From IMG/VR virus record IMGVR_UViG_3300044991_002272: 64,000 bases of DNA; one strand, 5' to 3'. The translations under genes were made by a program, and so were the position numbers. The stretch comes from a virus. Numbering within the stretch: the stretch's first letter is position 1; every line of letters begins with the position of its first letter. The notes under the pieces are model-generated. The model did not search any database. It was not told the origin of the DNA and saw only the letters and a program-made list of their open reading frames with translations. Positions 1 through 64,000 of the stretch are shown here, one piece after another.

Positions 1-636
1 AGCTGTTAGAGGGCTGGCCCGACCATCTGCATTTACACGCTGTTCACTTTCATTTATGAAGTCGTTGTAGGCTGCTACTAAACGGGCATGAATACTTTCA
101 CGCATTTCTGATTTCAAAGCATTGCTGCCAAATCGCGCATTTGTCAAACGTTCAGGCAGATCGCCGCGTCCCTTGAAGTTATAGTCTTTTATGTCAAATT
201 CTTTAGTTTCTTCAGTAGGGTCTTTGTGGCCATAATCATACTCAGCCTGTTGTTCCATAACAACTACCTCTGGAGACGTGGCATCTACGCCGCTGTCTCC
301 ACAATCGCAAGGTCCTTGGCAGCCGCAAGCTTTTCCCACATCACAGTCGCAAGGGCCATCACAGCCACAAGCTTTAGATTGTGTCATATGAGAAACCCCA
401 GCCAACTGCAACAAGCGCATAACATCGTCAGGCTCACAAGTGTTTACGGTCATGGAAGCAGCATCATTGGGATTTTGACTGGCAGATGTTATTGATGCAT
501 TATATCTTTTGTCACTACCTTGCCCAGCCAGCTGCATCAACCTCATCACATCACCTGCATCGTCAGTGCTAACACTAGCACTCTTGCTGGGAATGTCTTT
601 GGTTGAAATAGTTAAATTATATCGATTTGATTCCAT
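1..636 (-). CDS. Probable internal head protein with duplicated DVMRL(M/L)QLAG motif and Cys-rich tandem repeat (3' end runs off window; absent from ORF track)
   Basis: Manually translated open frame from ATG at 636 (MESNRYNLTISTKDIP...) to the window edge with no stop; co-oriented with upstream head-related genes. Confidence 0.7.
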   Translation of the reverse strand, partial: MESNRYNLTISTKDIPSKSASVSTDDAGDVMRLMQLAGQGSDKRYNASITSASQNPNDAASMTVNTCEPDDVMRLLQLAGVSHMTQSKACGCDGPCDCDVGKACGCQGPCDCGDSGVDATSPEVVVMEQQAEYDYGHKDPTEETKEFDIKDYNFKGRGDLPERLTNARFGSNALKSEMRESIHARLVAAYNDFINESEQRVNADGRASPLTA

Positions 637-638
637 AA

Positions 639-1457
639 TTACTTGCCTTTTCTGGGATGCCTGATTTCGTCAGCTTGCATGCTCATGGTTACTGTTTTCC
701 CACTGCGATTTTTGCGTGCTGTGAAGTAGGTCTTGCTGTCGTCATCAAAATTTCCACTGCTAGTCAAAAATTTGCTGTCAACTGGCATTTTGTTGGATTT
801 TTTGGATTTTGTTACAGGCTTTGGTGTATCATGCTTGTCGTTAAAATCTGCCAAGTCTTGAGTGGGTTCTTGCCGAGCAGCTTTCAATTCCTTAACTGAA
901 ATGTGACTGCTGAGGGTTTCAAACTCTTGGGGTTTCCGAGAAGCTGCAACGTCTGCCAGATAACTGAGAAATTTTTTGTTGTATTTGTCCCCAAATGCGT
1001 CTTTGACAACTGGCTGTTCAGCATCTAGATATTCATTATCTGTGCTCAACAAGCTGGCTTTTTGTGTTAAACCTTTTTCATCAGCCATTTTGTCCAATAG
1101 GCTTAGGATTTGCATCTTTTGACTTTCAACTTCAATAGGCTCGTTGTCATTACGCACAACCAAAAACTTTTCAGGAATATTCAATGCAGCACGAAGTTCT
1201 TGTTGAAGAATGTATGCGCTGAAAGGGATGCCAATTACAGCATCAATATACCAAACATCAGCATTTTCAATGTCCCGGAACTCCATAGCATCTTGCTTGG
1301 GAGAGATCTTCACTGGAGTGCCAATGCTGATGAGGTTGTATCTACTTAACAGCCGCTCCATGTCATCCATATGCTCATCTGTGGGCGGAACCACCATTTT
1401 GATGCGGAAGTCGTATTGTTTTTGAGCTTCTTCCAAATATGTTTTGAAACTTTTCAT
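639..1457 (-). CDS. Hypothetical virion protein, probably capsid-targeted
   Basis: Likely start MKSFKTYLEE (ATG 1457), resembling T4 capsid-targeting leaders; the longer ORF call overlaps the upstream gene. Confidence 0.6.
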   Translation of the reverse strand: MKSFKTYLEEAQKQYDFRIKMVVPPTDEHMDDMERLLSRYNLISIGTPVKISPKQDAMEFRDIENADVWYIDAVIGIPFSAYILQQELRAALNIPEKFLVVRNDNEPIEVESQKMQILSLLDKMADEKGLTQKASLLSTDNEYLDAEQPVVKDAFGDKYNKKFLSYLADVAASRKPQEFETLSSHISVKELKAARQEPTQDLADFNDKHDTPKPVTKSKKSNKMPVDSKFLTSSGNFDDDSKTYFTARKNRSGKTVTMSMQADEIRHPRKGK

Positions 1458-1479
1458 AGCACTACTTTCAATTCTTCCT

Positions 1480-1941
1480 CTATTTAGTTTCTCTGCTGAA
1501 CTCTCGCAATTGTTCCAGCAATGCGTTACGGTCCAAAACTTTGATATTCCCTGTATCAACTTCCTCATTTTTATCTGGGAAAGCTTTTTCCAATTTCAAT
1601 CGGTCTAAATCCAATTTCAATTGTTTCAAACGTCGGTCCATTTTGCTGTTCCGGGCATCCAAGGCAACTTTCAGCATTGTTGCGCTGGCTGTGAAAATTT
1701 CCCCTGCGTGTCGCATTTCAACTGTCATGCCGAGATCATTTAAATTCTTGCCCCACTCTATCGCCAAACTGGCAATTTCGTTCATTTCATCGTCATGAAC
1801 TTCACCAGCATCTTGATCCTTGAATTCCTTAACCAAATCTTTTGCTTTCTCAAGACTGGTTTCCAACAACTCTTGAGGAGATATGCTGTCTTCCAGTCTA
1901 GGCAAGTCAAAAGTTTGTTCCAGTTGATCAAAACGTCCCAT
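1480..1941 (-). CDS. Putative terminase small subunit-like protein
   Basis: 153-aa helical/coiled-coil protein ending VLDRNALLEQL, coupled to the gp4-like gene; resemblance to T4-type TerS from memory only. Confidence 0.4.
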   Translation of the reverse strand: MGRFDQLEQTFDLPRLEDSISPQELLETSLEKAKDLVKEFKDQDAGEVHDDEMNEIASLAIEWGKNLNDLGMTVEMRHAGEIFTASATMLKVALDARNSKMDRRLKQLKLDLDRLKLEKAFPDKNEEVDTGNIKVLDRNALLEQLREFSRETK

Positions 1942-2375
1942 TACTTGCCTTTTTGCTTGAATATGCTGTCTTCATTCACAACTCTAAATTTCAAACCCTG
2001 TTTATTTGCCCAAGCAAATGCAGCAGCCCATTTTGCTGTATTCACAATTACAAACGCTTTATCTCTTTTGCTTTTGGCATTTTCCATCAAGGTTTCTTTT
2101 TTGGGCTTGATTTCAATCAGCTCACCTATGTTGTTACCAGCTTTGTCCTGATATACAATTAGGAAATCAGGCACATAGAGACTTTGTTTGCCTGTTAAGG
2201 GGTTTTTGTAGGGTATTTTGATAAATTCACTAGCCCATTGAATTATGCTGGGATGAGTATCAAAAAAATGCATGCATGCTAATTCCCAAGAACTACGGAA
2301 GGTAGGTGAGGGATTACCAACCACTTTTCCAGGATTTTTCGGTGTGAAGGTGCCTTGACTGTATTTTATTGCCAT
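1941..2375 (-). CDS. Head completion nuclease (T4 gp4-like, TnsA-type PD-(D/E)xK)
   Basis: FRSSWE, WASE, YVPDF and LIEIKP motifs; TAAATA upstream. Confidence 0.9.
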   Translation of the reverse strand: MAIKYSQGTFTPKNPGKVVGNPSPTFRSSWELACMHFFDTHPSIIQWASEFIKIPYKNPLTGKQSLYVPDFLIVYQDKAGNNIGELIEIKPKKETLMENAKSKRDKAFVIVNTAKWAAAFAWANKQGLKFRVVNEDSIFKQKGK

Positions 2376-2391
2376 GCATCTATTTAGAATC

Positions 2392-2880
2392 TTATGTTGT
2401 TTGTGCCAAAATCTTTGCGTTGAGCATCAAATTATTGACATACGGGGGATCAGGCGGCCCATTGTTGTAACCTATTTGACTTGCTGCTGATCGAAAAAAA
2501 TTCAAATTCTCCAACAGGTCTGGCGTCATCACACCGTTTTTGAACAAGCTCTGTGGATTTTTGTTTATGCTTTTTGCAGTTACCGCAGCAATAGCGCCAT
2601 AAGTGTTGCTGAGATTTTCAGGAACTGCTTGCCCTGAGAACATGCTTTTGGCGATCGCATAGTTTTCGGGATTGATTTGGAAACTGTTATCAAGTGGGCT
2701 ATTTTGTAAATCATATGCACTGGCATTGATGGGACGGTTTTGCAATTCACCTGTTGCGGGATTTTGAAACTGTCTTGTGCCTTGCACATTTACAACGATA
2801 CTTTCTTGACCAAAATTATTTGATTGATCAATCAAATTCCTGGTTATGAGATCTTGAACCATTAGATGAATCTCCCCCAT
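2392..2880 (-). CDS. Hypothetical protein in tail operon
   Basis: 162-aa ORF co-oriented and closely packed with tail genes. Confidence 0.55.
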   Translation of the reverse strand: MGEIHLMVQDLITRNLIDQSNNFGQESIVVNVQGTRQFQNPATGELQNRPINASAYDLQNSPLDNSFQINPENYAIAKSMFSGQAVPENLSNTYGAIAAVTAKSINKNPQSLFKNGVMTPDLLENLNFFRSAASQIGYNNGPPDPPYVNNLMLNAKILAQTT

Positions 2881-3887
2881 CTACTCAATGCACTTGACCC
2901 CAGTCGCTGTGCGACTCTGCCCCCAATGCCTGTTATTCCACTTGCAGTTATGGCACGTGATCCAAGACTGCTCAACACCTGTCCCACAAAAGGTACGTTG
3001 CTGGCAACATTGTTGAGCAGCCCATCCAATGTGTTTTGAATGCTGTCATCCAATTCCAACAAAAAGGTGTTCACACCGCCAAACATGTCTGCAGGCTCAT
3101 AATAGTCACCGCCATCTAAATCAAATTTGCTGATCAATTCAGGAGTTAATTTATAAGCTACTTCCTCAAAAGCTACACCTTCATGCTTGACAGTCATGTT
3201 GATTGTGTTAAGGGCACTGCTTTCTGTTTCCAAGCTGTCAAACTCAAGACTGGACACTTTTGGATTGTATACTCGCATTTTGGTGTACTTGCCACCATAA
3301 AAGGTGTAAATGTCAAGACTTTCAAAAAAGTTAGTGTCAGGGCCTGGTTGTGGACTGAATCCCCAGCCACTTCCGATACTAAACTCTTTTTCAATTACGC
3401 TGCTTCGCCAAGCCACTGCATTGCCTATTCTACTATTAGGCCGCAGTCTTCCATCCCCAAAATACCAGTTGTAGTAATCTCTCCACACCCGTAATACTCG
3501 GTCATCAACAGTGTCGTGCAAAATGATATTCAAATCTGAATAGTCGATACCAGTGTAGACAACACGCTTACGATTGTATTGTTTTAGGATTTTAGCCTCA
3601 GGAGAGAATTTAGGCCTATCAATAGTTTTGATTTGGAAGGCAAATCCTGATTGCCAACTGCTGAATTCTCTCAAGGAGCTGATGGCAGGCCCAGCATTGA
3701 AGCTTGCATAAAACAAAAACTTTTGACGTGGCATTGCACTAATGACACGATTGGTTTTTGTATGTTTTGTAGCATACCTACTGTTGCGCAAGATCAAAGG
3801 GAGGCCGCGATAGTAGGTACGGCTTCCTGCTGATGCGCCTAGTTCATCAGAGGTTTGCTGTTGCGCTTGATCGGCTGCTAAAGGCAC
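2862..3887 (-). CDS. Tail tube-like paralog / tube initiator (gp19/gp54-like)
   Basis: KTIDRPKFS, KQYNRKRVVYTGIDY and LHDTVD motifs of tube-fold proteins; follows the tube gene. Confidence 0.65.
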   Translation of the reverse strand: MPLAADQAQQQTSDELGASAGSRTYYRGLPLILRNSRYATKHTKTNRVISAMPRQKFLFYASFNAGPAISSLREFSSWQSGFAFQIKTIDRPKFSPEAKILKQYNRKRVVYTGIDYSDLNIILHDTVDDRVLRVWRDYYNWYFGDGRLRPNSRIGNAVAWRSSVIEKEFSIGSGWGFSPQPGPDTNFFESLDIYTFYGGKYTKMRVYNPKVSSLEFDSLETESSALNTINMTVKHEGVAFEEVAYKLTPELISKFDLDGGDYYEPADMFGGVNTFLLELDDSIQNTLDGLLNNVASNVPFVGQVLSSLGSRAITASGITGIGGRVAQRLGSSALSRWGRFI

Positions 3888-3890
3888 AGG

Positions 3891-4472
3891 TTATCCTATA
3901 CTGACACCAGGTCTAAATTGCGGATTTAGTTCAAACAACCCATCCGCAAGGGTGGCATTGTCAAATCTCACAGTAAGCTGAATGTCCACAGGGTCACTGC
4001 TGTTGTATTCTAGTGATTGATAATCAACAGTTTCAAGGAAACAACCTTCCAAAGTCCAAGTTTCAAATACTGTTTCGTTGCCGCCATCAAGTATTTCAAG
4101 AATAGTTGTAAACTTGTAATTGATACCCGCAGCAACACTTGTTTGTTCAAAAAAGTTCATTTGTTTTTGTAGCTGGTGACCCACGAGTTTGCTGACACTG
4201 TTAGTAATATCGTCACGAACAGTGATGTTCATCTGTTGCCAAGTTGCCTTACCAGCGTAATGCATAATGGAATTGTAGCTGTGTACCTCAACGCTGTTCA
4301 TTGAAACATTGGGCCGGGCTGCACTAACTACCTGTTGAGTCAACTCCAACCCACCAGCAATGGGCCCAAAATTGATTACTCGCACACGGAAGCGATGTTT
4401 GATCTTCGGCATGAGCAAGCCATTTCTTGCACCGTTGATGGGAACGCCGAATTTTGAAAGAGTCTCTACCAT
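3891..4472 (-). CDS. Tail tube protein (T4 gp19-like)
   Basis: HRFRVR, HYAGKATWQQMNITVRDD, WTLEGCFL and LTVRFDNA motifs; late promoter upstream. Confidence 0.9.
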   Translation of the reverse strand: MVETLSKFGVPINGARNGLLMPKIKHRFRVRVINFGPIAGGLELTQQVVSAARPNVSMNSVEVHSYNSIMHYAGKATWQQMNITVRDDITNSVSKLVGHQLQKQMNFFEQTSVAAGINYKFTTILEILDGGNETVFETWTLEGCFLETVDYQSLEYNSSDPVDIQLTVRFDNATLADGLFELNPQFRPGVSIG

Positions 4473-4542
4473 GCTCTACTCCAGAAACTTGTTTATTGCA
4501 AACTTATTTATGGAGAGAGGGTGGAAAAATCAGGGGCAGTTT

Positions 4543-4866
4543 TTAGGCATGCCCCACTTGACCATAAGCCAATAGAGCAATGCTCTCTTGTTGACTGATT
4601 AGGCCTTGCAGAATAACCAAATGTGCACCGTCAATAACTTCTTGTTGATGATCATCAGCAACAAGACTGATCATATTGCCTAAGGTTTCGCTCAAACTTT
4701 CAATCAACATACCCAATGCATCATTTTTCCCCATAGTAGAGCTGTAGTGCTCAAACAAGGCTACACTTAGTTTAGTCAACTCACCAGTAACTCTCTGCCT
4801 TTCATAATCAAGGTCAGTTTGAGGGTCTGAGTCAATTTCTTCAGATTCAAAAATTGAGCTTGTCAT
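4543..4866 (-). CDS. Hypothetical protein
   Basis: 107-aa ORF with TAAATA upstream (4889-4894). Confidence 0.55.
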   Translation of the reverse strand: MTSSIFESEEIDSDPQTDLDYERQRVTGELTKLSVALFEHYSSTMGKNDALGMLIESLSETLGNMISLVADDHQQEVIDGAHLVILQGLISQQESIALLAYGQVGHA

Positions 4867-4992
4867 GTTACCTGCAATTGTTTTCTTGTATTTAAGCTTA
4901 AGTTCAGATTGTTGTCTGTCTAGACAGATTATTATGGATAGATATTGTTATAAAGCCTTAAATAACTATATACTAAAACGAAGGAAATAGCT

Positions 4993-6636
4993 ATGACAAT
5001 AACGTGTCAGTTATGTGAAAAAATATTTGACAAGATTATCAGCAGCACTCATTTGAAATTCTCTCATCAAATAAGTAGTGAACAATACCGACAGAAATTT
5101 GGGCGTGATAGCTTAGCTTGTGCGGACTACAAAAAAGAACGTAGTTTAGCGCGCAGCGGCGAAAAAAACGGCATGTTTGGTAAGAAACATGCGCAAGCCA
5201 GCTTACAAAAAATGAGTGAAAAGCGGGAAGGTCAAATTCCGTCAAACAAAGGCAAGAAAGTTACAGATCCCGACCATCTTGAAAATCTACGCAACGCTGT
5301 TGCAGCGCGAACTATCAAATGGCAGCAGAATGATACTCATCCCAGAAAAGGGGCCATATTGAGCCCTGCTACTAGGAATCAGATCCGCCAAGGAGTGCAA
5401 GATTACGCACATCAGAATCCAGAATTGATGCAACAACGAGCAGCAAAAGCCAAACAAACATTGCACGAGCAAGGTTATGATTTTGGGAGTCATATGCGTG
5501 GCAAAAAACACTCACAAACAACCAAAAACAAGATCAGTGCAAGCAGCCGCATGTCTGCATTGAAAAAATCAATGTTGAGCCATGATAAGATGTTACAAGC
5601 AATTTCCGATGCAAATTTATTGTGTGAGTCTGTGGAAGGTCAAAATGTATTTGTTAAATGTATTGTATGTAACAATCAATTCTCCATTACAAAACAATAT
5701 TTCACTATTTCCAAGTGGCGGAAAGACATTTGCCCTGTTTGCCGACCAATTCCCGTCAAGTCCAATGCTGAACTTGAGTTGCTGTTCTGGATACGATCCG
5801 TTTTGCCACATGAAACCGTCTTAAGTGGTAACCGATCAACTATTTTTCCCTTGGAACTGGATATACTGATTCCACACAGGAACCTTGCAGTGGAATATTG
5901 CGGTCTATATTGGCATAGTGAACTACAGGGGAAAGATAAAAATTATCACAAAAACAAAAAAGAATTATGTGCTGCACAAGGAATATCCTTGATTACTGTT
6001 TTTGAAGATGAATGGTTAACCAAACAAGACATAGTAAAAAGTCGGCTACAACACTTACTAGGTAAATGTCACAACAAAATTGCTGCAAGAAAATGTGTTG
6101 TGAAACCCATTGATGCCAAAATTGCCCGTGACTTTTGCACGCAAAATCATATTCAAGGCAGTGGAGCTAGCAAGATTTGCTTGGGATTGTATTATGGGGA
6201 ACAATTGATCCAAGTGGCAACCTTTAGTCAACCCAATATCAGCAAAGGTTCTCGGAACACAGGAGCCGATGTCTGGGAATTGAGTAGGCTGTGCAGTATC
6301 ACAAAAACGCAAGTTATGGGCGGGGCGGGAAAATTATTCAAATATTTTGTAACCAATTACAATCCAAAACAAATTATAAGTTACTGTGATTTAAGATGGA
6401 ATCAAGGAACTGTATATGAACAATTGGGATTTACTTGCATAAATTTAGGCACGCCAAATTATTGGTATTTCAAAGGGCCTGATGTTACACGACTGCACAG
6501 ATTTAGCTTGCGCAAAAACTCGCAGGATGATCCTGCCTTGACAGAATGGGAAAATCGCAAGGCGCAAGGTTGGAACAGGATTTGGGATTGTGGTAGCAGT
6601 AAATGGATATGGCTTAATGAAAAACCGGAGCAGTGA
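4993..6636 (+). CDS. Free-standing putative homing endonuclease (Zn finger, NUMOD3-like repeats, Vsr/PD-(D/E)xK domain, C-terminal domain)
   Basis: CQLC...HLKFSH; HMRGKKHSQTTKNKIS; ELDILIP...AVEYCGLYWHS; AAGGAA RBS; antisense between tube and sheath operons. Confidence 0.7.
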   Translation: MTITCQLCEKIFDKIISSTHLKFSHQISSEQYRQKFGRDSLACADYKKERSLARSGEKNGMFGKKHAQASLQKMSEKREGQIPSNKGKKVTDPDHLENLRNAVAARTIKWQQNDTHPRKGAILSPATRNQIRQGVQDYAHQNPELMQQRAAKAKQTLHEQGYDFGSHMRGKKHSQTTKNKISASSRMSALKKSMLSHDKMLQAISDANLLCESVEGQNVFVKCIVCNNQFSITKQYFTISKWRKDICPVCRPIPVKSNAELELLFWIRSVLPHETVLSGNRSTIFPLELDILIPHRNLAVEYCGLYWHSELQGKDKNYHKNKKELCAAQGISLITVFEDEWLTKQDIVKSRLQHLLGKCHNKIAARKCVVKPIDAKIARDFCTQNHIQGSGASKICLGLYYGEQLIQVATFSQPNISKGSRNTGADVWELSRLCSITKTQVMGGAGKLFKYFVTNYNPKQIISYCDLRWNQGTVYEQLGFTCINLGTPNYWYFKGPDVTRLHRFSLRKNSQDDPALTEWENRKAQGWNRIWDCGSSKWIWLNEKPEQ

Positions 6637-6667
6637 GCTCCGGTTTCTCTTGTTATAGATTCAAATA

Positions 6668-9600
6668 TTATGGCAATGGATCGCCAGTGTTTAAAATTCG
6701 CAATGGTATGTAAATGAATTCAATAGCTTTGGTGGGTTTGACAGCCACATCAATCCACAACTCATTGCGATCAATACGTGTTGGCGAATTATTCGTTTCA
6801 TCACAAACCACAGCAAAGTCATATACAGCACGCAAGCCCACTAAGTCACCAAAGAAGCTTTCAAATGTGCGGGCTACAGAATCGCGTGTTTGTTTGTCAT
6901 TGGGCTCAAACAAGAAGGGTTTGGCCAAAATGTCCAATTGATAATTCAAATAGTTAATCAATCTGGCAACATTTACGCGGTCCAATGCACTGCTCAAGGG
7001 ACTGAGGGTTTTTTGTCCATACACAACAAGTCCGCGCCCAGGAATGAATGCAATGGGGTTAATCTTGTTTTGATACAGTGTGTCTCGTTGTCCTTGACTC
7101 AATGCAACAGGCACGTATTCATTTTCTGCGTTCAAGTAACCAACACTGCTAACAGCACTTACTAATCCGCGTGTGAATCCTGCTGGGGCAAACCAGGGAT
7201 AAGCCACTTGGTCGTTGAAGGCAATGGTGCGCAGTATAGTCATGCTGGCTGGTACAAATATTTGTGTACCATCAATATTTGTAGCCAATCCCCATGGATA
7301 GTAGACACCGCCATAGCGTGTAGCAGTAATAAGTGATTCTTCACCATTACCCAATGCATTGGCAGCGTTTGTGGCCCAATTTTGAATACTTGTGCCATCA
7401 GGCTGCAAGCGAGCGGGGGTGTCAACAACAATGAACGCAACGTCTTTCTTGTCAGTGTTCAATGTAACCATTTCATCCAAAAGTTCTGGATAAGCGGGAA
7501 CAGCCATCAAGTTGAACACATTGCTTTCGCTTCTCAATTCTTCACTAGCTGCCAAGGCACTTGCTATAGCGGTAACAATCAATTGACGTTGTGCTTTCCG
7601 CAACATGTAAGGCGCACCAGTGTTCATCAAACCACTGGCTGTAACCCAACGGTTTCTATCGTAGTTAGGTTGGTTATTCACAGTTGCTGGTAGGTAATTT
7701 ACCTTGTAGGTTTTGACATTACCAAAGCTGTAGCGTGTGTTGAACAAAAGCAACCCAAAAGGATATGGTAATGCACTGGGAGCATCGGGATCCACTGTAT
7801 CACTAGCTAGCATATCTACAATTGCTTGACTGCCTGTGCTGGTTCCATTGGCTGTCCAACGGGCATCAGCGAACAAAATGCCATTGCTGCTGCTTTGGTC
7901 AGTATTGTCTACCAAAAGCCATTGACTGTTGAACGCATCTCTTTTGTAAATCTTGGGATAATTTTCCAAATCGCTTGTGTCGATCCAAATGTCATTATCC
8001 ACCAAAGGCAATCCACCTGACTGTGTTGTAGGGGCTGTTGCACTTAGAGTAGGCCCGTTGGGATCAGTTTCAGTGTAGATCATACGATAGCCTAACCAAG
8101 TGCTGCCATTGCTTACCATCAAGTCCACTCTCAAATTTGCATTGTACCACAATGTGTTATTTGCAGGCAAGCCTGATGGTGTTGTGCTGCTTTGGGTGTA
8201 TTTGTCTCCAAAATCCACAGTGCTGGCTACATAGCTGGGGATTGTGACCCAGGCAGTGCCATCCCAAATCTTCACAAGTAGCACGCCAGTTTGTGTCAAT
8301 ACATCTGGGCCGTTTTCATTGTAACGCACATAAATGCTGCCTACTGTGCGATTGGCACCATACCCTGCATTCGCACTTGCATCAGTTGCATATAGTGGAG
8401 CCAAACGTGTGTTCCATTGATCAGTGCCACTGTTGTAACGTTTTACAACAAAATTGGCACCACGATTGCCTGCAACAGTGTTGACCCAAATATTACCAGA
8501 GGCAAGCTGACTTAATTCAGCTGGTTGTGGGGTGCCCAAGCTGTAGCCTTGATAAACCAAGCTATTACCATAAGTTATTCCAGTGGGAATGCCAGCGGAT
8601 ACTAATGGGGCAGTTCCTGCATACCCTACAACATTTGACAGCGAAAACAACGTTCCTGTAGGACTATATATTCTAAGTCTATTGTCAGCTGTTATTTCAG
8701 CCTTTACTAAGTTGGTCAAGCCCACTGTAGTATCTGCATTGATTTTCGCAACTACATCAGCAAGTGTTGTGACTGCAGGAGCTTGATTAGCAACATTTAT
8801 ATTTGCACTGACACTTCCTGCGCCATATCCAGCTGTAATAGTTATAATTTGTGTAAGTGGTGCTGGGGCAGCAGCACTACTGACAAATGTGGGGCTTACA
8901 ACTGATCCTGTCACACTTTTGTAATATGTACTTTCCATTTTCATCTTTGCAGTGGCAAATCCACCCGGTCCACTGCTGGCAGTTGTATCCAGTAATTGGA
9001 TAGTATTGCCGCTATAGTCAGTTAGTCTCAAGTACTTGTTTGTCCCAACGGTGAATGTTGTGGCCAAAATTTGTGTTGAGGCCAACTGGGTATTGATATT
9101 CGTAACAAAAGCCTCTAAGGTAGTATTAGGAACATTGATAGTATAAGATGTAGTAGTAGCACCTACGATGTGGAAGAGTGTGCTTGTTCCAGTTATAAAT
9201 GGGCCTAGAACAGATTCACTACTATTGACAACTGTAGGAGATGCGGCTGCCCAACTGTGACCAGGGTATTCAGTTTCAGTGCCGCCCACTGGATACCAGC
9301 GACTTACTGTTCCTTGAGCTGTTGTTTGGCTGACTTTTTCAAAAATTTGCACTGAAGGCATCAAAACATTGCTGCCAAGGCCTTGAACAACACTTACTGC
9401 ATTCACAGCCAAATCACCATTAGCACCAAATTCATTTAAGGGCACAATGTAATTTTGTTGTGGTTTGTTGCTGACTAAGGGAGAAATTTGTGAGTTTTCA
9501 AAACCCAGATCAGTTAGCAAAGAGGTAGGTAATGCGCTTATAGGCGCGATAGCTACATTGATATCACTACCTACCAATCGAAGATTGTAGACTGTTACTT

Positions 9601-10366
9601 CTGTAGGAAGTGTGGGAGCAACTACCTTGGCTTTTTCCAGTCGGCTAAAGATTTCTGCTTTGATGCCCTTTTTTGTCAATGTTGTATTGCTGTTGATTTT
9701 TTGAACTACTGTGTTTAAACTGTCTGTTAACTCAATGGTTATTACAACACCTGCAATTGTGATTGTGCCATTGCCACCAGGAGCAACAATTGCAAGATTG
9801 GGATTGGTGCACTGTGTTTCACGGAAACATTGCACAATACGTTGAAGCTGTGTTGCAGTGTCAATCACTTTGGGTCTTACAGCACCCCAAGCCAACCCAC
9901 TGTTTACATTTCCGTTGCTGCGGAACAAGCCCCAAGAAGTTGCAGTGAGGTCCAACCAATAGTCGCCATTTACTGGCTCACCAACGGGCTCTGTACCAGT
10001 GGGTGCAAGGTTTCCTAGATCAACATCAGCTCGCATAACATAGGCACTGTTAGCCAACCCCAAGTATTGGTAAGCTGAATACAGCCCATACTCATTAAGT
10101 TCGTTACCATGCTGTGGTGTGCCAGCTTGGGTGTAAAATTTAGGATTGCCAAAGGTTTGGAGCAGTTCTCTCTGACTTGTTATCCGGTACAACTTGCCAG
10201 CATTGGCTTTGATTGTACCTGGGGCAATGCTAGTGGCGTTGCCTGGTTGCGGCTTATCTTGTGCAGTAGCCATCATAATGAATGGCACAGTGCCAGGGCC
10301 CGAACTGGCATAAAAACTCTCATCAATTACTTGTACCTGAACTCCAGGGCTTGTTAGATTGGCCAT
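6668..10366 (-). CDS. Tail sheath protein with large internal insertion (T4 gp18-like)
   Basis: N-terminal LTSPGVQVQVIDESFY; C-terminal WFAPAGFTRG, RDTLYQNKINPI, ALDRVNVARL and KPTKAIEFIYIP. Confidence 0.97.
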   Translation of the reverse strand: MANLTSPGVQVQVIDESFYASSGPGTVPFIMMATAQDKPQPGNATSIAPGTIKANAGKLYRITSQRELLQTFGNPKFYTQAGTPQHGNELNEYGLYSAYQYLGLANSAYVMRADVDLGNLAPTGTEPVGEPVNGDYWLDLTATSWGLFRSNGNVNSGLAWGAVRPKVIDTATQLQRIVQCFRETQCTNPNLAIVAPGGNGTITIAGVVITIELTDSLNTVVQKINSNTTLTKKGIKAEIFSRLEKAKVVAPTLPTEVTVYNLRLVGSDINVAIAPISALPTSLLTDLGFENSQISPLVSNKPQQNYIVPLNEFGANGDLAVNAVSVVQGLGSNVLMPSVQIFEKVSQTTAQGTVSRWYPVGGTETEYPGHSWAAASPTVVNSSESVLGPFITGTSTLFHIVGATTTSYTINVPNTTLEAFVTNINTQLASTQILATTFTVGTNKYLRLTDYSGNTIQLLDTTASSGPGGFATAKMKMESTYYKSVTGSVVSPTFVSSAAAPAPLTQIITITAGYGAGSVSANINVANQAPAVTTLADVVAKINADTTVGLTNLVKAEITADNRLRIYSPTGTLFSLSNVVGYAGTAPLVSAGIPTGITYGNSLVYQGYSLGTPQPAELSQLASGNIWVNTVAGNRGANFVVKRYNSGTDQWNTRLAPLYATDASANAGYGANRTVGSIYVRYNENGPDVLTQTGVLLVKIWDGTAWVTIPSYVASTVDFGDKYTQSSTTPSGLPANNTLWYNANLRVDLMVSNGSTWLGYRMIYTETDPNGPTLSATAPTTQSGGLPLVDNDIWIDTSDLENYPKIYKRDAFNSQWLLVDNTDQSSSNGILFADARWTANGTSTGSQAIVDMLASDTVDPDAPSALPYPFGLLLFNTRYSFGNVKTYKVNYLPATVNNQPNYDRNRWVTASGLMNTGAPYMLRKAQRQLIVTAIASALAASEELRSESNVFNLMAVPAYPELLDEMVTLNTDKKDVAFIVVDTPARLQPDGTSIQNWATNAANALGNGEESLITATRYGGVYYPWGLATNIDGTQIFVPASMTILRTIAFNDQVAYPWFAPAGFTRGLVSAVSSVGYLNAENEYVPVALSQGQRDTLYQNKINPIAFIPGRGLVVYGQKTLSPLSSALDRVNVARLINYLNYQLDILAKPFLFEPNDKQTRDSVARTFESFFGDLVGLRAVYDFAVVCDETNNSPTRIDRNELWIDVAVKPTKAIEFIYIPLRILNTGDPLP

Positions 10367-10431
10367 TTGTACCTCATCAAAAATATCTTGTAGGATATTT
10401 ATGAAAAGCTACTGAAAAAGCCCTGGTTCAG

Positions 10432-10680
10432 TCAGCGTGGGCCGGCGTGGATGTGACTGAATTGAAGTCGGAGACTGTCTTGTTGTTCAGCTAGTTCAGC
10501 CCATTCAAATGTCAATGCACCAAATTCTCGAACAGACACCCAAACTTTTTCCTGTTGCTCTACTACACCAACAAGGACCCTGCCAACTTGTGCCCACCCC
10601 CCATGAAATTTCCAATTTAACATTTGATCGTCAGTATCTGGAACATATACAATGTCATCGGGTTTGGGCAAGGTTGTCAC
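10432..10680 (-). CDS. Hypothetical protein
   Basis: 82-aa ORF with 4-nt overlap to the kinase gene. Confidence 0.5.
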   Translation of the reverse strand: MTTLPKPDDIVYVPDTDDQMLNWKFHGGWAQVGRVLVGVVEQQEKVWVSVREFGALTFEWAELAEQQDSLRLQFSHIHAGPR

Positions 10681-11321
10681 TTAAGCGTCTCCATAAAAGT
10701 AGTAACGTTTCGAGTCAAATCTTGAATTGAAGTATTATTTAAGATAATAGAGTCAAAATCTGTACCAATCCAATCGCGTTCACTCCTATGAACTCCATGG
10801 ATTTTTCGCAAAAATGGTTTTGTTACAAATTGAATAAATTTGGTTTGTTGATTGAACCAAAGTGATTGATTGTAATAGTCAGGTAATGGATCTCGTCTTA
10901 CCCAAACAATCTTGCCGCCCAGTCGCTTGATCATTTCAATCTCATTGACAAATCTTACGTCAGTTACAACAACTGATTTTTTAGAGTCTTGGAGAAACAG
11001 CTCACAGCGATTTGTCCAAAAGTCTTGAGAAAATTGATTACGTATCAATTCAGTGCCAAACTCTCGCATCATCAAACGAGGAGTAATGGGCTTGCCTAGT
11101 TTTTCAGTCCAGTAAGAGTCTTGTGTCTCTCGCCAAACTCTACTTGCTTCTGTTGTGCCTTCCAACAGTTTGGCTTGCCAGCCAAACATGCTGCTGAGTG
11201 CACTTTTGATGGGTTTGGCAAAACTAGTGGTTGTATAACTGGGATATAGCTCTTGAATTATACTGCCCACAGTGTCTTTGCCACTGCCTTGAAACCCTAC
11301 TAGCCCTATGATGTTTTTCAT
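10677..11321 (-). CDS. Deoxynucleoside monophosphate kinase (T4 gp1-like)
   Basis: IIGLVGFQGSGKDT P-loop, FAKPIK, TPRLMMREFGTE, VVTDVRFVNE, HRSE; likely start MKNIIGL. Confidence 0.92.
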   Translation of the reverse strand: MKNIIGLVGFQGSGKDTVGSIIQELYPSYTTTSFAKPIKSALSSMFGWQAKLLEGTTEASRVWRETQDSYWTEKLGKPITPRLMMREFGTELIRNQFSQDFWTNRCELFLQDSKKSVVVTDVRFVNEIEMIKRLGGKIVWVRRDPLPDYYNQSLWFNQQTKFIQFVTKPFLRKIHGVHRSERDWIGTDFDSIILNNTSIQDLTRNVTTFMETLK

Positions 11322-11360
11322 ATGGCTAGTATAGACAAGTTTCAAGTATAAATTGAGTTT

Positions 11361-12122
11361 TTAGCCCAAAATTACAAAGCTGGATGGAGTTCCGTTGTCC
11401 ACGTATTGCAAGAGTTCAATTTCCAGTTTCTCAATCTCTGCAACTGACTCTGTTTTCAATTCAGAACCTTTCAAAGTTGAACCACCTTGTGGGCCAATGA
11501 TCTGGCCAAACTTGCTGTAGGCCTCTCCCAGCATTCCTTTGGACACTGCCAGTGTGTAACTTCTAATCCAAGGCCTGCTGAAGGGATCCATGAGAATCAT
11601 GTCATCTGGCTTCATTTTGTTGACCCAAAGTAGCACAGATTCATCAGTCAACAGTCGGCGTATTATGGTGAGTTTTTTGGTTACAGTGTTGAAGTGGTAG
11701 TTGATGTCACGACCAAACATCCTACCAGCTTGTTCCTGATATTGGTAAAAGAGTTCAAATGTTAGTAGGCCAGCAGAATATCCACCCCCAGCACCAGCTT
11801 GCAGTAGGTACAGGTTGGTGTAGGCTAACGAAAAGGGGTCAATATAGGTGCCTCCTGTATTGCCTCCCAATCCACGTCGAAAGATTTGTCGCACATCTAC
11901 TATTTCTTCTGGCAGGTAATATTCAGTTGTCTCTGGCTGCATTTCCAAGAATGCATACGCTTCTTCAACAGCATTTGAACTTCGTTGCCGATAACGCTCT
12001 AAGGCAATTTTAACAGCTAGCTGAAAATCTCCAGGCTCCAATTCCACCTCAACCATTGAGCCACCGAGGAGCCTAGTTACGTCATTTATAATGTCCTGCT
12101 TTAAATCAAGTGTGCTGCTCAT
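11361..12122 (-). CDS. Neck / head-tail adaptor protein (T4 gp13-like)
   Basis: RLLGGSMVEVEL, WIRSYTLAVSKGMLGEAYSKF and GPQGGSTLKGSELK motifs. Confidence 0.88.
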   Translation of the reverse strand: MSSTLDLKQDIINDVTRLLGGSMVEVELEPGDFQLAVKIALERYRQRSSNAVEEAYAFLEMQPETTEYYLPEEIVDVRQIFRRGLGGNTGGTYIDPFSLAYTNLYLLQAGAGGGYSAGLLTFELFYQYQEQAGRMFGRDINYHFNTVTKKLTIIRRLLTDESVLLWVNKMKPDDMILMDPFSRPWIRSYTLAVSKGMLGEAYSKFGQIIGPQGGSTLKGSELKTESVAEIEKLEIELLQYVDNGTPSSFVILG

Positions 12123-12159
12123 TTGAATATTCCAAAAACGCTTTGGAATATTTACCTAA

Positions 12160-12618
12160 TTACTGAAACAAAGAGTCAAATGTGTTGTCTGCAACTACAT
12201 ACCCACCTTTGCTGTCTTTCAAAAAGGTGTAATTGTATTCGAGACCATCTGCACACACAATGTTGCCATCATTACCTGTGGGTGTAAGGCCCAATTTTTG
12301 TCTGCACTTTTCCCAATTATCTCGTTGAAGCTCAACACCATAGAGTTGATTCTCCAAGATGTGCTGTTCTCGTTTTTTAGCGTTTGGTTGCCACTCTGAG
12401 AGTCCTGCCATCAATCGTCTCTTGACCTCAATCAAAAATGCACCTTCACCACAACTGTTGTCTAGCCATGTTTTCGTTGGATCCTGCCAGATTTCTTTTG
12501 GCAATTGATCCAATATTTCATTTACCAATGCAGGTGGTGTGAATACTTCACCAAATTGTTTCTTTTTCTCTTCTTTTGAAAGAGATGGCTCATCAAAATC
12601 TTCGATAACTTCTTGCAT
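12160..12618 (-). CDS. Short N6-adenine methyltransferase-like protein (SAM-binding half only)
   Basis: QFGEVFTP and LDNSCGEGAFL (motif I), YGVEL; no NPPY motif before the stop. Confidence 0.75.
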   Translation of the reverse strand: MQEVIEDFDEPSLSKEEKKKQFGEVFTPPALVNEILDQLPKEIWQDPTKTWLDNSCGEGAFLIEVKRRLMAGLSEWQPNAKKREQHILENQLYGVELQRDNWEKCRQKLGLTPTGNDGNIVCADGLEYNYTFLKDSKGGYVVADNTFDSLFQ

Positions 12619-12643
12619 TTGTTATTATACAACTATAAATGAC

Positions 12644-13801
12644 TTATGTTGTTTTATACCAGTCTTTTTTGAAGTATTGAAACATACCGTAATCAGTATA
12701 AAATGTATTCCATTTAGTAGCTGCAATAATCCGTTTTCCTTTGTCACTATTCAAAAATTTCACAATTTCATCTCCCTCTTTTTTTGACGAGATTGCAATA
12801 CCAAACGTTAACTGGCTCATGCCATATTCGCCCTTATAATCATTATAAGGGTATTGAATCTCATTTTGATTCAAAAGTACTTTCTTGTGACCAAAATGGG
12901 TTTGATCATTAGCAGCAAGACTATCAAAATATCTAAAGCCTAGACCTTCTTTATTGATAGTATGCACAACAGGATACCTGAAATTATCGGTAAGTCTTTC
13001 GCTATGAGTTTTCTGCGTGTGGTAAAAAGTGTTGTATAAGACATGACATCCAGATCCGAGCAGTTGACTGATATCAACAATTGCATAATTTGGCAGCCAA
13101 GGCCATTTACCAAGATGTAGGGTATGAAACTTATCTTCATGATCTATTACAGTAGTCTGAAGATCATCGTCAGGTATAAGTTTTTGAAGTACGTAACAAT
13201 CAACACGAACACCAATTCCAAAAACGTCCTGATTGCCTTTTCCTGATCGCATCTTAAGATATCTTAGATGGTTTTCTTTAGTTAAGGCATTCCATAGTCT
13301 ATACCGGTCATCAGGCTTTCTCCAGCTAGTTGGATGCACCATACACATCCATCCTTCGCGTTTCAAAAGTGAAAGAGAAGTTTTTACAAAGCTTGGCCAA
13401 ACAGCTGATTCTCCTCTGCTGCCTAACCGCGACGCTGTGGTTTCGCTCTGATAAGGTGGATTACCAACAATCACATCAAACTTCATGTCACCCCAATCAT
13501 GCGTCAAAAAATCCATTTTGTTTAAGTTGTCGGTTACCAACTTTTTGTTATTCTTTGCATAGTTTACTCGCATCTGTCCTGTCTCGCAACCATACATCCT
13601 GGACGCAATGTTAGTGTCCGAATGTCCAGTTTCACGCAAACGTCGCTGGATTTCAACCAAAAACTGACCACCAGCCATAGCTGGATCCAGAAAGGTTGTC
13701 GTTGAACTCGTCCATACTTCAGCTGGTAGTTGATCTAGCATCTCGTTCACAAGAGGGGTAATGGGAAATTTAAGCCTAGAGAGCATTAACATATCATTCA
13801 A
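12644..13801 (-). CDS. Gamma-class N6-adenine DNA methyltransferase with C-terminal target recognition region (Eco57I/TaqI-like)
   Basis: FLDPAMAGGQF (motif I), FDVIVGNPPYQ (motif IV). Confidence 0.88.
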   Translation of the reverse strand: MNDMLMLSRLKFPITPLVNEMLDQLPAEVWTSSTTTFLDPAMAGGQFLVEIQRRLRETGHSDTNIASRMYGCETGQMRVNYAKNNKKLVTDNLNKMDFLTHDWGDMKFDVIVGNPPYQSETTASRLGSRGESAVWPSFVKTSLSLLKREGWMCMVHPTSWRKPDDRYRLWNALTKENHLRYLKMRSGKGNQDVFGIGVRVDCYVLQKLIPDDDLQTTVIDHEDKFHTLHLGKWPWLPNYAIVDISQLLGSGCHVLYNTFYHTQKTHSERLTDNFRYPVVHTINKEGLGFRYFDSLAANDQTHFGHKKVLLNQNEIQYPYNDYKGEYGMSQLTFGIAISSKKEGDEIVKFLNSDKGKRIIAATKWNTFYTDYGMFQYFKKDWYKTT

Positions 13802-15081
13802 ACCCTATCATAAATCAGTTCAAGCCATTCTCGGCGAATAATACCCTTGTCAAACAAACTCTGCACCACGTCCCAATGCACCCCAAACTCCCTTTCAATT
13901 TCCTCTTGAACATCAGGTGTGTTGTTGACGACTTCAATAGCTGATCCTAGTTTATCACACCCGCTCCCGTCTAGGATATAATCAATATTCTCAACAATGG
14001 CTGTGATGCGCTCACGTGCCTTGCGCATTTCCTCCACAGCAGTGTTTTTGGTATTTTTGGTTTTTGTTTTTTTAGGACTGATTTTGGTCTTGCCCTTGGG
14101 CACGCTAGCCACAGTGTCGTTACGCTGGTAGCTAACTGTGCCCGCGGCCAACTGCTTGATTGTGTCCTTGTCAAGCAGCGTGAGATCAGCAGTACTGCCA
14201 ATCACCCTACTGATGCTCTTGCGTGCCAGCACCTGTGCCAAATACCTGTCTTTGTTGACTTGTACACTGGCATGTGCACTGCCTTTCCAGATGTCAACTG
14301 TGCTCAGCACTTCACTCATGACATCGGCAGCACTCCGCTTGGGGTTCTGTTTAGTGATGTTGAAAGTGGTTTCCAAGAGCATGCTGTCAAACTTGTCATC
14401 CCTATTGGGATCAAAGCTGAGGCTGATGATCTTGCCCACCTTCTTGGGGTCTTTGCCTGGTGTAAGCACGCGGCTCATTTTTTGAATAGTTGCACCCACC
14501 TCGCCGCTGTCGTAAGCCAGATACAACTCCGTGATCTCTGGAATTGAGAAGCTGCGCTGTGCCATAAGGCTGCTGATGATTAGTACGCTTTGGTTCAGCT
14601 TGACAGCTTGTTCAATTTGCTCTCTCACCTTTCGCTCAGCATTGGCATTGCGTACTTTTTGCCCATCAATTAGGATGTTGCCGCCCAGCACAATCACTCG
14701 CCAAGCTGGCAGAGCACTTTGCGCAATCACGCCAATGGCTGCCAGCTGGCCATCCTTCACTCGGGTGCTGCCTGGCACAAACATCATGGCTGTTTTTTGA
14801 CGCTCGCGACCAAACCAGTTTTGGGTTTGCAGATCCACGTTGGCAGTGTCAACACCGTGCTTGCCTAGGAACACTGTCTCCAGCATCCTCACAAAAAAAC
14901 CTTTGGCTTTTTGAGGGTGCGCTGCAAACTTGCTCCAACTGGGCAGCAGCTTCATGTCTTCGTCATCAAACTCGCCAGCAGCTACACTCTGCATAACAGG
15001 CTCGCTGAGGTCCAGCTGAAACAGCCTCATGTCAGGCACAAGAAGGTCTCGAGAGGTTTCAATCTTGAAATGCTTAAGCAT
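13798..15081 (-). CDS. SF2 helicase/ATPase C-terminal half (restriction-enzyme-type)
   Basis: MAQRSFSIPEI and TIQKMSRVLTP resemble motifs V and VI; 8-nt overlap with the N-terminal half gene. Confidence 0.6.
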   Translation of the reverse strand: MLKHFKIETSRDLLVPDMRLFQLDLSEPVMQSVAAGEFDDEDMKLLPSWSKFAAHPQKAKGFFVRMLETVFLGKHGVDTANVDLQTQNWFGRERQKTAMMFVPGSTRVKDGQLAAIGVIAQSALPAWRVIVLGGNILIDGQKVRNANAERKVREQIEQAVKLNQSVLIISSLMAQRSFSIPEITELYLAYDSGEVGATIQKMSRVLTPGKDPKKVGKIISLSFDPNRDDKFDSMLLETTFNITKQNPKRSAADVMSEVLSTVDIWKGSAHASVQVNKDRYLAQVLARKSISRVIGSTADLTLLDKDTIKQLAAGTVSYQRNDTVASVPKGKTKISPKKTKTKNTKNTAVEEMRKARERITAIVENIDYILDGSGCDKLGSAIEVVNNTPDVQEEIEREFGVHWDVVQSLFDKGIIRREWLELIYDRV

Positions 15082-16054
15082 TGGCTGAATTCATCTCTTG
15101 ACTAGCACGCTTCTGGATCAACAGTTCTGGATAGGTCACGCTCAGCATGGTGTCAATCTTCCACAGCTTGCTGGCCCTGTCAGCGTTGGTTCCGGTCATA
15201 ATGAGAACCTTATCGCGCTTGCCAATATATTTCTTCAGCAGTTCAGCCTGCCCAGGTCGATAGCTGCCATAGTCAGCCTCATCGACAATCAACAGCCGGT
15301 CTACCCTCTTCTGACACAGCCATTTGATGCGGGCCTCGCGCTGACCACCGCTGCACATACTGAGGTAGCATACCACAGGTTTCTTTTTCTTCAATGCCCC
15401 TGAGACAAGATCTTGCCAGCCTTCGCTCTGTGTGTCCACATGTTGGTAGTGTGCCCACTGCTCAAAGCTGGTGAGGTCTTTGGCAAAGCTGGCGAAAACT
15501 GTTTTCACGTAACTGGCTACAATCACCAAAGGCACATCAAGCTCGCGAGCTACTGCGCCGCTGTAGATGGTCTTGCCAAATCGAGCACACAGCTCAGCCA
15601 GCACCACATGTTTCCCAGCTTGAAAGGCATCTAGGGTTTGTGTGCACATGCTGTATTGCATAGTGCTCAAGCCTGCCTGAGGCAGTGCTTGATTCACACT
15701 GGCAAGATGTTGGTTGACCTTGAGAATCAGTTCCGCACTGCTGCGCATATGGATCTCACCAGTGGTGCCTTTGCGATGCCCTACAAATGTTCGAACGTAG
15801 TCGTCCATCCTTGCATGCTGGCGGCAGCGGCTCACACGCTGGGCGTAGTCAGTTACGTCCCAGATATGATCAACTGTAACAATGCCTGCTCGCAAGAGAT
15901 CTTTCCGCACGCCAAGGCTGTCGCGCACTCGAGCTCGAACTGAGTCCTCAGGAGTTTCATCTGGCAGGACCCAACGTTCGCCAAATTTGCATTCTTGTGG
16001 ATTGGTGCTTTCACTCCACACGTATAAGAACATACGTCCTGGTTGTCCAGCCAT
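15074..16054 (-). CDS. T5orf172/GIY-YIG-like domain fused to SF2 helicase N-terminal half (ResIII-like)
   Basis: LYVW...CKFGER N-terminus; LCARFGKT (Walker A), IVDEADYG (Walker B), MTGT (motif III). Confidence 0.72.
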   Translation of the reverse strand: MAGQPGRMFLYVWSESTNPQECKFGERWVLPDETPEDSVRARVRDSLGVRKDLLRAGIVTVDHIWDVTDYAQRVSRCRQHARMDDYVRTFVGHRKGTTGEIHMRSSAELILKVNQHLASVNQALPQAGLSTMQYSMCTQTLDAFQAGKHVVLAELCARFGKTIYSGAVARELDVPLVIVASYVKTVFASFAKDLTSFEQWAHYQHVDTQSEGWQDLVSGALKKKKPVVCYLSMCSGGQREARIKWLCQKRVDRLLIVDEADYGSYRPGQAELLKKYIGKRDKVLIMTGTNADRASKLWKIDTMLSVTYPELLIQKRASQEMNSANA

Positions 16055-16341
16055 CAGCTACTCCCTTCTTTCAGCGTGTGGTAGTTTTGGATCAGCTTGG
16101 GATAATCATAGATCAAGAGTTCAGCCTTACGAACAATAAACATTGTCATCACAACTGTGTCAACCCCGCCTATAACATAGAGCAGCACCAGGATTCCTGT
16201 TACCAAATAAGTCTCATTGAGCATATACTGGATACAGCCGTTGGGCGTAGTGCTGTTTTCAATTGCACTCTTGACGCTCAATCGGGCACTCCAAATACCT
16301 GCACCAATCATCAAGAAAATCAAAATGCCATCAGCTATCAT
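16054..16341 (-). CDS. Small membrane protein
   Basis: Two hydrophobic segments; coupled to neighbours by overlapping stop/start. Confidence 0.55.
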   Translation of the reverse strand: MIADGILIFLMIGAGIWSARLSVKSAIENSTTPNGCIQYMLNETYLVTGILVLLYVIGGVDTVVMTMFIVRKAELLIYDYPKLIQNYHTLKEGSS

Positions 16342-16814
16342 GGATGCATTTCCTTACCAAAAATAAGTGGCGGGCTGCCCATCCCGCGCAAGGTGTCTGG
16401 CATCTGGGCTGCCTGAAAAACACGTTGGGTTACTATCCACTCAGGATACACAAGCCCTACTATCGCAGCATCCTCAAGGGAACTGCACCAGATTTGAATA
16501 CCAAGATTGCCTACTGAGGCGTCAATCATTTCATTTCGGCTGGCTGGGTCAACCCGATATTTGACAAAGTATGGTCCCGTCAATACTCGTCCCAGCTTGT
16601 CGCACCAGAGGAATAGGTCTTGGTCATTTTCGCATTGACTTTTTTCATACATCCAACCCAAAACTACCCGGACCCAAGGACTATTGGCGTTGGCTTGGGC
16701 AAACTCCTCACACATAGTGTCCAACACGTCTTGGCTGGGCAGGCAAGTTTGATAACAGCCCGCCCAGCATTTAGTCCACTTCCAGGCAAATTCAAGATGC
16801 GTTTCTTGAGTCAA
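16338..16814 (-). CDS. Hypothetical protein
   Basis: 158-aa ORF in the tightly packed early operon. Confidence 0.55.
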   Translation of the reverse strand: MTQETHLEFAWKWTKCWAGCYQTCLPSQDVLDTMCEEFAQANANSPWVRVVLGWMYEKSQCENDQDLFLWCDKLGRVLTGPYFVKYRVDPASRNEMIDASVGNLGIQIWCSSLEDAAIVGLVYPEWIVTQRVFQAAQMPDTLRGMGSPPLIFGKEMHP

Positions 16815-16820
16815 AGCCTG

Positions 16821-17756
16821 TTACACCTTGCCCCAGAAAGCTTTGACCACGCTCTTGCCGCGTGCAGTAGTGAGGCCTAGGGCCTTGACAACCACATCTA
16901 CCATCTGTGCCTCATTTACCTTGCCCTTGTGGTCTTGGATCAGCGCACGCACCTGGGCTGCAACGCTGGGCTTTCCTGCGTCCTTGCTGGGCTTGGCTGC
17001 TGCTGGAGCCTTAACCTTGGCTTGCGTCTTTACAGCTTTGCCCTTGCGTGCCGGCGCCTTGCCTGCCTTCACCGCCTTGGGCAGAACCTTGTCCTGGCGA
17101 GCCTGCTCAGGTTCCGCATTGCTGTTAAGTGCACGCACAATAGCCTTAAGAGGCTTCTGCCAGTCCTGGATCAGCTTGTCGCTCTGTGCCTCAGCAAACG
17201 CCTCAGCATAGTGCTCCTGCAGGCGGACTCGCACCTTGGGATGACCATATTTGGTAATAATCTTTTCAATTTCCACAGCCAGCTCCCGGAGTTCCATCTT
17301 GCCCTTGAGCACAAGGGTTTTGAGGTTGTCAATCCGGGAATAGCAAGCCACATATGCCTCAATGAGCTTGCCTGAGGCACTGAGCGCGAGGTTTTCCATC
17401 CCAATGTCAGTGTTGGGCTTGGCCTGGTGCAACGCATTGTCAATGTAAGTGTAACTCTTGGGGCTCAGCTGAGCTCCCCGATTGAGGCAGTAAGCAATCT
17501 TACCCATAGTCTGCTGGGTGCCAAAAGGAACGTTCTTGACCACAGCAGCATCGTGGGGCCTGCCCACCTGCGTGAGATACGCTTGCGCTTCGCGAATCAG
17601 CTCTTCCGGCTCAGCAGCCTGATGCACCCAGTTCAGTGCAAGCCCATACCTCACATTGAAGTCTGGGGCCGTGTAGTCAAGGGTGCTGAAGTCGGGTGCC
17701 CCACGGCTGTTCAAGATCTCTTGCAGCTTTGTGTCAGTGCGCGTCAACCGAGCCAT
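16821..17756 (-). CDS. Hypothetical early protein with Lys/Ala-rich linker and small C-terminal helical domain
   Basis: AGGAG RBS; sigma70-like promoter upstream; KAGKAPARKGKAVKTQAKVKAPAAAK segment. Confidence 0.7.
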   Translation of the reverse strand: MARLTRTDTKLQEILNSRGAPDFSTLDYTAPDFNVRYGLALNWVHQAAEPEELIREAQAYLTQVGRPHDAAVVKNVPFGTQQTMGKIAYCLNRGAQLSPKSYTYIDNALHQAKPNTDIGMENLALSASGKLIEAYVACYSRIDNLKTLVLKGKMELRELAVEIEKIITKYGHPKVRVRLQEHYAEAFAEAQSDKLIQDWQKPLKAIVRALNSNAEPEQARQDKVLPKAVKAGKAPARKGKAVKTQAKVKAPAAAKPSKDAGKPSVAAQVRALIQDHKGKVNEAQMVDVVVKALGLTTARGKSVVKAFWGKV

Positions 17757-17783
17757 TTGGGTAACTCCTGTCTCTATGAGCCC

Positions 17784-17812
17784 AACATATAGCTAGTTGG
17801 GCCCAGTGTCAA
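17784..17812 (-). promoter_or_regulatory. Sigma70-type early promoter
   Basis: TTGACA-17 nt-TATGTT on the minus strand, about 30 nt upstream of the 17756 start. Confidence 0.7.
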
Positions 17813-17869
17813 CCGTTTTCTTTGCCAAATTGCCAATTTTTTTGATGTGTGATTTCCGCAACACCCAAG

Positions 17870-17908
17870 ACTTGAGGCAGCGCGGCACATTGCCCTGCTG
17901 CCTCAAGT
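17870..17908. terminator. Long GC-rich hairpin downstream of pstS (probable terminator or stabiliser)
   Basis: ACTTGAGGCAGC / GCTGCCTCAAGT 12-bp arms with inner GGCA/TGCC pairing. Confidence 0.55.
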
Positions 17909-17955
17909 TGTGTGCCCTCAAGAGTGCAACCGGGTTCCGGGGCACGACCTCGTCG

Positions 17956-18987
17956 TCACTTCCAGACGGGGTTACCGTCAGGGGCTTTCACCTCACTTGC
18001 CCAGGTTTGGCGAATTCTGGCCTTCACTACAGCTGGTATAGGCACATAATCCAACCGTTCAGCTATCTCGTCGCCATGTGTGTAAGCCCAGTCAAAAAAT
18101 CGCATCACTGTGAGGCTGTTGGTGGGGTTGCGAGGATCACGCGGCAACAGAATGTAGGTGGGACTCACAATAGGCCAACTGTTGGCGCCAGGCTGGTCAA
18201 CGAGGTCAACAGCAAAGTTAGGCACGTTCCAGTTGGCAGATGCTGCTGTAGCCTCAAAAGCCTTGTGAGTGGGCTTCACCCAATGTCCATCGCGGTTGCG
18301 GATTTGCGTGGTAACCAATCCAGCTTGCTGAGCATAGGCATTTTCCACATAACCAATGGCTCCCATGATCTGACGCACACTGGCGCTAACACCCTCGTTT
18401 CCTCGTGCTCCAGTGCCAGTGGGCCACTTAACTGAGGTGCCTGTACCTACCTGGGTGCGCCATTGCTCACTCACTGCCGATAGGTAACTGGCCCAAACAA
18501 AGGTTGTTCCGCTGCCATCTGCGCGATACACCACTGCAATAGCCAAATTAGGCAAGCGAATTGTTGGATTCAGTTCCACAATGCGTTGATCATTCCACTT
18601 TACGATCTTACCTAGATAGATGTCTGCCAACACTGGACCAGTGAGTCTCAGTTGCTCTCGCTCTAGACCCGGCACATGGACTGCTGCAACTAAACTGCCC
18701 ATAGCTGTTGGAAACTGCACTAAGTTGTTTTTTTCCAAATCCTCCTGTTTCATAGGAGCATCACTGGCCCCAAAATCCACAGTGCGGTTCCGGATTTGGT
18801 TTTGCCCAGCACCGCTGCCCACACTTTGGTAGTTGAGTGCAATACCAGTTTTCTTCGCTTCCTCTCCCCATTTTTGATAAAGCGGGTTGGGAAAAGTGGC
18901 ACCAGCACCGTTTATTGGTTGCGCAACTACACCAGTAGCACCTATTGCCATCAACGCAGCAGCCATCAACAATTTTTTCAAACCCAT
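17956..18987 (-). CDS. pstS: Phosphate ABC transporter substrate-binding protein
   Basis: Signal peptide MGLKKLLMAAALMAIGATGVVA; GAGATFP, NYQSVGSGAG, DFGASDAP, YRADGSGTT, GNEGV, GAIGYVE, WPIVSPTY. Confidence 0.96.
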   Translation of the reverse strand: MGLKKLLMAAALMAIGATGVVAQPINGAGATFPNPLYQKWGEEAKKTGIALNYQSVGSGAGQNQIRNRTVDFGASDAPMKQEDLEKNNLVQFPTAMGSLVAAVHVPGLEREQLRLTGPVLADIYLGKIVKWNDQRIVELNPTIRLPNLAIAVVYRADGSGTTFVWASYLSAVSEQWRTQVGTGTSVKWPTGTGARGNEGVSASVRQIMGAIGYVENAYAQQAGLVTTQIRNRDGHWVKPTHKAFEATAASANWNVPNFAVDLVDQPGANSWPIVSPTYILLPRDPRNPTNSLTVMRFFDWAYTHGDEIAERLDYVPIPAVVKARIRQTWASEVKAPDGNPVWK

Positions 18988-19148
18988 AAAGTTTCCTTTC
19001 ATAGTTTCTTTTGGTAATCTCAGTTTGCCGACGATTTTCCAAATATGCAATGAGGCTCTAAAGTTTTAATACGACTGTAATACAGCTTTCAACATAAGAA
19101 AGAGTCAGGAGTGTGACTATCATAAATATCACAAATGAGGAAAATGTT

Positions 19149-20240
19149 ATGCCGCCGTTGACGTTCTGGAATGGAGTTGGTGCGAAAAACAAGGACTACA
19201 AGTTCTTTGATCGCATGGCATCTCAGTACATGAACATGGGTGGTACAGAATTTTATTGCCATAAGTACGTTGGGCCACTGAATCCAGATCCCAAGATTGT
19301 TACCCCTGACACAGACGAAACCAACTTACTCAGCATATCAGACTTAGTGAACTTGGAGGTGAGAGACAGAAAATATGACAACGACGTCTACAGCCTCAAG
19401 GGACACTACTTAGTCACTGACACAGAGTTTGATTTGAAGCAGTTTGGTTTTTTCCTGTCAACAGATACAATTTTCATAACCTTTCATATCAACCAAATGG
19501 TTACCCAACTGGGCCGACGGTTAATGAGTGGTGATGTACTTGAAGTGCTGCACATGAGAGACGACACTACTTTGGATGGCAGGCCCATCAACAAGTTTTA
19601 CGTGATCCAAGAGGGCACACGTCCTGCAGAAGGATTTAGCCCCACTTGGTGGGCACATCTATGGCGTGTGAAGTGCCAACCACTTACAGACAGTCAAGAG
19701 TTCCAGGACATTTTGAATAAAGAATTGGAAGATCGTGGAGATGGAATTGTGCCTGAGCCCAATCCTGACGGCAGCATGCCTACAATTGGTGATATCACTA
19801 GCGTATATGACAAAGAAATCAGCATCAACGATGCTGTTTTGGAAGAGGCTACTGCTAACGTGGCATTCAGAAACTGGCAAAGCACACACTTTTACATCCT
19901 TCAAGAGGACTTAGACCAACCTATTTCAGTATACAACTCAGACGGTATCCCACCAAACCAAAGCAAACCTGTGCCTTCTGGCACAAGTTTTCCCGCTGTT
20001 AACAAAGAAGGCGACTATTTCCTTCGCTTAGATTATGTTCCCCCTGTATTATACAAACGGACTGCATCAAAGTGGAAGAGAGTTGAGACCAATTATAGGG
20101 CCCCGTGGCTACCCGCTAACCGCGTGCTCACTAGCTTCATCAACAACAAAAACAAAACCACTCTCACAGATGGTAGTGTGATTGATGAACGCCAAAACCT
20201 GCGCACAGCTATCAAACCCAAACTAGATCCAGATATATAA
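19149..20240 (+). CDS. Neck protein (T4 gp14-like head closure)
   Basis: DYKFFDR, LEVRDRKYD, DTIFITFH, LGRRLMSGDVLE and HLWRVKC motifs; GAGG RBS and TAAATA upstream. Confidence 0.85.
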   Translation: MPPLTFWNGVGAKNKDYKFFDRMASQYMNMGGTEFYCHKYVGPLNPDPKIVTPDTDETNLLSISDLVNLEVRDRKYDNDVYSLKGHYLVTDTEFDLKQFGFFLSTDTIFITFHINQMVTQLGRRLMSGDVLEVLHMRDDTTLDGRPINKFYVIQEGTRPAEGFSPTWWAHLWRVKCQPLTDSQEFQDILNKELEDRGDGIVPEPNPDGSMPTIGDITSVYDKEISINDAVLEEATANVAFRNWQSTHFYILQEDLDQPISVYNSDGIPPNQSKPVPSGTSFPAVNKEGDYFLRLDYVPPVLYKRTASKWKRVETNYRAPWLPANRVLTSFINNKNKTTLTDGSVIDERQNLRTAIKPKLDPDI

Positions 20241-20308
20241 ATACGGTTGTGGTTCACGGGAGGTGAGATTCCCTAACCACTCTAAACGCTATGTAGGAGC
20301 ATTCAGCA

Positions 20309-21067
20309 ATGCGTATTTATCGCAATCCGTCTAACTATCGTGCAATTTATGAACAACATTATGGCCCTGTCCCCAAAGATCAAAATGGGCGAACTTATGA
20401 CATACACCATATAGATGGTGACCATACTAATAATGATCCTAGTAATTTACGAGCAGTTAGCATTCAAGAACATTATGATATACATTATCAACAAAAGGAC
20501 TATATGGCATGCTATATGATACGATTACGCATAGATAAAAGTCCTGAAATGTTATCAGAATTAAGCCGCAAAGGCCAGGAAAAAAGGGTAATTGATGGAA
20601 CCCACCATATGTTAGGTGGCCATGTTCAACGTAAAAGAGTTGAGAATGGCACCCATCCATGGCAAGACAAAGAATGGCACAAGCGCAGAGAACAAGAGAA
20701 GGTTGATAATAGAAGTCATATGTTTTTGAACCCTGAGATATCAAGAGCAATAACCTCCAAAAGATTAGCCGACGGGACACACAATTTTTTAAACAATACA
20801 TATGCGAAAGACTGGTGGGACAATAAACCAGAAGACGTTCTAGCTGAATATCGTAAAAATGCTCAGGAGAGGCAACGTAATAAGGTGGCTGATGGTAGTC
20901 ATCACTTCTTAAACAGTGGTGAAAAATCTAGAGAAATCCACCGCAAACTTATTGAGGAAGGCAGGCACCCTTCTCAGGTGATAAGGACCTGCCCACATTG
21001 TGGTAAAGAAGGGCGCGGAGCTGTTATGTTTAAGCATCACTTTGATAAATGCAAACAGCAAACGTAG
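20309..21067 (+). CDS. HNH endonuclease with tandem DGTH(H/P)xL repeats and C-terminal Zn finger
   Basis: YDIHHIDGDHTNNDPSNL...EHYDIH; six repeats; CPHC...HHFDKC. Confidence 0.88.
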   Translation: MRIYRNPSNYRAIYEQHYGPVPKDQNGRTYDIHHIDGDHTNNDPSNLRAVSIQEHYDIHYQQKDYMACYMIRLRIDKSPEMLSELSRKGQEKRVIDGTHHMLGGHVQRKRVENGTHPWQDKEWHKRREQEKVDNRSHMFLNPEISRAITSKRLADGTHNFLNNTYAKDWWDNKPEDVLAEYRKNAQERQRNKVADGSHHFLNSGEKSREIHRKLIEEGRHPSQVIRTCPHCGKEGRGAVMFKHHFDKCKQQT

Positions 21068-21135
21068 ACCGGAGAATGTTACCAGAAGACTTTTCGCTTC
21101 TGGTAAATACGAGCACTGCATTAAAGGAGACAAAC

Positions 21136-21579
21136 ATGAGTAAAACAACAGGCGAAAAAGGTCTATCACTTATCAAGAGTTTTGAAGGCTTGCGATTGGA
21201 CGCCTATATCTGTCCTGCAGGTGTAGCCACTATTGGTTATGGCACAACCAAAATCAATAGTCAAGCAGTTAAAGTGCCGTCAGTTATAACAGAGTCCCAA
21301 GCCAACGACTATCTGAAAACTGATGTCAAAGCATTTGAGCAATCTGTTAACAGTGCTGTCTCTGTGCCAGTTACACAAAACCAATTTGACGCACTTGTGA
21401 GTTTCACTTACAATCTAGGCGCCGGCAATTTACGTAGCAGCACACTCTTGAAAAAGCTCAATGCAGGTGACTATGCTGGTGCTGCTGATGAGTTCCCCAA
21501 ATGGAACAAAGCTGGTGGCAAAGAACTGGCAGGTTTGACCCGCCGCCGAAATGCTGAAAGGGACTTGTTTCTCAGCTAA
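21136..21579 (+). CDS. Endolysin, GH24 phage lysozyme
   Basis: IKSFEGLRLDAYICPAGVATIGYG, QNQFDALVSFTYNLG, LTRRRNAERDLF; AAGGAG RBS. Confidence 0.96.
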   Translation: MSKTTGEKGLSLIKSFEGLRLDAYICPAGVATIGYGTTKINSQAVKVPSVITESQANDYLKTDVKAFEQSVNSAVSVPVTQNQFDALVSFTYNLGAGNLRSSTLLKKLNAGDYAGAADEFPKWNKAGGKELAGLTRRRNAERDLFLS

Positions 21580-23462
21580 TGGAATATTGGTACAACCAAC
21601 AGCTACGGCAGTATAGACTTCAAGTCATACGAGCATTCAGCAACTTCAGTGTAAGCATGGGTATCAACAGCGACGGCACCCCGAAGCTGAGGCGAGTGCC
21701 TTGTCGCTATGGTGACCCTTCACGTTTGGCAGAAACCATCACAAATGCCAACAGTGAAAACAAATTACCAACAGCCCCTTTCATCTCAGTCTATTTGACA
21801 GCCATGAGTTTGGCACCCAACCGGCGTCATGCTCCAAGCCTTGTTTCAACACAAAACGTTATTGAACGTGAATACGACGGAGAAAATAGTCGCTACCTAG
21901 GTACACAAGGTAACAGAAGCACTGTTGAACGTTATATGGCTGTACCTTTTGACCTGACCTTCAACGTAGACTTTTGGACCAGTAACCTTAACCAAAAAGA
22001 AGAGCTTATTGAGCAAACCCAAGTACTCTATAATGGAATGATTGATATTCAAACATCGAACAATCCCTTGGACTGGACAGCTATTACAACCCTTGAGCCC
22101 ACAAACATCACTTGGAGCAGTCGAAGTATTCCCATTGGTACAGAAAACCCCATTGATGTTTGTACTGTTGAATACAAAGTGCCAATTTTCATAAATCCAC
22201 CAGCCAAAGTAAAACTCCAAAAGATAATTCAAGAGATTGTAACAAATATACGTGAAGGTGAATATGATCCCAACACAATGGAGTGGACCGAACAGTCTTT
22301 GCTGAGTAGAGTGTTAACAACTCCTCTGGATGCCTGTATTGCCATGGCCAATGCAGGTGAAAACACCTGGGAAATCAGCCTACAAAGTCCTTCTGGTAGT
22401 ACGATTGATCCTCAGACATTGCCGACCCGTGTGTTGGGCAGAAAAAATCCTGTATTGACACCTGGTACTACATTCAAGTTCAATGGGCAAGCTATAACAA
22501 TACCCAACACAAGTATTGATGATTTAATCAACTTGATTCGAGTGCGAACTGTTGAACCCAGTTTGAACGCAGTTTTTAATTTGAATCAGCAAATTGAATT
22601 TTGGAACATGACTGGTGGAGATATTGTCTTGGAAAACGTGGAAGGCACACCAATCCAGGATTTGGGATTTCAGCCCACCATATATAAGGGCGGAACCTTG
22701 GCTTGGTGGAGGCTCTTGGACAAATATGGCGCAGTAAAACCCCAAAGCAGTTTCCAAGAAAACGCTAGCCAAATAAGGCTGTTGTCAACAGATGATCTTG
22801 ACAACAGAGACTCTGACATTGTGGGATATATTGATTTTCATCCCACCAACCAAAACTACTTGATTTGGAAAGGCGAACTTTCCAGTTGGCCTGGAGATCA
22901 ACTTCCTCCCATCACTGCTGTTATTGATCCACAGCGCACTTACCCTGGCTCTGGCTTGACTGAGGAAAGATTTGGTCAAAGATATTTGTTGACAAATGAA
23001 GTTGCATTTCAAAGCGGCGCGTGGGGCAATGTTCAGGCAATACCAAATGTGCAGGCACTGGTAGTTGGTAAGGTCAGCAACCACGAACTGGTAATAGAAC
23101 CTGTTGATCAAGCCCAGTTAAGCCTGAACCGCAGCATGCAAATCCTATTTGGGTCAGGCATTACACAAACTGCAAGTGTTGTGCAGATTGTACAATTGAA
23201 TGCACTTCAATACCAAGTGGTTTTGTCAGGAGACTCTGTTGCACAAATTGGAGATTTTGTGCAAGTAATTTACCCTGTTATTGCCAACGATATAATTGAA
23301 TACAACGGCTCACAATGGGTTTTGGCCTTTGACAGCAGCAGCCCTTTGCAGACATTGGTGTTGAATCAATACAGTCAAAAATGGTTTCTTTGGACGAATC
23401 AAGAATGGAAAGCTTTTCCCAAGAGCACGTATACACAGGGCTTATGGCGCCTCAGCCTCTAA
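21579..23462 (+). CDS. Tail terminator / sheath stabiliser (T4 gp15-like) with long C-terminal extension
   Basis: YWYNQQLRQY, VPCRYGDPSR, ERYMAVPFDL, PIFINPPAKV; about 350 extra residues. Confidence 0.8.
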   Translation: MEYWYNQQLRQYRLQVIRAFSNFSVSMGINSDGTPKLRRVPCRYGDPSRLAETITNANSENKLPTAPFISVYLTAMSLAPNRRHAPSLVSTQNVIEREYDGENSRYLGTQGNRSTVERYMAVPFDLTFNVDFWTSNLNQKEELIEQTQVLYNGMIDIQTSNNPLDWTAITTLEPTNITWSSRSIPIGTENPIDVCTVEYKVPIFINPPAKVKLQKIIQEIVTNIREGEYDPNTMEWTEQSLLSRVLTTPLDACIAMANAGENTWEISLQSPSGSTIDPQTLPTRVLGRKNPVLTPGTTFKFNGQAITIPNTSIDDLINLIRVRTVEPSLNAVFNLNQQIEFWNMTGGDIVLENVEGTPIQDLGFQPTIYKGGTLAWWRLLDKYGAVKPQSSFQENASQIRLLSTDDLDNRDSDIVGYIDFHPTNQNYLIWKGELSSWPGDQLPPITAVIDPQRTYPGSGLTEERFGQRYLLTNEVAFQSGAWGNVQAIPNVQALVVGKVSNHELVIEPVDQAQLSLNRSMQILFGSGITQTASVVQIVQLNALQYQVVLSGDSVAQIGDFVQVIYPVIANDIIEYNGSQWVLAFDSSSPLQTLVLNQYSQKWFLWTNQEWKAFPKSTYTQGLWRLSL

Positions 23463-23470
23463 ATAATCCT

Positions 23471-24235
23471 ATGAAACAATATCCCACAAAGCCAGTTGCA
23501 CAAGTTGATATGCAAATAATGGACCAATTTATTGATCCCAATACGCGGCAAATTTTGAAAATTCTTCATGATCATCATGTGTCCACTCGGATTGTAGGTG
23601 GTGCAGTGAGAGACATGTTGCTACATAAAAAACCACGGGATATTGATTTGGTAGTGGACGCAGATCCCAGCGAAACGTTGTTTCTCTTGAACCTATATGG
23701 AATTGAGGCAGAAACACAGGGCATCAAACATGGCACTATCAAAGCCGTTTTTAGGCAGAATGGGGACAAAAACAAAGTGGAAATAACCAGTTTGGGTTAC
23801 AGGATACAGTTGAAAGGTTCTCGACCTTTTCTCAAAAAAGCCAAAAACTGGGCTACAGACAGTGAAATGCGGGACCTGACAATCAACAGCATGAGTATGG
23901 ATTTACATGGCCACATTTGGGATTATCAAGGCGGATACGCCGATTTGAAGCACAGTCGTATCCGAATGTTGCCTGATACTAAAACCAACATCAAGGACGA
24001 TCCCAACCAAATCATGCGATACTTCAAAGCCTTAACTATGTTTCCACAACCACTTATGGTGAAAACAGACCTTGAGTGGATCAAGAAACACATTAGCTTG
24101 TTAGCTGACCAAGAAGATGACGAGAGAGTTATCAGAAACTTATTGAGTATTCAAAAAAGCCCAAATGCTGACAGAATATTAGAATTGATGTGCCAATTGG
24201 GTGTAAAAAAATACATTTCCTACTTACCTTGTTAG
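23471..24235 (+). CDS. Class II tRNA nucleotidyltransferase (CCA-adding / poly(A) polymerase head domain)
   Basis: IVGGAVRDMLL, RDIDL (DxD), VEITSL, RDLTINSM, DDPNQIMRYF. Confidence 0.88.
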   Translation: MKQYPTKPVAQVDMQIMDQFIDPNTRQILKILHDHHVSTRIVGGAVRDMLLHKKPRDIDLVVDADPSETLFLLNLYGIEAETQGIKHGTIKAVFRQNGDKNKVEITSLGYRIQLKGSRPFLKKAKNWATDSEMRDLTINSMSMDLHGHIWDYQGGYADLKHSRIRMLPDTKTNIKDDPNQIMRYFKALTMFPQPLMVKTDLEWIKKHISLLADQEDDERVIRNLLSIQKSPNADRILELMCQLGVKKYISYLPC

Positions 24236-24332
24236 TATTTTTGCCTCAGTAACACCAGTAACAAAGTAGCAATGTATGTCCTGACTCTGCTATAATGATG
24301 GCAACAACTCTCTATGTATATAAGGACCAAGA

Positions 24333-25220
24333 ATGAAAATAAAAATGCCCAGCACCAAGGACGTTAAAAAAGCCACCAGCAGTGTGACAAAAACTGTCAC
24401 TGACACCAGCAACACTGTGGTTAAAGAAACTACCAAAACTGTTGACAAGGCTGTTGACACAATAGCCAACACAGCCACTGATGCCTATAAGGACGCATCT
24501 AAGGCAGCGTCTGATGCCTACAATTATTCAGTGAGCTTGGCTAACAATACTGCTGCTGTGAGTGCAAGTGTTGCCAACACCGTTGCCAAAAACACCGAAG
24601 AGGCTGCCAAACAGGGCATCAACGTTGCTAGTGATGAGTGGAAGAAGGGCAGTGCTCTAGCACAAGACTTTTATAAGGACGGTGCTGAGGCAGTTGTCAA
24701 AGCTGCTGAAGATGCATATGCCTGGGCGGATGCTAATGCATGTAGAATTGGCTTGAACTATGCACTCACAACTGGTATAGTGCTCTACTTTGCTCCCAAG
24801 CCTGCTCCAGGTGATCCAGGCACTGTGAATTCAACCGCAGCCAGCATGACCTGGGTTGCCTGGTTTGCATCACAAGCTGGTAAGGCTGCCTCCGCAGCAC
24901 AAACTATGGCATTGAGTTGCAGTATCAGTTACATCATAACCGAAGGCTTGTTTTTGATTCCAGGGGTAAAGGGTCAAGTGAACAAGACACTTGTGTTCAA
25001 TGCTCTGTCAAATTGCATCAACACAACGATTACTAATGCATATCTCTGGGGTACACCAGCCGGTGTTGGTATTGCTGTGGGATCAGCCATCTCCCCAGTT
25101 ATTGCAACGCTGATTTGCGAGGGTGTGCTGCCGCGTGGTGCAAGCAAGGGTCCAGACGCCAAAGCTGCTGAAGACGGCATCAAGATGGCCAAGGACGCTT
25201 TGAAAAGCTTGGGCTTTTAA
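24333..25220 (+). CDS. Hypothetical protein, amphipathic repeat N-terminus and hydrophobic C-terminus
   Basis: 295-aa ORF ending just before a strong hairpin. Confidence 0.7.
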   Translation: MKIKMPSTKDVKKATSSVTKTVTDTSNTVVKETTKTVDKAVDTIANTATDAYKDASKAASDAYNYSVSLANNTAAVSASVANTVAKNTEEAAKQGINVASDEWKKGSALAQDFYKDGAEAVVKAAEDAYAWADANACRIGLNYALTTGIVLYFAPKPAPGDPGTVNSTAASMTWVAWFASQAGKAASAAQTMALSCSISYIITEGLFLIPGVKGQVNKTLVFNALSNCINTTITNAYLWGTPAGVGIAVGSAISPVIATLICEGVLPRGASKGPDAKAAEDGIKMAKDALKSLGF

Positions 25221-25222
25221 CA

Positions 25223-25258
25223 ATCAAAGGAGCTGGATTTGTGTCCAGCTCCTTTGAT
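25223..25258. terminator. Hairpin between convergent genes
   Basis: 15-bp perfect inverted repeat ATCAAAGGAGCTGGA / TCCAGCTCCTTTGAT. Confidence 0.75.
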
Positions 25259-26292
25259 CATGTAAAGATATCACTCAATGCGTTTTGATATTCTGGAAAC
25301 TGTTGAAAAAACCTTTCTGTAAAAACAACCAAATCTCCCTCTCGCGTATAAACTTTGTTACTGCGGCTGGGAGACAAAGTTTCTCCCTCCTCCGGCAGTT
25401 TGTCTAGCTTGGCCATTTCCCTAGCGTTCAACTGAAACCAAGGCACACTATCTTTCCAAAAGCTGACTTTTCCAGATTTTGTCAATTGCTCCTGATACAC
25501 TTTGTAGAGATGGACTTTCTCACTGTTGCTGGGCAGCAGGGCTCGAGGCACAGCCAATAGATCGTTCACACCTGCCAGGATGCTGTTGCTTGCGAGGCTG
25601 CTGGCCCTGATATCAGTTTCAGTCAAAATTTGATGATAACTACTACTAATAGGAACATAATCATGTTCCAAGAACCAATTGATTACATTAGTGACTTTTT
25701 GCAGTTCCACTGCATTATTGTGATTGCATTCAAAGAATATCCAAGGTTGGTCTTGTTGAATACGGGCAGCCGCACCTTTGAGAACATCAAGCTCATGACC
25801 TTCAACATCAATTTTCATGAGCTTGATTTTGGGAAGATCAAGGCTGTCAATGCAAACAGTTTTCACAGTGCGGTTTCCACGCTCTGATCCCACAATATGG
25901 CTGGTGCCAGTTTGTTTGGGATTGTATTGAAAGCTGATTTCTCCACTTTGTTGACTCACTGCCTGGTTGTGGATTTGATAAATGCTTTCCTTGCCTGCAA
26001 AGCTACGCATTATGCATTCACAATTTTCTTGAATGGGTTCAAACATAATTGTTTGACTACAGAAGCTTTGACTCAAAAATTCCCAGCTGGCAACACCATA
26101 GTTTGCACCAATATCCAACAGCAGTCCTGGTCCTTCCAGTCCCAGTGACTTCCAGCTTTTCCACCATTTCTTGAACAACCAATTGTCATTTTGGAGACGT
26201 AGCTTGCTGCTCCAGAAGTCGGCTTTGTTCATGTGTAGATTCAAACCATTGAATGGCAAAACTTCTGTTTTGAGCTCTGGCAGGCGTTCCAT
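25258..26292 (-). CDS. FkbM-family SAM-dependent methyltransferase
   Basis: LLDIGANYG, MFEP, IKLMKIDVEGHELDVLKGA. Confidence 0.9.
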   Translation of the reverse strand: MERLPELKTEVLPFNGLNLHMNKADFWSSKLRLQNDNWLFKKWWKSWKSLGLEGPGLLLDIGANYGVASWEFLSQSFCSQTIMFEPIQENCECIMRSFAGKESIYQIHNQAVSQQSGEISFQYNPKQTGTSHIVGSERGNRTVKTVCIDSLDLPKIKLMKIDVEGHELDVLKGAAARIQQDQPWIFFECNHNNAVELQKVTNVINWFLEHDYVPISSSYHQILTETDIRASSLASNSILAGVNDLLAVPRALLPSNSEKVHLYKVYQEQLTKSGKVSFWKDSVPWFQLNAREMAKLDKLPEEGETLSPSRSNKVYTREGDLVVFTERFFQQFPEYQNALSDIFT

Positions 26293-26427
26293 AGAGTCTT
26301 ATTCCCGTGAATACATTATTCTGATTGTTACAGCTTTTTTGTTCTTGCGTCAAGATTCCAAATACATAAACAACCTATTTGACATATCGCTATAAATACA
26401 ACAAACTTAAATTGGAGAGTTTGTTAA

Positions 26428-27279
26428 ATGATCGAATGTCAAATCTGCAAAAGACAATTGGGCACCTTGGTAGGTAAGCACCTCAAAAGCCATGGTTTAT
26501 CAAGTCAAGAGTATCAAGAAAAATTTCCTGGGAATCCTGTTAGCGCAATGAAGCCATGGACAGAGGAGTTGCGTGCCAAACAAAAACAAGTGCGGACTGG
26601 CAGAAAACACAGCGAAGAAACCAAACAAAAAATTGGTGTTGGTAACAAGGGTAAAATTATGCCTAGAGAAGCTGTGGAGCGGCAAAAAGAAAGTTACCAG
26701 AAATTTTTAGAGAGTAATGGTGGCAGTCCTCAAAAAGGCTACAAACGTAGTGACGAATTCAAAAAGAGAATGAGTCACATAGCACAAACTAGAGATCCTG
26801 CACTAGTGCAACAAAAGGTTGAACAGATGTGGGCTGCACGACGCGGCAGCAAGGCTACTGATGAACAAAAAGCCCGATATTCTGAAGCTAGACTAGATTT
26901 TATTGAAAAGAACCCTGACAAAATTATTCCCAAACTATTCAATACAAAACCAGAGCAGGAATTTGAACAAATCTTAGTCACTAAAAACATCGCCTACAGT
27001 AAGAATAAAAGGGTTGGTAACAGATTGTTTGACTTTGTTGTAGAGGATTGCGTAATTGAGATTGATGGACCATATCATTGGAATCCATTGATGCATGGTA
27101 ACAAGACAATGACATTGGAAGAGAGGACTTTATTGTTAAGGGAGATGCAAACTCGAGATGCGCTCAAAACACAACTTGCCAAAGAAAATGGGTATCGGGT
27201 TTTTAGGCTAGATGTAACAAGTTGTCTACCCAAGGATTGGTATGAAAGGCTTAAAGCACAGGGATGGGATATCTTTTAA
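26428..27279 (+). CDS. Free-standing putative homing endonuclease (Zn finger, NUMOD3, Vsr/DUF559-like)
   Basis: CQIC...HLKSH; GRKHSEETKQKIG; FDFVVEDCVIEIDGPYHW; TATAAATA upstream. Confidence 0.72.
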   Translation: MIECQICKRQLGTLVGKHLKSHGLSSQEYQEKFPGNPVSAMKPWTEELRAKQKQVRTGRKHSEETKQKIGVGNKGKIMPREAVERQKESYQKFLESNGGSPQKGYKRSDEFKKRMSHIAQTRDPALVQQKVEQMWAARRGSKATDEQKARYSEARLDFIEKNPDKIIPKLFNTKPEQEFEQILVTKNIAYSKNKRVGNRLFDFVVEDCVIEIDGPYHWNPLMHGNKTMTLEERTLLLREMQTRDALKTQLAKENGYRVFRLDVTSCLPKDWYERLKAQGWDIF

Positions 27280-27286
27280 CACAAGA

Positions 27287-27313
27287 AAAAAGCCCGGCAT
27301 TGCCGGGCTTTTT
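27287..27313. terminator. Bidirectional Rho-independent terminator between endonuclease and capsid genes
   Basis: AAAAAGCCCGGCA-T-TGCCGGGCTTTTT; a second 10-bp hairpin lies at 27329-27360. Confidence 0.85.
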
Positions 27314-27364
27314 GCATGAAAGTCTATGTATCAAAGGGCACATTACGTAACCCTTTGATATTGC

Positions 27365-28573
27365 TCACAAAAATTTCAAATTCGCAGTATTTATGGCGAT
27401 GCCAGCCAAGTAGTCAGCAGCATTACCAAGTGAACTTGCTACGTTGCTGAGTTCCAAGTAACCATATCGTGACATGAAAGACACCACTGGTTCGAAGGTG
27501 TTGGGATCAATCACAACACCACTGCTTGTCAGTGGCACATATGGGCAATAATACGCAGCCGCATCAATTTCGCCAGGACCCTTGTAACCAACTAGCACAG
27601 GGGTATCATCAGCAGCATATTGGTCCACATACACGCGAACTGAGTTGTTCAAAACGCCAACGAACTTGGTGTTGGTTGGAGCTTCGAATGTGCCTTCAGT
27701 TGTGCGAGCGAAAGCGGAAGTTGTTGCGCTTTGCAGGATTGTCAGTGCTGTGGGGGAAACCACAACCCAGTTACCAGCACCACGACGTGTGCGAGCAGCA
27801 ATCAAGTTTGCACCACGGTTGATCAAGACAGCAAGAGCAGCATGCTCGTCACCAACGAATGTGGCAGTGCCGGAGACAGCGCCTTGGTCGTATGTGAGAG
27901 TGATGCCAGCTAGGTTGCGCAGGCTGTTTAGGATCTCTTGGTCAATTTCAGCTGTGATTTCTTGAGCTAGAGCAGCCATAATCTCAGCTTCGATGTCAAT
28001 GCCTTGTTGGGCTTGTGCATCTTGTGCAGCCTCGAAAGTCCAGCGAGCGCTGAGCTTGCGGGTCTTGGCTTCCACAGTCTCTTTCAAGATCTGGATGTTT
28101 AGTCTCTTGCCAGCTGTGCCTTCAAGTGTTGCAGCAGCAGCACCGCGAGGGTTGTTCACATCGCCATTACCGCTGTAAAAGCGAGCAATGTCAAATGGGC
28201 TGAGAGCTTCAGTACCAGCAATCACGCCACCAGCTACTGCTGGATTGGGGTATGTGTCGGCATAACGCACACGCAGGGTGTGGATTTGCCCAACGGGACC
28301 TGTCATTGGTTGCACGCCGATGATCTCGTTAGCGATAACAGTTGGCATCACTCGACGGATAACGGGCAGGATAACCTTGTTTAGGGTAGCAACGTTGCCT
28401 TGGCTTGTTGAACCAGGTGTTGCGTTTTCAAACAAGATGCCTGCTTTGCTGCTTAGGTCACGCTTGGTATTCTCAAGAACCACTTCCATAACTTTCTTGC
28501 GATTGCCGGTGAGGCCTTCGCAGAGAGCGTCTCTGGTGAGATTCCAGTTGGCTTCAAAAAGGTTGCCTTTCAT
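27365..28573 (-). CDS. Major capsid protein (T4 gp23-like)
   Basis: VILPVIRRVMPTVIANEIIGVQPMTGPVGQIHTLR, VEAKTRKLSARWTFE, YYCPYVPL, MSRYG; AAGGAG RBS. Confidence 0.98.
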   Translation of the reverse strand: MKGNLFEANWNLTRDALCEGLTGNRKKVMEVVLENTKRDLSSKAGILFENATPGSTSQGNVATLNKVILPVIRRVMPTVIANEIIGVQPMTGPVGQIHTLRVRYADTYPNPAVAGGVIAGTEALSPFDIARFYSGNGDVNNPRGAAAATLEGTAGKRLNIQILKETVEAKTRKLSARWTFEAAQDAQAQQGIDIEAEIMAALAQEITAEIDQEILNSLRNLAGITLTYDQGAVSGTATFVGDEHAALAVLINRGANLIAARTRRGAGNWVVVSPTALTILQSATTSAFARTTEGTFEAPTNTKFVGVLNNSVRVYVDQYAADDTPVLVGYKGPGEIDAAAYYCPYVPLTSSGVVIDPNTFEPVVSFMSRYGYLELSNVASSLGNAADYLAGIAINTANLKFL

Positions 28574-28586
28574 AGTCATTTTCTCC

Positions 28587-29792
28587 TTATTGTGCTTTGG
28601 CGACACCGGCCAAATACAAGATATTTTGAAGATCGCGATCTTCAGTTGGGTTTTGTTGTGTTTCCACGAGACTTACGCGGTCTCCGGAATGTGCCACAGC
28701 TCTGCTGGGTTTTGCTTGCACAGCCTTTGGTGCGGCTGGTGCATTTTGGTTCAACACTGCGGGCAAGTATCTGTGATAGCTTTCTTTGAGGTGTGTGGTT
28801 TTCACATCTTCCAAAAGGCTTTCCATGATCTTTTTCTTGTCTCTGGCCAAGGGGTTCAACAGCTCATTGAGCACTTGGGCTCTTTGAAGCTGAGCTTGTG
28901 CTGCACGGCTTTGTGCACGAACGCTTTCCAAGAGATTTTCTTTCTCATGAATTGCCTTTTGTGCCTCAGCTAGTGCTGCTTGTTGCGTCTTGAGTTGATC
29001 ACTGAGCTTTTTGACTTGAGTACCTTCTGCAAGGTAGCTGGTCATAAATTCAGCGGCCACAGCTTCGAATATTTTACGACCAAAATTGTTCTCACGAGCA
29101 ATTTTGATATCGTCTCTCCATTGCACCAACTCGCGCTTGATGACCTCGTTCAAGGTTTTATCAACCACAGTGGTTGCTCTGTTGACAAATGAGCGTTGGG
29201 TTTCATCCAGCTTGCGCTTTGCTTCGCTTGCCAGTTTGACTCGTTGCTCTACCAGAGCCTTTTTGTCAGATTGAAATTCGGAAATTTCTTCTGACAATTG
29301 CTGAAGAACAAAGTTCTCCAGTTTGCCAATTTTAGCTTCGAGGGCTGCTTGAGCGTTTTTCTTACTCTCCAGCAGTTCGGTAGCCATAGATTTGCGTTGA
29401 ACGGCCAACTGTTTTCTGTCGGCTTTGAACTCAGTAATTTCCTTGCGGATTTCACCTTGCATAAACTGTTCCATCATTTTCACATGTTGGGCCAGCTTTT
29501 TGTTGTAAGTGGATTTTGCCTCACTAACAGCACGGGTGAGCTGCACCTTTTTGGCTGCTACTGCTTGCTTGTCTTGAGAGAACTCACTGAGTTCTTTTCT
29601 CACAACATCGTTCAACATCTTGTCCATGGCTTCCACAAGCAATCCGCGCTCGTGCTCGAAGCGATGAGCATAACTTTCTTGGAGCTTTGTCTCAGCTTCT
29701 TTGAGCTTGTTTGTGAATGCTTCCTGAAGGGCAGTTTTGGCTTCGGGGCCAAGCACTTCGTTCTCCAGGAGCTCTTGTAGTTGTTTTTCCAT
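28587..29792 (-). CDS. Prohead scaffolding/core protein (T4 gp22-like)
   Basis: Long coiled coil between protease and capsid genes; DDIKIARENNFGRKIFEA. Confidence 0.88.
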   Translation of the reverse strand: MEKQLQELLENEVLGPEAKTALQEAFTNKLKEAETKLQESYAHRFEHERGLLVEAMDKMLNDVVRKELSEFSQDKQAVAAKKVQLTRAVSEAKSTYNKKLAQHVKMMEQFMQGEIRKEITEFKADRKQLAVQRKSMATELLESKKNAQAALEAKIGKLENFVLQQLSEEISEFQSDKKALVEQRVKLASEAKRKLDETQRSFVNRATTVVDKTLNEVIKRELVQWRDDIKIARENNFGRKIFEAVAAEFMTSYLAEGTQVKKLSDQLKTQQAALAEAQKAIHEKENLLESVRAQSRAAQAQLQRAQVLNELLNPLARDKKKIMESLLEDVKTTHLKESYHRYLPAVLNQNAPAAPKAVQAKPSRAVAHSGDRVSLVETQQNPTEDRDLQNILYLAGVAKAQ

Positions 29793-29810
29793 AGGACTGG
29801 CGTCTCCTTG

Positions 29811-30443
29811 TTAAATCTTCAACTCGTTAACCCAGCGGAGCAGGGTCTTGGTGAGATGCTTTTGAGCCTTCTCATCATGACGCACGCTTTCTGCCAAGTC
29901 TCTGATGTTGCTGCCGAGCCTTCTGTGATACATAGCCTCATATACAGGCACAGGATATGCACTTGGGGCTGAAGGTTTGGCCACTATGTCGACTGTTAAC
30001 ATTTCAAAATCTGAAACGTTCCCATAGGGATCGACATTGCCTGAGCCACGTGATGAAACGCCAAGTTTTACACCACTCTCAAGCAAGGTTTTTGCAATTT
30101 GACCGCAAGGTGTTGGTAATACTTTCAACTTACCAAGGCCATTGGGACCGTCTATCCACATTTTTTGAATGCTGTGGCTTACGCGATCTAGATGAATTTG
30201 AAGCTCTTGTGGATGATCCAGTTCACCAGGTACCCCATTGTCTTTGGATATGCTTGAATTTACTAGCTCTACGGCTTTGCGAATCTCGTCTACAGGATAG
30301 ACTCTTCCGTTATGATTTTTGATTCCGCCTTGAATGAAGATTCCTTCCATGAAGAGGTTTTTATGACCACCTTCTATGGCTTCGGTAACAACCTTCATTT
30401 GTGCATCATCAAAATGCAAGTGTTCTTGCAGAATTGAGACCAT
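29811..30443 (-). CDS. Prohead protease (T4 gp21-like)
   Basis: GIFIQGGIKNHNGRVYP, GELDHP, RVSH, LGVSSRGSG, DIVAKPSAP; AGGA RBS. Confidence 0.95.
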   Translation of the reverse strand: MVSILQEHLHFDDAQMKVVTEAIEGGHKNLFMEGIFIQGGIKNHNGRVYPVDEIRKAVELVNSSISKDNGVPGELDHPQELQIHLDRVSHSIQKMWIDGPNGLGKLKVLPTPCGQIAKTLLESGVKLGVSSRGSGNVDPYGNVSDFEMLTVDIVAKPSAPSAYPVPVYEAMYHRRLGSNIRDLAESVRHDEKAQKHLTKTLLRWVNELKI

Positions 30444-30583
30444 TTTTGTTTCCTGTTTAGTTTCGTAGTAACAATATTTAACAACACTATCTGAAACAGC
30501 TGGATTTCCAGTAAGAAACCAGTGTTTTTTCAAAGAACTATGCTGTAACCTTTTGAGTTACAGCATAATTTCTTGTTGATAAA

Positions 30584-31855
30584 TTACTTCTTTGGTGTTG
30601 TGCCGGTGCTGCCCAGTGGGCTGCGAACGTTGGCTGCGCCAAAACCTTCTGAACGATCTTTGTTCAACATGGCCTTTGTACTGCCTTCCTTGCTGACATG
30701 AGTCATGTCTTCACTAGCCTTCTTGCGACGGTTGGACAAGTTCATACTGGCACTTGTGGGGGCAGATTGAAGATGATATCCATCAGCCTTTGATCCCTTG
30801 CCTGTCACAACTGGCTTGGCACCTGGAACAGGGCTTTGAACTCCTTTGGGCACTGGGCTATGCTTGCTGACATCAGAACGGGAAAATTTACCAGCGCCAA
30901 CTTCAGCAGACTTTTTGGCGTCTACATGAACTGTATCGAGGGCAATGGCTTCATCAAGATCATCATAGTCTTCATCAAGGTCGCCTGACCCAGGGCTACC
31001 GCCAAGCTGGTCAATCACATAATCCCAGCACTTTTCTTCTGTGCCTGAGAACAAGCTGTCGGGTTCGTCATCGTCGCCATCATCTACGTAAACCTCGCAT
31101 TCACCACCTTGTGCACCGCTGATGTTAAACCGATCAATTTCATATTCCACACTTCCGTATCCGCCAGCAGACTGGATGCGATAAGGCATGCCTTCAATAG
31201 TAATTTTGTCGTTAGTGGCAGAGAACTTGTAACGTGTGCCTTTTGGAGTCTGTCCGCTGTCGCCATAAGATTCATCAAGGTCGTCAGTGTTGTCCATCCA
31301 GCCTTCGTCTACTGTTTCTTCGTCACTATCTGCATCACCATGTTCACCATGTAGTTCGGCTTTCATAGCTTCAAATTCAGCAGTCAATTCTTCAATTGCT
31401 TGCTCAATGTCTTTTAGACGCTCGCCTTCAGCTTCCTCGTCGTGGGCCATGTCTGCATCCATTTCAGCTTCATCAGCATCCATTTCTTCATCATCCATGT
31501 CGTCTTCAGCATCCATGTCCATGTCATCGTCTTCCACGTCAACATCAACATCGTCAGCATCTTCATCATCTCCAGCACTTACTGTGAGATCTTCAACCGC
31601 GTCATCGAGGTCAACATCTTCCATTGTGCCGTCGCCATAATGCTCTTCACTCTCAATTTCTTCTTTGTGAGCTCTAATGTCGTGTCCGAGGTCTTCGCCC
31701 TCGTCCCCGCCCATTTCATGCTCTTCGTCACTTAGCATTTCCTCGTGAATTGCACGGGCCTTCTCAATGAAGATTTGGTGCAACAGGTCACGAGCCTTGT
31801 CTTCTTGCTCGTTGATAAGGTAATCCATTACCTTCAACAGCTTGCTATTAGCCAT
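30584..31855 (-). CDS. Acidic prohead core protein (gp67/gp68-like)
   Basis: Extremely D/E-rich, many L-x-E sites, located between portal region and protease. Confidence 0.7.
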   Translation of the reverse strand: MANSKLLKVMDYLINEQEDKARDLLHQIFIEKARAIHEEMLSDEEHEMGGDEGEDLGHDIRAHKEEIESEEHYGDGTMEDVDLDDAVEDLTVSAGDDEDADDVDVDVEDDDMDMDAEDDMDDEEMDADEAEMDADMAHDEEAEGERLKDIEQAIEELTAEFEAMKAELHGEHGDADSDEETVDEGWMDNTDDLDESYGDSGQTPKGTRYKFSATNDKITIEGMPYRIQSAGGYGSVEYEIDRFNISGAQGGECEVYVDDGDDDEPDSLFSGTEEKCWDYVIDQLGGSPGSGDLDEDYDDLDEAIALDTVHVDAKKSAEVGAGKFSRSDVSKHSPVPKGVQSPVPGAKPVVTGKGSKADGYHLQSAPTSASMNLSNRRKKASEDMTHVSKEGSTKAMLNKDRSEGFGAANVRSPLGSTGTTPKK

Positions 31856-31951
31856 AGTTTGTCTCCTTTGGTAAAGTTGATAGACTCTGTGTTTATTTAG
31901 AAGGAGTTGAAGAATAACTTGGATTTATATGGAAAATAAGGCAATTTTAGA

Positions 31952-32179
31952 CTACATGCCTGGCATTCCGCCGCCTTCAGCAGAGGGAGCGCCATACAAC
32001 AGGCCCAAAAGATCTCTGCGCACAAGATTTTCCAATTTCTTGGCACTACGCATTCTTTTCATTTGATTTAAATGTGCGATTGTAATCTTGGGTCGACGCG
32101 GGTCATACTGATTTTGCATAGTATAATGATCTTGGTCTGGGCTGTAATAGCCAGCACTATCTAAATCCATTGCTCTCAT
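31952..32179 (-). CDS. Small conserved-type head-region protein
   Basis: 75 aa, RRPKITIAHLNQMKRMR; TAAATA directly upstream. Confidence 0.65.
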   Translation of the reverse strand: MRAMDLDSAGYYSPDQDHYTMQNQYDPRRPKITIAHLNQMKRMRSAKKLENLVRRDLLGLLYGAPSAEGGGMPGM

Positions 32180-32241
32180 AAATCTATTTATTGCAGAGAA
32201 ACAAAGGCCCTTGTATAGTTCAAATCAAAGGGAGCAACAGA

Positions 32242-32850
32242 GTGTCAATTTATCAATTTTTACCAAGTCCCAGCTTTGGCGCTGGTGAGGCAAACGTAGC
32301 AACCTGGAAAGATGGATTTTCAGGAGATGATATAAAAAAGATAATTCAATTGGGGCAGGCTAGACAGCCAGGAAAAGCGGTAATTGGTGGATTTGATCCC
32401 GCTCAAAATTATGAACAAATACGCAAAAGCAAAACCAGTTGGATTGAAGCCAGTCCTGACACTGATTGGATTTATCAACGCTTGGGTAATATTGCTCGTA
32501 ATTTAAATGGCCAGCATTTTCGCTTTGATTTGTGGGGATTTGGTGAACACCTACAATACACTGAATACTACGGGGAGGATGAGGGTCACTACACCTGGCA
32601 TATTGACAGTGGCATCACTTCAACAAACCACGGTCCTCGAAAACTCAGTGTAGTTTTACAATTGAGCGATCCCTGTGAGTATGAAGGTGGAAATCTACAA
32701 GTTAAGTTGGGCGCTGATCCACAAACCATTAGCAAGGATCTAGGCCTTGTAGCCGTTTTTCCCAGCTTTGTGCTGCATAGGGTTACCCCAGTTACAAATG
32801 GTTTACGCCGCACTTTGGTGGCTTGGTTAACTGGTCCAGCACTGCGTTAA
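32242..32850 (+). CDS. 2OG-Fe(II) dioxygenase (prolyl-hydroxylase-like, PKHD type)
   Basis: YTWHID (HxD), [36 protein letters not shown]; probable GTG start with GGAG RBS. Confidence 0.9.
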
Positions 32851-33782
32851 GGACCTACAGCAACATATTCTATAAGAACTGCACCTGGTTGTCCACCTGA
32901 TGCTGATGTATCGTCTCGGCCCACGCCCCCGTAACCAAACCTAAGGCCTAAGTCAGCATTCAAGTAAACCAGCGGGCCTATGCTGGTGGCAGTTCCTCTC
33001 GCACCATTGGCACCGGGTGTGAAGATGTTGGCATTGAGGCCGCCGCTTCCACCACCTGCTGTAACAAGGGCTATTCCACTTTGATCCAAAAGTTGGCTGG
33101 GCGTGCCAGGGTTTCCAGAATTACTAATGTTAGCAGCCCCACCACCTCCAACTATTACTTGCAAATTACTGCCTGCCGTGACCGGTATCCATGTTTCTAT
33201 AGCAGCACCTGGTCCACCCTTGCCTCCAATTAGTTTTATAGTGGGACCATCAGCATAGCCGCCGTCAGCACCTGTGTAATCCTGTGTTGTATAAATTGCT
33301 CCCCAACCACCTGCTCCTCCTCCGCCCACAGTTGTGATTTTTACATTAGTAGTTGTAGCAGGCACAGCCCATGTACTGGGAGACAAAAAGACAGCTACTG
33401 CTAATTTTTGGCCTGTCCCTTGGGGTCCTGGAAAACCAAGAGTTCCTGTTGCCCCTGGGTCTCCGGTCGGGCCAGCGCCACCTACTGGCCCGGTTGCCCC
33501 TAGTGTGCCTGGTGGTCCTGCTAATGGGCCAGGCTGCCCAGCAGACCCAGTGGCACCTTTTACACCTGGAGGGGCAGGAAATCCACCAAATCCTGGCGCT
33601 CCTCCCAATCCTGTAGGCCCTGTAGGCCCCCTTACGCCTGGAAAACTTGTGGCTGGACCCAACAGCAAAGCGGCGCCTGTTGGCGCCACTATAAGGGGTA
33701 ATCCAGCAGGCACACCAATCAGTATTGTATTCAGGACGTCTGCAGACCCGCCTATTATACGCTTATCAAGAAGTTTTGGCAT
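32847..33782 (-). CDS. Collagen-like fibre protein with C-terminal glycine-rich domain (paralog 1)
   Basis: Gly-X-Y run, then WAVP...VGGGG.GG...GAVLIEY. Confidence 0.85.
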
Positions 33783-33785
33783 CTT

Positions 33786-34727
33786 TTAAATCCATTCTAT
33801 AAGTGCTGCACCAGGGCCGCCCTGTTGTTCTGCTCCGGCCCCAAATCCATAGACTGTTGCCACACCCAATCCCACACTTAAGGGTGAATTCACTCCAGGA
33901 TTACCTGCAATTCCTGCCTGTGCCGCAGGCGCCGATGGACCGCCGCCTGCTACGACTGTGGGACTGCCTGGACCACTCCATATCGTGGGGGTGCCAGGAC
34001 TTGGTGGAACGACTACATATTGTGGATAATATACTGGAATATTATTTTCATTGGGGTACACCCCACCTCCAGATATTCTAGCTCCACTGCCCCCAACTCC
34101 TATTGTGACATTGTAATTTTGTCCGCCCTGCACAGTTACCCATTGTTCATTTACGCCACCACTGCTGCCAGGAATACCTTGTATTGTCCAACCAGGTTGA
34201 GAATTAGTGATCTGTTCATTGACAAAGTCAATTGGCAGTTGACTCACGGGCAAACTCCCGCCTCCTCCTGCTCCAATAAGTGTCAGCTTAACAGAAAACA
34301 CACCTGGGGGTGCTGTCCATACACCAGGAGACACAAGTTGTGCTGCATTTATATCTTGATTGCCACTAGGCGGCCCAATAGGTCCAGTAATTCCAGGCGG
34401 TCCTGGAGGACCCACTGGTCCCCCGCCTGGTCCCGTTGGTCCAGTTAAACCTGCAGGACCAGGAGGTCCTCCTGCAGGACCAGGAGGACCTGGGGGACCT
34501 GTATCACCTACTAATGCACTGCTGGCTCCAGGTGGCCCAACAGGCCCTGCTAGTCCAGCGGGGCCAGGAGGACCTGGAGGACCTAGTGGGCCACCTGGGG
34601 TTGTGACCACAAGTGTATCTCCTGTGGGGGATACTCGTAACACATACCCGGCAGGCGCCCCATATAATGTTGTAGTCAAAACGTCTCGTGATGGGCCAAC
34701 AATACGGTTATCAAGTAAGCGAGGCAT
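33786..34727 (-). CDS. Collagen-like fibre protein (paralog 2)
   Basis: GPP-rich Gly-X-Y run, WTAPPGV...LIGAGGGG...GAALIEW. Confidence 0.85.
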
Positions 34728-35107
34728 TAGTTAATCCATTCAATCAAAATAAGGCCAGCTGAGCCATTTGACCCTGCAGGATTTGGCTCAGTGGGATCGC
34801 CTCCTGCACCTGCCAAACCATGGAGATATGATCCAGTTACCAAGGGCCAAATTATGTTTGGTGTCGTGCCTGCATTGCCTCCACTCACTGCTACGCCGCC
34901 TCCAGCAGAATAAAATACTCCACCTGGTCCGCTCATAGTAGTGTTGCCTCCATTTGTTGGAGGAACTGTGGCAGATGTTTGCCCTTGACCTCCAGCACCA
35001 ACTTGAAGATTATAGGTGGCATTTGGGATTATATCTACCCACAGCCTTAAAATTGCTCCAGAGCCTCCAGCCAGGCCAGTAAACCAGCCGCCAATGCTTC
35101 CACTCAT
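34727..35107 (-). CDS. C-terminal half of glycine-rich domain of collagen-like paralog 3
   Basis: GGSGA...WVDI...YNLQVGAGG...GLILIEW aligns with the C-terminal halves of paralogs 1 and 2; GAGGA RBS. Confidence 0.7.
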
Positions 35108-35201
35108 AACAGTAATCCTCTATAGCTATCCATTGTTACACCCCAACTGTTCCGCTCATTTACCTATTTTGGCCTTATCCGTAACCGGGGCCTAGCCCCG
35201 G

Positions 35202-35774
35202 TTACTCCCCAGGTACTCCACCTCCACCAATTCCACCAGGCCCCAGCTGACCACCTTCTGTAGGTGGAACTGAACCTGGAGGCACATAAATGCCCAACGT
35301 TCCCCCAGCCCCTCCACCGATCAGTGTTATTCTAGCACGCCTAACACCAGGTGGCGCTGTCCATGTTTGTGGACCAGCAGTGCTGAAAACTGCTGCATAG
35401 TGTTGTTGATCAGTTATTTGTGGGCCTGTTGGCCCGGTATCACCATTAGGACCTCGATCGCCAGGAGGTCCTTTGTTTGGTCCAGGAGGTCCTTGAACTC
35501 CTGGGCTTCCAGGAATTCCTCCTCCTATACCAGGAGGACCAGGAGGACCAGGTGGACCAACAACAAATGTGTCATCTCCTGGTGGTCCTTGAGGGCCAGG
35601 GCTCCCTGCTGTGCCAATAATACCTGGAGGCCCAGGTGGTCCAATTTGTTGCCCAAAAAAGAATTGCTCTCCGTTGGCAGAGACTTTCAATACCAAGCCA
35701 GCTGGAACACCTTCCAGTTGCACATCAATAAGATCAGCTGATCCAACAACGCGGTTATCAAGTAGCTTTGGCAT
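35202..35774 (-). CDS. Collagen-like fibre protein paralog 3, N-terminal part
   Basis: [11 protein letters not shown] leader shared with paralogs, Gly-X-Y run, WTAPPGV...LIGGGAGG, then a stop mid-domain. Confidence 0.8.
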
Positions 35775-35783
35775 GCTTAGTCC

Positions 35784-36254
35784 TTAATTGGCAGTCGCAT
35801 TGGCAATTTCCAATAGGCTTACAACAACATCAACACAGTTATCAGTACTGGTATTGGTTGTTTCTGCTGGAGGATTACTTACTTGTACAACCAAGGTATC
35901 TCCGCTGCTCATGATCAAATTGCCATTCAAGGGGTCAAAAGCGTTGTTGGGAATAATTGTGTAATTGTTAACAAGGTAACGTCTACCAGTGGGTAGATAG
36001 GCTGGATCAGGAGGATTATCAATCCATACACTGAGATTGATGGTTTTCCGTAGAGTAGGACTGCTGACACTGCCTGTAATGTTGCTGCATTGAACAGTCA
36101 ACAACACAATACTGACTTCAGTTGGATCTACACCTGGAGGCAATGTTGTGTTGGGAATAGTTTGATCGTAACTTGAAACTTTGTAAATGGTTGTGGGTTG
36201 ATCATTTGTAACTCTAACTTTGACATTACGAAAGTTAAAAATAGGTGCAGGCAT
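35784..36254 (-). CDS. Small virion structural protein (beta-sandwich type)
   Basis: 156 aa in the fibre operon, ends DVVVSLLEI. Confidence 0.6.
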   Translation of the reverse strand: MPAPIFNFRNVKVRVTNDQPTTIYKVSSYDQTIPNTTLPPGVDPTEVSIVLLTVQCSNITGSVSSPTLRKTINLSVWIDNPPDPAYLPTGRRYLVNNYTIIPNNAFDPLNGNLIMSSGDTLVVQVSNPPAETTNTSTDNCVDVVVSLLEIANATAN

Positions 36255-36257
36255 ATG

Positions 36258-38234
36258 TTAAGATCCTTTGCGTGAAAGAGCAAGTATAAAGGGAGTCATA
36301 AATCCAAAGATGCTTTGATAAAAGCTGCGTCCATCAATAGCACCTCGTCTCTGATTTATGCGGAAACTGGGTCTGGCAGGAGGTTTCTCCCACACGAAGT
36401 TAAAAGTAGCTGACGATCCACCACCACTTGTTGACGTTGCACTAATGGGATTTGTGGGCAAACTGCCAATTGTTGTGCTACCTGGCGCCGAAAGTAGATA
36501 GTATCCAGGAATAAGAATCGCAACACTTGTAATAACACCACTGGACACACTCAAAACCTTAAGTGTTGTGGGCACAGCATAGGTGCTGTTAACGTTGGCT
36601 GGGGTACTGAAATTCAATGTATCCCCTACGTTATAACTGCCTCCGCCATTGGCAATAGTCAATCCGCCAACTTGAAACGCTGGATTGGGTGTCACAGCCC
36701 CCACATAAAAGTCTCCGCTTTCGTCAGTTGTGGTATGGAATACACGTCCACCAGCTAGTGCAATAGTATATTTGTTGGGATCAGCGTAGCCACTGCCATC
36801 TTGACTGGGGCTGAGTTTGGCATAATCCAAGCCAGCACCAGCATAGCTCATGGTATAGCCGCTGGCTTCAATCAAGGAGCCAAACTTGATCCTGGCTCGC
36901 AATTGACGGCCAGCTATGGGCAAAGACTTCAAGCTAATAACTGAACAAGGCAAACCACCCGCTGTTACACCTTTTGATACTGTGTAATCAACAGTAGGCA
37001 GCAAGGGTGTCGCAGCGTCTAAAAATTGCACTTCCAATTCACTGAATTGATTTGGCAAAACATAAGTACCCCCAGTTGTGACAAAATCAGAACTGACACC
37101 ATTTGTGGCCCAAGTTTGATTTACAGCCACAGGGCTATCAGTGGTTTCAAGATATCTGTGCCCTTGACTCCAAAGTGCATAATTGCCAAAACTGCAATTG
37201 CTGTTCAATGCAGTCACGTGACCACCATCAAGGCACAGCAAGCCAAACTGGCAGAAGTTAACGAAAAAACTCACCAACTGCATGTAACCTTTGCCAATGA
37301 CTTTGACGCCGATACCACCAAGATTGATTTGAGTAAATGCGTCAATAACAATGCTGTGAATCCTATTATTGGGTCCCAAAACACTGGGATCAATCAACAC
37401 ACCGCCACCACCTGGGTAAATCCCTGATCCAGTGTCTGGATCGCCACTGATGCTGGAACAGTTTTGTACATAGGGACTGACCAAGATGTCTGCACCTGGA
37501 GCAAAGCCAAAGGCAAATCCTGTTTGTCGAGTTGTGGAGATCAGTGCTGATGTATTCACTCCACTTGTGTTGGCATAACCTGCTGGAGTTATATCCAATG
37601 CTGATGGATTCAATCTATGATCTCTTACAGTAATGCCATACACATAACACTTGCTGTTCAAATAAAATACATCAGTAGTTGCGACTCTTGGTCGTATGGA
37701 AACAGCTCTAAGATTATCGCCAATAATACTAACACCTGGCGGAATTTCAATTGGACAGTCTTCAGTATAGTCACCTGCTGCTACCAAAATAGCTGTGTGA
37801 TCAGGTCGGAATGCACCAGTGGCAATTTGTCTAGCTGCTTCAGCACATGCAGCTTTCACAGTACGCTTGGCGCTATACCAACTTTGTCCACTGTTGGTAT
37901 CATTACCACTTTCTGCAACGTAAATGCGATTTTTAACAATTGCATCAGCAATCTGTTGCAGGCTTTCTGCATTTAGCAGTTTCCAAACACTGCCTTCCCA
38001 AACATACATTTGTTTGTCTGTGGTTTTGTACCAAAGCTGTCCTTGTGTGGGACTTTGTGGAGGACTTTGGTCGGCAAAATTTTCCATGAGATGAACAAGA
38101 TTTTCATTCAAATAAGTACCGTAATTGGCAAAATTCTTACCAAATAGGATCAAACTGGAAACTGTGCTGTTATACTGTCCTGGCGGAATACTTGCCAGCG
38201 TAGTGCCATTGGTCTTTGTGATATTTGTATTCAT
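36258..38234 (-). CDS. Tail fibre / baseplate-associated protein with pectin-lyase-like beta-helix
   Basis: LILFGKNFANYGTYLNENLVHLMENFA N-terminus; IYVAESGND, GDYTEDCPIEIPPGVSIIGDNLR, SPYVQNCS. Confidence 0.75.
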   Translation of the reverse strand: MNTNITKTNGTTLASIPPGQYNSTVSSLILFGKNFANYGTYLNENLVHLMENFADQSPPQSPTQGQLWYKTTDKQMYVWEGSVWKLLNAESLQQIADAIVKNRIYVAESGNDTNSGQSWYSAKRTVKAACAEAARQIATGAFRPDHTAILVAAGDYTEDCPIEIPPGVSIIGDNLRAVSIRPRVATTDVFYLNSKCYVYGITVRDHRLNPSALDITPAGYANTSGVNTSALISTTRQTGFAFGFAPGADILVSPYVQNCSSISGDPDTGSGIYPGGGGVLIDPSVLGPNNRIHSIVIDAFTQINLGGIGVKVIGKGYMQLVSFFVNFCQFGLLCLDGGHVTALNSNCSFGNYALWSQGHRYLETTDSPVAVNQTWATNGVSSDFVTTGGTYVLPNQFSELEVQFLDAATPLLPTVDYTVSKGVTAGGLPCSVISLKSLPIAGRQLRARIKFGSLIEASGYTMSYAGAGLDYAKLSPSQDGSGYADPNKYTIALAGGRVFHTTTDESGDFYVGAVTPNPAFQVGGLTIANGGGSYNVGDTLNFSTPANVNSTYAVPTTLKVLSVSSGVITSVAILIPGYYLLSAPGSTTIGSLPTNPISATSTSGGGSSATFNFVWEKPPARPSFRINQRRGAIDGRSFYQSIFGFMTPFILALSRKGS

Positions 38235-38242
38235 CTTGATAT

Positions 38243-40000
38243 TTACTGTGTTTCAGTTGGAGGTGTTTCAGCACCTGGAGCAACTTCAGGTGTTTCAAAT
38301 CCCGGTGTCTCAAGCGGGGCTTCAGGAGGCATCTCAGGTCCACCCATACCAAAATCAGGCTCTGGTGAAGGGCGTATCCCTATTGAACCCAGTCCCACAC
38401 CCCTGTCTTCAATGGGGCTGGTGCCAGTCTTGCCTTTGACTTTGTCGTTGTTTTCTTCTTTCCACATCCGCTCATTTTCCAGAATATCTTCTTCTGTCCA
38501 TCCTAGATAACGCTTGAGCGCATATCTCTTGCTCATGTAAGCTCTTGCATCACTGTTCATAGCTGAACTGAAGAGGTTAACACGCTCAGTGTCAATGCTC
38601 ATGTTGCGATATTGACTGAAACTTTGTGGAACGTTAAATGCCAACTCAAACAAACTGCTGTGTACCTCAATGCCACGGAACTTCAAAAACAATTTAAATT
38701 CCATATCCAATGTTGGCGCAAGACTGTTCTGCAATCTTTGGCAATATTTGTTGAATCTATACTCTTGGATAAATGCTGTTCCCACTTTGCCATCGTTGTA
38801 GACTGCTGTGCCATCATCTGGTCCAGTGGGCAAATAGCTGCTGGGAATACCTAGCCCGCGCATCAACTTGTTGTTGAAGTATTTCAAGTCGTCAATAGTG
38901 CCCAAGTTTTCGCCAGCATTCAAAGTGTCAATAGTTGTGCCGCGTTGTTCACTGTTGGTTGCAAGGAAGAAATCTTCTGTAATGCTTATGGGGTTGTAGG
39001 CGCTGTCAATAATACTTGAGCCACCACCTGTGCGGTTTGGGAGTCGCCTTTGGTAAATTTCGTTTTTAACTCTTTCAACATACTGCATGGCACGTTGACC
39101 TTGCAGCTGACCCACGTCAATCTTAAACACTCTGCGCTCAGGTGCACGCACAATACGGTAAATGAGAATGCAGTCTTCCAACAGGTCTTTTTGTTTGTAA
39201 GTTTTGTAAACTGCCTCAATGATGCTGGTGCCAAAAGGCCAATATTGATCCAAGCCTTCACTTAAACTGAGATGCACCACGTGGTTGGCATCAATTGCCA
39301 TGCTGTTGGCTGGATTGTAAAATCTGCTGGTACGGCCGCCAGGTGTTGTGGGCTGTCCATAGTTGATGTTGCCTGCACCAGCTGCTGGGTTCGCACTTCT
39401 GGGATAACCTCCTGGGAAACTGTATTGATCATGCACAAGAGGGTTGGTTGCCACTAGACTTTGTAAATTGAAATCCAAATCTCTAATCACATATTGTTCA
39501 ATTTTTTTGCCTTGTGCCTCATTGACAATGATTTTTTCCACTTTGGCTGAATCCACCCACAACAGCTCATAGGTTTCTGGATCTCGGACGAAAAATTGAT
39601 CACCGTATTTGACAGTATTACGAAATATTTTGAAGATTCGTTGATTTAGTTTGTTGATGCTGCACCATTGTTGAAGTGCACTGGCTAAAAGTTCTGTTTC
39701 TGTTTCAGTAACATCACCTTTCCAAATAAATCGGAAAGGAATAGGCTCATCATCACTTTGGTTTTGTGTGCAAAACTCAGCAATAGTGTCCAAGCTGCGA
39801 TTGATTTCACTATCTAAATCAGCTTGTTCATAAGCCACATAGCGTTCAACCCGGTTTGGAGCACCAGCATAGACTTCAGGCAAATAGCTGCTGAATTTTG
39901 TAGTAGTTGCACCTTGACTGTTGTCTTTGTTGATTTCTGCTAGTCTTGCAGTGAGTCTAGCTTGACTCGGTACTGTTGTGAAATATTTTTTCCAAGCCAT
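38243..40000 (-). CDS. Portal protein (T4 gp20-like)
   Basis: EDCILIYRIVRAPERRVFKIDVG, EDFFL, IDDLKYFNNKLMRGLGIPSSYL. Confidence 0.97.
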   Translation of the reverse strand: MAWKKYFTTVPSQARLTARLAEINKDNSQGATTTKFSSYLPEVYAGAPNRVERYVAYEQADLDSEINRSLDTIAEFCTQNQSDDEPIPFRFIWKGDVTETETELLASALQQWCSINKLNQRIFKIFRNTVKYGDQFFVRDPETYELLWVDSAKVEKIIVNEAQGKKIEQYVIRDLDFNLQSLVATNPLVHDQYSFPGGYPRSANPAAGAGNINYGQPTTPGGRTSRFYNPANSMAIDANHVVHLSLSEGLDQYWPFGTSIIEAVYKTYKQKDLLEDCILIYRIVRAPERRVFKIDVGQLQGQRAMQYVERVKNEIYQRRLPNRTGGGSSIIDSAYNPISITEDFFLATNSEQRGTTIDTLNAGENLGTIDDLKYFNNKLMRGLGIPSSYLPTGPDDGTAVYNDGKVGTAFIQEYRFNKYCQRLQNSLAPTLDMEFKLFLKFRGIEVHSSLFELAFNVPQSFSQYRNMSIDTERVNLFSSAMNSDARAYMSKRYALKRYLGWTEEDILENERMWKEENNDKVKGKTGTSPIEDRGVGLGSIGIRPSPEPDFGMGGPEMPPEAPLETPGFETPEVAPGAETPPTETQ

Positions 40001-40065
40001 CAGGGTTCTGTTTCTCTCGGTTTTTGATATTTATGTGAGAAAAATACCCAGAAAAAAGATTACCT

Positions 40066-42417
40066 CTAGGCAAAGTCACCAATTATTCCAGCTGTGATAC
40101 GTGCTTGTCTTGCTTGATCTTGGATGTAGGGTGTTTGTGCTGCCACTGTGCTGTTCAAGGTAGTGACCATACCTAATAGTGCATCGTTTTGCGGTGCCAT
40201 TGGTGGCGCAAGACTAGTCATAGTGGCTTGGGCTGCCACTCTACTTACAAGTGCCGCCATAGCAGAAACATATGACGTGCTGCTCGCTTGCATTTCAACA
40301 AGTGCAGTTGAATCTTGTAATACGCTGCTGGCATCGCCAGTTTGCTCGCCCGGCTTAGCTTCTGCTGCACTTGCTGAACTTGTCCCATAGCCTGTGATGC
40401 CCCCGACTAATCCGCCAAGTAGGGCTCCTGCCAAGATACCACCAGGGCCTGCCCCTATGCCTGCAAGAGCTCCCGTTGCTGCACCGCCCAATGCACCGCC
40501 CAACCAACCATCCAAACCTACTTTACTACCTAGATATGCCCCTCCTAGTCCGCCCGCTACTCCTAGCCCGCCAGCGCCTATCAACCTGCCCCTCCCTAGT
40601 CCGCCCATAGTAGATGCTCCCTGCATAAGACCAGACATCATTCCTGTTGAGCCCAACATTGAAGTCAAACCCAAGCCTCCTCCTCCCAGTAACCGTGGTA
40701 TCGCAGCTTTTAAAGCTGTACTTGCCAGCAATTTAGGCATCAATGCCACAGCAGCTCCTGTGGCTAAGGCCGAAGCTGCTCCTGACATACCACTAGCAGC
40801 CATTCCATAAAATGAGTTTGCTGCTCCTGCGCCTGCGCCAGTTGCTGCTGCCAAGGGTTCAAGAACTTTCGTAAACAAGCCCAACTGTTGTGTAGCTGCA
40901 TAGAGCGCTGCCTTGAAGTCACCAGTGATACGAGCAGTATCCATAGTCACTTTTTGCATGGCAGTAGTAGCTCGATCTAAGTTTCCACCTCTGCCAGAGA
41001 AAATATTCAAAATTCTTTCCATGCCGCCAGGCCGGGCTGCTGCTGCTTGTGCCCGTTCAGCTTCTGGCAACATCTTGGCAAACATTTCTGCTCCACCAGC
41101 GTATGGCCCTCCTTGCTGTGCTTGTATTTGCAATCTCTCAGCACCAGGGCCTTCTGTCAAAGCCGTTTGAACTTGTTGCACTAAACGCATCGTATCTTCA
41201 GTAGTCCCAGTAGTCAATCCGCGAGACAGTGCTGTCATGGATGGCATCAATTCGCCCATGCTCATCATCGCCCGCGCCTGAGGATCACTAGGCATAAGGC
41301 CCATTTGCATACCTACAGCGATTCGAGCCATTGCAGGACCCATTTCACCAAACTGGCCCGCTATTACAGATTTATTGGCTTCAAGGCGTGCAGCCTCTTC
41401 AGGATTAGTTTTTCTTAACGTACGTATACGGAGCATAATTGCTGCATCTTCCGCAGCAGCTTTTTGTCTCGCTTGTATTTCTTTTCTGTCTTTGCCTGTT
41501 AACTCAGTCAATGCAGTGAGTTCTCGCACATATTTGACTGCACCTTCTCTTTGCATTTCAGTACTCATACCATAAGCTGAGCCGCCTTTGGCTAACATAT
41601 CAAGGAAAAAAGCTACAGACTCTCCTTGTTGAGAAAGGGTTTGGTTATACAAGCCAAATTCGCGTGTACTATCTTGAACCCCTCGCACCAATTTGACAAA
41701 TTTTTCTTCACCAACACCACTTATTGTTGTGCCAAACTGCCCCACAATTCCTTGAAACTCTTCCAGCTTCAACCCACTGCGGCCAACCATTTCCTGCATC
41801 TTTTCAAGGCTGCCGCCAAAAGTGACACCAGTGCTGGCCATTGCTTGAAAAGCTGGCATTCCGCTAGCAAAAATTCCCACACCGGCAGCAACTGTTGCTA
41901 CAGCTTTATTCAAAAATGAGAAACCTAAGCTAAGCTTAGTAGCATTGCCGCTTGTATCTCGAAACTTCATATCCAGGTAAGATAGGCTGCTTGTTACCCC
42001 ATCATATAACTTTGTGCTGTCAAACTTGCTCACCCTCTCCAAGCTGGATCGCAAGTCATCTACACTGCGTTTGTAACTGCCTTGAATCTCCTTATCAAAA
42101 TCTTGCATGCGCTGCTCATGACGCAGCTTATTGACTTCTGCACGTTTGGATTTTTCAGCCTCTATTTGAAGTTTAGTCAAGCCACTGGCTGCATCCCCTA
42201 AGGCTTCGTTGAATTCTTGCAGATTGGCCAAGTCTTCTTGTTTGACATCAGCTATTTTGGCCAAAAGCTTGTTGCTAGTGCTAACTTTGTCGCGCAGCTC
42301 TGCCAAGGTGCGATCTTGCGCCCAATTCTTGCTGATAGTTGTTAACTCACTAGCTGTAACATTCATACAAATTTCTCGCAATAGGAGACTAGCCATATTT
42401 AAGCCCCGTAAATACAA
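40066..42417 (-). CDS. Tape measure-like protein (true start probably 42396 or 42366)
   Basis: Long Ala/Gly-rich helical protein with glycine-zipper membrane segment, divergent from the gp26-like gene. Confidence 0.75.
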   Translation of the reverse strand: MYLRGLNMASLLLREICMNVTASELTTISKNWAQDRTLAELRDKVSTSNKLLAKIADVKQEDLANLQEFNEALGDAASGLTKLQIEAEKSKRAEVNKLRHEQRMQDFDKEIQGSYKRSVDDLRSSLERVSKFDSTKLYDGVTSSLSYLDMKFRDTSGNATKLSLGFSFLNKAVATVAAGVGIFASGMPAFQAMASTGVTFGGSLEKMQEMVGRSGLKLEEFQGIVGQFGTTISGVGEEKFVKLVRGVQDSTREFGLYNQTLSQQGESVAFFLDMLAKGGSAYGMSTEMQREGAVKYVRELTALTELTGKDRKEIQARQKAAAEDAAIMLRIRTLRKTNPEEAARLEANKSVIAGQFGEMGPAMARIAVGMQMGLMPSDPQARAMMSMGELMPSMTALSRGLTTGTTEDTMRLVQQVQTALTEGPGAERLQIQAQQGGPYAGGAEMFAKMLPEAERAQAAAARPGGMERILNIFSGRGGNLDRATTAMQKVTMDTARITGDFKAALYAATQQLGLFTKVLEPLAAATGAGAGAANSFYGMAASGMSGAASALATGAAVALMPKLLASTALKAAIPRLLGGGGLGLTSMLGSTGMMSGLMQGASTMGGLGRGRLIGAGGLGVAGGLGGAYLGSKVGLDGWLGGALGGAATGALAGIGAGPGGILAGALLGGLVGGITGYGTSSASAAEAKPGEQTGDASSVLQDSTALVEMQASSTSYVSAMAALVSRVAAQATMTSLAPPMAPQNDALLGMVTTLNSTVAAQTPYIQDQARQARITAGIIGDFA

Positions 42418-42450
42418 GGAAATAAAACGCTAAGATTATAAGGCAGCCCG

Positions 42451-43284
42451 ATGACTAATCCGTTAAGTCAATATTTTCACACTCCCAAAGCCTACGCCCA
42501 ATTGCCTACCCGCGGCAAATTTTACACCAGTGACTTTTTAACTTTGGCAGTAAATGGAGAAATTGCAGTGTATCCACTCACAGCAATTGATCAAATCATG
42601 CTGAAAACTCCTGATGCAATGTTGAACGGTGACGCATTGTTGAGTGTGTTCAGGAATTGTGTGCCTGGCGTAAAAGATCCAAAAAAGCTTGTTGAGCCTG
42701 ATATCAACACACTGCTTGTGGCAATACGTATTGCCAGTTCTGGTCCAACAATGGAAGTGGATACCAAGTGCCCAAGCTGTGGAAAAGAGCACAACTTTGG
42801 CATTGATTTAAGTGTATTTATTGAAACTCAGAGCTATGTGGACGGGCCCTGTTATGTGGAAATAGATGGCGCCTTACAAGTTTTCCTGCGTCCTTACAAT
42901 TTTGAACAACGGAATTTACAGCTACTAAACGAGGTTGAGCAAGCTCGTAGTATTCGAACTCTTGAAGAAACTGACACCACTGATGCAGAAAAAATCAGCA
43001 GCGTAACAAAACAAGTGAGCCGGATGGCGCAGCGCACATTGGACATCATGGCCATGAGCATAACTGAAATCAAAATAATCAGTAGTGGTGAAATGGTCAC
43101 CAATCAAGAATACATTCAAGAGTTTGTGAAAGGTATTCCCACAACCAGTGCCAACGCCATCATCGACAAGTTGAAAGAGCTCAACAAAACTGGTATTGAT
43201 ACCGAAACCTCTTTTCAATGCGACGGTTGCTCACACACTTGGAGCCAGTCAATTGACTTTGATCCCACAAGTTTTTTCGACTAA
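42451..43284 (+). CDS. Baseplate hub assembly / tail chaperone (T4 gp26-like)
   Basis: LPTRGKFY, MLKTPDAMLNG, DINTLLVAIRIAS, CPSC and CDGC Zn motifs, DPTSFF end. Confidence 0.85.
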   Translation: MTNPLSQYFHTPKAYAQLPTRGKFYTSDFLTLAVNGEIAVYPLTAIDQIMLKTPDAMLNGDALLSVFRNCVPGVKDPKKLVEPDINTLLVAIRIASSGPTMEVDTKCPSCGKEHNFGIDLSVFIETQSYVDGPCYVEIDGALQVFLRPYNFEQRNLQLLNEVEQARSIRTLEETDTTDAEKISSVTKQVSRMAQRTLDIMAMSITEIKIISSGEMVTNQEYIQEFVKGIPTTSANAIIDKLKELNKTGIDTETSFQCDGCSHTWSQSIDFDPTSFFD

Positions 43285-43517
43285 AGCTTCTCAGGGGTGA
43301 TCCTGTAGCCATCACCCAAATACTGAGAAGCTGTGAAAAAGAAGTGGAAATGATTGAAAGCGATATTGCCAACCTAGTGTATTACATGAACGGAGGACTC
43401 ACCTACAGTGAAGCTTGGCGTCTCACCACTTCACAGATGAAATCTTTGAGTGGAACTATTTCCAAACACTATGAGATGCAAGCCGAAGCTTATAGGAAGG
43501 CTCAATCAAAGAAGTGA
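43278..43517 (+). CDS. gp51-like ORF in the -1 frame of the gp26-like gene (absent from ORF track)
   Basis: Open frame RLKLLRGDPV...LVYYMNGGLTYSEAWRL...SKK; first in-frame start only about 23 codons in. Confidence 0.75.
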   Translation, partial: RLKLLRGDPVAITQILRSCEKEVEMIESDIANLVYYMNGGLTYSEAWRLTTSQMKSLSGTISKHYEMQAEAYRKAQSKK

Positions 43518-43619
43518 TAATTTTAGCTGGGCGTGATCTGGTATGAATCTCAATGATCTTATTGATGATATTATTGGATCTGGAATAGGATACTTGTTGG
43601 ACTGATAATAGTTCTGGGT

Positions 43620-44000
43620 ATTTCGTTAGGGAGGAAGTCACACTTCTCCCCACCGGGAGGAGAAGTTTGAAAAGGCTTTCGTATAGGGCTTCGGCCTGCC
43701 TGTCTCGTCTTGGGAATTGCTTCCAGCTGGCGGAGAACCTATTTCCAGCGTTCCTGACTCTCTTCTCGGACTTATGCTCATGGAGCTGCCTTCTCGGTTA
43801 TGTGCTCATCACACACGCAGGGAATTCAGTCAGACAGGCTGTTGACTGAACCCCTTCCAGCTTCACGGGACAGTGAGAGGCTGGATCCTTTTTGTTCACT
43901 TTTGTGGCGAGGGCATAGAACCGTAAACCCTCATACGCAATTTTCCCCGGCCTTCGCGCCTGGTAGATACGGATGGACACTACACCATCATATAAAGCCA
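43620..44000. ncRNA. Candidate large structured non-coding RNA (strand unresolved)
   Basis: At least six hairpins, a C(UUCG)G loop and a duplicated 20-nt unit in a gene-free gap of about 500 nt. Confidence 0.5.
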
Positions 44001-44023
44001 CTATGTTTTAAAAATATACTCTG

Positions 44024-44833
44024 TTATGCGTAGTTGCTGATTCTATAATTGCCTGGACTACGTGCTGTGCTGTCTAGGTATTTCAAAAGATAATTGTTTT
44101 TTGTATTTTTGAAGTCAATTACCCAAGGTGTGTTGTATTCACAGAATCTACCACTCTCTTGCTTGACTATTGCTGTTGTCCATCGATTGTATTCGTTAAG
44201 GTTAAAATGCGGAATAATAATGGGTTTGGTAGTTAACGGAGTCCAAATTTCTGTATGTTGTTCAGTGTTGTTGTATTTGTATTTGATTTCATTACGAGGG
44301 ATCTGTGCATGACGTTTGTTGCTGATTTCCAGCTCACTCAAGCTGCTGGGTGGTGTCTTGTAAGCCACCTCAATTATATCGCTTGATTGGGGATGAGCCA
44401 AAATGTCTGCTTGCTCTTTGTAAAAATCAATAACTGCTCTAGCCATCTGTTTTTTGGCTTCTGGAATCATAATCCAGCGATTGGCTCCTGCAGATTCAAA
44501 CATCATAATTTGCGCTTCGGTCAAAATTGTTTTTTGTGTGAGTCTGTCAAAAGCAACTGGAAAATAACTTTTCAGTTGTTCAGGCCATTCTTGAGGCTTT
44601 TTCACCAATTCGCGAATGTTGAGATTGTATTTGGCTAGATCACAAAAGAGTGATGCTTGATCGTGTGTGATGTTGAGAATAGTTTGTGGAAATGCTCTTA
44701 CACGACTGCTAAAGGTTCCTACAAGAGTATTGTAAAATCCCAACTCTTGCCGGAAAAAACTATTGAGCCGATTTTGATCTACTGGATCAACTACAATAAA
44801 AATGCTGCGGTGTTGTGGCTTGTTGTGCTTCAT
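44024..44833 (-). CDS. Hypothetical protein, possibly TnpB-like WED/REC lobe without RuvC
   Basis: Likely start MKHNKPQHRS (269 aa); FFRQELGFYNTLV helix recalls the TnpB N-terminal RFVYN helix; no RuvC acidic motifs seen. Confidence 0.45.
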   Translation of the reverse strand: MKHNKPQHRSIFIVVDPVDQNRLNSFFRQELGFYNTLVGTFSSRVRAFPQTILNITHDQASLFCDLAKYNLNIRELVKKPQEWPEQLKSYFPVAFDRLTQKTILTEAQIMMFESAGANRWIMIPEAKKQMARAVIDFYKEQADILAHPQSSDIIEVAYKTPPSSLSELEISNKRHAQIPRNEIKYKYNNTEQHTEIWTPLTTKPIIIPHFNLNEYNRWTTAIVKQESGRFCEYNTPWVIDFKNTKNNYLLKYLDSTARSPGNYRISNYA

Positions 44834-44925
44834 TTGAAATGCTCTTTTGTTATTTTGATTATAGCCATCTAAAACTATAAAATCAAAGACTTCCAGAGCT
44901 TTTTCTGGATTACAGGAAAAAACAT

Positions 44926-45441
44926 ATGGCAGGGTCCAAAGGCAAGGCAAAAGGAAATGCAGGCGAATTACGGATAGCCAAGTTTCTCACAACGTTATAT
45001 GAAGCCAAATTTATTAGGGTGCCTAATTCTGGTGCCTTCATTGGAGGAGCAAACACCAAGAGAAAAGACACTATGGATGCTACGCAAATCAGCTACTTCA
45101 AAAGTGATCTCATTCCACCTTCCCATATGAAAAAGCTGGTGATTGAAAGTAAGTTTTATCAAGACTTTCCGTGGCATCGACTCATGTGCAATGGAGATAT
45201 CAAACAACTGGATGCTTGGATAGAACAGACATTGGATGTCTGTGACCCAGAAGACCTCTGGTTCGTGGTCATACGCATCAATCGCAAAGGAAGTTATGCT
45301 TGTTTTGATCAAAAACATTTGGACAGCTTCACTGTAGAGAACCATGCTCGTTACAAAACCTTTGTAATAACAGAGTTTGAGCCATTTTTTGAACAAAACA
45401 AGCTTAAGATTGCAGAATTGGCCTACACTGCTGGTGTATAA
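44926..45441 (+). CDS. Holliday junction resolvase-like PD-(D/E)xK nuclease
   Basis: KGKAKGNAGELRIAKFL, SDLIPP, IESKFY. Confidence 0.75.
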   Translation: MAGSKGKAKGNAGELRIAKFLTTLYEAKFIRVPNSGAFIGGANTKRKDTMDATQISYFKSDLIPPSHMKKLVIESKFYQDFPWHRLMCNGDIKQLDAWIEQTLDVCDPEDLWFVVIRINRKGSYACFDQKHLDSFTVENHARYKTFVITEFEPFFEQNKLKIAELAYTAGV

Positions 45442-47210
45442 TCCCAATCAAATCTAGTAAAATTATCTTCTTTCACTACAGTCAAAATATTGTTCACACG
45501 ACTTTGGAGTTCTTCTCTATGTGAGATCAACAAAATGTTCTTGTTCCGATCTCTGCTCATAGCCTTAAGCGTCTCTAGAGATCTTTCAAGTCCTGTGCTG
45601 TCAAGTCCCACATCAAGGATCTCATCAACAGCCATGAAGTTGATGCTGGTGTTCATGTTTTCAAAAATGTCTCGGAATGCCCAGCTGAGTGCCAAACAAA
45701 CTCTTGTGCGCTCACCTCGGCTGAGACTGTCAAAGTCAAAGTCTACGCCCATATGCATGATCTCAACTCCCAAGTCGTTGCTGAATTTAACTTGGTGTGG
45801 CAACATCAATCCAGCTAGATATTCACCCAGTCTGTGATTCAAGTAGCTGAGGTTTTGATCAATAATACGCTTTCGGATGAAGCTGTCTTTGTTTGTTAGC
45901 AGCTTCAAGAGAAACTCTTGATGGTCTTTGAGTTGGCTGAGTTCATTTAGTGAATCATAAGTGACTTCTTGCAGTGTGTCATTTAAATTACCCACTTGGG
46001 CTTGATAAGGATTGGTTTCAAGCTTAAGTTTGTCCAGTTCACCACTAAGAAGTGTGAGACTGTTTCGATGCTCATATGCCTCATCAATGCTTTTGTAAAA
46101 TGTTTGGTTTAGCGATACAGCACTAGACAGACCCATGAGCTCATCCAGTTCTTGTGTCAAACTCAGGCATTCCTGTTCCAGTGTTTGAATGCTGCTGTCC
46201 AGTTTGGTAATTTTGTGCTCAAGGTCGTCCAGCAGATGTGTTTGCTTCTCGTCATGAATCTTTTGACCACACATTGCGCAGTTGTGGTCTTGAATTTGAC
46301 TATACTGAGTTAACCAGTTGTTTTGTTGCGCCTTCAGCTGTGTTCCATGCTGTGTTTTTGTTTGGCTTTGGCTGCGCACATTCTTCAATGCTGTTTGAAG
46401 TTCACGATACACAAGATTGTCTTTGTGACTTTGAATTTCCTGCTCAACATCAAGATGACTCAAAGCATCTAGTGCATTTTCCAAGTCTTGAATTTTGTTC
46501 TGATGTTGAGTATCCCACTGTTGGGTTTTTTGATTCAAACTTTCAATAGTGCTCAAAATACGTGTATTGCTGTTTTTGATAGTATGTATTTTGAACTCTT
46601 CTTGTTCAATAGTTTGTTTGGTTGTTTGAATAAGCTTTTTGAGGTTTTCTGCCTTTTGAGACAGTAATGTAATTCCCAACAGCTCTTCAATTATTTCTCG
46701 TTGTTTTCCAGCGCCCATGCTCAAAAATGGCTCAGTATAGGTGTTCAAAGCCACAATGTGTTTGAACATGGTGTGGCTGATGCCCAATACCTTCTCAATC
46801 TCTTTCTGAGTATCTTTGTTTTCGCCTTGAGCCTCGTCAGCACTTTTGTTTTCATTTACTGATTCATCATTTACAACATAGCGGAAAAAACTGGGCGCAC
46901 GGCCACGTTCAATTTTGTAGCTGTTGCCGTGGGCTTCAAACTCAATACTCACCACCATGTTCTTTTTGTTGATGCTGTTGATGAGATTGTTTTTCTTGAT
47001 GTTAGTAAGAGCTTGTCCATACAGGGCATAACAAATGGCTGAAATCAGTGTTGATTTGCCAACACCATTCCGGTTGCCGTTGCCACCCAAGTCTAGATTC
47101 TCGCCCAATACAAGAGTCAAGCCAGGTTGTGTGAGAGTAACTGATTGTGTAACAGCACCCACACTCATGAAGTTTTTGATTGTGACGTTTTTGAGGATGA
47201 TCAATTTCAA
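45423..47210 (-). CDS. Recombination ATPase (T4 gp46 / SbcC / Rad50-like)
   Basis: NGVGKST Walker A, CAMC hook, LSRGE signature, AVDEILD Walker B. Confidence 0.95.
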   Translation of the reverse strand: MKLIILKNVTIKNFMSVGAVTQSVTLTQPGLTLVLGENLDLGGNGNRNGVGKSTLISAICYALYGQALTNIKKNNLINSINKKNMVVSIEFEAHGNSYKIERGRAPSFFRYVVNDESVNENKSADEAQGENKDTQKEIEKVLGISHTMFKHIVALNTYTEPFLSMGAGKQREIIEELLGITLLSQKAENLKKLIQTTKQTIEQEEFKIHTIKNSNTRILSTIESLNQKTQQWDTQHQNKIQDLENALDALSHLDVEQEIQSHKDNLVYRELQTALKNVRSQSQTKTQHGTQLKAQQNNWLTQYSQIQDHNCAMCGQKIHDEKQTHLLDDLEHKITKLDSSIQTLEQECLSLTQELDELMGLSSAVSLNQTFYKSIDEAYEHRNSLTLLSGELDKLKLETNPYQAQVGNLNDTLQEVTYDSLNELSQLKDHQEFLLKLLTNKDSFIRKRIIDQNLSYLNHRLGEYLAGLMLPHQVKFSNDLGVEIMHMGVDFDFDSLSRGERTRVCLALSWAFRDIFENMNTSINFMAVDEILDVGLDSTGLERSLETLKAMSRDRNKNILLISHREELQSRVNNILTVVKEDNFTRFDWDYTPAV

Positions 47211-48238
47211 ATACTCTGATAGATTTCAATCAAGCGTTGTTTGTTCATTGTAGTGCTTTCAATACTATTCAAATGTGACACCACAATTGAGTCAACGCTT
47301 TCAAAATTGATTTCACTGTCATCAAGTACAGTGTCATCTCCATCACTTCTGCCATGGATGAAACTCACATCCAAGGCAGCTAGTTGAGTTTCAAATAACT
47401 CTCTAATGAAGGCAAGGTCTTCATAAGTTAAGTCAGCATCTACTGTTATCCGTGCGAAAGTTTTGTTGTCTATCAAGCCGGTAGGATCCTGAAGTGCCTC
47501 TGTAAGGTTATACGTGCGATACTTGGGTGCACCAAGCCATTTTTCAAATATGGGATCAGTTCCAGGAGTCCAGATCATCAACCCTCTATCATCGTCTCCC
47601 GCATCTGCAAAGTTGTGAGGAAAGGCATTGCCAATATAACAAATGTTGCCCTTTCGCTGCCTTTTGTGAAAATGCCCACTGAACACCAATTTTTGATTTT
47701 GAAAGTGTTCACTGTTCAAGCCGCCATGATCGGGCATTTCCACCATGGCATTCATCCGGAACTTGGCAATTTCAGCATGACAAAACAAATAAGGCTGTTT
47801 GATTTTTTGAATCAACTTATACTCATCACCCACCAACCAAGGAACAAAACAATAGTCTTTGACTGTGGTGATTTTGTCAATTAGGTGAATATTTGAAAAA
47901 TCCTGTGCATAGGGAATACTGTGCAGCTCTAGAGTATCTCGAAAATAGAGATCATGGTTGCCCAAGAGCATTATCACATTGTCAAAATTGTTGTTTAGCA
48001 GTTTCATGCCATTGTGGCTGTAATTGAGTGTGCTGATGTTCACACTGTTGCGGTTGTGACTCCAGTCGCCCAAAAACAACAGTGTTTTGATTTTCAGCTC
48101 TTGTGCTCGTTTGACCACAAACTCCAAAAACTCAGTACACCAAGTGTTGTGCTGTTTGGAGTTGTTCCGCATGCCAAAATGCACATCAGTTATGGCAATT
48201 ACTTTTGAAAAATCAACATTGTCTAGATTGATAGTCAT
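47207..48238 (-). CDS. Recombination nuclease (T4 gp47 / SbcD / Mre11-like)
   Basis: TDVHFG, FLGDW, LGNHD, SGHFH metallophosphoesterase motifs. Confidence 0.95.
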   Translation of the reverse strand: MTINLDNVDFSKVIAITDVHFGMRNNSKQHNTWCTEFLEFVVKRAQELKIKTLLFLGDWSHNRNSVNISTLNYSHNGMKLLNNNFDNVIMLLGNHDLYFRDTLELHSIPYAQDFSNIHLIDKITTVKDYCFVPWLVGDEYKLIQKIKQPYLFCHAEIAKFRMNAMVEMPDHGGLNSEHFQNQKLVFSGHFHKRQRKGNICYIGNAFPHNFADAGDDDRGLMIWTPGTDPIFEKWLGAPKYRTYNLTEALQDPTGLIDNKTFARITVDADLTYEDLAFIRELFETQLAALDVSFIHGRSDGDDTVLDDSEINFESVDSIVVSHLNSIESTTMNKQRLIEIYQSI

Positions 48239-48365
48239 GACTCAAAAGTCTCCTTGAGTCAGAGTATAGCTGATAAAAACTGTTAGTTCAACAGGTGGGC
48301 AGGACCTAGATTTGTGATATTCATTATGATATATAAATAATATGCAATAGGGTTGGAGAAAAATT

Positions 48366-50087
48366 GTGAATTTGGCAGAATTGAAAGAACTTTGGTTGAA
48401 CAAGGAGATTACACCAAATAGGTTGACAAAGTTGTTGCCTATACACAAAGAAGAGCTAGACAAATTATTTCCTTGTGAAGGCCCAATTGCAGCTAAATTT
48501 TATGCATACGTTCATAACACTAATGCAGAAAACAGTTGGTGTGAACAGAGTGGTAAGTTCAGGACTTTCAATAATATGGTTCTAGGGTTCAGAAAATTCT
48601 GTGGTAATCAATCTCAATGCTCCTGTAATCGTGAATATCAGGAAAGCGTTCGACACAGCCGCACTAGAGATGAAATAAATCATATTCACGAAAAACGTAA
48701 AAATACCAACCTTCAAAAGTATGGTTTTGAGTATGCAAGTCAACATGACAAGGTCAAAGCCAAAGCTGAGACCACATGTTTTGAAAAGTATGGCGCAAAA
48801 GCTCCAACCTTAAATCCTGTTGTTTTAGACAAAGCACAAAAAACGATCCAGGAAAATTGGGGAGTAAACTTTCCTCAGCAACATCCTGATATAAGAACCA
48901 AAACTATAGAGGTGTTTCAAAACACTTATGGAGCACCTGTTCCTGCTCAAAACCTGGAGGTGTTAGTTAAAACCAAAAAAACCAACCTCTCAAAATATGG
49001 TGTTGTGGCCCCGTTTTTGACAACAGAGCATAGGGAGACCAATAGGAAAACTTTTCGGCAAAAATCTTGGGATTCCTATATTACAAATAGGACTGATTAC
49101 ACTCCGTTATTCACTCAAGAAGAATTTTTGGACTCACATCGTTATTCTGAACATTCGTTTGTTTGCCAAAAATGCCATAACCAATTCAGTGTTGCCTTGA
49201 AAAGAGAATCTGATTTGCGTTGTTTTGCTTGTTATCCAAGAAAAGAAAGTTGGGGAGAAACAAAGATCAAACAATGGTTGTGGGATAATAACATATCTTT
49301 TGAGCAATGGAATAGGCAAGTTATCAAGCCATTGGAGATTGACTTTTATATTCCAGATTTAAATGTGGGTATTGAGTTTAATGGCATCTTTTATCATTCA
49401 GATTGCCAAATAGGAGACAAAAAATATCATCAAAATAAATGGAAACAAGCTCTTGAAAAAGGTGTAAGGCTTGTTCAAATTTGGGAACATGAGATGGTGC
49501 AAAAACCCAATATTATATTTGACAGATTGTCACACGTAGTGGGTTTGAAAAAAACAATTGTTGGTGCACGTAAATGCAACATTACAGTTGTGGATTTTGG
49601 AACAGCTAAAACATTTATTCAGAACTCACACTTGCAGGGCAACATACCAACCAAACATATTTGGGGTTTGGAACACAACGGGTCGCTTGTTGCACTTGCT
49701 AGCTTTGTCAAAACTAGGTACAGCAAAGGGAGTGATTATGAGCTGGCCCGTTATTGTATTTTGCCTGGGTATCATGTTCCAGGCGGGCTTAGCAAGCTTT
49801 TGAATCATGCGCATCAGGAGTTGGGATTCAAAAGCTTGGTGTCCTACAGTAACTTGAACTGGGGACTGGGAAATGGTTACGAAAAAACAGGCTTTGAGTT
49901 AAGTCATATCAGTCCACCCAATTATTGGTATTGGAAAAATATAAATGACGTTCAGAGCCGACTTAAATTTCAAAAACACAAAATACAAGGCTTAGCTGCG
50001 GGCAATACGGAGCAGGAAATTGCCAAAAATTTGGGCTACAATCGTTTTTATGATGCAGGCAACGCAGTGTGGATCAAAAAATATTAG
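48366..50087 (+). CDS. Free-standing putative homing endonuclease, paralog of 4993-6636
   Basis: Five tandem T..xKYG-type repeats; EIDFYIP...GIEFNGIFYHS; shared C-terminal ELARYC...SYSNLNWG...RFYDAG domain. Confidence 0.72.
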   Translation: MNLAELKELWLNKEITPNRLTKLLPIHKEELDKLFPCEGPIAAKFYAYVHNTNAENSWCEQSGKFRTFNNMVLGFRKFCGNQSQCSCNREYQESVRHSRTRDEINHIHEKRKNTNLQKYGFEYASQHDKVKAKAETTCFEKYGAKAPTLNPVVLDKAQKTIQENWGVNFPQQHPDIRTKTIEVFQNTYGAPVPAQNLEVLVKTKKTNLSKYGVVAPFLTTEHRETNRKTFRQKSWDSYITNRTDYTPLFTQEEFLDSHRYSEHSFVCQKCHNQFSVALKRESDLRCFACYPRKESWGETKIKQWLWDNNISFEQWNRQVIKPLEIDFYIPDLNVGIEFNGIFYHSDCQIGDKKYHQNKWKQALEKGVRLVQIWEHEMVQKPNIIFDRLSHVVGLKKTIVGARKCNITVVDFGTAKTFIQNSHLQGNIPTKHIWGLEHNGSLVALASFVKTRYSKGSDYELARYCILPGYHVPGGLSKLLNHAHQELGFKSLVSYSNLNWGLGNGYEKTGFELSHISPPNYWYWKNINDVQSRLKFQKHKIQGLAAGNTEQEIAKNLGYNRFYDAGNAVWIKKY

Positions 50088-50929
50088 ATGGGGCCAGTTG
50101 GGCTCATTTGAGGCACAACAAGTGGGACTGCTGCTTCCGCATTGTCAAATCCCAGTTGTTGTGCCAACTGATCCTCTGTCTGTCGGGTGTGACTAGGTGT
50201 TGCACCATGCATGATCAAAAGATCATCTCTTATGTGTTGACTTCTCTTTTCCAGTTGCAATATCTTGAGAAAACTTGTACTACTTACGGTAGTATAATAA
50301 GCAAAGGGGTTTGAGCTTTTAGCTTCATCAAATTGAAGTCCCACTTGTGCCAATTGCACCAGTGCTTGCGCTTTCATTTCGTCAAGATAAGTGTAACCTC
50401 TCCAGTTGCCTCTATGCCCATAGCGATCAACCAATTTGATCCACATAGCAGCCAGTCTATCAGTAATCCTACCGCCAGTTAAGGTGAATTCACCCTTTTT
50501 GTGATGACTCTTGCCCACACATTTCCATTCATTGTTTTGGAAAATCCAATGTTGAAAAGGAGGGAAATTGCATCTGATGTGTTTTTCTGCCTGATTTTTG
50601 GCTTTGTCTGCTTTGGCAGGGTTTAACGGAATGTGCACAAAAGTCATAAGCCTCACAACAATTTCATCCAAAGGCACATTATCCAATGTTAATGAAGATT
50701 CAAAAGTCTTGCTGCCGCTGGCTTTCTTTTCTTCAGCCATTTTGTTAGCTAGCTTTTTGTGTCGAGCAGCGTCCAAAACTTCTGGAGTTGCTGCTGCAAG
50801 ATCATATACAATGACATCAAAATCAGTGTATTTTTTGTCAACAAATTCACAAAAAGTAAGCTTGCTTTCATGGATTGCAGACAATAAATCTTTGTTTGTT
50901 AGATATTTGATCTTGGGAACCAATGCCAT
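50084..50929 (-). CDS. Late-transcription sigma factor (T4 gp55-like)
   Basis: KYLTNKDLL N-terminus; NWRGYTYLDEM...FDEAKSSNPFAYYT; upstream of gp47/gp46 as in T4. Confidence 0.88.
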   Translation of the reverse strand: MALVPKIKYLTNKDLLSAIHESKLTFCEFVDKKYTDFDVIVYDLAAATPEVLDAARHKKLANKMAEEKKASGSKTFESSLTLDNVPLDEIVVRLMTFVHIPLNPAKADKAKNQAEKHIRCNFPPFQHWIFQNNEWKCVGKSHHKKGEFTLTGGRITDRLAAMWIKLVDRYGHRGNWRGYTYLDEMKAQALVQLAQVGLQFDEAKSSNPFAYYTTVSSTSFLKILQLEKRSQHIRDDLLIMHGATPSHTRQTEDQLAQQLGFDNAEAAVPLVVPQMSPTGPI

Positions 50930-51049
50930 TATAGTCCTTTGTGTTTGAAACCCTAAATTTTGTAATTGGTTACAGAAGAAGTCAAAATGGACGCCTTGAT
51001 CTGTTAAATAATTCAATAGATTGCCAAAAGATTATGTTGGGGCGTAACA

Positions 51050-53269
51050 ATGAAGCTGTTTGACTTATTACCAGAAGTAAATCTCTCTTTGACTGAGGCC
51101 AAAGCCCGTATCGAGCATCCAGAAGACATGATCTTCGATGAGGGGTTAGATGGTGCCAAAAGAGCTTTTCATATACTGAGCACAACTGCTCATGAACCCG
51201 AGTATGTTAGTATCAAGTTTGATGGTTCTCCGGCCTTGATTTCTGGATGGAAAGACTATAAATTTGTGTTAACAGACAAAGCTGGATTCAGCAGTAAAAA
51301 ATACAATGGTTTAACCACAAGCCCTGAGGATATTGTCAATATGCTCATGAGCAGGAAAATGAAAGACACCAGCCCCAGTGCAAAGAGTGCTCGACTGGCA
51401 TATGCCAACAAAATAGCCAGTCTCTACCCATTGTTGAAAAAAGTTACCCCAAAAGGATTTATCGGTTACGTTCAAGCGGATTTGTTGTGGACTGGTGTAC
51501 CTCCCATTGTAGATGGGGCATATGAATTTACACCCAACAAAATAACTTATCGTGTGCCTGTCAACAGTCAATATGGTGAAATGATTGCCAACAGCAGTGC
51601 TGGCGTGGTCATGCACAGTGTTTATCAAAGCCCTGAAGATCAGGAACCAGAAGCCTTGCGAAACATCAGTCAATATGGCTTTCGCACTGATCAAGGACTG
51701 GCTATCCTACCTCATGAAGCCACCATGCTCAAAAGTTTGAACCTGGATAAAAACTTAGTTGACAAATTATCCCACTTGTTTAGAGTGCATGCTGTAAGTG
51801 TGAAATCATTTTTGGACAGAGGACAACTAGCCAGTCATGAAATCTTGAGCCTTCCTGGCTTGATGAAAAGCTTTTTGGCCAAAAAGGCAGAACGTGGTAG
51901 TTCCACATTTAGCCATGTGAGTAGAGAGTTTTTGGAGTGGCTTACAGGGCTCAACAGTACTGCTAGCCCTGCAATGCAGGCCAAGTGTTTGAAATGGATT
52001 CAAAGCCACATCCATGGTTACAATAGCGTGTGGCGGATAGTAAGTTTGTTGACAAGTTTGAAGCTGGATCTCAAGAAACAAATGGACCGTCAAACAGATG
52101 GGACAGTTGGTGCTAGTTTGGGTGGAGATCCAGGACATGAAGGATTTGTGGCTGTAACTCCCACTGGAATAGTGAAGTTTGTAAATCGTGCCCAATTTAT
52201 GAGAAAAGGCGAGCCTGATTCATTGATGGAACAAGAACACAAACGGGTAGTTTGGACCTTTGGCAGGATGAATCCTCCCACTCGTGGTCATCAGCACTTG
52301 GTTAACACAATGGCCAAACACGCTGGCAAGGGTGACTATTGGATCTTTTTGAGTCACAGTCAAGACGGTAAAAAGAATCCATTGCCTTGGGCGGAAAAGC
52401 TGGAGTTTTTCCAAGAGATTATGCCTCAACACCAAGATCATGTGGTGCAGGATGAGAGCATCAAAACTCCGCTGCAAGCCGCAGAATGGCTTTACAACAA
52501 AGGCTATAGACATTTTGTATTTGTTGCCGGAGAAGATCGTGTGCAGGGCATGACAGACCTTTTTGACTCTTGGAACAGTCCAGAAATACGTGAAAAACAT
52601 CAACGTCAACCAGTGACGATTGAAATTGTATCAGCTGGAGAACGGCATCCAGATGGCATTGGCGTTAGTGGAATAAGCGGCACCAAGGCACGTGCGGCTG
52701 TTTTGAACAAAGACAAAAAGGCTTTCCACCAAGCTGTGGGTTTGGATGATGAACTTTCCAATAGGCTGTTCCAATCAGTTCGACGCTATCTCAAGCACCC
52801 TAGGAACACAGTAATGGAAGCTCATGAGCACGCTGCTGGCACCATAGTTGTTTTGAGCATGAGTCCCAAAAATGCTCTAGAGCTCAAAGAATGGTGTGAA
52901 AGTCAAGGTGTTCCCTGTATGAATACTGATGATCTTCACATGACTGTTTTGTATAGCCAAAAACCAGTGCCTCACCTCATGAGCATGCATGGTAACACTG
53001 TGGTTGTGCCAGCACAAATAAAAGGTTGGACCAAAATGGGCGACAAAGCCCTGTGCCTAGACCTAGATTGTGACCTGGCACACAAATTTCATCATCATTT
53101 GAAGAGCAAGGGAGGAACTCACGATTTCCCCAACTTCATTCCACACAGCAGCGTAAATTACAATTGGTTGGAGAGAACAGACCTACCAAAAGTTTTGCCC
53201 AACTTTCCTCTGCTGTTTGATCAGATTCATGTCAAGCCAATTGATCCCCGATACGGAAACAAAAGCTAG
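51050..53269 (+). CDS. Three-domain protein: ligase-like nucleotidyltransferase + HxGH nucleotidyltransferase + 2H phosphoesterase (Acb1-like)
   Basis: KFDG...EGFV...VKFV; FGRMNPPTRGH; LHMTVLYS and PHSS. Confidence 0.75.
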   Translation: MKLFDLLPEVNLSLTEAKARIEHPEDMIFDEGLDGAKRAFHILSTTAHEPEYVSIKFDGSPALISGWKDYKFVLTDKAGFSSKKYNGLTTSPEDIVNMLMSRKMKDTSPSAKSARLAYANKIASLYPLLKKVTPKGFIGYVQADLLWTGVPPIVDGAYEFTPNKITYRVPVNSQYGEMIANSSAGVVMHSVYQSPEDQEPEALRNISQYGFRTDQGLAILPHEATMLKSLNLDKNLVDKLSHLFRVHAVSVKSFLDRGQLASHEILSLPGLMKSFLAKKAERGSSTFSHVSREFLEWLTGLNSTASPAMQAKCLKWIQSHIHGYNSVWRIVSLLTSLKLDLKKQMDRQTDGTVGASLGGDPGHEGFVAVTPTGIVKFVNRAQFMRKGEPDSLMEQEHKRVVWTFGRMNPPTRGHQHLVNTMAKHAGKGDYWIFLSHSQDGKKNPLPWAEKLEFFQEIMPQHQDHVVQDESIKTPLQAAEWLYNKGYRHFVFVAGEDRVQGMTDLFDSWNSPEIREKHQRQPVTIEIVSAGERHPDGIGVSGISGTKARAAVLNKDKKAFHQAVGLDDELSNRLFQSVRRYLKHPRNTVMEAHEHAAGTIVVLSMSPKNALELKEWCESQGVPCMNTDDLHMTVLYSQKPVPHLMSMHGNTVVVPAQIKGWTKMGDKALCLDLDCDLAHKFHHHLKSKGGTHDFPNFIPHSSVNYNWLERTDLPKVLPNFPLLFDQIHVKPIDPRYGNKS

Positions 53270-54099
53270 ACAGCTACACCTGTCAACTGCTCAATCCTTG
53301 CAGCTTCTTCTTCTGATTTGCGTTGCTCACTGGGAGATTTCTGCTTAAACTTCCCAGTTTTCACATCCATTGTGGGTTTGCCAGTGGGCCCTAATTTATC
53401 CAAGCTCCTTAGAGTTTGAATCAACTCAGTCAACCCTTGATGAATAGCCCTATTGCCTTTGATGGCTCGTTGAATAGTTTCAACACTTTGGAAGCTGTCG
53501 TGAGTGAATCTGGGTCCCAACAGCTTTTGTGCAATCACATCAGGATCAGTGGAGATAACAGATTCATCTTCCCGATTCAACAGTCCACGTTGCCAACTGT
53601 ATTTCATTCCCAACGCTTTGGCAATACTGCTCATGAGTTGATTTCTTTCTGCACCAGTGTAGTTGCTGGCGTCTCCTGGACTCTGCATGCTGAATTTCAT
53701 CCATTGAGGATCATCATGGAAGAAAAAGTCAGTTTGCACGAAGCCATTCTTGGGATCACCTGCAATTGGTGTCAACAGATGAACTTCTCCAGCAGGCTTC
53801 ACATACTCTTTGGGGTTCAAACCTTGGCTCAACACCCAGTTTTGGAGACTTTGGGCAAATTGGGCTTTTGACATTTTCTTGCTGTCGACTACGATGTCGA
53901 TATCCCCACTGCTGGCTTTTTTGCCAACACTGCCCAAGGTCATGCCATGCATGGGCAGCCCTGTGATTTTTTCCAGCCAATCCAACGTGGGACTGATCAA
54001 AGCCAGTGGGATACGAGTGGTGCGTGGATAGCCATCTGAGGTTTTGAATACGTTGCCGCCTTCAAAAACTAATTGTGGGGAGAGTTCAAACTGTTTCAT
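53266..54099 (-). CDS. Pol-beta-superfamily nucleotidyltransferase
   Basis: LGSVGKKASSGDIDIVVD (GS...DxD) and VQTDF third acidic residue; TAAATA upstream. Confidence 0.72.
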   Translation of the reverse strand: MKQFELSPQLVFEGGNVFKTSDGYPRTTRIPLALISPTLDWLEKITGLPMHGMTLGSVGKKASSGDIDIVVDSKKMSKAQFAQSLQNWVLSQGLNPKEYVKPAGEVHLLTPIAGDPKNGFVQTDFFFHDDPQWMKFSMQSPGDASNYTGAERNQLMSSIAKALGMKYSWQRGLLNREDESVISTDPDVIAQKLLGPRFTHDSFQSVETIQRAIKGNRAIHQGLTELIQTLRSLDKLGPTGKPTMDVKTGKFKQKSPSEQRKSEEEAARIEQLTGVAV

Positions 54100-54171
54100 G
54101 ATCTAGTATTTAGATTCCAGCTGGTTTCCAGCACATAAATATTTGGCTAATATTTTTGAGGAAAGAATTGC

Positions 54172-55191
54172 ATGCCTAGATTTGGTGGTTTTGGTGTTAA
54201 CACTGGTTCTTTGGTTGGTGGACTTGTAAACAACGTTGTGGGGTCGGCTGCCTCTGCTATTTTTCCACGCGGGGTGTTTGGCGGTTTTGGAATTGGAGAT
54301 GGTGTGAATTTGTTGGGAACACTCAACAATCAAGATCCCACTAACCGACGTGTAAGCCTGCGGCCCAGACCAGCTGCTGCTAATCGCGTGTTGGGCAAGG
54401 GATTATTGGATCCTTTGCGAGAAACAAACAATGGCATGGTTTGGCCCTACACACCTACAATCAACTATCAACAAGACATTGATTATCAAACCATTAGCAC
54501 TGTACATACAAACCAAGACTTTCATATATTTGCACGTACGCCGGCAACTTCATTCAGTGTTGATGGTCAATTCACTGTTCAAAATCAAAAAGAAGGACGC
54601 TATGCATTGGCATGCATACACTTTTTGAGAACCATGAGCAAGATGCATTTTGGTGAAAATGACAAAGATGCAGGCACACCTCCTCCTATTCTCTTGTTCA
54701 ATGCCTACGGTCCTTTTGTGTTCAACAACTTGCCAGTCATAGTCAAGAGCTATAGTATTGGATTTCCAGATGATGTAGACTATGTTCAAGTGGCTAGTGG
54801 GCTGTCCCCAGTAAATCAACCCACTGTGCCAAATAATCCCGCAGGAGGTAGTATTATTGCTGAAAATTTACCTCCAATTCCAGGAGTGCCCGCACCAAGT
54901 ATTCGCAATAATCCTAATGATTTGATATATAATGATCCTGGTGCATCACCTTCAGGTCGTGCCCGCACTATTGATCCTAGAGCAGACATGTCGTGGGCAG
55001 ACCCGCTGAACAATCCGCCGGGCGCAAGTGTACAGCAACCAACACCATCTACAACAAAAGCTATTTGGTTGCCCAGCTTGTTCAAAATTTCAGTAACATT
55101 GATTGTGCAACATACTCCCACCACATTGCGGAAGAGATTCGAGTTGCCCAAATACATCAATGGTGACCCAAGTCAAAGTGATTTCATATAA
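54172..55191 (+). CDS. Baseplate tail-tube cap/initiator (gp48/gp54-like)
   Basis: MVWPYTPTI, FTVQNQKEG, HFLRTMSKMHFG, PPPILLFNAYG...PVIVKSYSIGFPDDVDYV. Confidence 0.78.
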   Translation: MPRFGGFGVNTGSLVGGLVNNVVGSAASAIFPRGVFGGFGIGDGVNLLGTLNNQDPTNRRVSLRPRPAAANRVLGKGLLDPLRETNNGMVWPYTPTINYQQDIDYQTISTVHTNQDFHIFARTPATSFSVDGQFTVQNQKEGRYALACIHFLRTMSKMHFGENDKDAGTPPPILLFNAYGPFVFNNLPVIVKSYSIGFPDDVDYVQVASGLSPVNQPTVPNNPAGGSIIAENLPPIPGVPAPSIRNNPNDLIYNDPGASPSGRARTIDPRADMSWADPLNNPPGASVQQPTPSTTKAIWLPSLFKISVTLIVQHTPTTLRKRFELPKYINGDPSQSDFI

Positions 55192-55490
55192 TGACAACAG
55201 TAACTTATCTACGCAGTAGTCCTTACTATCGCACTCCACAAAACACCACATATCTGGATTTTTGGCGGCCACCATTACTCACAAGAACAAGTGACGATCT
55301 AATTGTTACTTTGGCACAACGGCATCTACATCGGCCTGACTTATTGAGTTTTGAACTATATCGAAATCCACGGGCATGGTGGGCGTTTGCTATCCTAAAT
55401 CCTGATCAAATTGTGGACCCAATTTATGATTTTGTTCCTGGGATAACAATTTATGCACCTAGCCAACTCAGCATTGGAAGCACCTTATAA
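55191..55490 (+). CDS. Baseplate wedge protein (T4 gp53-like, LysM-type)
   Basis: HRPDLLSFELY...WWAFAILNPD...DFVPGITIYAP. Confidence 0.85.
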   Translation: MTTVTYLRSSPYYRTPQNTTYLDFWRPPLLTRTSDDLIVTLAQRHLHRPDLLSFELYRNPRAWWAFAILNPDQIVDPIYDFVPGITIYAPSQLSIGSTL

Positions 55491-57784
55491 TGCCCGATCC
55501 TGTTACTAGTCATTATCTCCGACGTATAATTAGTGAGTTAAAAGAACGTGGTGTTGACTTCAAACCTGAAGATAATGATCTTAATAAATTTGACCGTTAC
55601 GCATACCATTTACAGTTGTTTATGGTAAATGATCGAGACGCAGTTGACCCAGACATACAAGCAAAAGTTGAAAATAATCAGATTCGTAAAATAATTATTG
55701 CTGAAAGTGGTGTTACAGCAGGATTTAATATTGTAGACTGTGAACTTTCTGATGCAGTAGGACATAATTTCCGTAATCGAAATACGCATTCGGTAAAAGT
55801 GGACTTCACAATTGCTGAGCCATATAGCATGAGTTTACCTGACAAGCTTTATATTGCAAGTGTGCAACTTGCTATCCTTAACTGGCGATTAGCACCGATC
55901 TTTTTGAAACTGTATTTTGACTATTACGACGCTGAAGGGCGTATTGTGCCAGATAGAAGAAAAAGAGGATTTTACTACCGCTTGAAAATAGTGGACTTTG
56001 ATAACACACTGACCGCTGCTGGTACAATCTACAAACTCTCATGTGTTGTTGACAATGACATAGGATTTAGAAATAACTACTTTATTATACCACAAACTTA
56101 TACAATTAAAGTAGGAGGGACACCTAGTACAGTCCAAGGCAGTAACTTACCATTACAAAATCCAGCAGCACCTGGTACAGTGTTTGAATTCTTTCGAAAA
56201 TTGGAAGACGAGATCAATAAATTTTATGCAAAACAGCGTCAAGGACCTGCAGGGCCGCTGCCCGCATACGGGGCGTCTGATCCTAGAGCTGAAGCCCAGG
56301 GAGCTCAAGTTGTTTTTTACGAATTTAACGTTGAGGACAAACTTGCGGAGCAAAAAATTAAATTTACCCCAAATGTCAACAATAGACGTGCATCATTTAG
56401 TCAACCTGCAGGAGGCGAGGTTGAGATTACAGTGGGCCACGGTATTAGTATTGGTGCAATTGTGGATGATATCTGTGCATCAATTACAGACCCGTTATTT
56501 TTCATTCCTAATGATCAAACAGGCCGAATAAAAGTTCCTTGGATTGAATGTGTGGTTGAAGAGATAGGGTGGGATGACCTTTTAAACGACTATATCCGGC
56601 GGTTTCGCTTCTTCATAAATGTAAAAGAAACACGACGGCCTGTTCCTAACTTACCCTTTGGGCGTACTTTCCAAGCTTCTGAGGAGTTTCAAAATGCTAG
56701 ATTGCAGTCTATTGCTGACGGGGGAACGTTACGCAAAGCATACTTGTATTTTTATACTGGGTTAAATACAGAAATTATAAATCTTGATGTTAAATTTTCT
56801 CACTTACATTATATACCGCAACCCCTTACCAACGCAACAGTATTGCCTGATGTTTTTAGTGCGCCTCGTGCAAGTTTGCCCTCAGTCCAAGTTGCGTTAG
56901 GACAGCGCCTCTCCATGCAATCACGGATCCAGGCGCTCCAAGCAGAGCTTGCAAGGCCTGGTGGTGTACCTGCAGCACGAAGTGCAGCCATATCCGATGA
57001 ACTTGCTGCGTTGCTTGCCCAAGATAACTTTTATGCGACAATAATAGCTGAAAGGTCTCTTGTTATTTTTGATCCTAACCTTGCGTCCCAAATACAGAGT
57101 AGGACGGAGATTGACCTAGGGCAAAGCAGTGCACCAATCCAGAGCAGGAGAGATGAGTTATTGATCAGCCGGCAAGCTGCGCAAGTTAGAAGAGCTAGAT
57201 TAGAGTTTGTGGAAGATGTGTCAACACAACAGCAAAATGTGCAACCATCCGCTCTCACTTATATTAGTGATCCTCGTGATTTGGTGAATTTGGTAAGGCC
57301 GGTAAATGGCGATAGTCAGTCGAGAAAACAGTATGCAAGTATTACCAGTCAATTGTATGATAAACGAGGTGATATGGTAAACATTACTATGGAAATAAAA
57401 GGGGATCCGTATTGGTTAGGAAAACCAAACATAGAACGTAATAATGACCTACTTAGGTCTTTGCCAAATTCAGGAGCACCTGTACCAAATCAGACATTAG
57501 GCCAAAGATTTGCACTTGCTCCAAATGCGGATGATATCAGTGGGGTTTTTGATGCGTTTTTTATATTAGCATTTAGACATGGCACGTTGCCAAACGAGCA
57601 AACCGGTTTTATGGACTTGCGTGATGATGTTGATTTTTTCAATGCATTGTATCTTGTTGTTAACGTTACACACATATTTCGAGACGGCAAATTTACTCAA
57701 AGAATTGAGGCTACACGAGATGCGCTTTCCACTTTTGGTGGTACAAGACCACAACCTGAACCACAGCAAAGTTTACCTGGATAA
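55490..57784 (+). CDS. Baseplate hub protein (gp27-like)
   Basis: IIIAESGVT, MEIKGDPYWLG, YLVVNVTHIFRDGKFTQ; lies between gp53-like and gp5-like genes. Confidence 0.7.
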   Translation: MPDPVTSHYLRRIISELKERGVDFKPEDNDLNKFDRYAYHLQLFMVNDRDAVDPDIQAKVENNQIRKIIIAESGVTAGFNIVDCELSDAVGHNFRNRNTHSVKVDFTIAEPYSMSLPDKLYIASVQLAILNWRLAPIFLKLYFDYYDAEGRIVPDRRKRGFYYRLKIVDFDNTLTAAGTIYKLSCVVDNDIGFRNNYFIIPQTYTIKVGGTPSTVQGSNLPLQNPAAPGTVFEFFRKLEDEINKFYAKQRQGPAGPLPAYGASDPRAEAQGAQVVFYEFNVEDKLAEQKIKFTPNVNNRRASFSQPAGGEVEITVGHGISIGAIVDDICASITDPLFFIPNDQTGRIKVPWIECVVEEIGWDDLLNDYIRRFRFFINVKETRRPVPNLPFGRTFQASEEFQNARLQSIADGGTLRKAYLYFYTGLNTEIINLDVKFSHLHYIPQPLTNATVLPDVFSAPRASLPSVQVALGQRLSMQSRIQALQAELARPGGVPAARSAAISDELAALLAQDNFYATIIAERSLVIFDPNLASQIQSRTEIDLGQSSAPIQSRRDELLISRQAAQVRRARLEFVEDVSTQQQNVQPSALTYISDPRDLVNLVRPVNGDSQSRKQYASITSQLYDKRGDMVNITMEIKGDPYWLGKPNIERNNDLLRSLPNSGAPVPNQTLGQRFALAPNADDISGVFDAFFILAFRHGTLPNEQTGFMDLRDDVDFFNALYLVVNVTHIFRDGKFTQRIEATRDALSTFGGTRPQPEPQQSLPG

Positions 57785-57798
57785 TAGAGTATAGTTAA

Positions 57799-60564
57799 AT
57801 GGCAACCTTAAAACAAACAGTCAATCTGCCAGGTGCTTATGAACTAGACCCAGGAGGCTTACGCGCAACATGGGATAAAATTTATCTTGGCCTAATACGA
57901 GACGTAAATGATGCTCGCAACATGGGACGTATCCGAGTTTGGATACCAGAATTAGGAGGACTAATTGATAATTCTGCAAATTGGATTATTTGTGATTACG
58001 CCAGTCCATTTGCTGGGGCATCAAACGTAGCTGATGTAAACCTAAATCCCACAAGCTCACAAACAGACTATGGTATGACATTCATACCACCTGATCTCAA
58101 TAACCAAGTGCTGGTTTGTTTCATAAATGGCGATCCCAGTCGTGGCGTTTGGTTTGGATGTTTGTTCCAAGTTGACCGCAATCATATGACTCCCAGCACT
58201 CCTGGTAGTAGCCCCTCAAAAGAAAACAAAAACATCTTAACTGGTGGACAACCCATCTTCAAAGACAGTTATGATTTTGCCAAGGAAGCAGGAGTTCCAG
58301 AACTGCCTATTGAACAAGGTGGACCAGCTCCTCGAGGTATGCAACAAGGTATTCGCACCATGGGTTGGCGAACCCCATATGGGCACACTATGGTTTATGA
58401 CGACACTCCAACAGACGCTTTTATCCGATTGCAAACTCGTGGCCTAGCTCAGATTGTTATTCATGATACAAAAGATAGGATCATAATCAACACTGGTCCA
58501 AACAGAGCCAGAATAGAGATGGACAAAGAAGGCAACATTGATATTTTTGGACAAAAAAGCGTCAGTGTCAGTGCCGGACAAGACATCAATCTACATGCTG
58601 ACAGAGATGTGAATATTGAAGCTGGTGGCAGCATCAAAATGAGAAGCCTAGATGAAACACGCATGTTCAGCAAAAAGCCCTTCAACATCAGCAGTGGTGG
58701 AGATGTTTTGTTGTTCAGTCAAGGAAATATGCATCTTGTAAGTAATTCAAATATCTACAACACTGCTGTAGGAAGCCTGCAATACAGAAGCAATTATGGC
58801 ATATTTCTCACCACTCAAGAAAGCAACATTGACATCAAAAACTTGACTGGTAATATTCGCTTGTTTGCAGGAGGCAATGTTGATGCCAGCAGCACAGGTG
58901 ACGTAAGGTTAAGAAGCACAAATGGCAACTTAAATTTAGTTGCCAGTGCTGATGTCAAAATCCAAAGCACAGGTACCTTGAATTTAGTAGGTGGTGCTGA
59001 TGTCAAAGTTCAAGGCAATGGATCTGTAAACTTGCGTTCTGGTGCAGGAAGTGTGAACACTGGTCCAAAAACAGTCTTGAATGTTGCTAATTTACCAGAT
59101 GCAGCCAAGCCCACCAATCCAGATAATCCCATAACTGCTGTACCAGGAGTAGTTGCATTATCGCCTGACATTCGAACGGAAGAAAGAGTGCAGTTGCAGA
59201 ATGTAGTGAGTCCTGCAAGAAGCATTCAGATTGTTCAAACTATTGTCAGCAGACTGCCAGGAGCTGATCCTTGGAGACAGCGCAGTGTTTCAGGCCCAGG
59301 TTATTCCAACACAGGCTTAGTGCAGAGGAAAACCACTCCACCTGAAAGCACTTACAAAGTGGGGCAAGTGAGTCCAGCACAAGACAAACCACTTCAAGTA
59401 TATGGAATAGTGAATGGCCAAACTGGCTTGCACATTGGGCAAATTTGGGACGAAGGTGGGACTCCACAATATGAATTCAAACCGTTGGGTCCTAGAGTAT
59501 TGCTCCCCTCCACAGAGTGGACAGTTAACAACCGTGGTATTCAAATCATAATTGATCATGAAGGTTTGGGTGGCAATTTGATTGGCAAGCCCTTTGACGA
59601 TGCATGCAAAAGCGGGCAAAAGCTGTTGGGTTATGGTCATTTGTTATCAAGTGAAGAACTTCAAAACAACACAGTTACCTTGAATGCAACAGACGATTCT
59701 GGCACTCAGATCAGCACGCAATTGAATGTTGGAGAGGGTATAAGCGAAACCAATATGAAGGTGTTGTTGAAAACAGACATCAAAAAAATTGAAGGCAAGA
59801 TTCACAGCAGCATTGGTAGCAACCTATTAACACAAGATCAGTTCAATAGTTTAGCAGACTTCATCTACAACATTGGCTCTGACAACTTTGACAAGAGCGG
59901 CATCACTGGCATGATCAGCAGTGGAGACTACAACAAAGTTCCAAATGAAATGAGTCGATGGATTTTGGCTTGTAACAACCAAGAAAAGTTTGAACTCAAA
60001 ACTCGCCGACTCAACAACGCATTTTTGTTCAGTGGACAAGCTAGACCTGATGCAGACTTCAGTGCCACAGCAAGTGGGGCTGGCAAAGGATTTGATTCCA
60101 ATCAAGCCAAAAAAGCTTGGTGTTACTTGAGGGGCAAAGGCTATCAACCCGAACACATTGCTGGCTTGCTGGGCAATTTCACTATTGAAAGTGCCTTGAA
60201 TCCCAGAGTGGACAGCAACCCCACCTTCAAAGGCTTGGCTCAGTGGAATTCCGATCGTTTCAAAAATATGCCGCGGGCTATTGGTGTAAGTTGGCCACAA
60301 TTGAGTCAACTATCAAACGACACTGCCTTGTATAAAAGCCTAGACTTTGTGGATTGGGAATTCAAGAACACACATCGCAGTGCCTACTCCAAGATGTTGG
60401 CAACCAACAGTCCTGAGTCAGCAGCTAGAGCAGTAAATGAATACTACGAGATCAGTTCATCAGGGCTGTTGGGACGGCAGGGAACAATTACCCCAGAAGC
60501 TCAAAACAGATTCAATACAGCAAAGACCATTTTTGATCAACTGAATGGAACTCAGTGCGGCTAA
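57799..60564 (+). CDS. Baseplate central spike / tail lysozyme (T4 gp5-like) with two muralytic domains
   Basis: OB fold (MGRIRVWIPELG, PPDLNNQVLVCF), beta-helix repeats, GH24-like DHEG...GYGH...QFNSLADFIYNIG, then IAGLLGNFTIES tail-lysozyme domain. Confidence 0.9.
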   Translation: MATLKQTVNLPGAYELDPGGLRATWDKIYLGLIRDVNDARNMGRIRVWIPELGGLIDNSANWIICDYASPFAGASNVADVNLNPTSSQTDYGMTFIPPDLNNQVLVCFINGDPSRGVWFGCLFQVDRNHMTPSTPGSSPSKENKNILTGGQPIFKDSYDFAKEAGVPELPIEQGGPAPRGMQQGIRTMGWRTPYGHTMVYDDTPTDAFIRLQTRGLAQIVIHDTKDRIIINTGPNRARIEMDKEGNIDIFGQKSVSVSAGQDINLHADRDVNIEAGGSIKMRSLDETRMFSKKPFNISSGGDVLLFSQGNMHLVSNSNIYNTAVGSLQYRSNYGIFLTTQESNIDIKNLTGNIRLFAGGNVDASSTGDVRLRSTNGNLNLVASADVKIQSTGTLNLVGGADVKVQGNGSVNLRSGAGSVNTGPKTVLNVANLPDAAKPTNPDNPITAVPGVVALSPDIRTEERVQLQNVVSPARSIQIVQTIVSRLPGADPWRQRSVSGPGYSNTGLVQRKTTPPESTYKVGQVSPAQDKPLQVYGIVNGQTGLHIGQIWDEGGTPQYEFKPLGPRVLLPSTEWTVNNRGIQIIIDHEGLGGNLIGKPFDDACKSGQKLLGYGHLLSSEELQNNTVTLNATDDSGTQISTQLNVGEGISETNMKVLLKTDIKKIEGKIHSSIGSNLLTQDQFNSLADFIYNIGSDNFDKSGITGMISSGDYNKVPNEMSRWILACNNQEKFELKTRRLNNAFLFSGQARPDADFSATASGAGKGFDSNQAKKAWCYLRGKGYQPEHIAGLLGNFTIESALNPRVDSNPTFKGLAQWNSDRFKNMPRAIGVSWPQLSQLSNDTALYKSLDFVDWEFKNTHRSAYSKMLATNSPESAARAVNEYYEISSSGLLGRQGTITPEAQNRFNTAKTIFDQLNGTQCG

Positions 60565-61784
60565 GTTTGTTGCACTGAGATTCCAGGAGGAATAAGGCCA
60601 GCCACTGCACTGCCTAGTCCCAAAATGGGACTTAACACCAGCCCAATAAATGTGCAAAAGGTGAAGGGAATGTATTTGAAAATTTCTTTGAGTATGGGAA
60701 CAAACTTCAAGATAGCTTTGAAGAACCCCACGACAAGCTTCATCCACAGTTCCAATATCAGAGTAGGAATTTGTTCAAACAAGTCTTTCACAGCCTGCAT
60801 GATGCTGTTGAAGCGGGTTTCCTTGCTCTCAAGATTGAGATCTTTGGGTGGGTCAGATATTTTGAGAAGCTGTTTGACTTTTGTGGGAAAGGGCCAAGCT
60901 ATGAATTTTAACAATGGACCAAATGTTTTGTCCAAAAAGTTTTTTATATCAAACTCCAGGAAGTAATCAATCATGCGCTGCATTTTTTCATTAGCACTGA
61001 TAGCCAAGTCTTTGATGGGTTGCCACACACTATTGAAAAGCTCTTCAAAATTTAGCGCCACCAAATTGGGAAGGTCTGGTAAGCGCAGGGCTTGCCAAAT
61101 TTGTCTGATGGGTTCAGTCAAAGCTCTTAGTGCTCGGAAACCTCTGTTGATCAAGCTCAATAAACCTTTGTGGAACTCACTCCATACTCTACTGATTAGG
61201 CTTTGTTGGCGCATTTCATCGTTCTTCAAACCCAATGTTCCATCAAATGTGATATTCCAAGGTAGGCCCAAGGCTCTTGCTATTTGATCTTGGCGAGCGC
61301 CAATTGCAGCTCTTATTTTAGCTCTACCCTCTGCACTAAGAAGATCACGCACTGTACAGTTGGGCAGGAACGGCAAAGGTATATTCAAAAAGCTTAAGTT
61401 GGGAATAATTCTGCCCAAAATGTCCAATAACTTGAGCTCCAAATAGAGTTTGAACTCGTTAAACAGTGCCCGCAGCCGTACACCCATTTCTTGTTCTGGG
61501 ACTTTGAGGTTAGGGCCGTATACGGGATTGCCAACGCTACCTAGTGTGGTCCCAAAGGTTTTGTCAAATAATTTTAGTAAACTGTCTATCGCATCAGAAA
61601 TTTGTTTGGCTGTGGCAATAACAGTGCATTGAGCTATCCTACCCAATTGCCCTGGTATGCTGCCTAAACCTCTGCCAAACTCATCAAGATTGTTGAAATT
61701 AGGTAATACACCATCAGTGCATTCAAACTTTGGAAATGTAACTGTGAGGCTCACGCCTTGGCACGGATCTATTGGTTGATTCAT
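60561..61784 (-). CDS. Hypothetical late protein
   Basis: 407-aa ORF with TAAATA directly upstream. Confidence 0.65.
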   Translation of the reverse strand: MNQPIDPCQGVSLTVTFPKFECTDGVLPNFNNLDEFGRGLGSIPGQLGRIAQCTVIATAKQISDAIDSLLKLFDKTFGTTLGSVGNPVYGPNLKVPEQEMGVRLRALFNEFKLYLELKLLDILGRIIPNLSFLNIPLPFLPNCTVRDLLSAEGRAKIRAAIGARQDQIARALGLPWNITFDGTLGLKNDEMRQQSLISRVWSEFHKGLLSLINRGFRALRALTEPIRQIWQALRLPDLPNLVALNFEELFNSVWQPIKDLAISANEKMQRMIDYFLEFDIKNFLDKTFGPLLKFIAWPFPTKVKQLLKISDPPKDLNLESKETRFNSIMQAVKDLFEQIPTLILELWMKLVVGFFKAILKFVPILKEIFKYIPFTFCTFIGLVLSPILGLGSAVAGLIPPGISVQQT

Positions 61785-61833
61785 AACACTTATTTAAATT
61801 GACAATCACTCTTGGAAAAAATTAAAAGGAGGT

Positions 61834-62517
61834 ATGAATTTCAATACATGGCTAGTTACAAGCACAATCAACACAGAGTTTAGTGTTTGGTCGCCAAAAC
61901 AAAGGCTGGATCAAACTCTACAAACCCTAAAAAGTATTCGACAAACTGATGCGTCAGCCAAAGTAATTTTTGTAGACAATAGCATTGAACCACTAGACCA
62001 AAGCATGCAACTACTATTGCTGCCCTATACTGATGTTTTTCATCAATTCAAGCATCATGTTTTTTCAACCGTTTGTAATACAACAGACTTCAACAAAGGC
62101 GCTGGTGAAATTTTGATGACAGATGTGGGGTTGGACATTGCTGTTAAAAACAGCTTGTTGGGTAAAAGGCTCTTCAAAATGTGCGGGCGGTATATCTTAT
62201 CACACAAATTTAACACCAGTTACTATGACAGGCTAGAGTTTGAAGGAAAGTATGTGTATAAAAATACTTTTTGGGAATATGAAACTCACAATCACAAAAC
62301 TATAAAACAATTTCTTGAAACCAAATTGTGGAGCATGTGCAGCAGCTTGATTCCAGAATATAAAGCCCTATTACCTAAAATATTGGAATTTATGCTACGC
62401 AACAACGAGAACATTGAAGTATCAACTGACAAATTGCTGCCTGTAGACAAAAAGATAGCTATTGATCAGCTACATGTCACTGGTTTGTATGCCACCGGCC
62501 TGTATGTAGAGGCATAA
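61834..62517 (+). CDS. Hypothetical protein, glycosyltransferase-like
   Basis: WLVTSTI, IFVDNS, KGAGE, RLFKMCGRY; AGGAGG RBS. Confidence 0.55.
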   Translation: MNFNTWLVTSTINTEFSVWSPKQRLDQTLQTLKSIRQTDASAKVIFVDNSIEPLDQSMQLLLLPYTDVFHQFKHHVFSTVCNTTDFNKGAGEILMTDVGLDIAVKNSLLGKRLFKMCGRYILSHKFNTSYYDRLEFEGKYVYKNTFWEYETHNHKTIKQFLETKLWSMCSSLIPEYKALLPKILEFMLRNNENIEVSTDKLLPVDKKIAIDQLHVTGLYATGLYVEA

Positions 62518-62523
62518 CATATC

Positions 62524-63189
62524 TTAAAAATCACAAATTTTCCTGATTGAGTTCAAGTAAAAATACTTGCATAACCAAGACTGAACATAGCTGTGTTCCT
62601 TGCATGACAAGAACTCACCTGGCGTCCTGGGTCCCCAATCTCGTTGTTTAAAACTGTCGGGCAATCTTTTATACATCTCAGTTGTGTTGACTGCATCCGG
62701 CCAACTTATCCATTTTTCTTGAAAATAGCTTATGCCAGGATATTGTCCTGAAGGGGCCCAAGTGCTGGGGGCCCAGAAATACTCAGCCTCTTGTGTAATA
62801 TAGCAGGCTAGATTGTTGCCAATCAATCGCAATATGAAATCATCGTCTTCAAAGCCTCCAGGAAACTTCTCGTCCAAGCCACCTATTTGCCTAAACAATT
62901 CCTTTTTGATACCAAAAAAACGGAAATCATACAACGCCACAAAGGCAAACCCTTCATCCAGCTTTTGTAACATCAATTGAATATTCTCGTCAGAGGGGGC
63001 AATGCGATTACAAAGTATGATAGTTGTTTCTGTAGGACTCTGGTGAACACAATCGTTCACCAGCAGGGAAAAACTGGGATAATTGCTGCCATTGAACCAA
63101 TTCACTGTATTGTTTTGTAATTTGCTGTTGGCAAATTGTAAATCGTCAAAATTTTGTGAAATAAGCCAAATGGAATAATCAAGTGTCAT
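62524..63189 (-). CDS. Glycosyltransferase family 2-like protein
   Basis: FFGIKKELFRQIGGLDEKFPGGFEDDDFILR is a typical GT2 C-terminal motif. Confidence 0.7.
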   Translation of the reverse strand: MTLDYSIWLISQNFDDLQFANSKLQNNTVNWFNGSNYPSFSLLVNDCVHQSPTETTIILCNRIAPSDENIQLMLQKLDEGFAFVALYDFRFFGIKKELFRQIGGLDEKFPGGFEDDDFILRLIGNNLACYITQEAEYFWAPSTWAPSGQYPGISYFQEKWISWPDAVNTTEMYKRLPDSFKQRDWGPRTPGEFLSCKEHSYVQSWLCKYFYLNSIRKICDF

Positions 63190-63195
63190 ACTTAA

Positions 63196-63224
63196 AGCGT
63201 ATCAGAAACCCCAAAGGTTGTCAA
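63196..63224 (-). promoter_or_regulatory. Sigma70-type promoter
   Basis: TTGACA-17 nt-TACGCT on the minus strand, a few nt upstream of the 63189 start. Confidence 0.6.
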
Positions 63225-63228
63225 TATG

Positions 63229-63471
63229 CTACCTTCCCCACAAGAGGGCAAACAAGCTGGCATCCTCTTGGCTCCGAAAGCTCACCCAAATTTTTTCATA
63301 ATGTTGGTGAGATGACAGAGAACGATAGCTCCATCGGCTACTTGCTTTGAAAAAGTCCGGTTGGCCCAAGGTATCTATCAACCACAGCAGCATGTTTTCG
63401 TGCTCAGCAAGAGACATGCCTTCCAGCACTACCATATGTGGCCATTGAGGCAAGACTGTGGTCTCATACAT
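63229..63471 (-). CDS. Small hypothetical protein (F.x.EDA.LF.L.W family)
   Basis: Ends SFRSQEDASLFALLWGR; paralog of the adjacent gene. Confidence 0.65.
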   Translation of the reverse strand: MYETTVLPQWPHMVVLEGMSLAEHENMLLWLIDTLGQPDFFKASSRWSYRSLSSHQHYEKIWVSFRSQEDASLFALLWGR

Positions 63472-63474
63472 GCG

Positions 63475-63723
63475 CTAGGTCCACGTCAACCTGAACAGAA
63501 GTGCATCTTCCTCACGCTCAAACACCAGTTGATATCGTTTGGGGTTGACACCACTGTGCCACTGGAGCCAGTAGCTGCCTCCAGGTGTCTTCTTCAGCCA
63601 ACTCCATCGCAGCTCGCCCAACACGTCCAAAAGATGGGGCAAAGGCACTGGGTTGTTTGCCTCAATAGGCACCTCGTGCCACTGGCTGTAGTCCGCTTCC
63701 AGATCCCGGTTAACCCGCTGCAC
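63475..63723 (-). CDS. Small hypothetical protein (same family)
   Basis: Ends VFEREEDALLFRLTWT. Confidence 0.65.
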   Translation of the reverse strand: MQRVNRDLEADYSQWHEVPIEANNPVPLPHLLDVLGELRWSWLKKTPGGSYWLQWHSGVNPKRYQLVFEREEDALLFRLTWT

Positions 63724-64000
63724 GCAAGTCCACTGTGTTCACCACAGCCCCACCATCCAATCCCGCATCCAGCACCTGCCCCTTGCTGAACAGCATGTCT
63801 GCCATCAGCTCTTCGATAGTATTTTCAGCCACCAAGTTGAAAATCGTAACCTGGTCGCTAGTTTGACCAATGCGGTGCACACGGTCGGCACACTGCTGAA
63901 TTTCTCCAGGGCTCCACGGCGTCTGCACAAACGCCACCGCATTTGCAGCCGTAAGAGTCAATCCAAATCCCCCTGCCGTAATCGAAACCAAAATCACTCG
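63710..64000 (-). CDS. SNF2-family helicase, C-terminal fragment (5' end outside window)
   Basis: GGFGLTLTAA, PWSPGEIQQCADRVHRIGQ, NTIEE. Confidence 0.93.
   Translation of the reverse strand, partial: RVILVSITAGGFGLTLTAANAVAFVQTPWSPGEIQQCADRVHRIGQTSDQVTIFNLVAENTIEELMADMLFSKGQVLDAGLDGGAVVNTVDLRAAG

Follow-up and report, generated by a model that had tools for sequence, protein, structure and literature searches.

A probable TnpB descendant without a nuclease lobe, encoded beside a large pseudoknotted RNA in uncultivated T4-like phages

A 64,000-nt stretch of viral DNA (IMG/VR record IMGVR_UViG_3300044991_002272), referred to here as the window, carries T4-like phage genes that include those for the portal (Portal_T4, 38243-40000) and a baseplate-hub protein (PF12322, 42451-43284), as well as the recombination genes SbcC/gp46-like (45423-47210) and gp47-like (47207-48238). 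Near-identical viral contigs of 60-78 kb are rated by CheckV as 16-21% complete, and the genome is therefore of jumbo size. On the minus strand, an ORF of 269 aa (44024-44833) and the DNA on its 3′ side are flanked by a conserved 57-aa ORF (43344-43517, plus strand) and a PDDEXK_15 nuclease gene (44926-45441, plus strand). The first-pass annotation, made from the sequence alone, had placed this locus between tail-assembly and recombination genes, and the placement holds, with the baseplate-hub gene on one side and gp46/47 and the PDDEXK gene on the other. The stop codons of the 57-aa and 269-aa ORFs are separated by 506 nt (43518-44023); no other stretch of the window that lacks an ORF of at least 90 aa is as long (the runners-up measure ~310-336 nt). 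The gap without a credible gene that the annotation had described is thus real, and its observation is confirmed. The GC content of the gap is 0.52, versus 0.38-0.44 in the flanks, and its folding energy is unremarkable, with MFE z-scores of -1.5 (plus strand) and -1.2 (minus strand). Because neither score is significant, folding energy alone does not show an RNA here, and the evidence for one is comparative.

The ORF begins with the ATG at 44833, a start that agrees with the N-termini of homologues and with a predicted sigma-70-like promoter upstream of it (TTGATT-17-TATAAT, 10/12 in a consensus scan; 44858-44886, minus strand); an alternative 308-aa form starting at a TTG would overlap the divergent neighbouring gene. 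The protein matches no Pfam or PHROG family. Even at an E value of 10 it finds no Pfam match at all, RuvC (PF01385) included, and the ORF contains no match to the TNB/zinc-ribbon family PF07282. A weak PF07282 match in near-identical contigs (13 bits), considered as a separately encoded nuclease half, proved to be the zinc ribbon of an unrelated, inserted homing-endonuclease-like gene and was set aside. A whole-library profile search yields a family of 195 cluster representatives, of which the 150 listed are 109-345 aa long, mostly 230-345; the homologue search of the family found no member of at least 502 aa. A PDB search with a shallower profile and a protein-atlas feature search (best score 0.82) were uninformative. 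The best PDB sequence for a profile of 133 members is Parasitella Fanzor1 (E 8e-4, 22 bits, profile positions 16-105), a single, marginal hit that is independent of any structure model and covers the first β-strand and the first REC helix described below.

An AF2 model of the protein, built from 133 family members, has a pLDDT of 92.9 and a pTM of 0.89; an earlier model from 15 close sequences (pLDDT 74.8) had given no usable structural match. In the model, strand 1 of a WED domain (residues 10-14) is followed by a REC helical bundle (17-146), a WED β-barrel (~175-243) and a short, disordered basic tail, so that the protein ends 26 residues past the last WED strand. Searching the model against 48,161 PDB representatives with VIA-align placed TnpB, Cas12 (f, m, l, k, p, b, e, g, n, h, X) or Fanzor chains at all of the best 25 positions (Z 5.8-9.7), among them dCas12f (9n9c, Z 9.7), Fanzor2 (9b0l, Z 9.7) and ISDra2 TnpB (8h1j, Z 9.5, 162 residues aligned); the first unrelated chain appeared at rank 26 (Z 5.7, 94 residues aligned). 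A second structural look again returned this superfamily at all of its best 50 positions, headed by CnCas12f1 (Z 10.2), and 160/166 residues of 8ex9_A, a TnpB structure in which RuvC is not resolved, align to the model. Cas12k/f/n/g and TnpB also dominate a Foldseek list, but with E values of at least 8e-3. From a viral structure library, two uncharacterised phage proteins were recovered that are true family members, followed by TnpB/Fanzor 'transposases'. Identity to all of the matched chains is 5-12%, with rmsd values of 3.6-6 Å.

In ISDra2 TnpB, the WED domain comprises residues 1-12 and 117-176, REC (13-116) lies between WED strands 1 and 2, and RuvC starts at residue 185 (PMC10097598). 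This insertion of REC after the first WED strand, a hallmark of the superfamily, is present in the predicted structure, residues 3-243 of which align to ISDra2 TnpB 1-173 and likewise to Cas12f 1-208 and Fanzor2 131-307 (Z 9.5-10.2). The alignments to the TnpB chains 8h1j, 8exa, 8ex9 and 8iaz end at chain residue 173-176, before RuvC, and those to the larger Cas12 chains extend further, with no RuvC counterpart in the model. From the alignment to TnpB 1-173 and the published domain limits it follows that the predicted protein consists of WED and REC and stops where RuvC would start. A RuvC nuclease domain with its D-E-D triad is absent, as judged from the end of the ORF, the alignments and the 150 listed representatives, which are at most 345 aa long. 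The first-pass annotation had guessed by eye at a WED/REC resemblance and at a protein that ends at the RuvC boundary, and the predicted fold bears out both points; of the two segments it had singled out, FFRQELGFYNTLV falls in the first REC helix and WVIDF forms the last WED strand of the model. Since Z-scores of 9-10 are unremarkable when taken singly, the case for the superfamily rests on the purity of the hit list and on domain topology. On these grounds, the protein very probably belongs to the TnpB/Cas12/Fanzor superfamily by common descent, and we refer to it as 'half-TnpB'.

Comparative alignments of the gap delimit a structured RNA scaffold of ~390 nt (43615-44005, minus strand; from CAUAGUGGC to CCUAACGAAAUACCCA), which begins ~18 nt past the stop codon of the 269-aa ORF and does not overlap it. 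In the aligned gaps of relatives, these ~390 nt are better conserved than the adjoining coding DNA, the nucleotide identities of RNA/ORF to the window being, relative by relative, 96/85, 93/73.5, 84/68, 82/70 and 65/60%. The alignment of the RNA contains indels of 1, 2 and 7 nt, which exclude coding, and the region is therefore non-coding. When nine sequences are folded jointly with RNAalifold, 92 pairs result, of which 30 show compensatory changes, and the scaffold comprises about 12 helices together with two long-range pseudoknot pairings. Five helices hold in all 14 lineages, with 97.4% of cells paired versus 34-46% when the partner is slid, and 20 of 25 pairs across these lineages have changed on both sides, a level reached by 0 of 500 shuffles. 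Covariation thus substantiates the structured RNA that had been proposed for the gap. Five of the six hairpins first listed (43642-43666, 43825-43850, 43857-43884, 43909-43932 and 43972-43989) match helices with compensatory changes, and the remaining one, the C-UUCG-G hairpin at 43687-43696, is not retained as a hairpin in relatives. The RNA also bears long invariant unpaired stretches that are kept down to 26% protein identity.

Two of the five conserved helices are long-range, one extending from a hairpin loop (A) and the other into a hairpin loop (B), and the RNA is therefore pseudoknotted. In pseudoknot A, the 5′ arm CCUGUC (43833-43838, minus strand), located in the loop of the 43855-43819 hairpin, pairs with the 3′ arm GACAGG (43699-43704, minus strand); across 14 sequences, both partners vary in 6/6 pairs, and pairing is kept in 95% of cells. 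In pseudoknot B, the 5′ arm GAGAA (43791-43795, minus strand), which lies inside the invariant AUAACCGAGAA, pairs with the 3′ arm UUCUC (43733-43737, minus strand) in the conserved loop AAAUAGGUUCUCCG of the 43749-43726 hairpin, with 4/5 pairs changing on both sides and 100% of cells paired. An invariant AGG (43889-43887) may furthermore pair with the CCU of the 3′-terminal CCUA (43630-43628). As this candidate pairing hardly varies, we infer rather than observe it; it recalls the pseudoknot that adjoins the guide in omega-RNA. Of 815 cells, 767 pair (69 as G-U) when the RNA is read on the minus strand, and 714 when it is read on the plus strand; the corresponding alifold energies are -84.7 and -73.5. 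The G-U pairs and the consensus energy therefore favour the minus strand, which is that of the ORF, for a predicted RNA whose strand the first-pass annotation had left open.

Across the whole window, no Rfam model matched at its gathering score. The RNA reaches no Rfam gathering threshold, including those of omega-RNA-type RNAs, HEARO, GOLLD, ROOL, group I introns, RNase P and tmRNA, and a permissive scan of the gap (E up to 10) returned chance matches only, the best being PtaRNA1 with 22.6 bits versus a threshold of 47. ARAGORN detected no tRNA or tmRNA. Likenesses noticed by eye to the P/Q/R/S elements of group I introns and to the 'AAGUCCG' motif of RNase P were dropped, as neither was accompanied by a model match.

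The ORF has 15 close homologues in metagenomes, and the gene order in their contigs is gp47, gp46, PDDEXK, ORF, a gap of 420-800 nt, a small ORF, baseplate hub, a large Gly/Ala-rich protein and portal. More distant relatives of the protein (26-42% identity) have a diverged but homologous RNA at the same place. Among the lineages with enough DNA downstream of the ORF, the RNA follows it on the same strand in 11 of 13, from 100% to 26% protein identity, and the association of RNA and ORF read from the window thus recurs in relatives. In lineage L047, a 95-aa ORF and hairpins come between the ORF and the RNA, which is displaced by ~430 nt; the contig includes no more than the 5′ part of the RNA (nhmmer E 6e-5). 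Neither CM R1 nor nhmmer detected the RNA in L008 (AT-rich, 43% protein identity), which has an 800-nt gap, in L010 or in L046; the last of these keeps the protein with no gap after the ORF, and so has no room for the RNA. Several lineages have TAGGCAC repeats upstream of the RNA that are the RNA's own.

In all lineages, the locus occupies the same position between the PDDEXK_15 gene and the baseplate-hub gene, and it is single-copy, with one per contig. Its flanks contain no transposase or TnpA, as had been remarked at the outset, and by mobile-element criteria it is neither an IS200/IS605 nor an IS607 element. The PDDEXK neighbour was considered as a partner and rejected: neither its sequence type, of which there are two, nor its orientation varies in step with the ORF, and hence no coevolution between them is seen. 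No relatives were found in a set of one genome per prokaryote species or, with five different family members as queries, in GenBank phages, in which there is also no DNA match; a metagenome scan added only 7 loci. The family is known so far only from uncultivated phages, and its 195 clusters are phage-borne as far as seen.

Behind the scaffold lies a variable tail (43518-43614, minus strand) that cannot be aligned between phages sharing 93-96% identity in the scaffold; it measures ~95 nt here, versus ~20 nt in close relatives. In subfamily B, the corresponding variable, AT-rich stretch of ~50 nt is followed by two terminator-like hairpins. Sequence directly past the scaffold is partly conserved within each subfamily and is not freely variable. 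By analogy with TnpB, a guide would be located in this putative tail. A search of nine related viral contigs with up to 3 mismatches recovered the RNA genes themselves only, and no guide target for the tail was found in the window or in these contigs, which represent only 7-21% of their genomes; over the same window and partial contigs no TAM was found, and the tail has no promoter target that we could find. An exact-word search of the tail against the window gave a 14-mer at 35723 and a 12-mer at 40042-40053, upstream of the late-type promoter of the portal gene. The 12-mer was rejected as a guide target and judged a chance match, because in L011, L012 and L004 its site either is absent or fails to covary.

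To our knowledge, all characterised TnpB, Cas12, Fanzor and TldR proteins have a RuvC fold, even where it is inactive. The closest parallels to the locus as a whole are found in IS200/IS605 TnpB, whose pseudoknotted RNA is read from the same strand as the gene, at or beyond its 3′ end, and structurally in ISDra2 TnpB (8H1J, 8EXA, 8EX9; PMC10097598), which likewise has REC inserted behind the first strand of the WED barrel (Z 9.4-9.5, 160-167 residues). Unlike IS200/IS605 TnpB, half-TnpB has no RuvC, TNB zinc ribbon, TnpA or transposon ends, and its locus is single-copy and fixed in the phage chromosome; the scaffold is also ~390 nt long, versus 116 nt in ISDra2, and does not overlap the ORF. 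The best structural matches are Cas12f enzymes in complex with sgRNA (CnCas12f1 8HR5, AsCas12f 8J12/7WJU, dCas12f 9N9C; Z 9.6-10.2), which have an N-terminal WED-REC and an RNA that, as here, is large relative to the protein. In contrast to half-TnpB, for which there is neither an array nor a nuclease lobe, Cas12f acts as a dimer that possesses RuvC and TNB and operates together with a CRISPR array and tracrRNA. Domesticated relatives provide a further comparison, namely TldR proteins (10.1101/2023.11.30.569447; 10.64898/2026.09.22.753285) and other exapted, dead TnpB/Cas12 proteins, which include Cas12k, Cas12m and sigma-factor-associated dCas12f (PMC10691335, PMC13472631). They are immobile, non-cleaving TnpB derivatives with a guide RNA in a long 3′ region, and some of them are phage-borne. 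All retain RuvC in degenerate form, in which triad residues are mutated or only RuvC-III is lost, and in the broad TnpB/Cas12 survey and the TldR papers RuvC is dead or C-terminally truncated and never wholly absent. The half-TnpB family, by contrast, lacks the RuvC lobe altogether and is associated with a far larger RNA; it does not have the full architecture with degenerate RuvC that, together with a promoter-targeting guide, defines TldR. GOLLD, ROOL and HEARO (Rfam) are likewise large, intricately folded non-coding RNAs carried by phages, but the RNA described here does not match them and is tied to one protein family. We found no paper that describes a WED+REC-only TnpB relative or such an RNA.

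These observations suggest that the locus probably encodes a TnpB-derived, nuclease-free, RNA-associated protein and thus an RNP of a kind found in none of the papers searched. The best explanation as a whole, which we hold with moderate confidence, is that a WED+REC-only descendant of TnpB and its cognate RNA of ~390 nt form a non-cutting RNP. The ORF would derive from the TnpB/Cas12 superfamily, having kept WED and REC and lost the entire RuvC-TNB nuclease lobe, and the downstream RNA would be omega-RNA-like but larger, with its two covariation-supported pseudoknots. Formation of an RNP by the two is likely, by analogy, since the layout, in which the gene is immediately followed on its own strand by a structured RNA, copies that of TnpB/omega-RNA and TldR/gRNA. 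The pair occupies a fixed place in the phage chromosome, bounded by gp46/47 and the PDDEXK gene and, at the opposite end, by the baseplate-hub gene, and would have been inherited vertically in a clade of uncultivated jumbo T4-like phages from freshwater and groundwater. Such an RNP would be unable to cut DNA by the TnpB mechanism. Its most likely activity would be to bind a nucleic-acid target through a segment of its RNA without cleavage, resembling TldR, Cas12k or Cas12m, except that the RNA would stand in for the lost protein lobe; guide-directed targeting as such, an argument by analogy, we put forward only tentatively. As far as it can be tested in silico, the interpretation offered by the first-pass annotation is supported.

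In TnpB, WED and REC hold the TAM duplex, and they also contact part of the guide-RNA scaffold and the heteroduplex over its first base pairs. RuvC contributes half of the surface that binds omega-RNA and half of the channel for the heteroduplex (PMC10097598). A protein without RuvC is therefore unable to hold guide and target as TnpB does, and either the larger RNA may compensate for the loss or the particle may work differently. According to one rather improbable reading, the pseudoknotted RNA has taken over the job of the lost lobe and the particle represents a new class of RNA-guided effector, in which a minimal WED+REC protein would supply only duplex/TAM recognition and the RNA the rest. 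The RNA might then hold the guide-target duplex as an R-loop that regulates transcription or primes or marks replication, or, alternatively, might recruit a nuclease in trans (e.g. the adjacent PDDEXK) or be catalytic itself.

Other explanations depart from guide-directed binding by a non-cutting RNP at different points. An RNA-centred role without a guide, in which the particle forms but the RNA is its working structural or catalytic core and half-TnpB a chaperone or anchor, is unlikely, though several features are in keeping with it: the RNA is 2-3x the size of the TnpB omega-RNA scaffold (116 nt in ISDra2; PMC10097598), its long invariant unpaired stretches and two pseudoknots persist in distant relatives as ribozyme cores do, the sequence behind the scaffold is partly conserved within subfamilies, and the window and nine partial contigs yielded no guide target. 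Yet no known ribozyme or large RNA family in Rfam matches it, the tail becomes abruptly unalignable between near-identical scaffolds, as at a scaffold-guide boundary, and every characterised relative of the protein fold uses its RNA as a guide. It is also conceivable, at a still lower level of probability that we regard as slight, that RNA and protein are neighbours with separate tasks, the RNA being a 3′-UTR/cis-regulatory element, an independent phage ncRNA, or an origin or primer RNA, and the protein a nucleic-acid binder that needs no dedicated RNA. Gene order is conserved throughout the region, so that adjacency alone is weak evidence; the intervening ORF and hairpins in L047, the protein without a gap behind it in L046 and the TAGGCAC repeats of the RNA in several lineages would all fit this account. 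Against it stands the recurrence of the same order and strand in 11/13 lineages, with the RNA directly downstream as in TnpB/omega-RNA and TldR/gRNA, and the fact that WED is the RNA-scaffold-binding module in all solved relatives.

Two further accounts concern descent. It is very unlikely that the fold likeness is convergent, with an OB-type barrel and a helical bundle of another origin and no descent from TnpB. The low identities and wide deviations to the matched chains and the lack of a Pfam match are what this would predict, and by the aligner's own notes a Z under 8-13 can arise from common arrangements; but one superfamily fills both the best 25 of 48,161 and the best 50 of the second look, the unusual insertion of a helical bundle after barrel strand 1 is held in common, an independent Fanzor1 profile match covers the same junction, and a structured RNA lies where it would be expected. 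The view that the gap is the decayed 3′ half of a full-length tnpB, a functionless pseudogene remnant, can draw on the position of the gap where RuvC would be encoded and on the overlap of omega-RNA with the 3′ end of the gene in TnpB (PMC10097598). It is extremely improbable and already contradicted by the covariation seen in sequence alignments, and the nucleotide conservation above that of the coding flank, the indels of 1, 2 and 7 nt and the retention of the RNA to 26% protein identity speak against it as well.

A conserved WED+REC-only family would constitute the most reduced protein portion of this superfamily that selection is known to have maintained, a half-TnpB paired in most of the lineages checked with a much larger RNA. 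The pair would bear on how far function can move from protein to RNA in RNA-guided systems, and would be a case in which lytic jumbo phages have domesticated transposon machinery within a core gene block. Should the particle bind targets via its RNA, it would be a very compact programmable binder; should it not, a TnpB module would have been reused for another RNA-based task.

A minor observation concerns transcription of the RNA. In addition to the predicted promoter of the ORF, the consensus scan of the window sequence gave a weaker promoter-like match (TTGACT-17-AATTAT, 9/12; 44090-44118, minus strand), which lies inside the 3′ end of the ORF, ~85 nt upstream of the RNA, and could give rise to a separate RNA transcript.

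Many of the related phage lineages carry one to three copies of the sequence (A)TAGGCAC a short way 5′ of the start of the conserved structured RNA, with a spacing that varies from 3 to 65 nt. Such copies reside at positions 1368-1409 of locus L047, 3558-3590 of L022 (minus strand) and 3774-3792 of L038, and the motif lies near the RNA, on its upstream side, in L030, L031, L034 and L004. The same 8-mer forms the conserved loop of the RNA itself in L045, L029 and subfamily B. The motif could function as a promoter, as a signal for processing or as a site of self-binding. No (A)TAGGCAC is found 5′ of the RNA in the window itself, across which the motif is not enriched (8 observed versus 6.75 expected).

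At the opposite end of the RNA, the distance from the scaffold to a small convergent ORF is approximately 95 nt in the window (43518-43614), as opposed to approximately 20 nt in the closest relatives, and the additional length looks like a lineage-specific insertion. This ORF (43344-43517, plus strand) encodes 57 amino acids and matched no Pfam or PHROG family; its counterparts (45-76 aa) are retained in relatives, with the RNA on one side and the baseplate-hub gene on the other. A 783-aa protein encoded between the hub and portal genes (40066-42417, minus strand) is conserved in all relatives (704-786 aa), matches neither a Pfam nor a PHROG family and has a long, Gly/Ala-rich C-terminal half. 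It may represent a tape-measure or gp29-like protein. The portal gene is preceded in all lineages by an ATAAATA box resembling T4 late promoters (minus strand of window 40001-40065; 9715-9800 in L001; equivalents in L011, L012, L004, L005 and L008). Ahead of this box in the window and L001 is a sequence similar to the 3′ end of the RNA (AAATACCCAGAA), a likeness that we judged to be due to chance.

Within the half-TnpB protein, a nearly invariant motif, Y..K/.Y.D (YLLKYLD), occupies residues 248-254 (window ~44072-44092, minus strand), C-terminal to the final WED strand, in a stretch that is unstructured in the model. This motif might represent a remnant of RuvC's first strand, including its aspartate.

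The half-TnpB gene is adjoined, also in distant lineages such as L046, by a PDDEXK_15 nuclease gene (window 44926-45441, plus strand; PHROG 'RusA-like resolvase'; L014:712-1203, L005:2213-2707 and L008:4418-4918 in relatives). This neighbor exists as two sequence types sharing only 26-27% identity. It is inverted in L014 and L015, now occupying the strand of the half-TnpB ORF, and this flip is independent of how closely their ORFs resemble that of the window. Relatives also carry selfish inserts (L012:9629-10822; L005:2817-3578; L051:1441-1600). The portal gene of L012 contains an intein-like segment (a weak Pfam match), L005 has an inserted DUF723 homing-endonuclease-like gene that separates the PDDEXK gene from the ORF, and in the sister contig G001 a zinc-ribbon gene is inserted after gp46.
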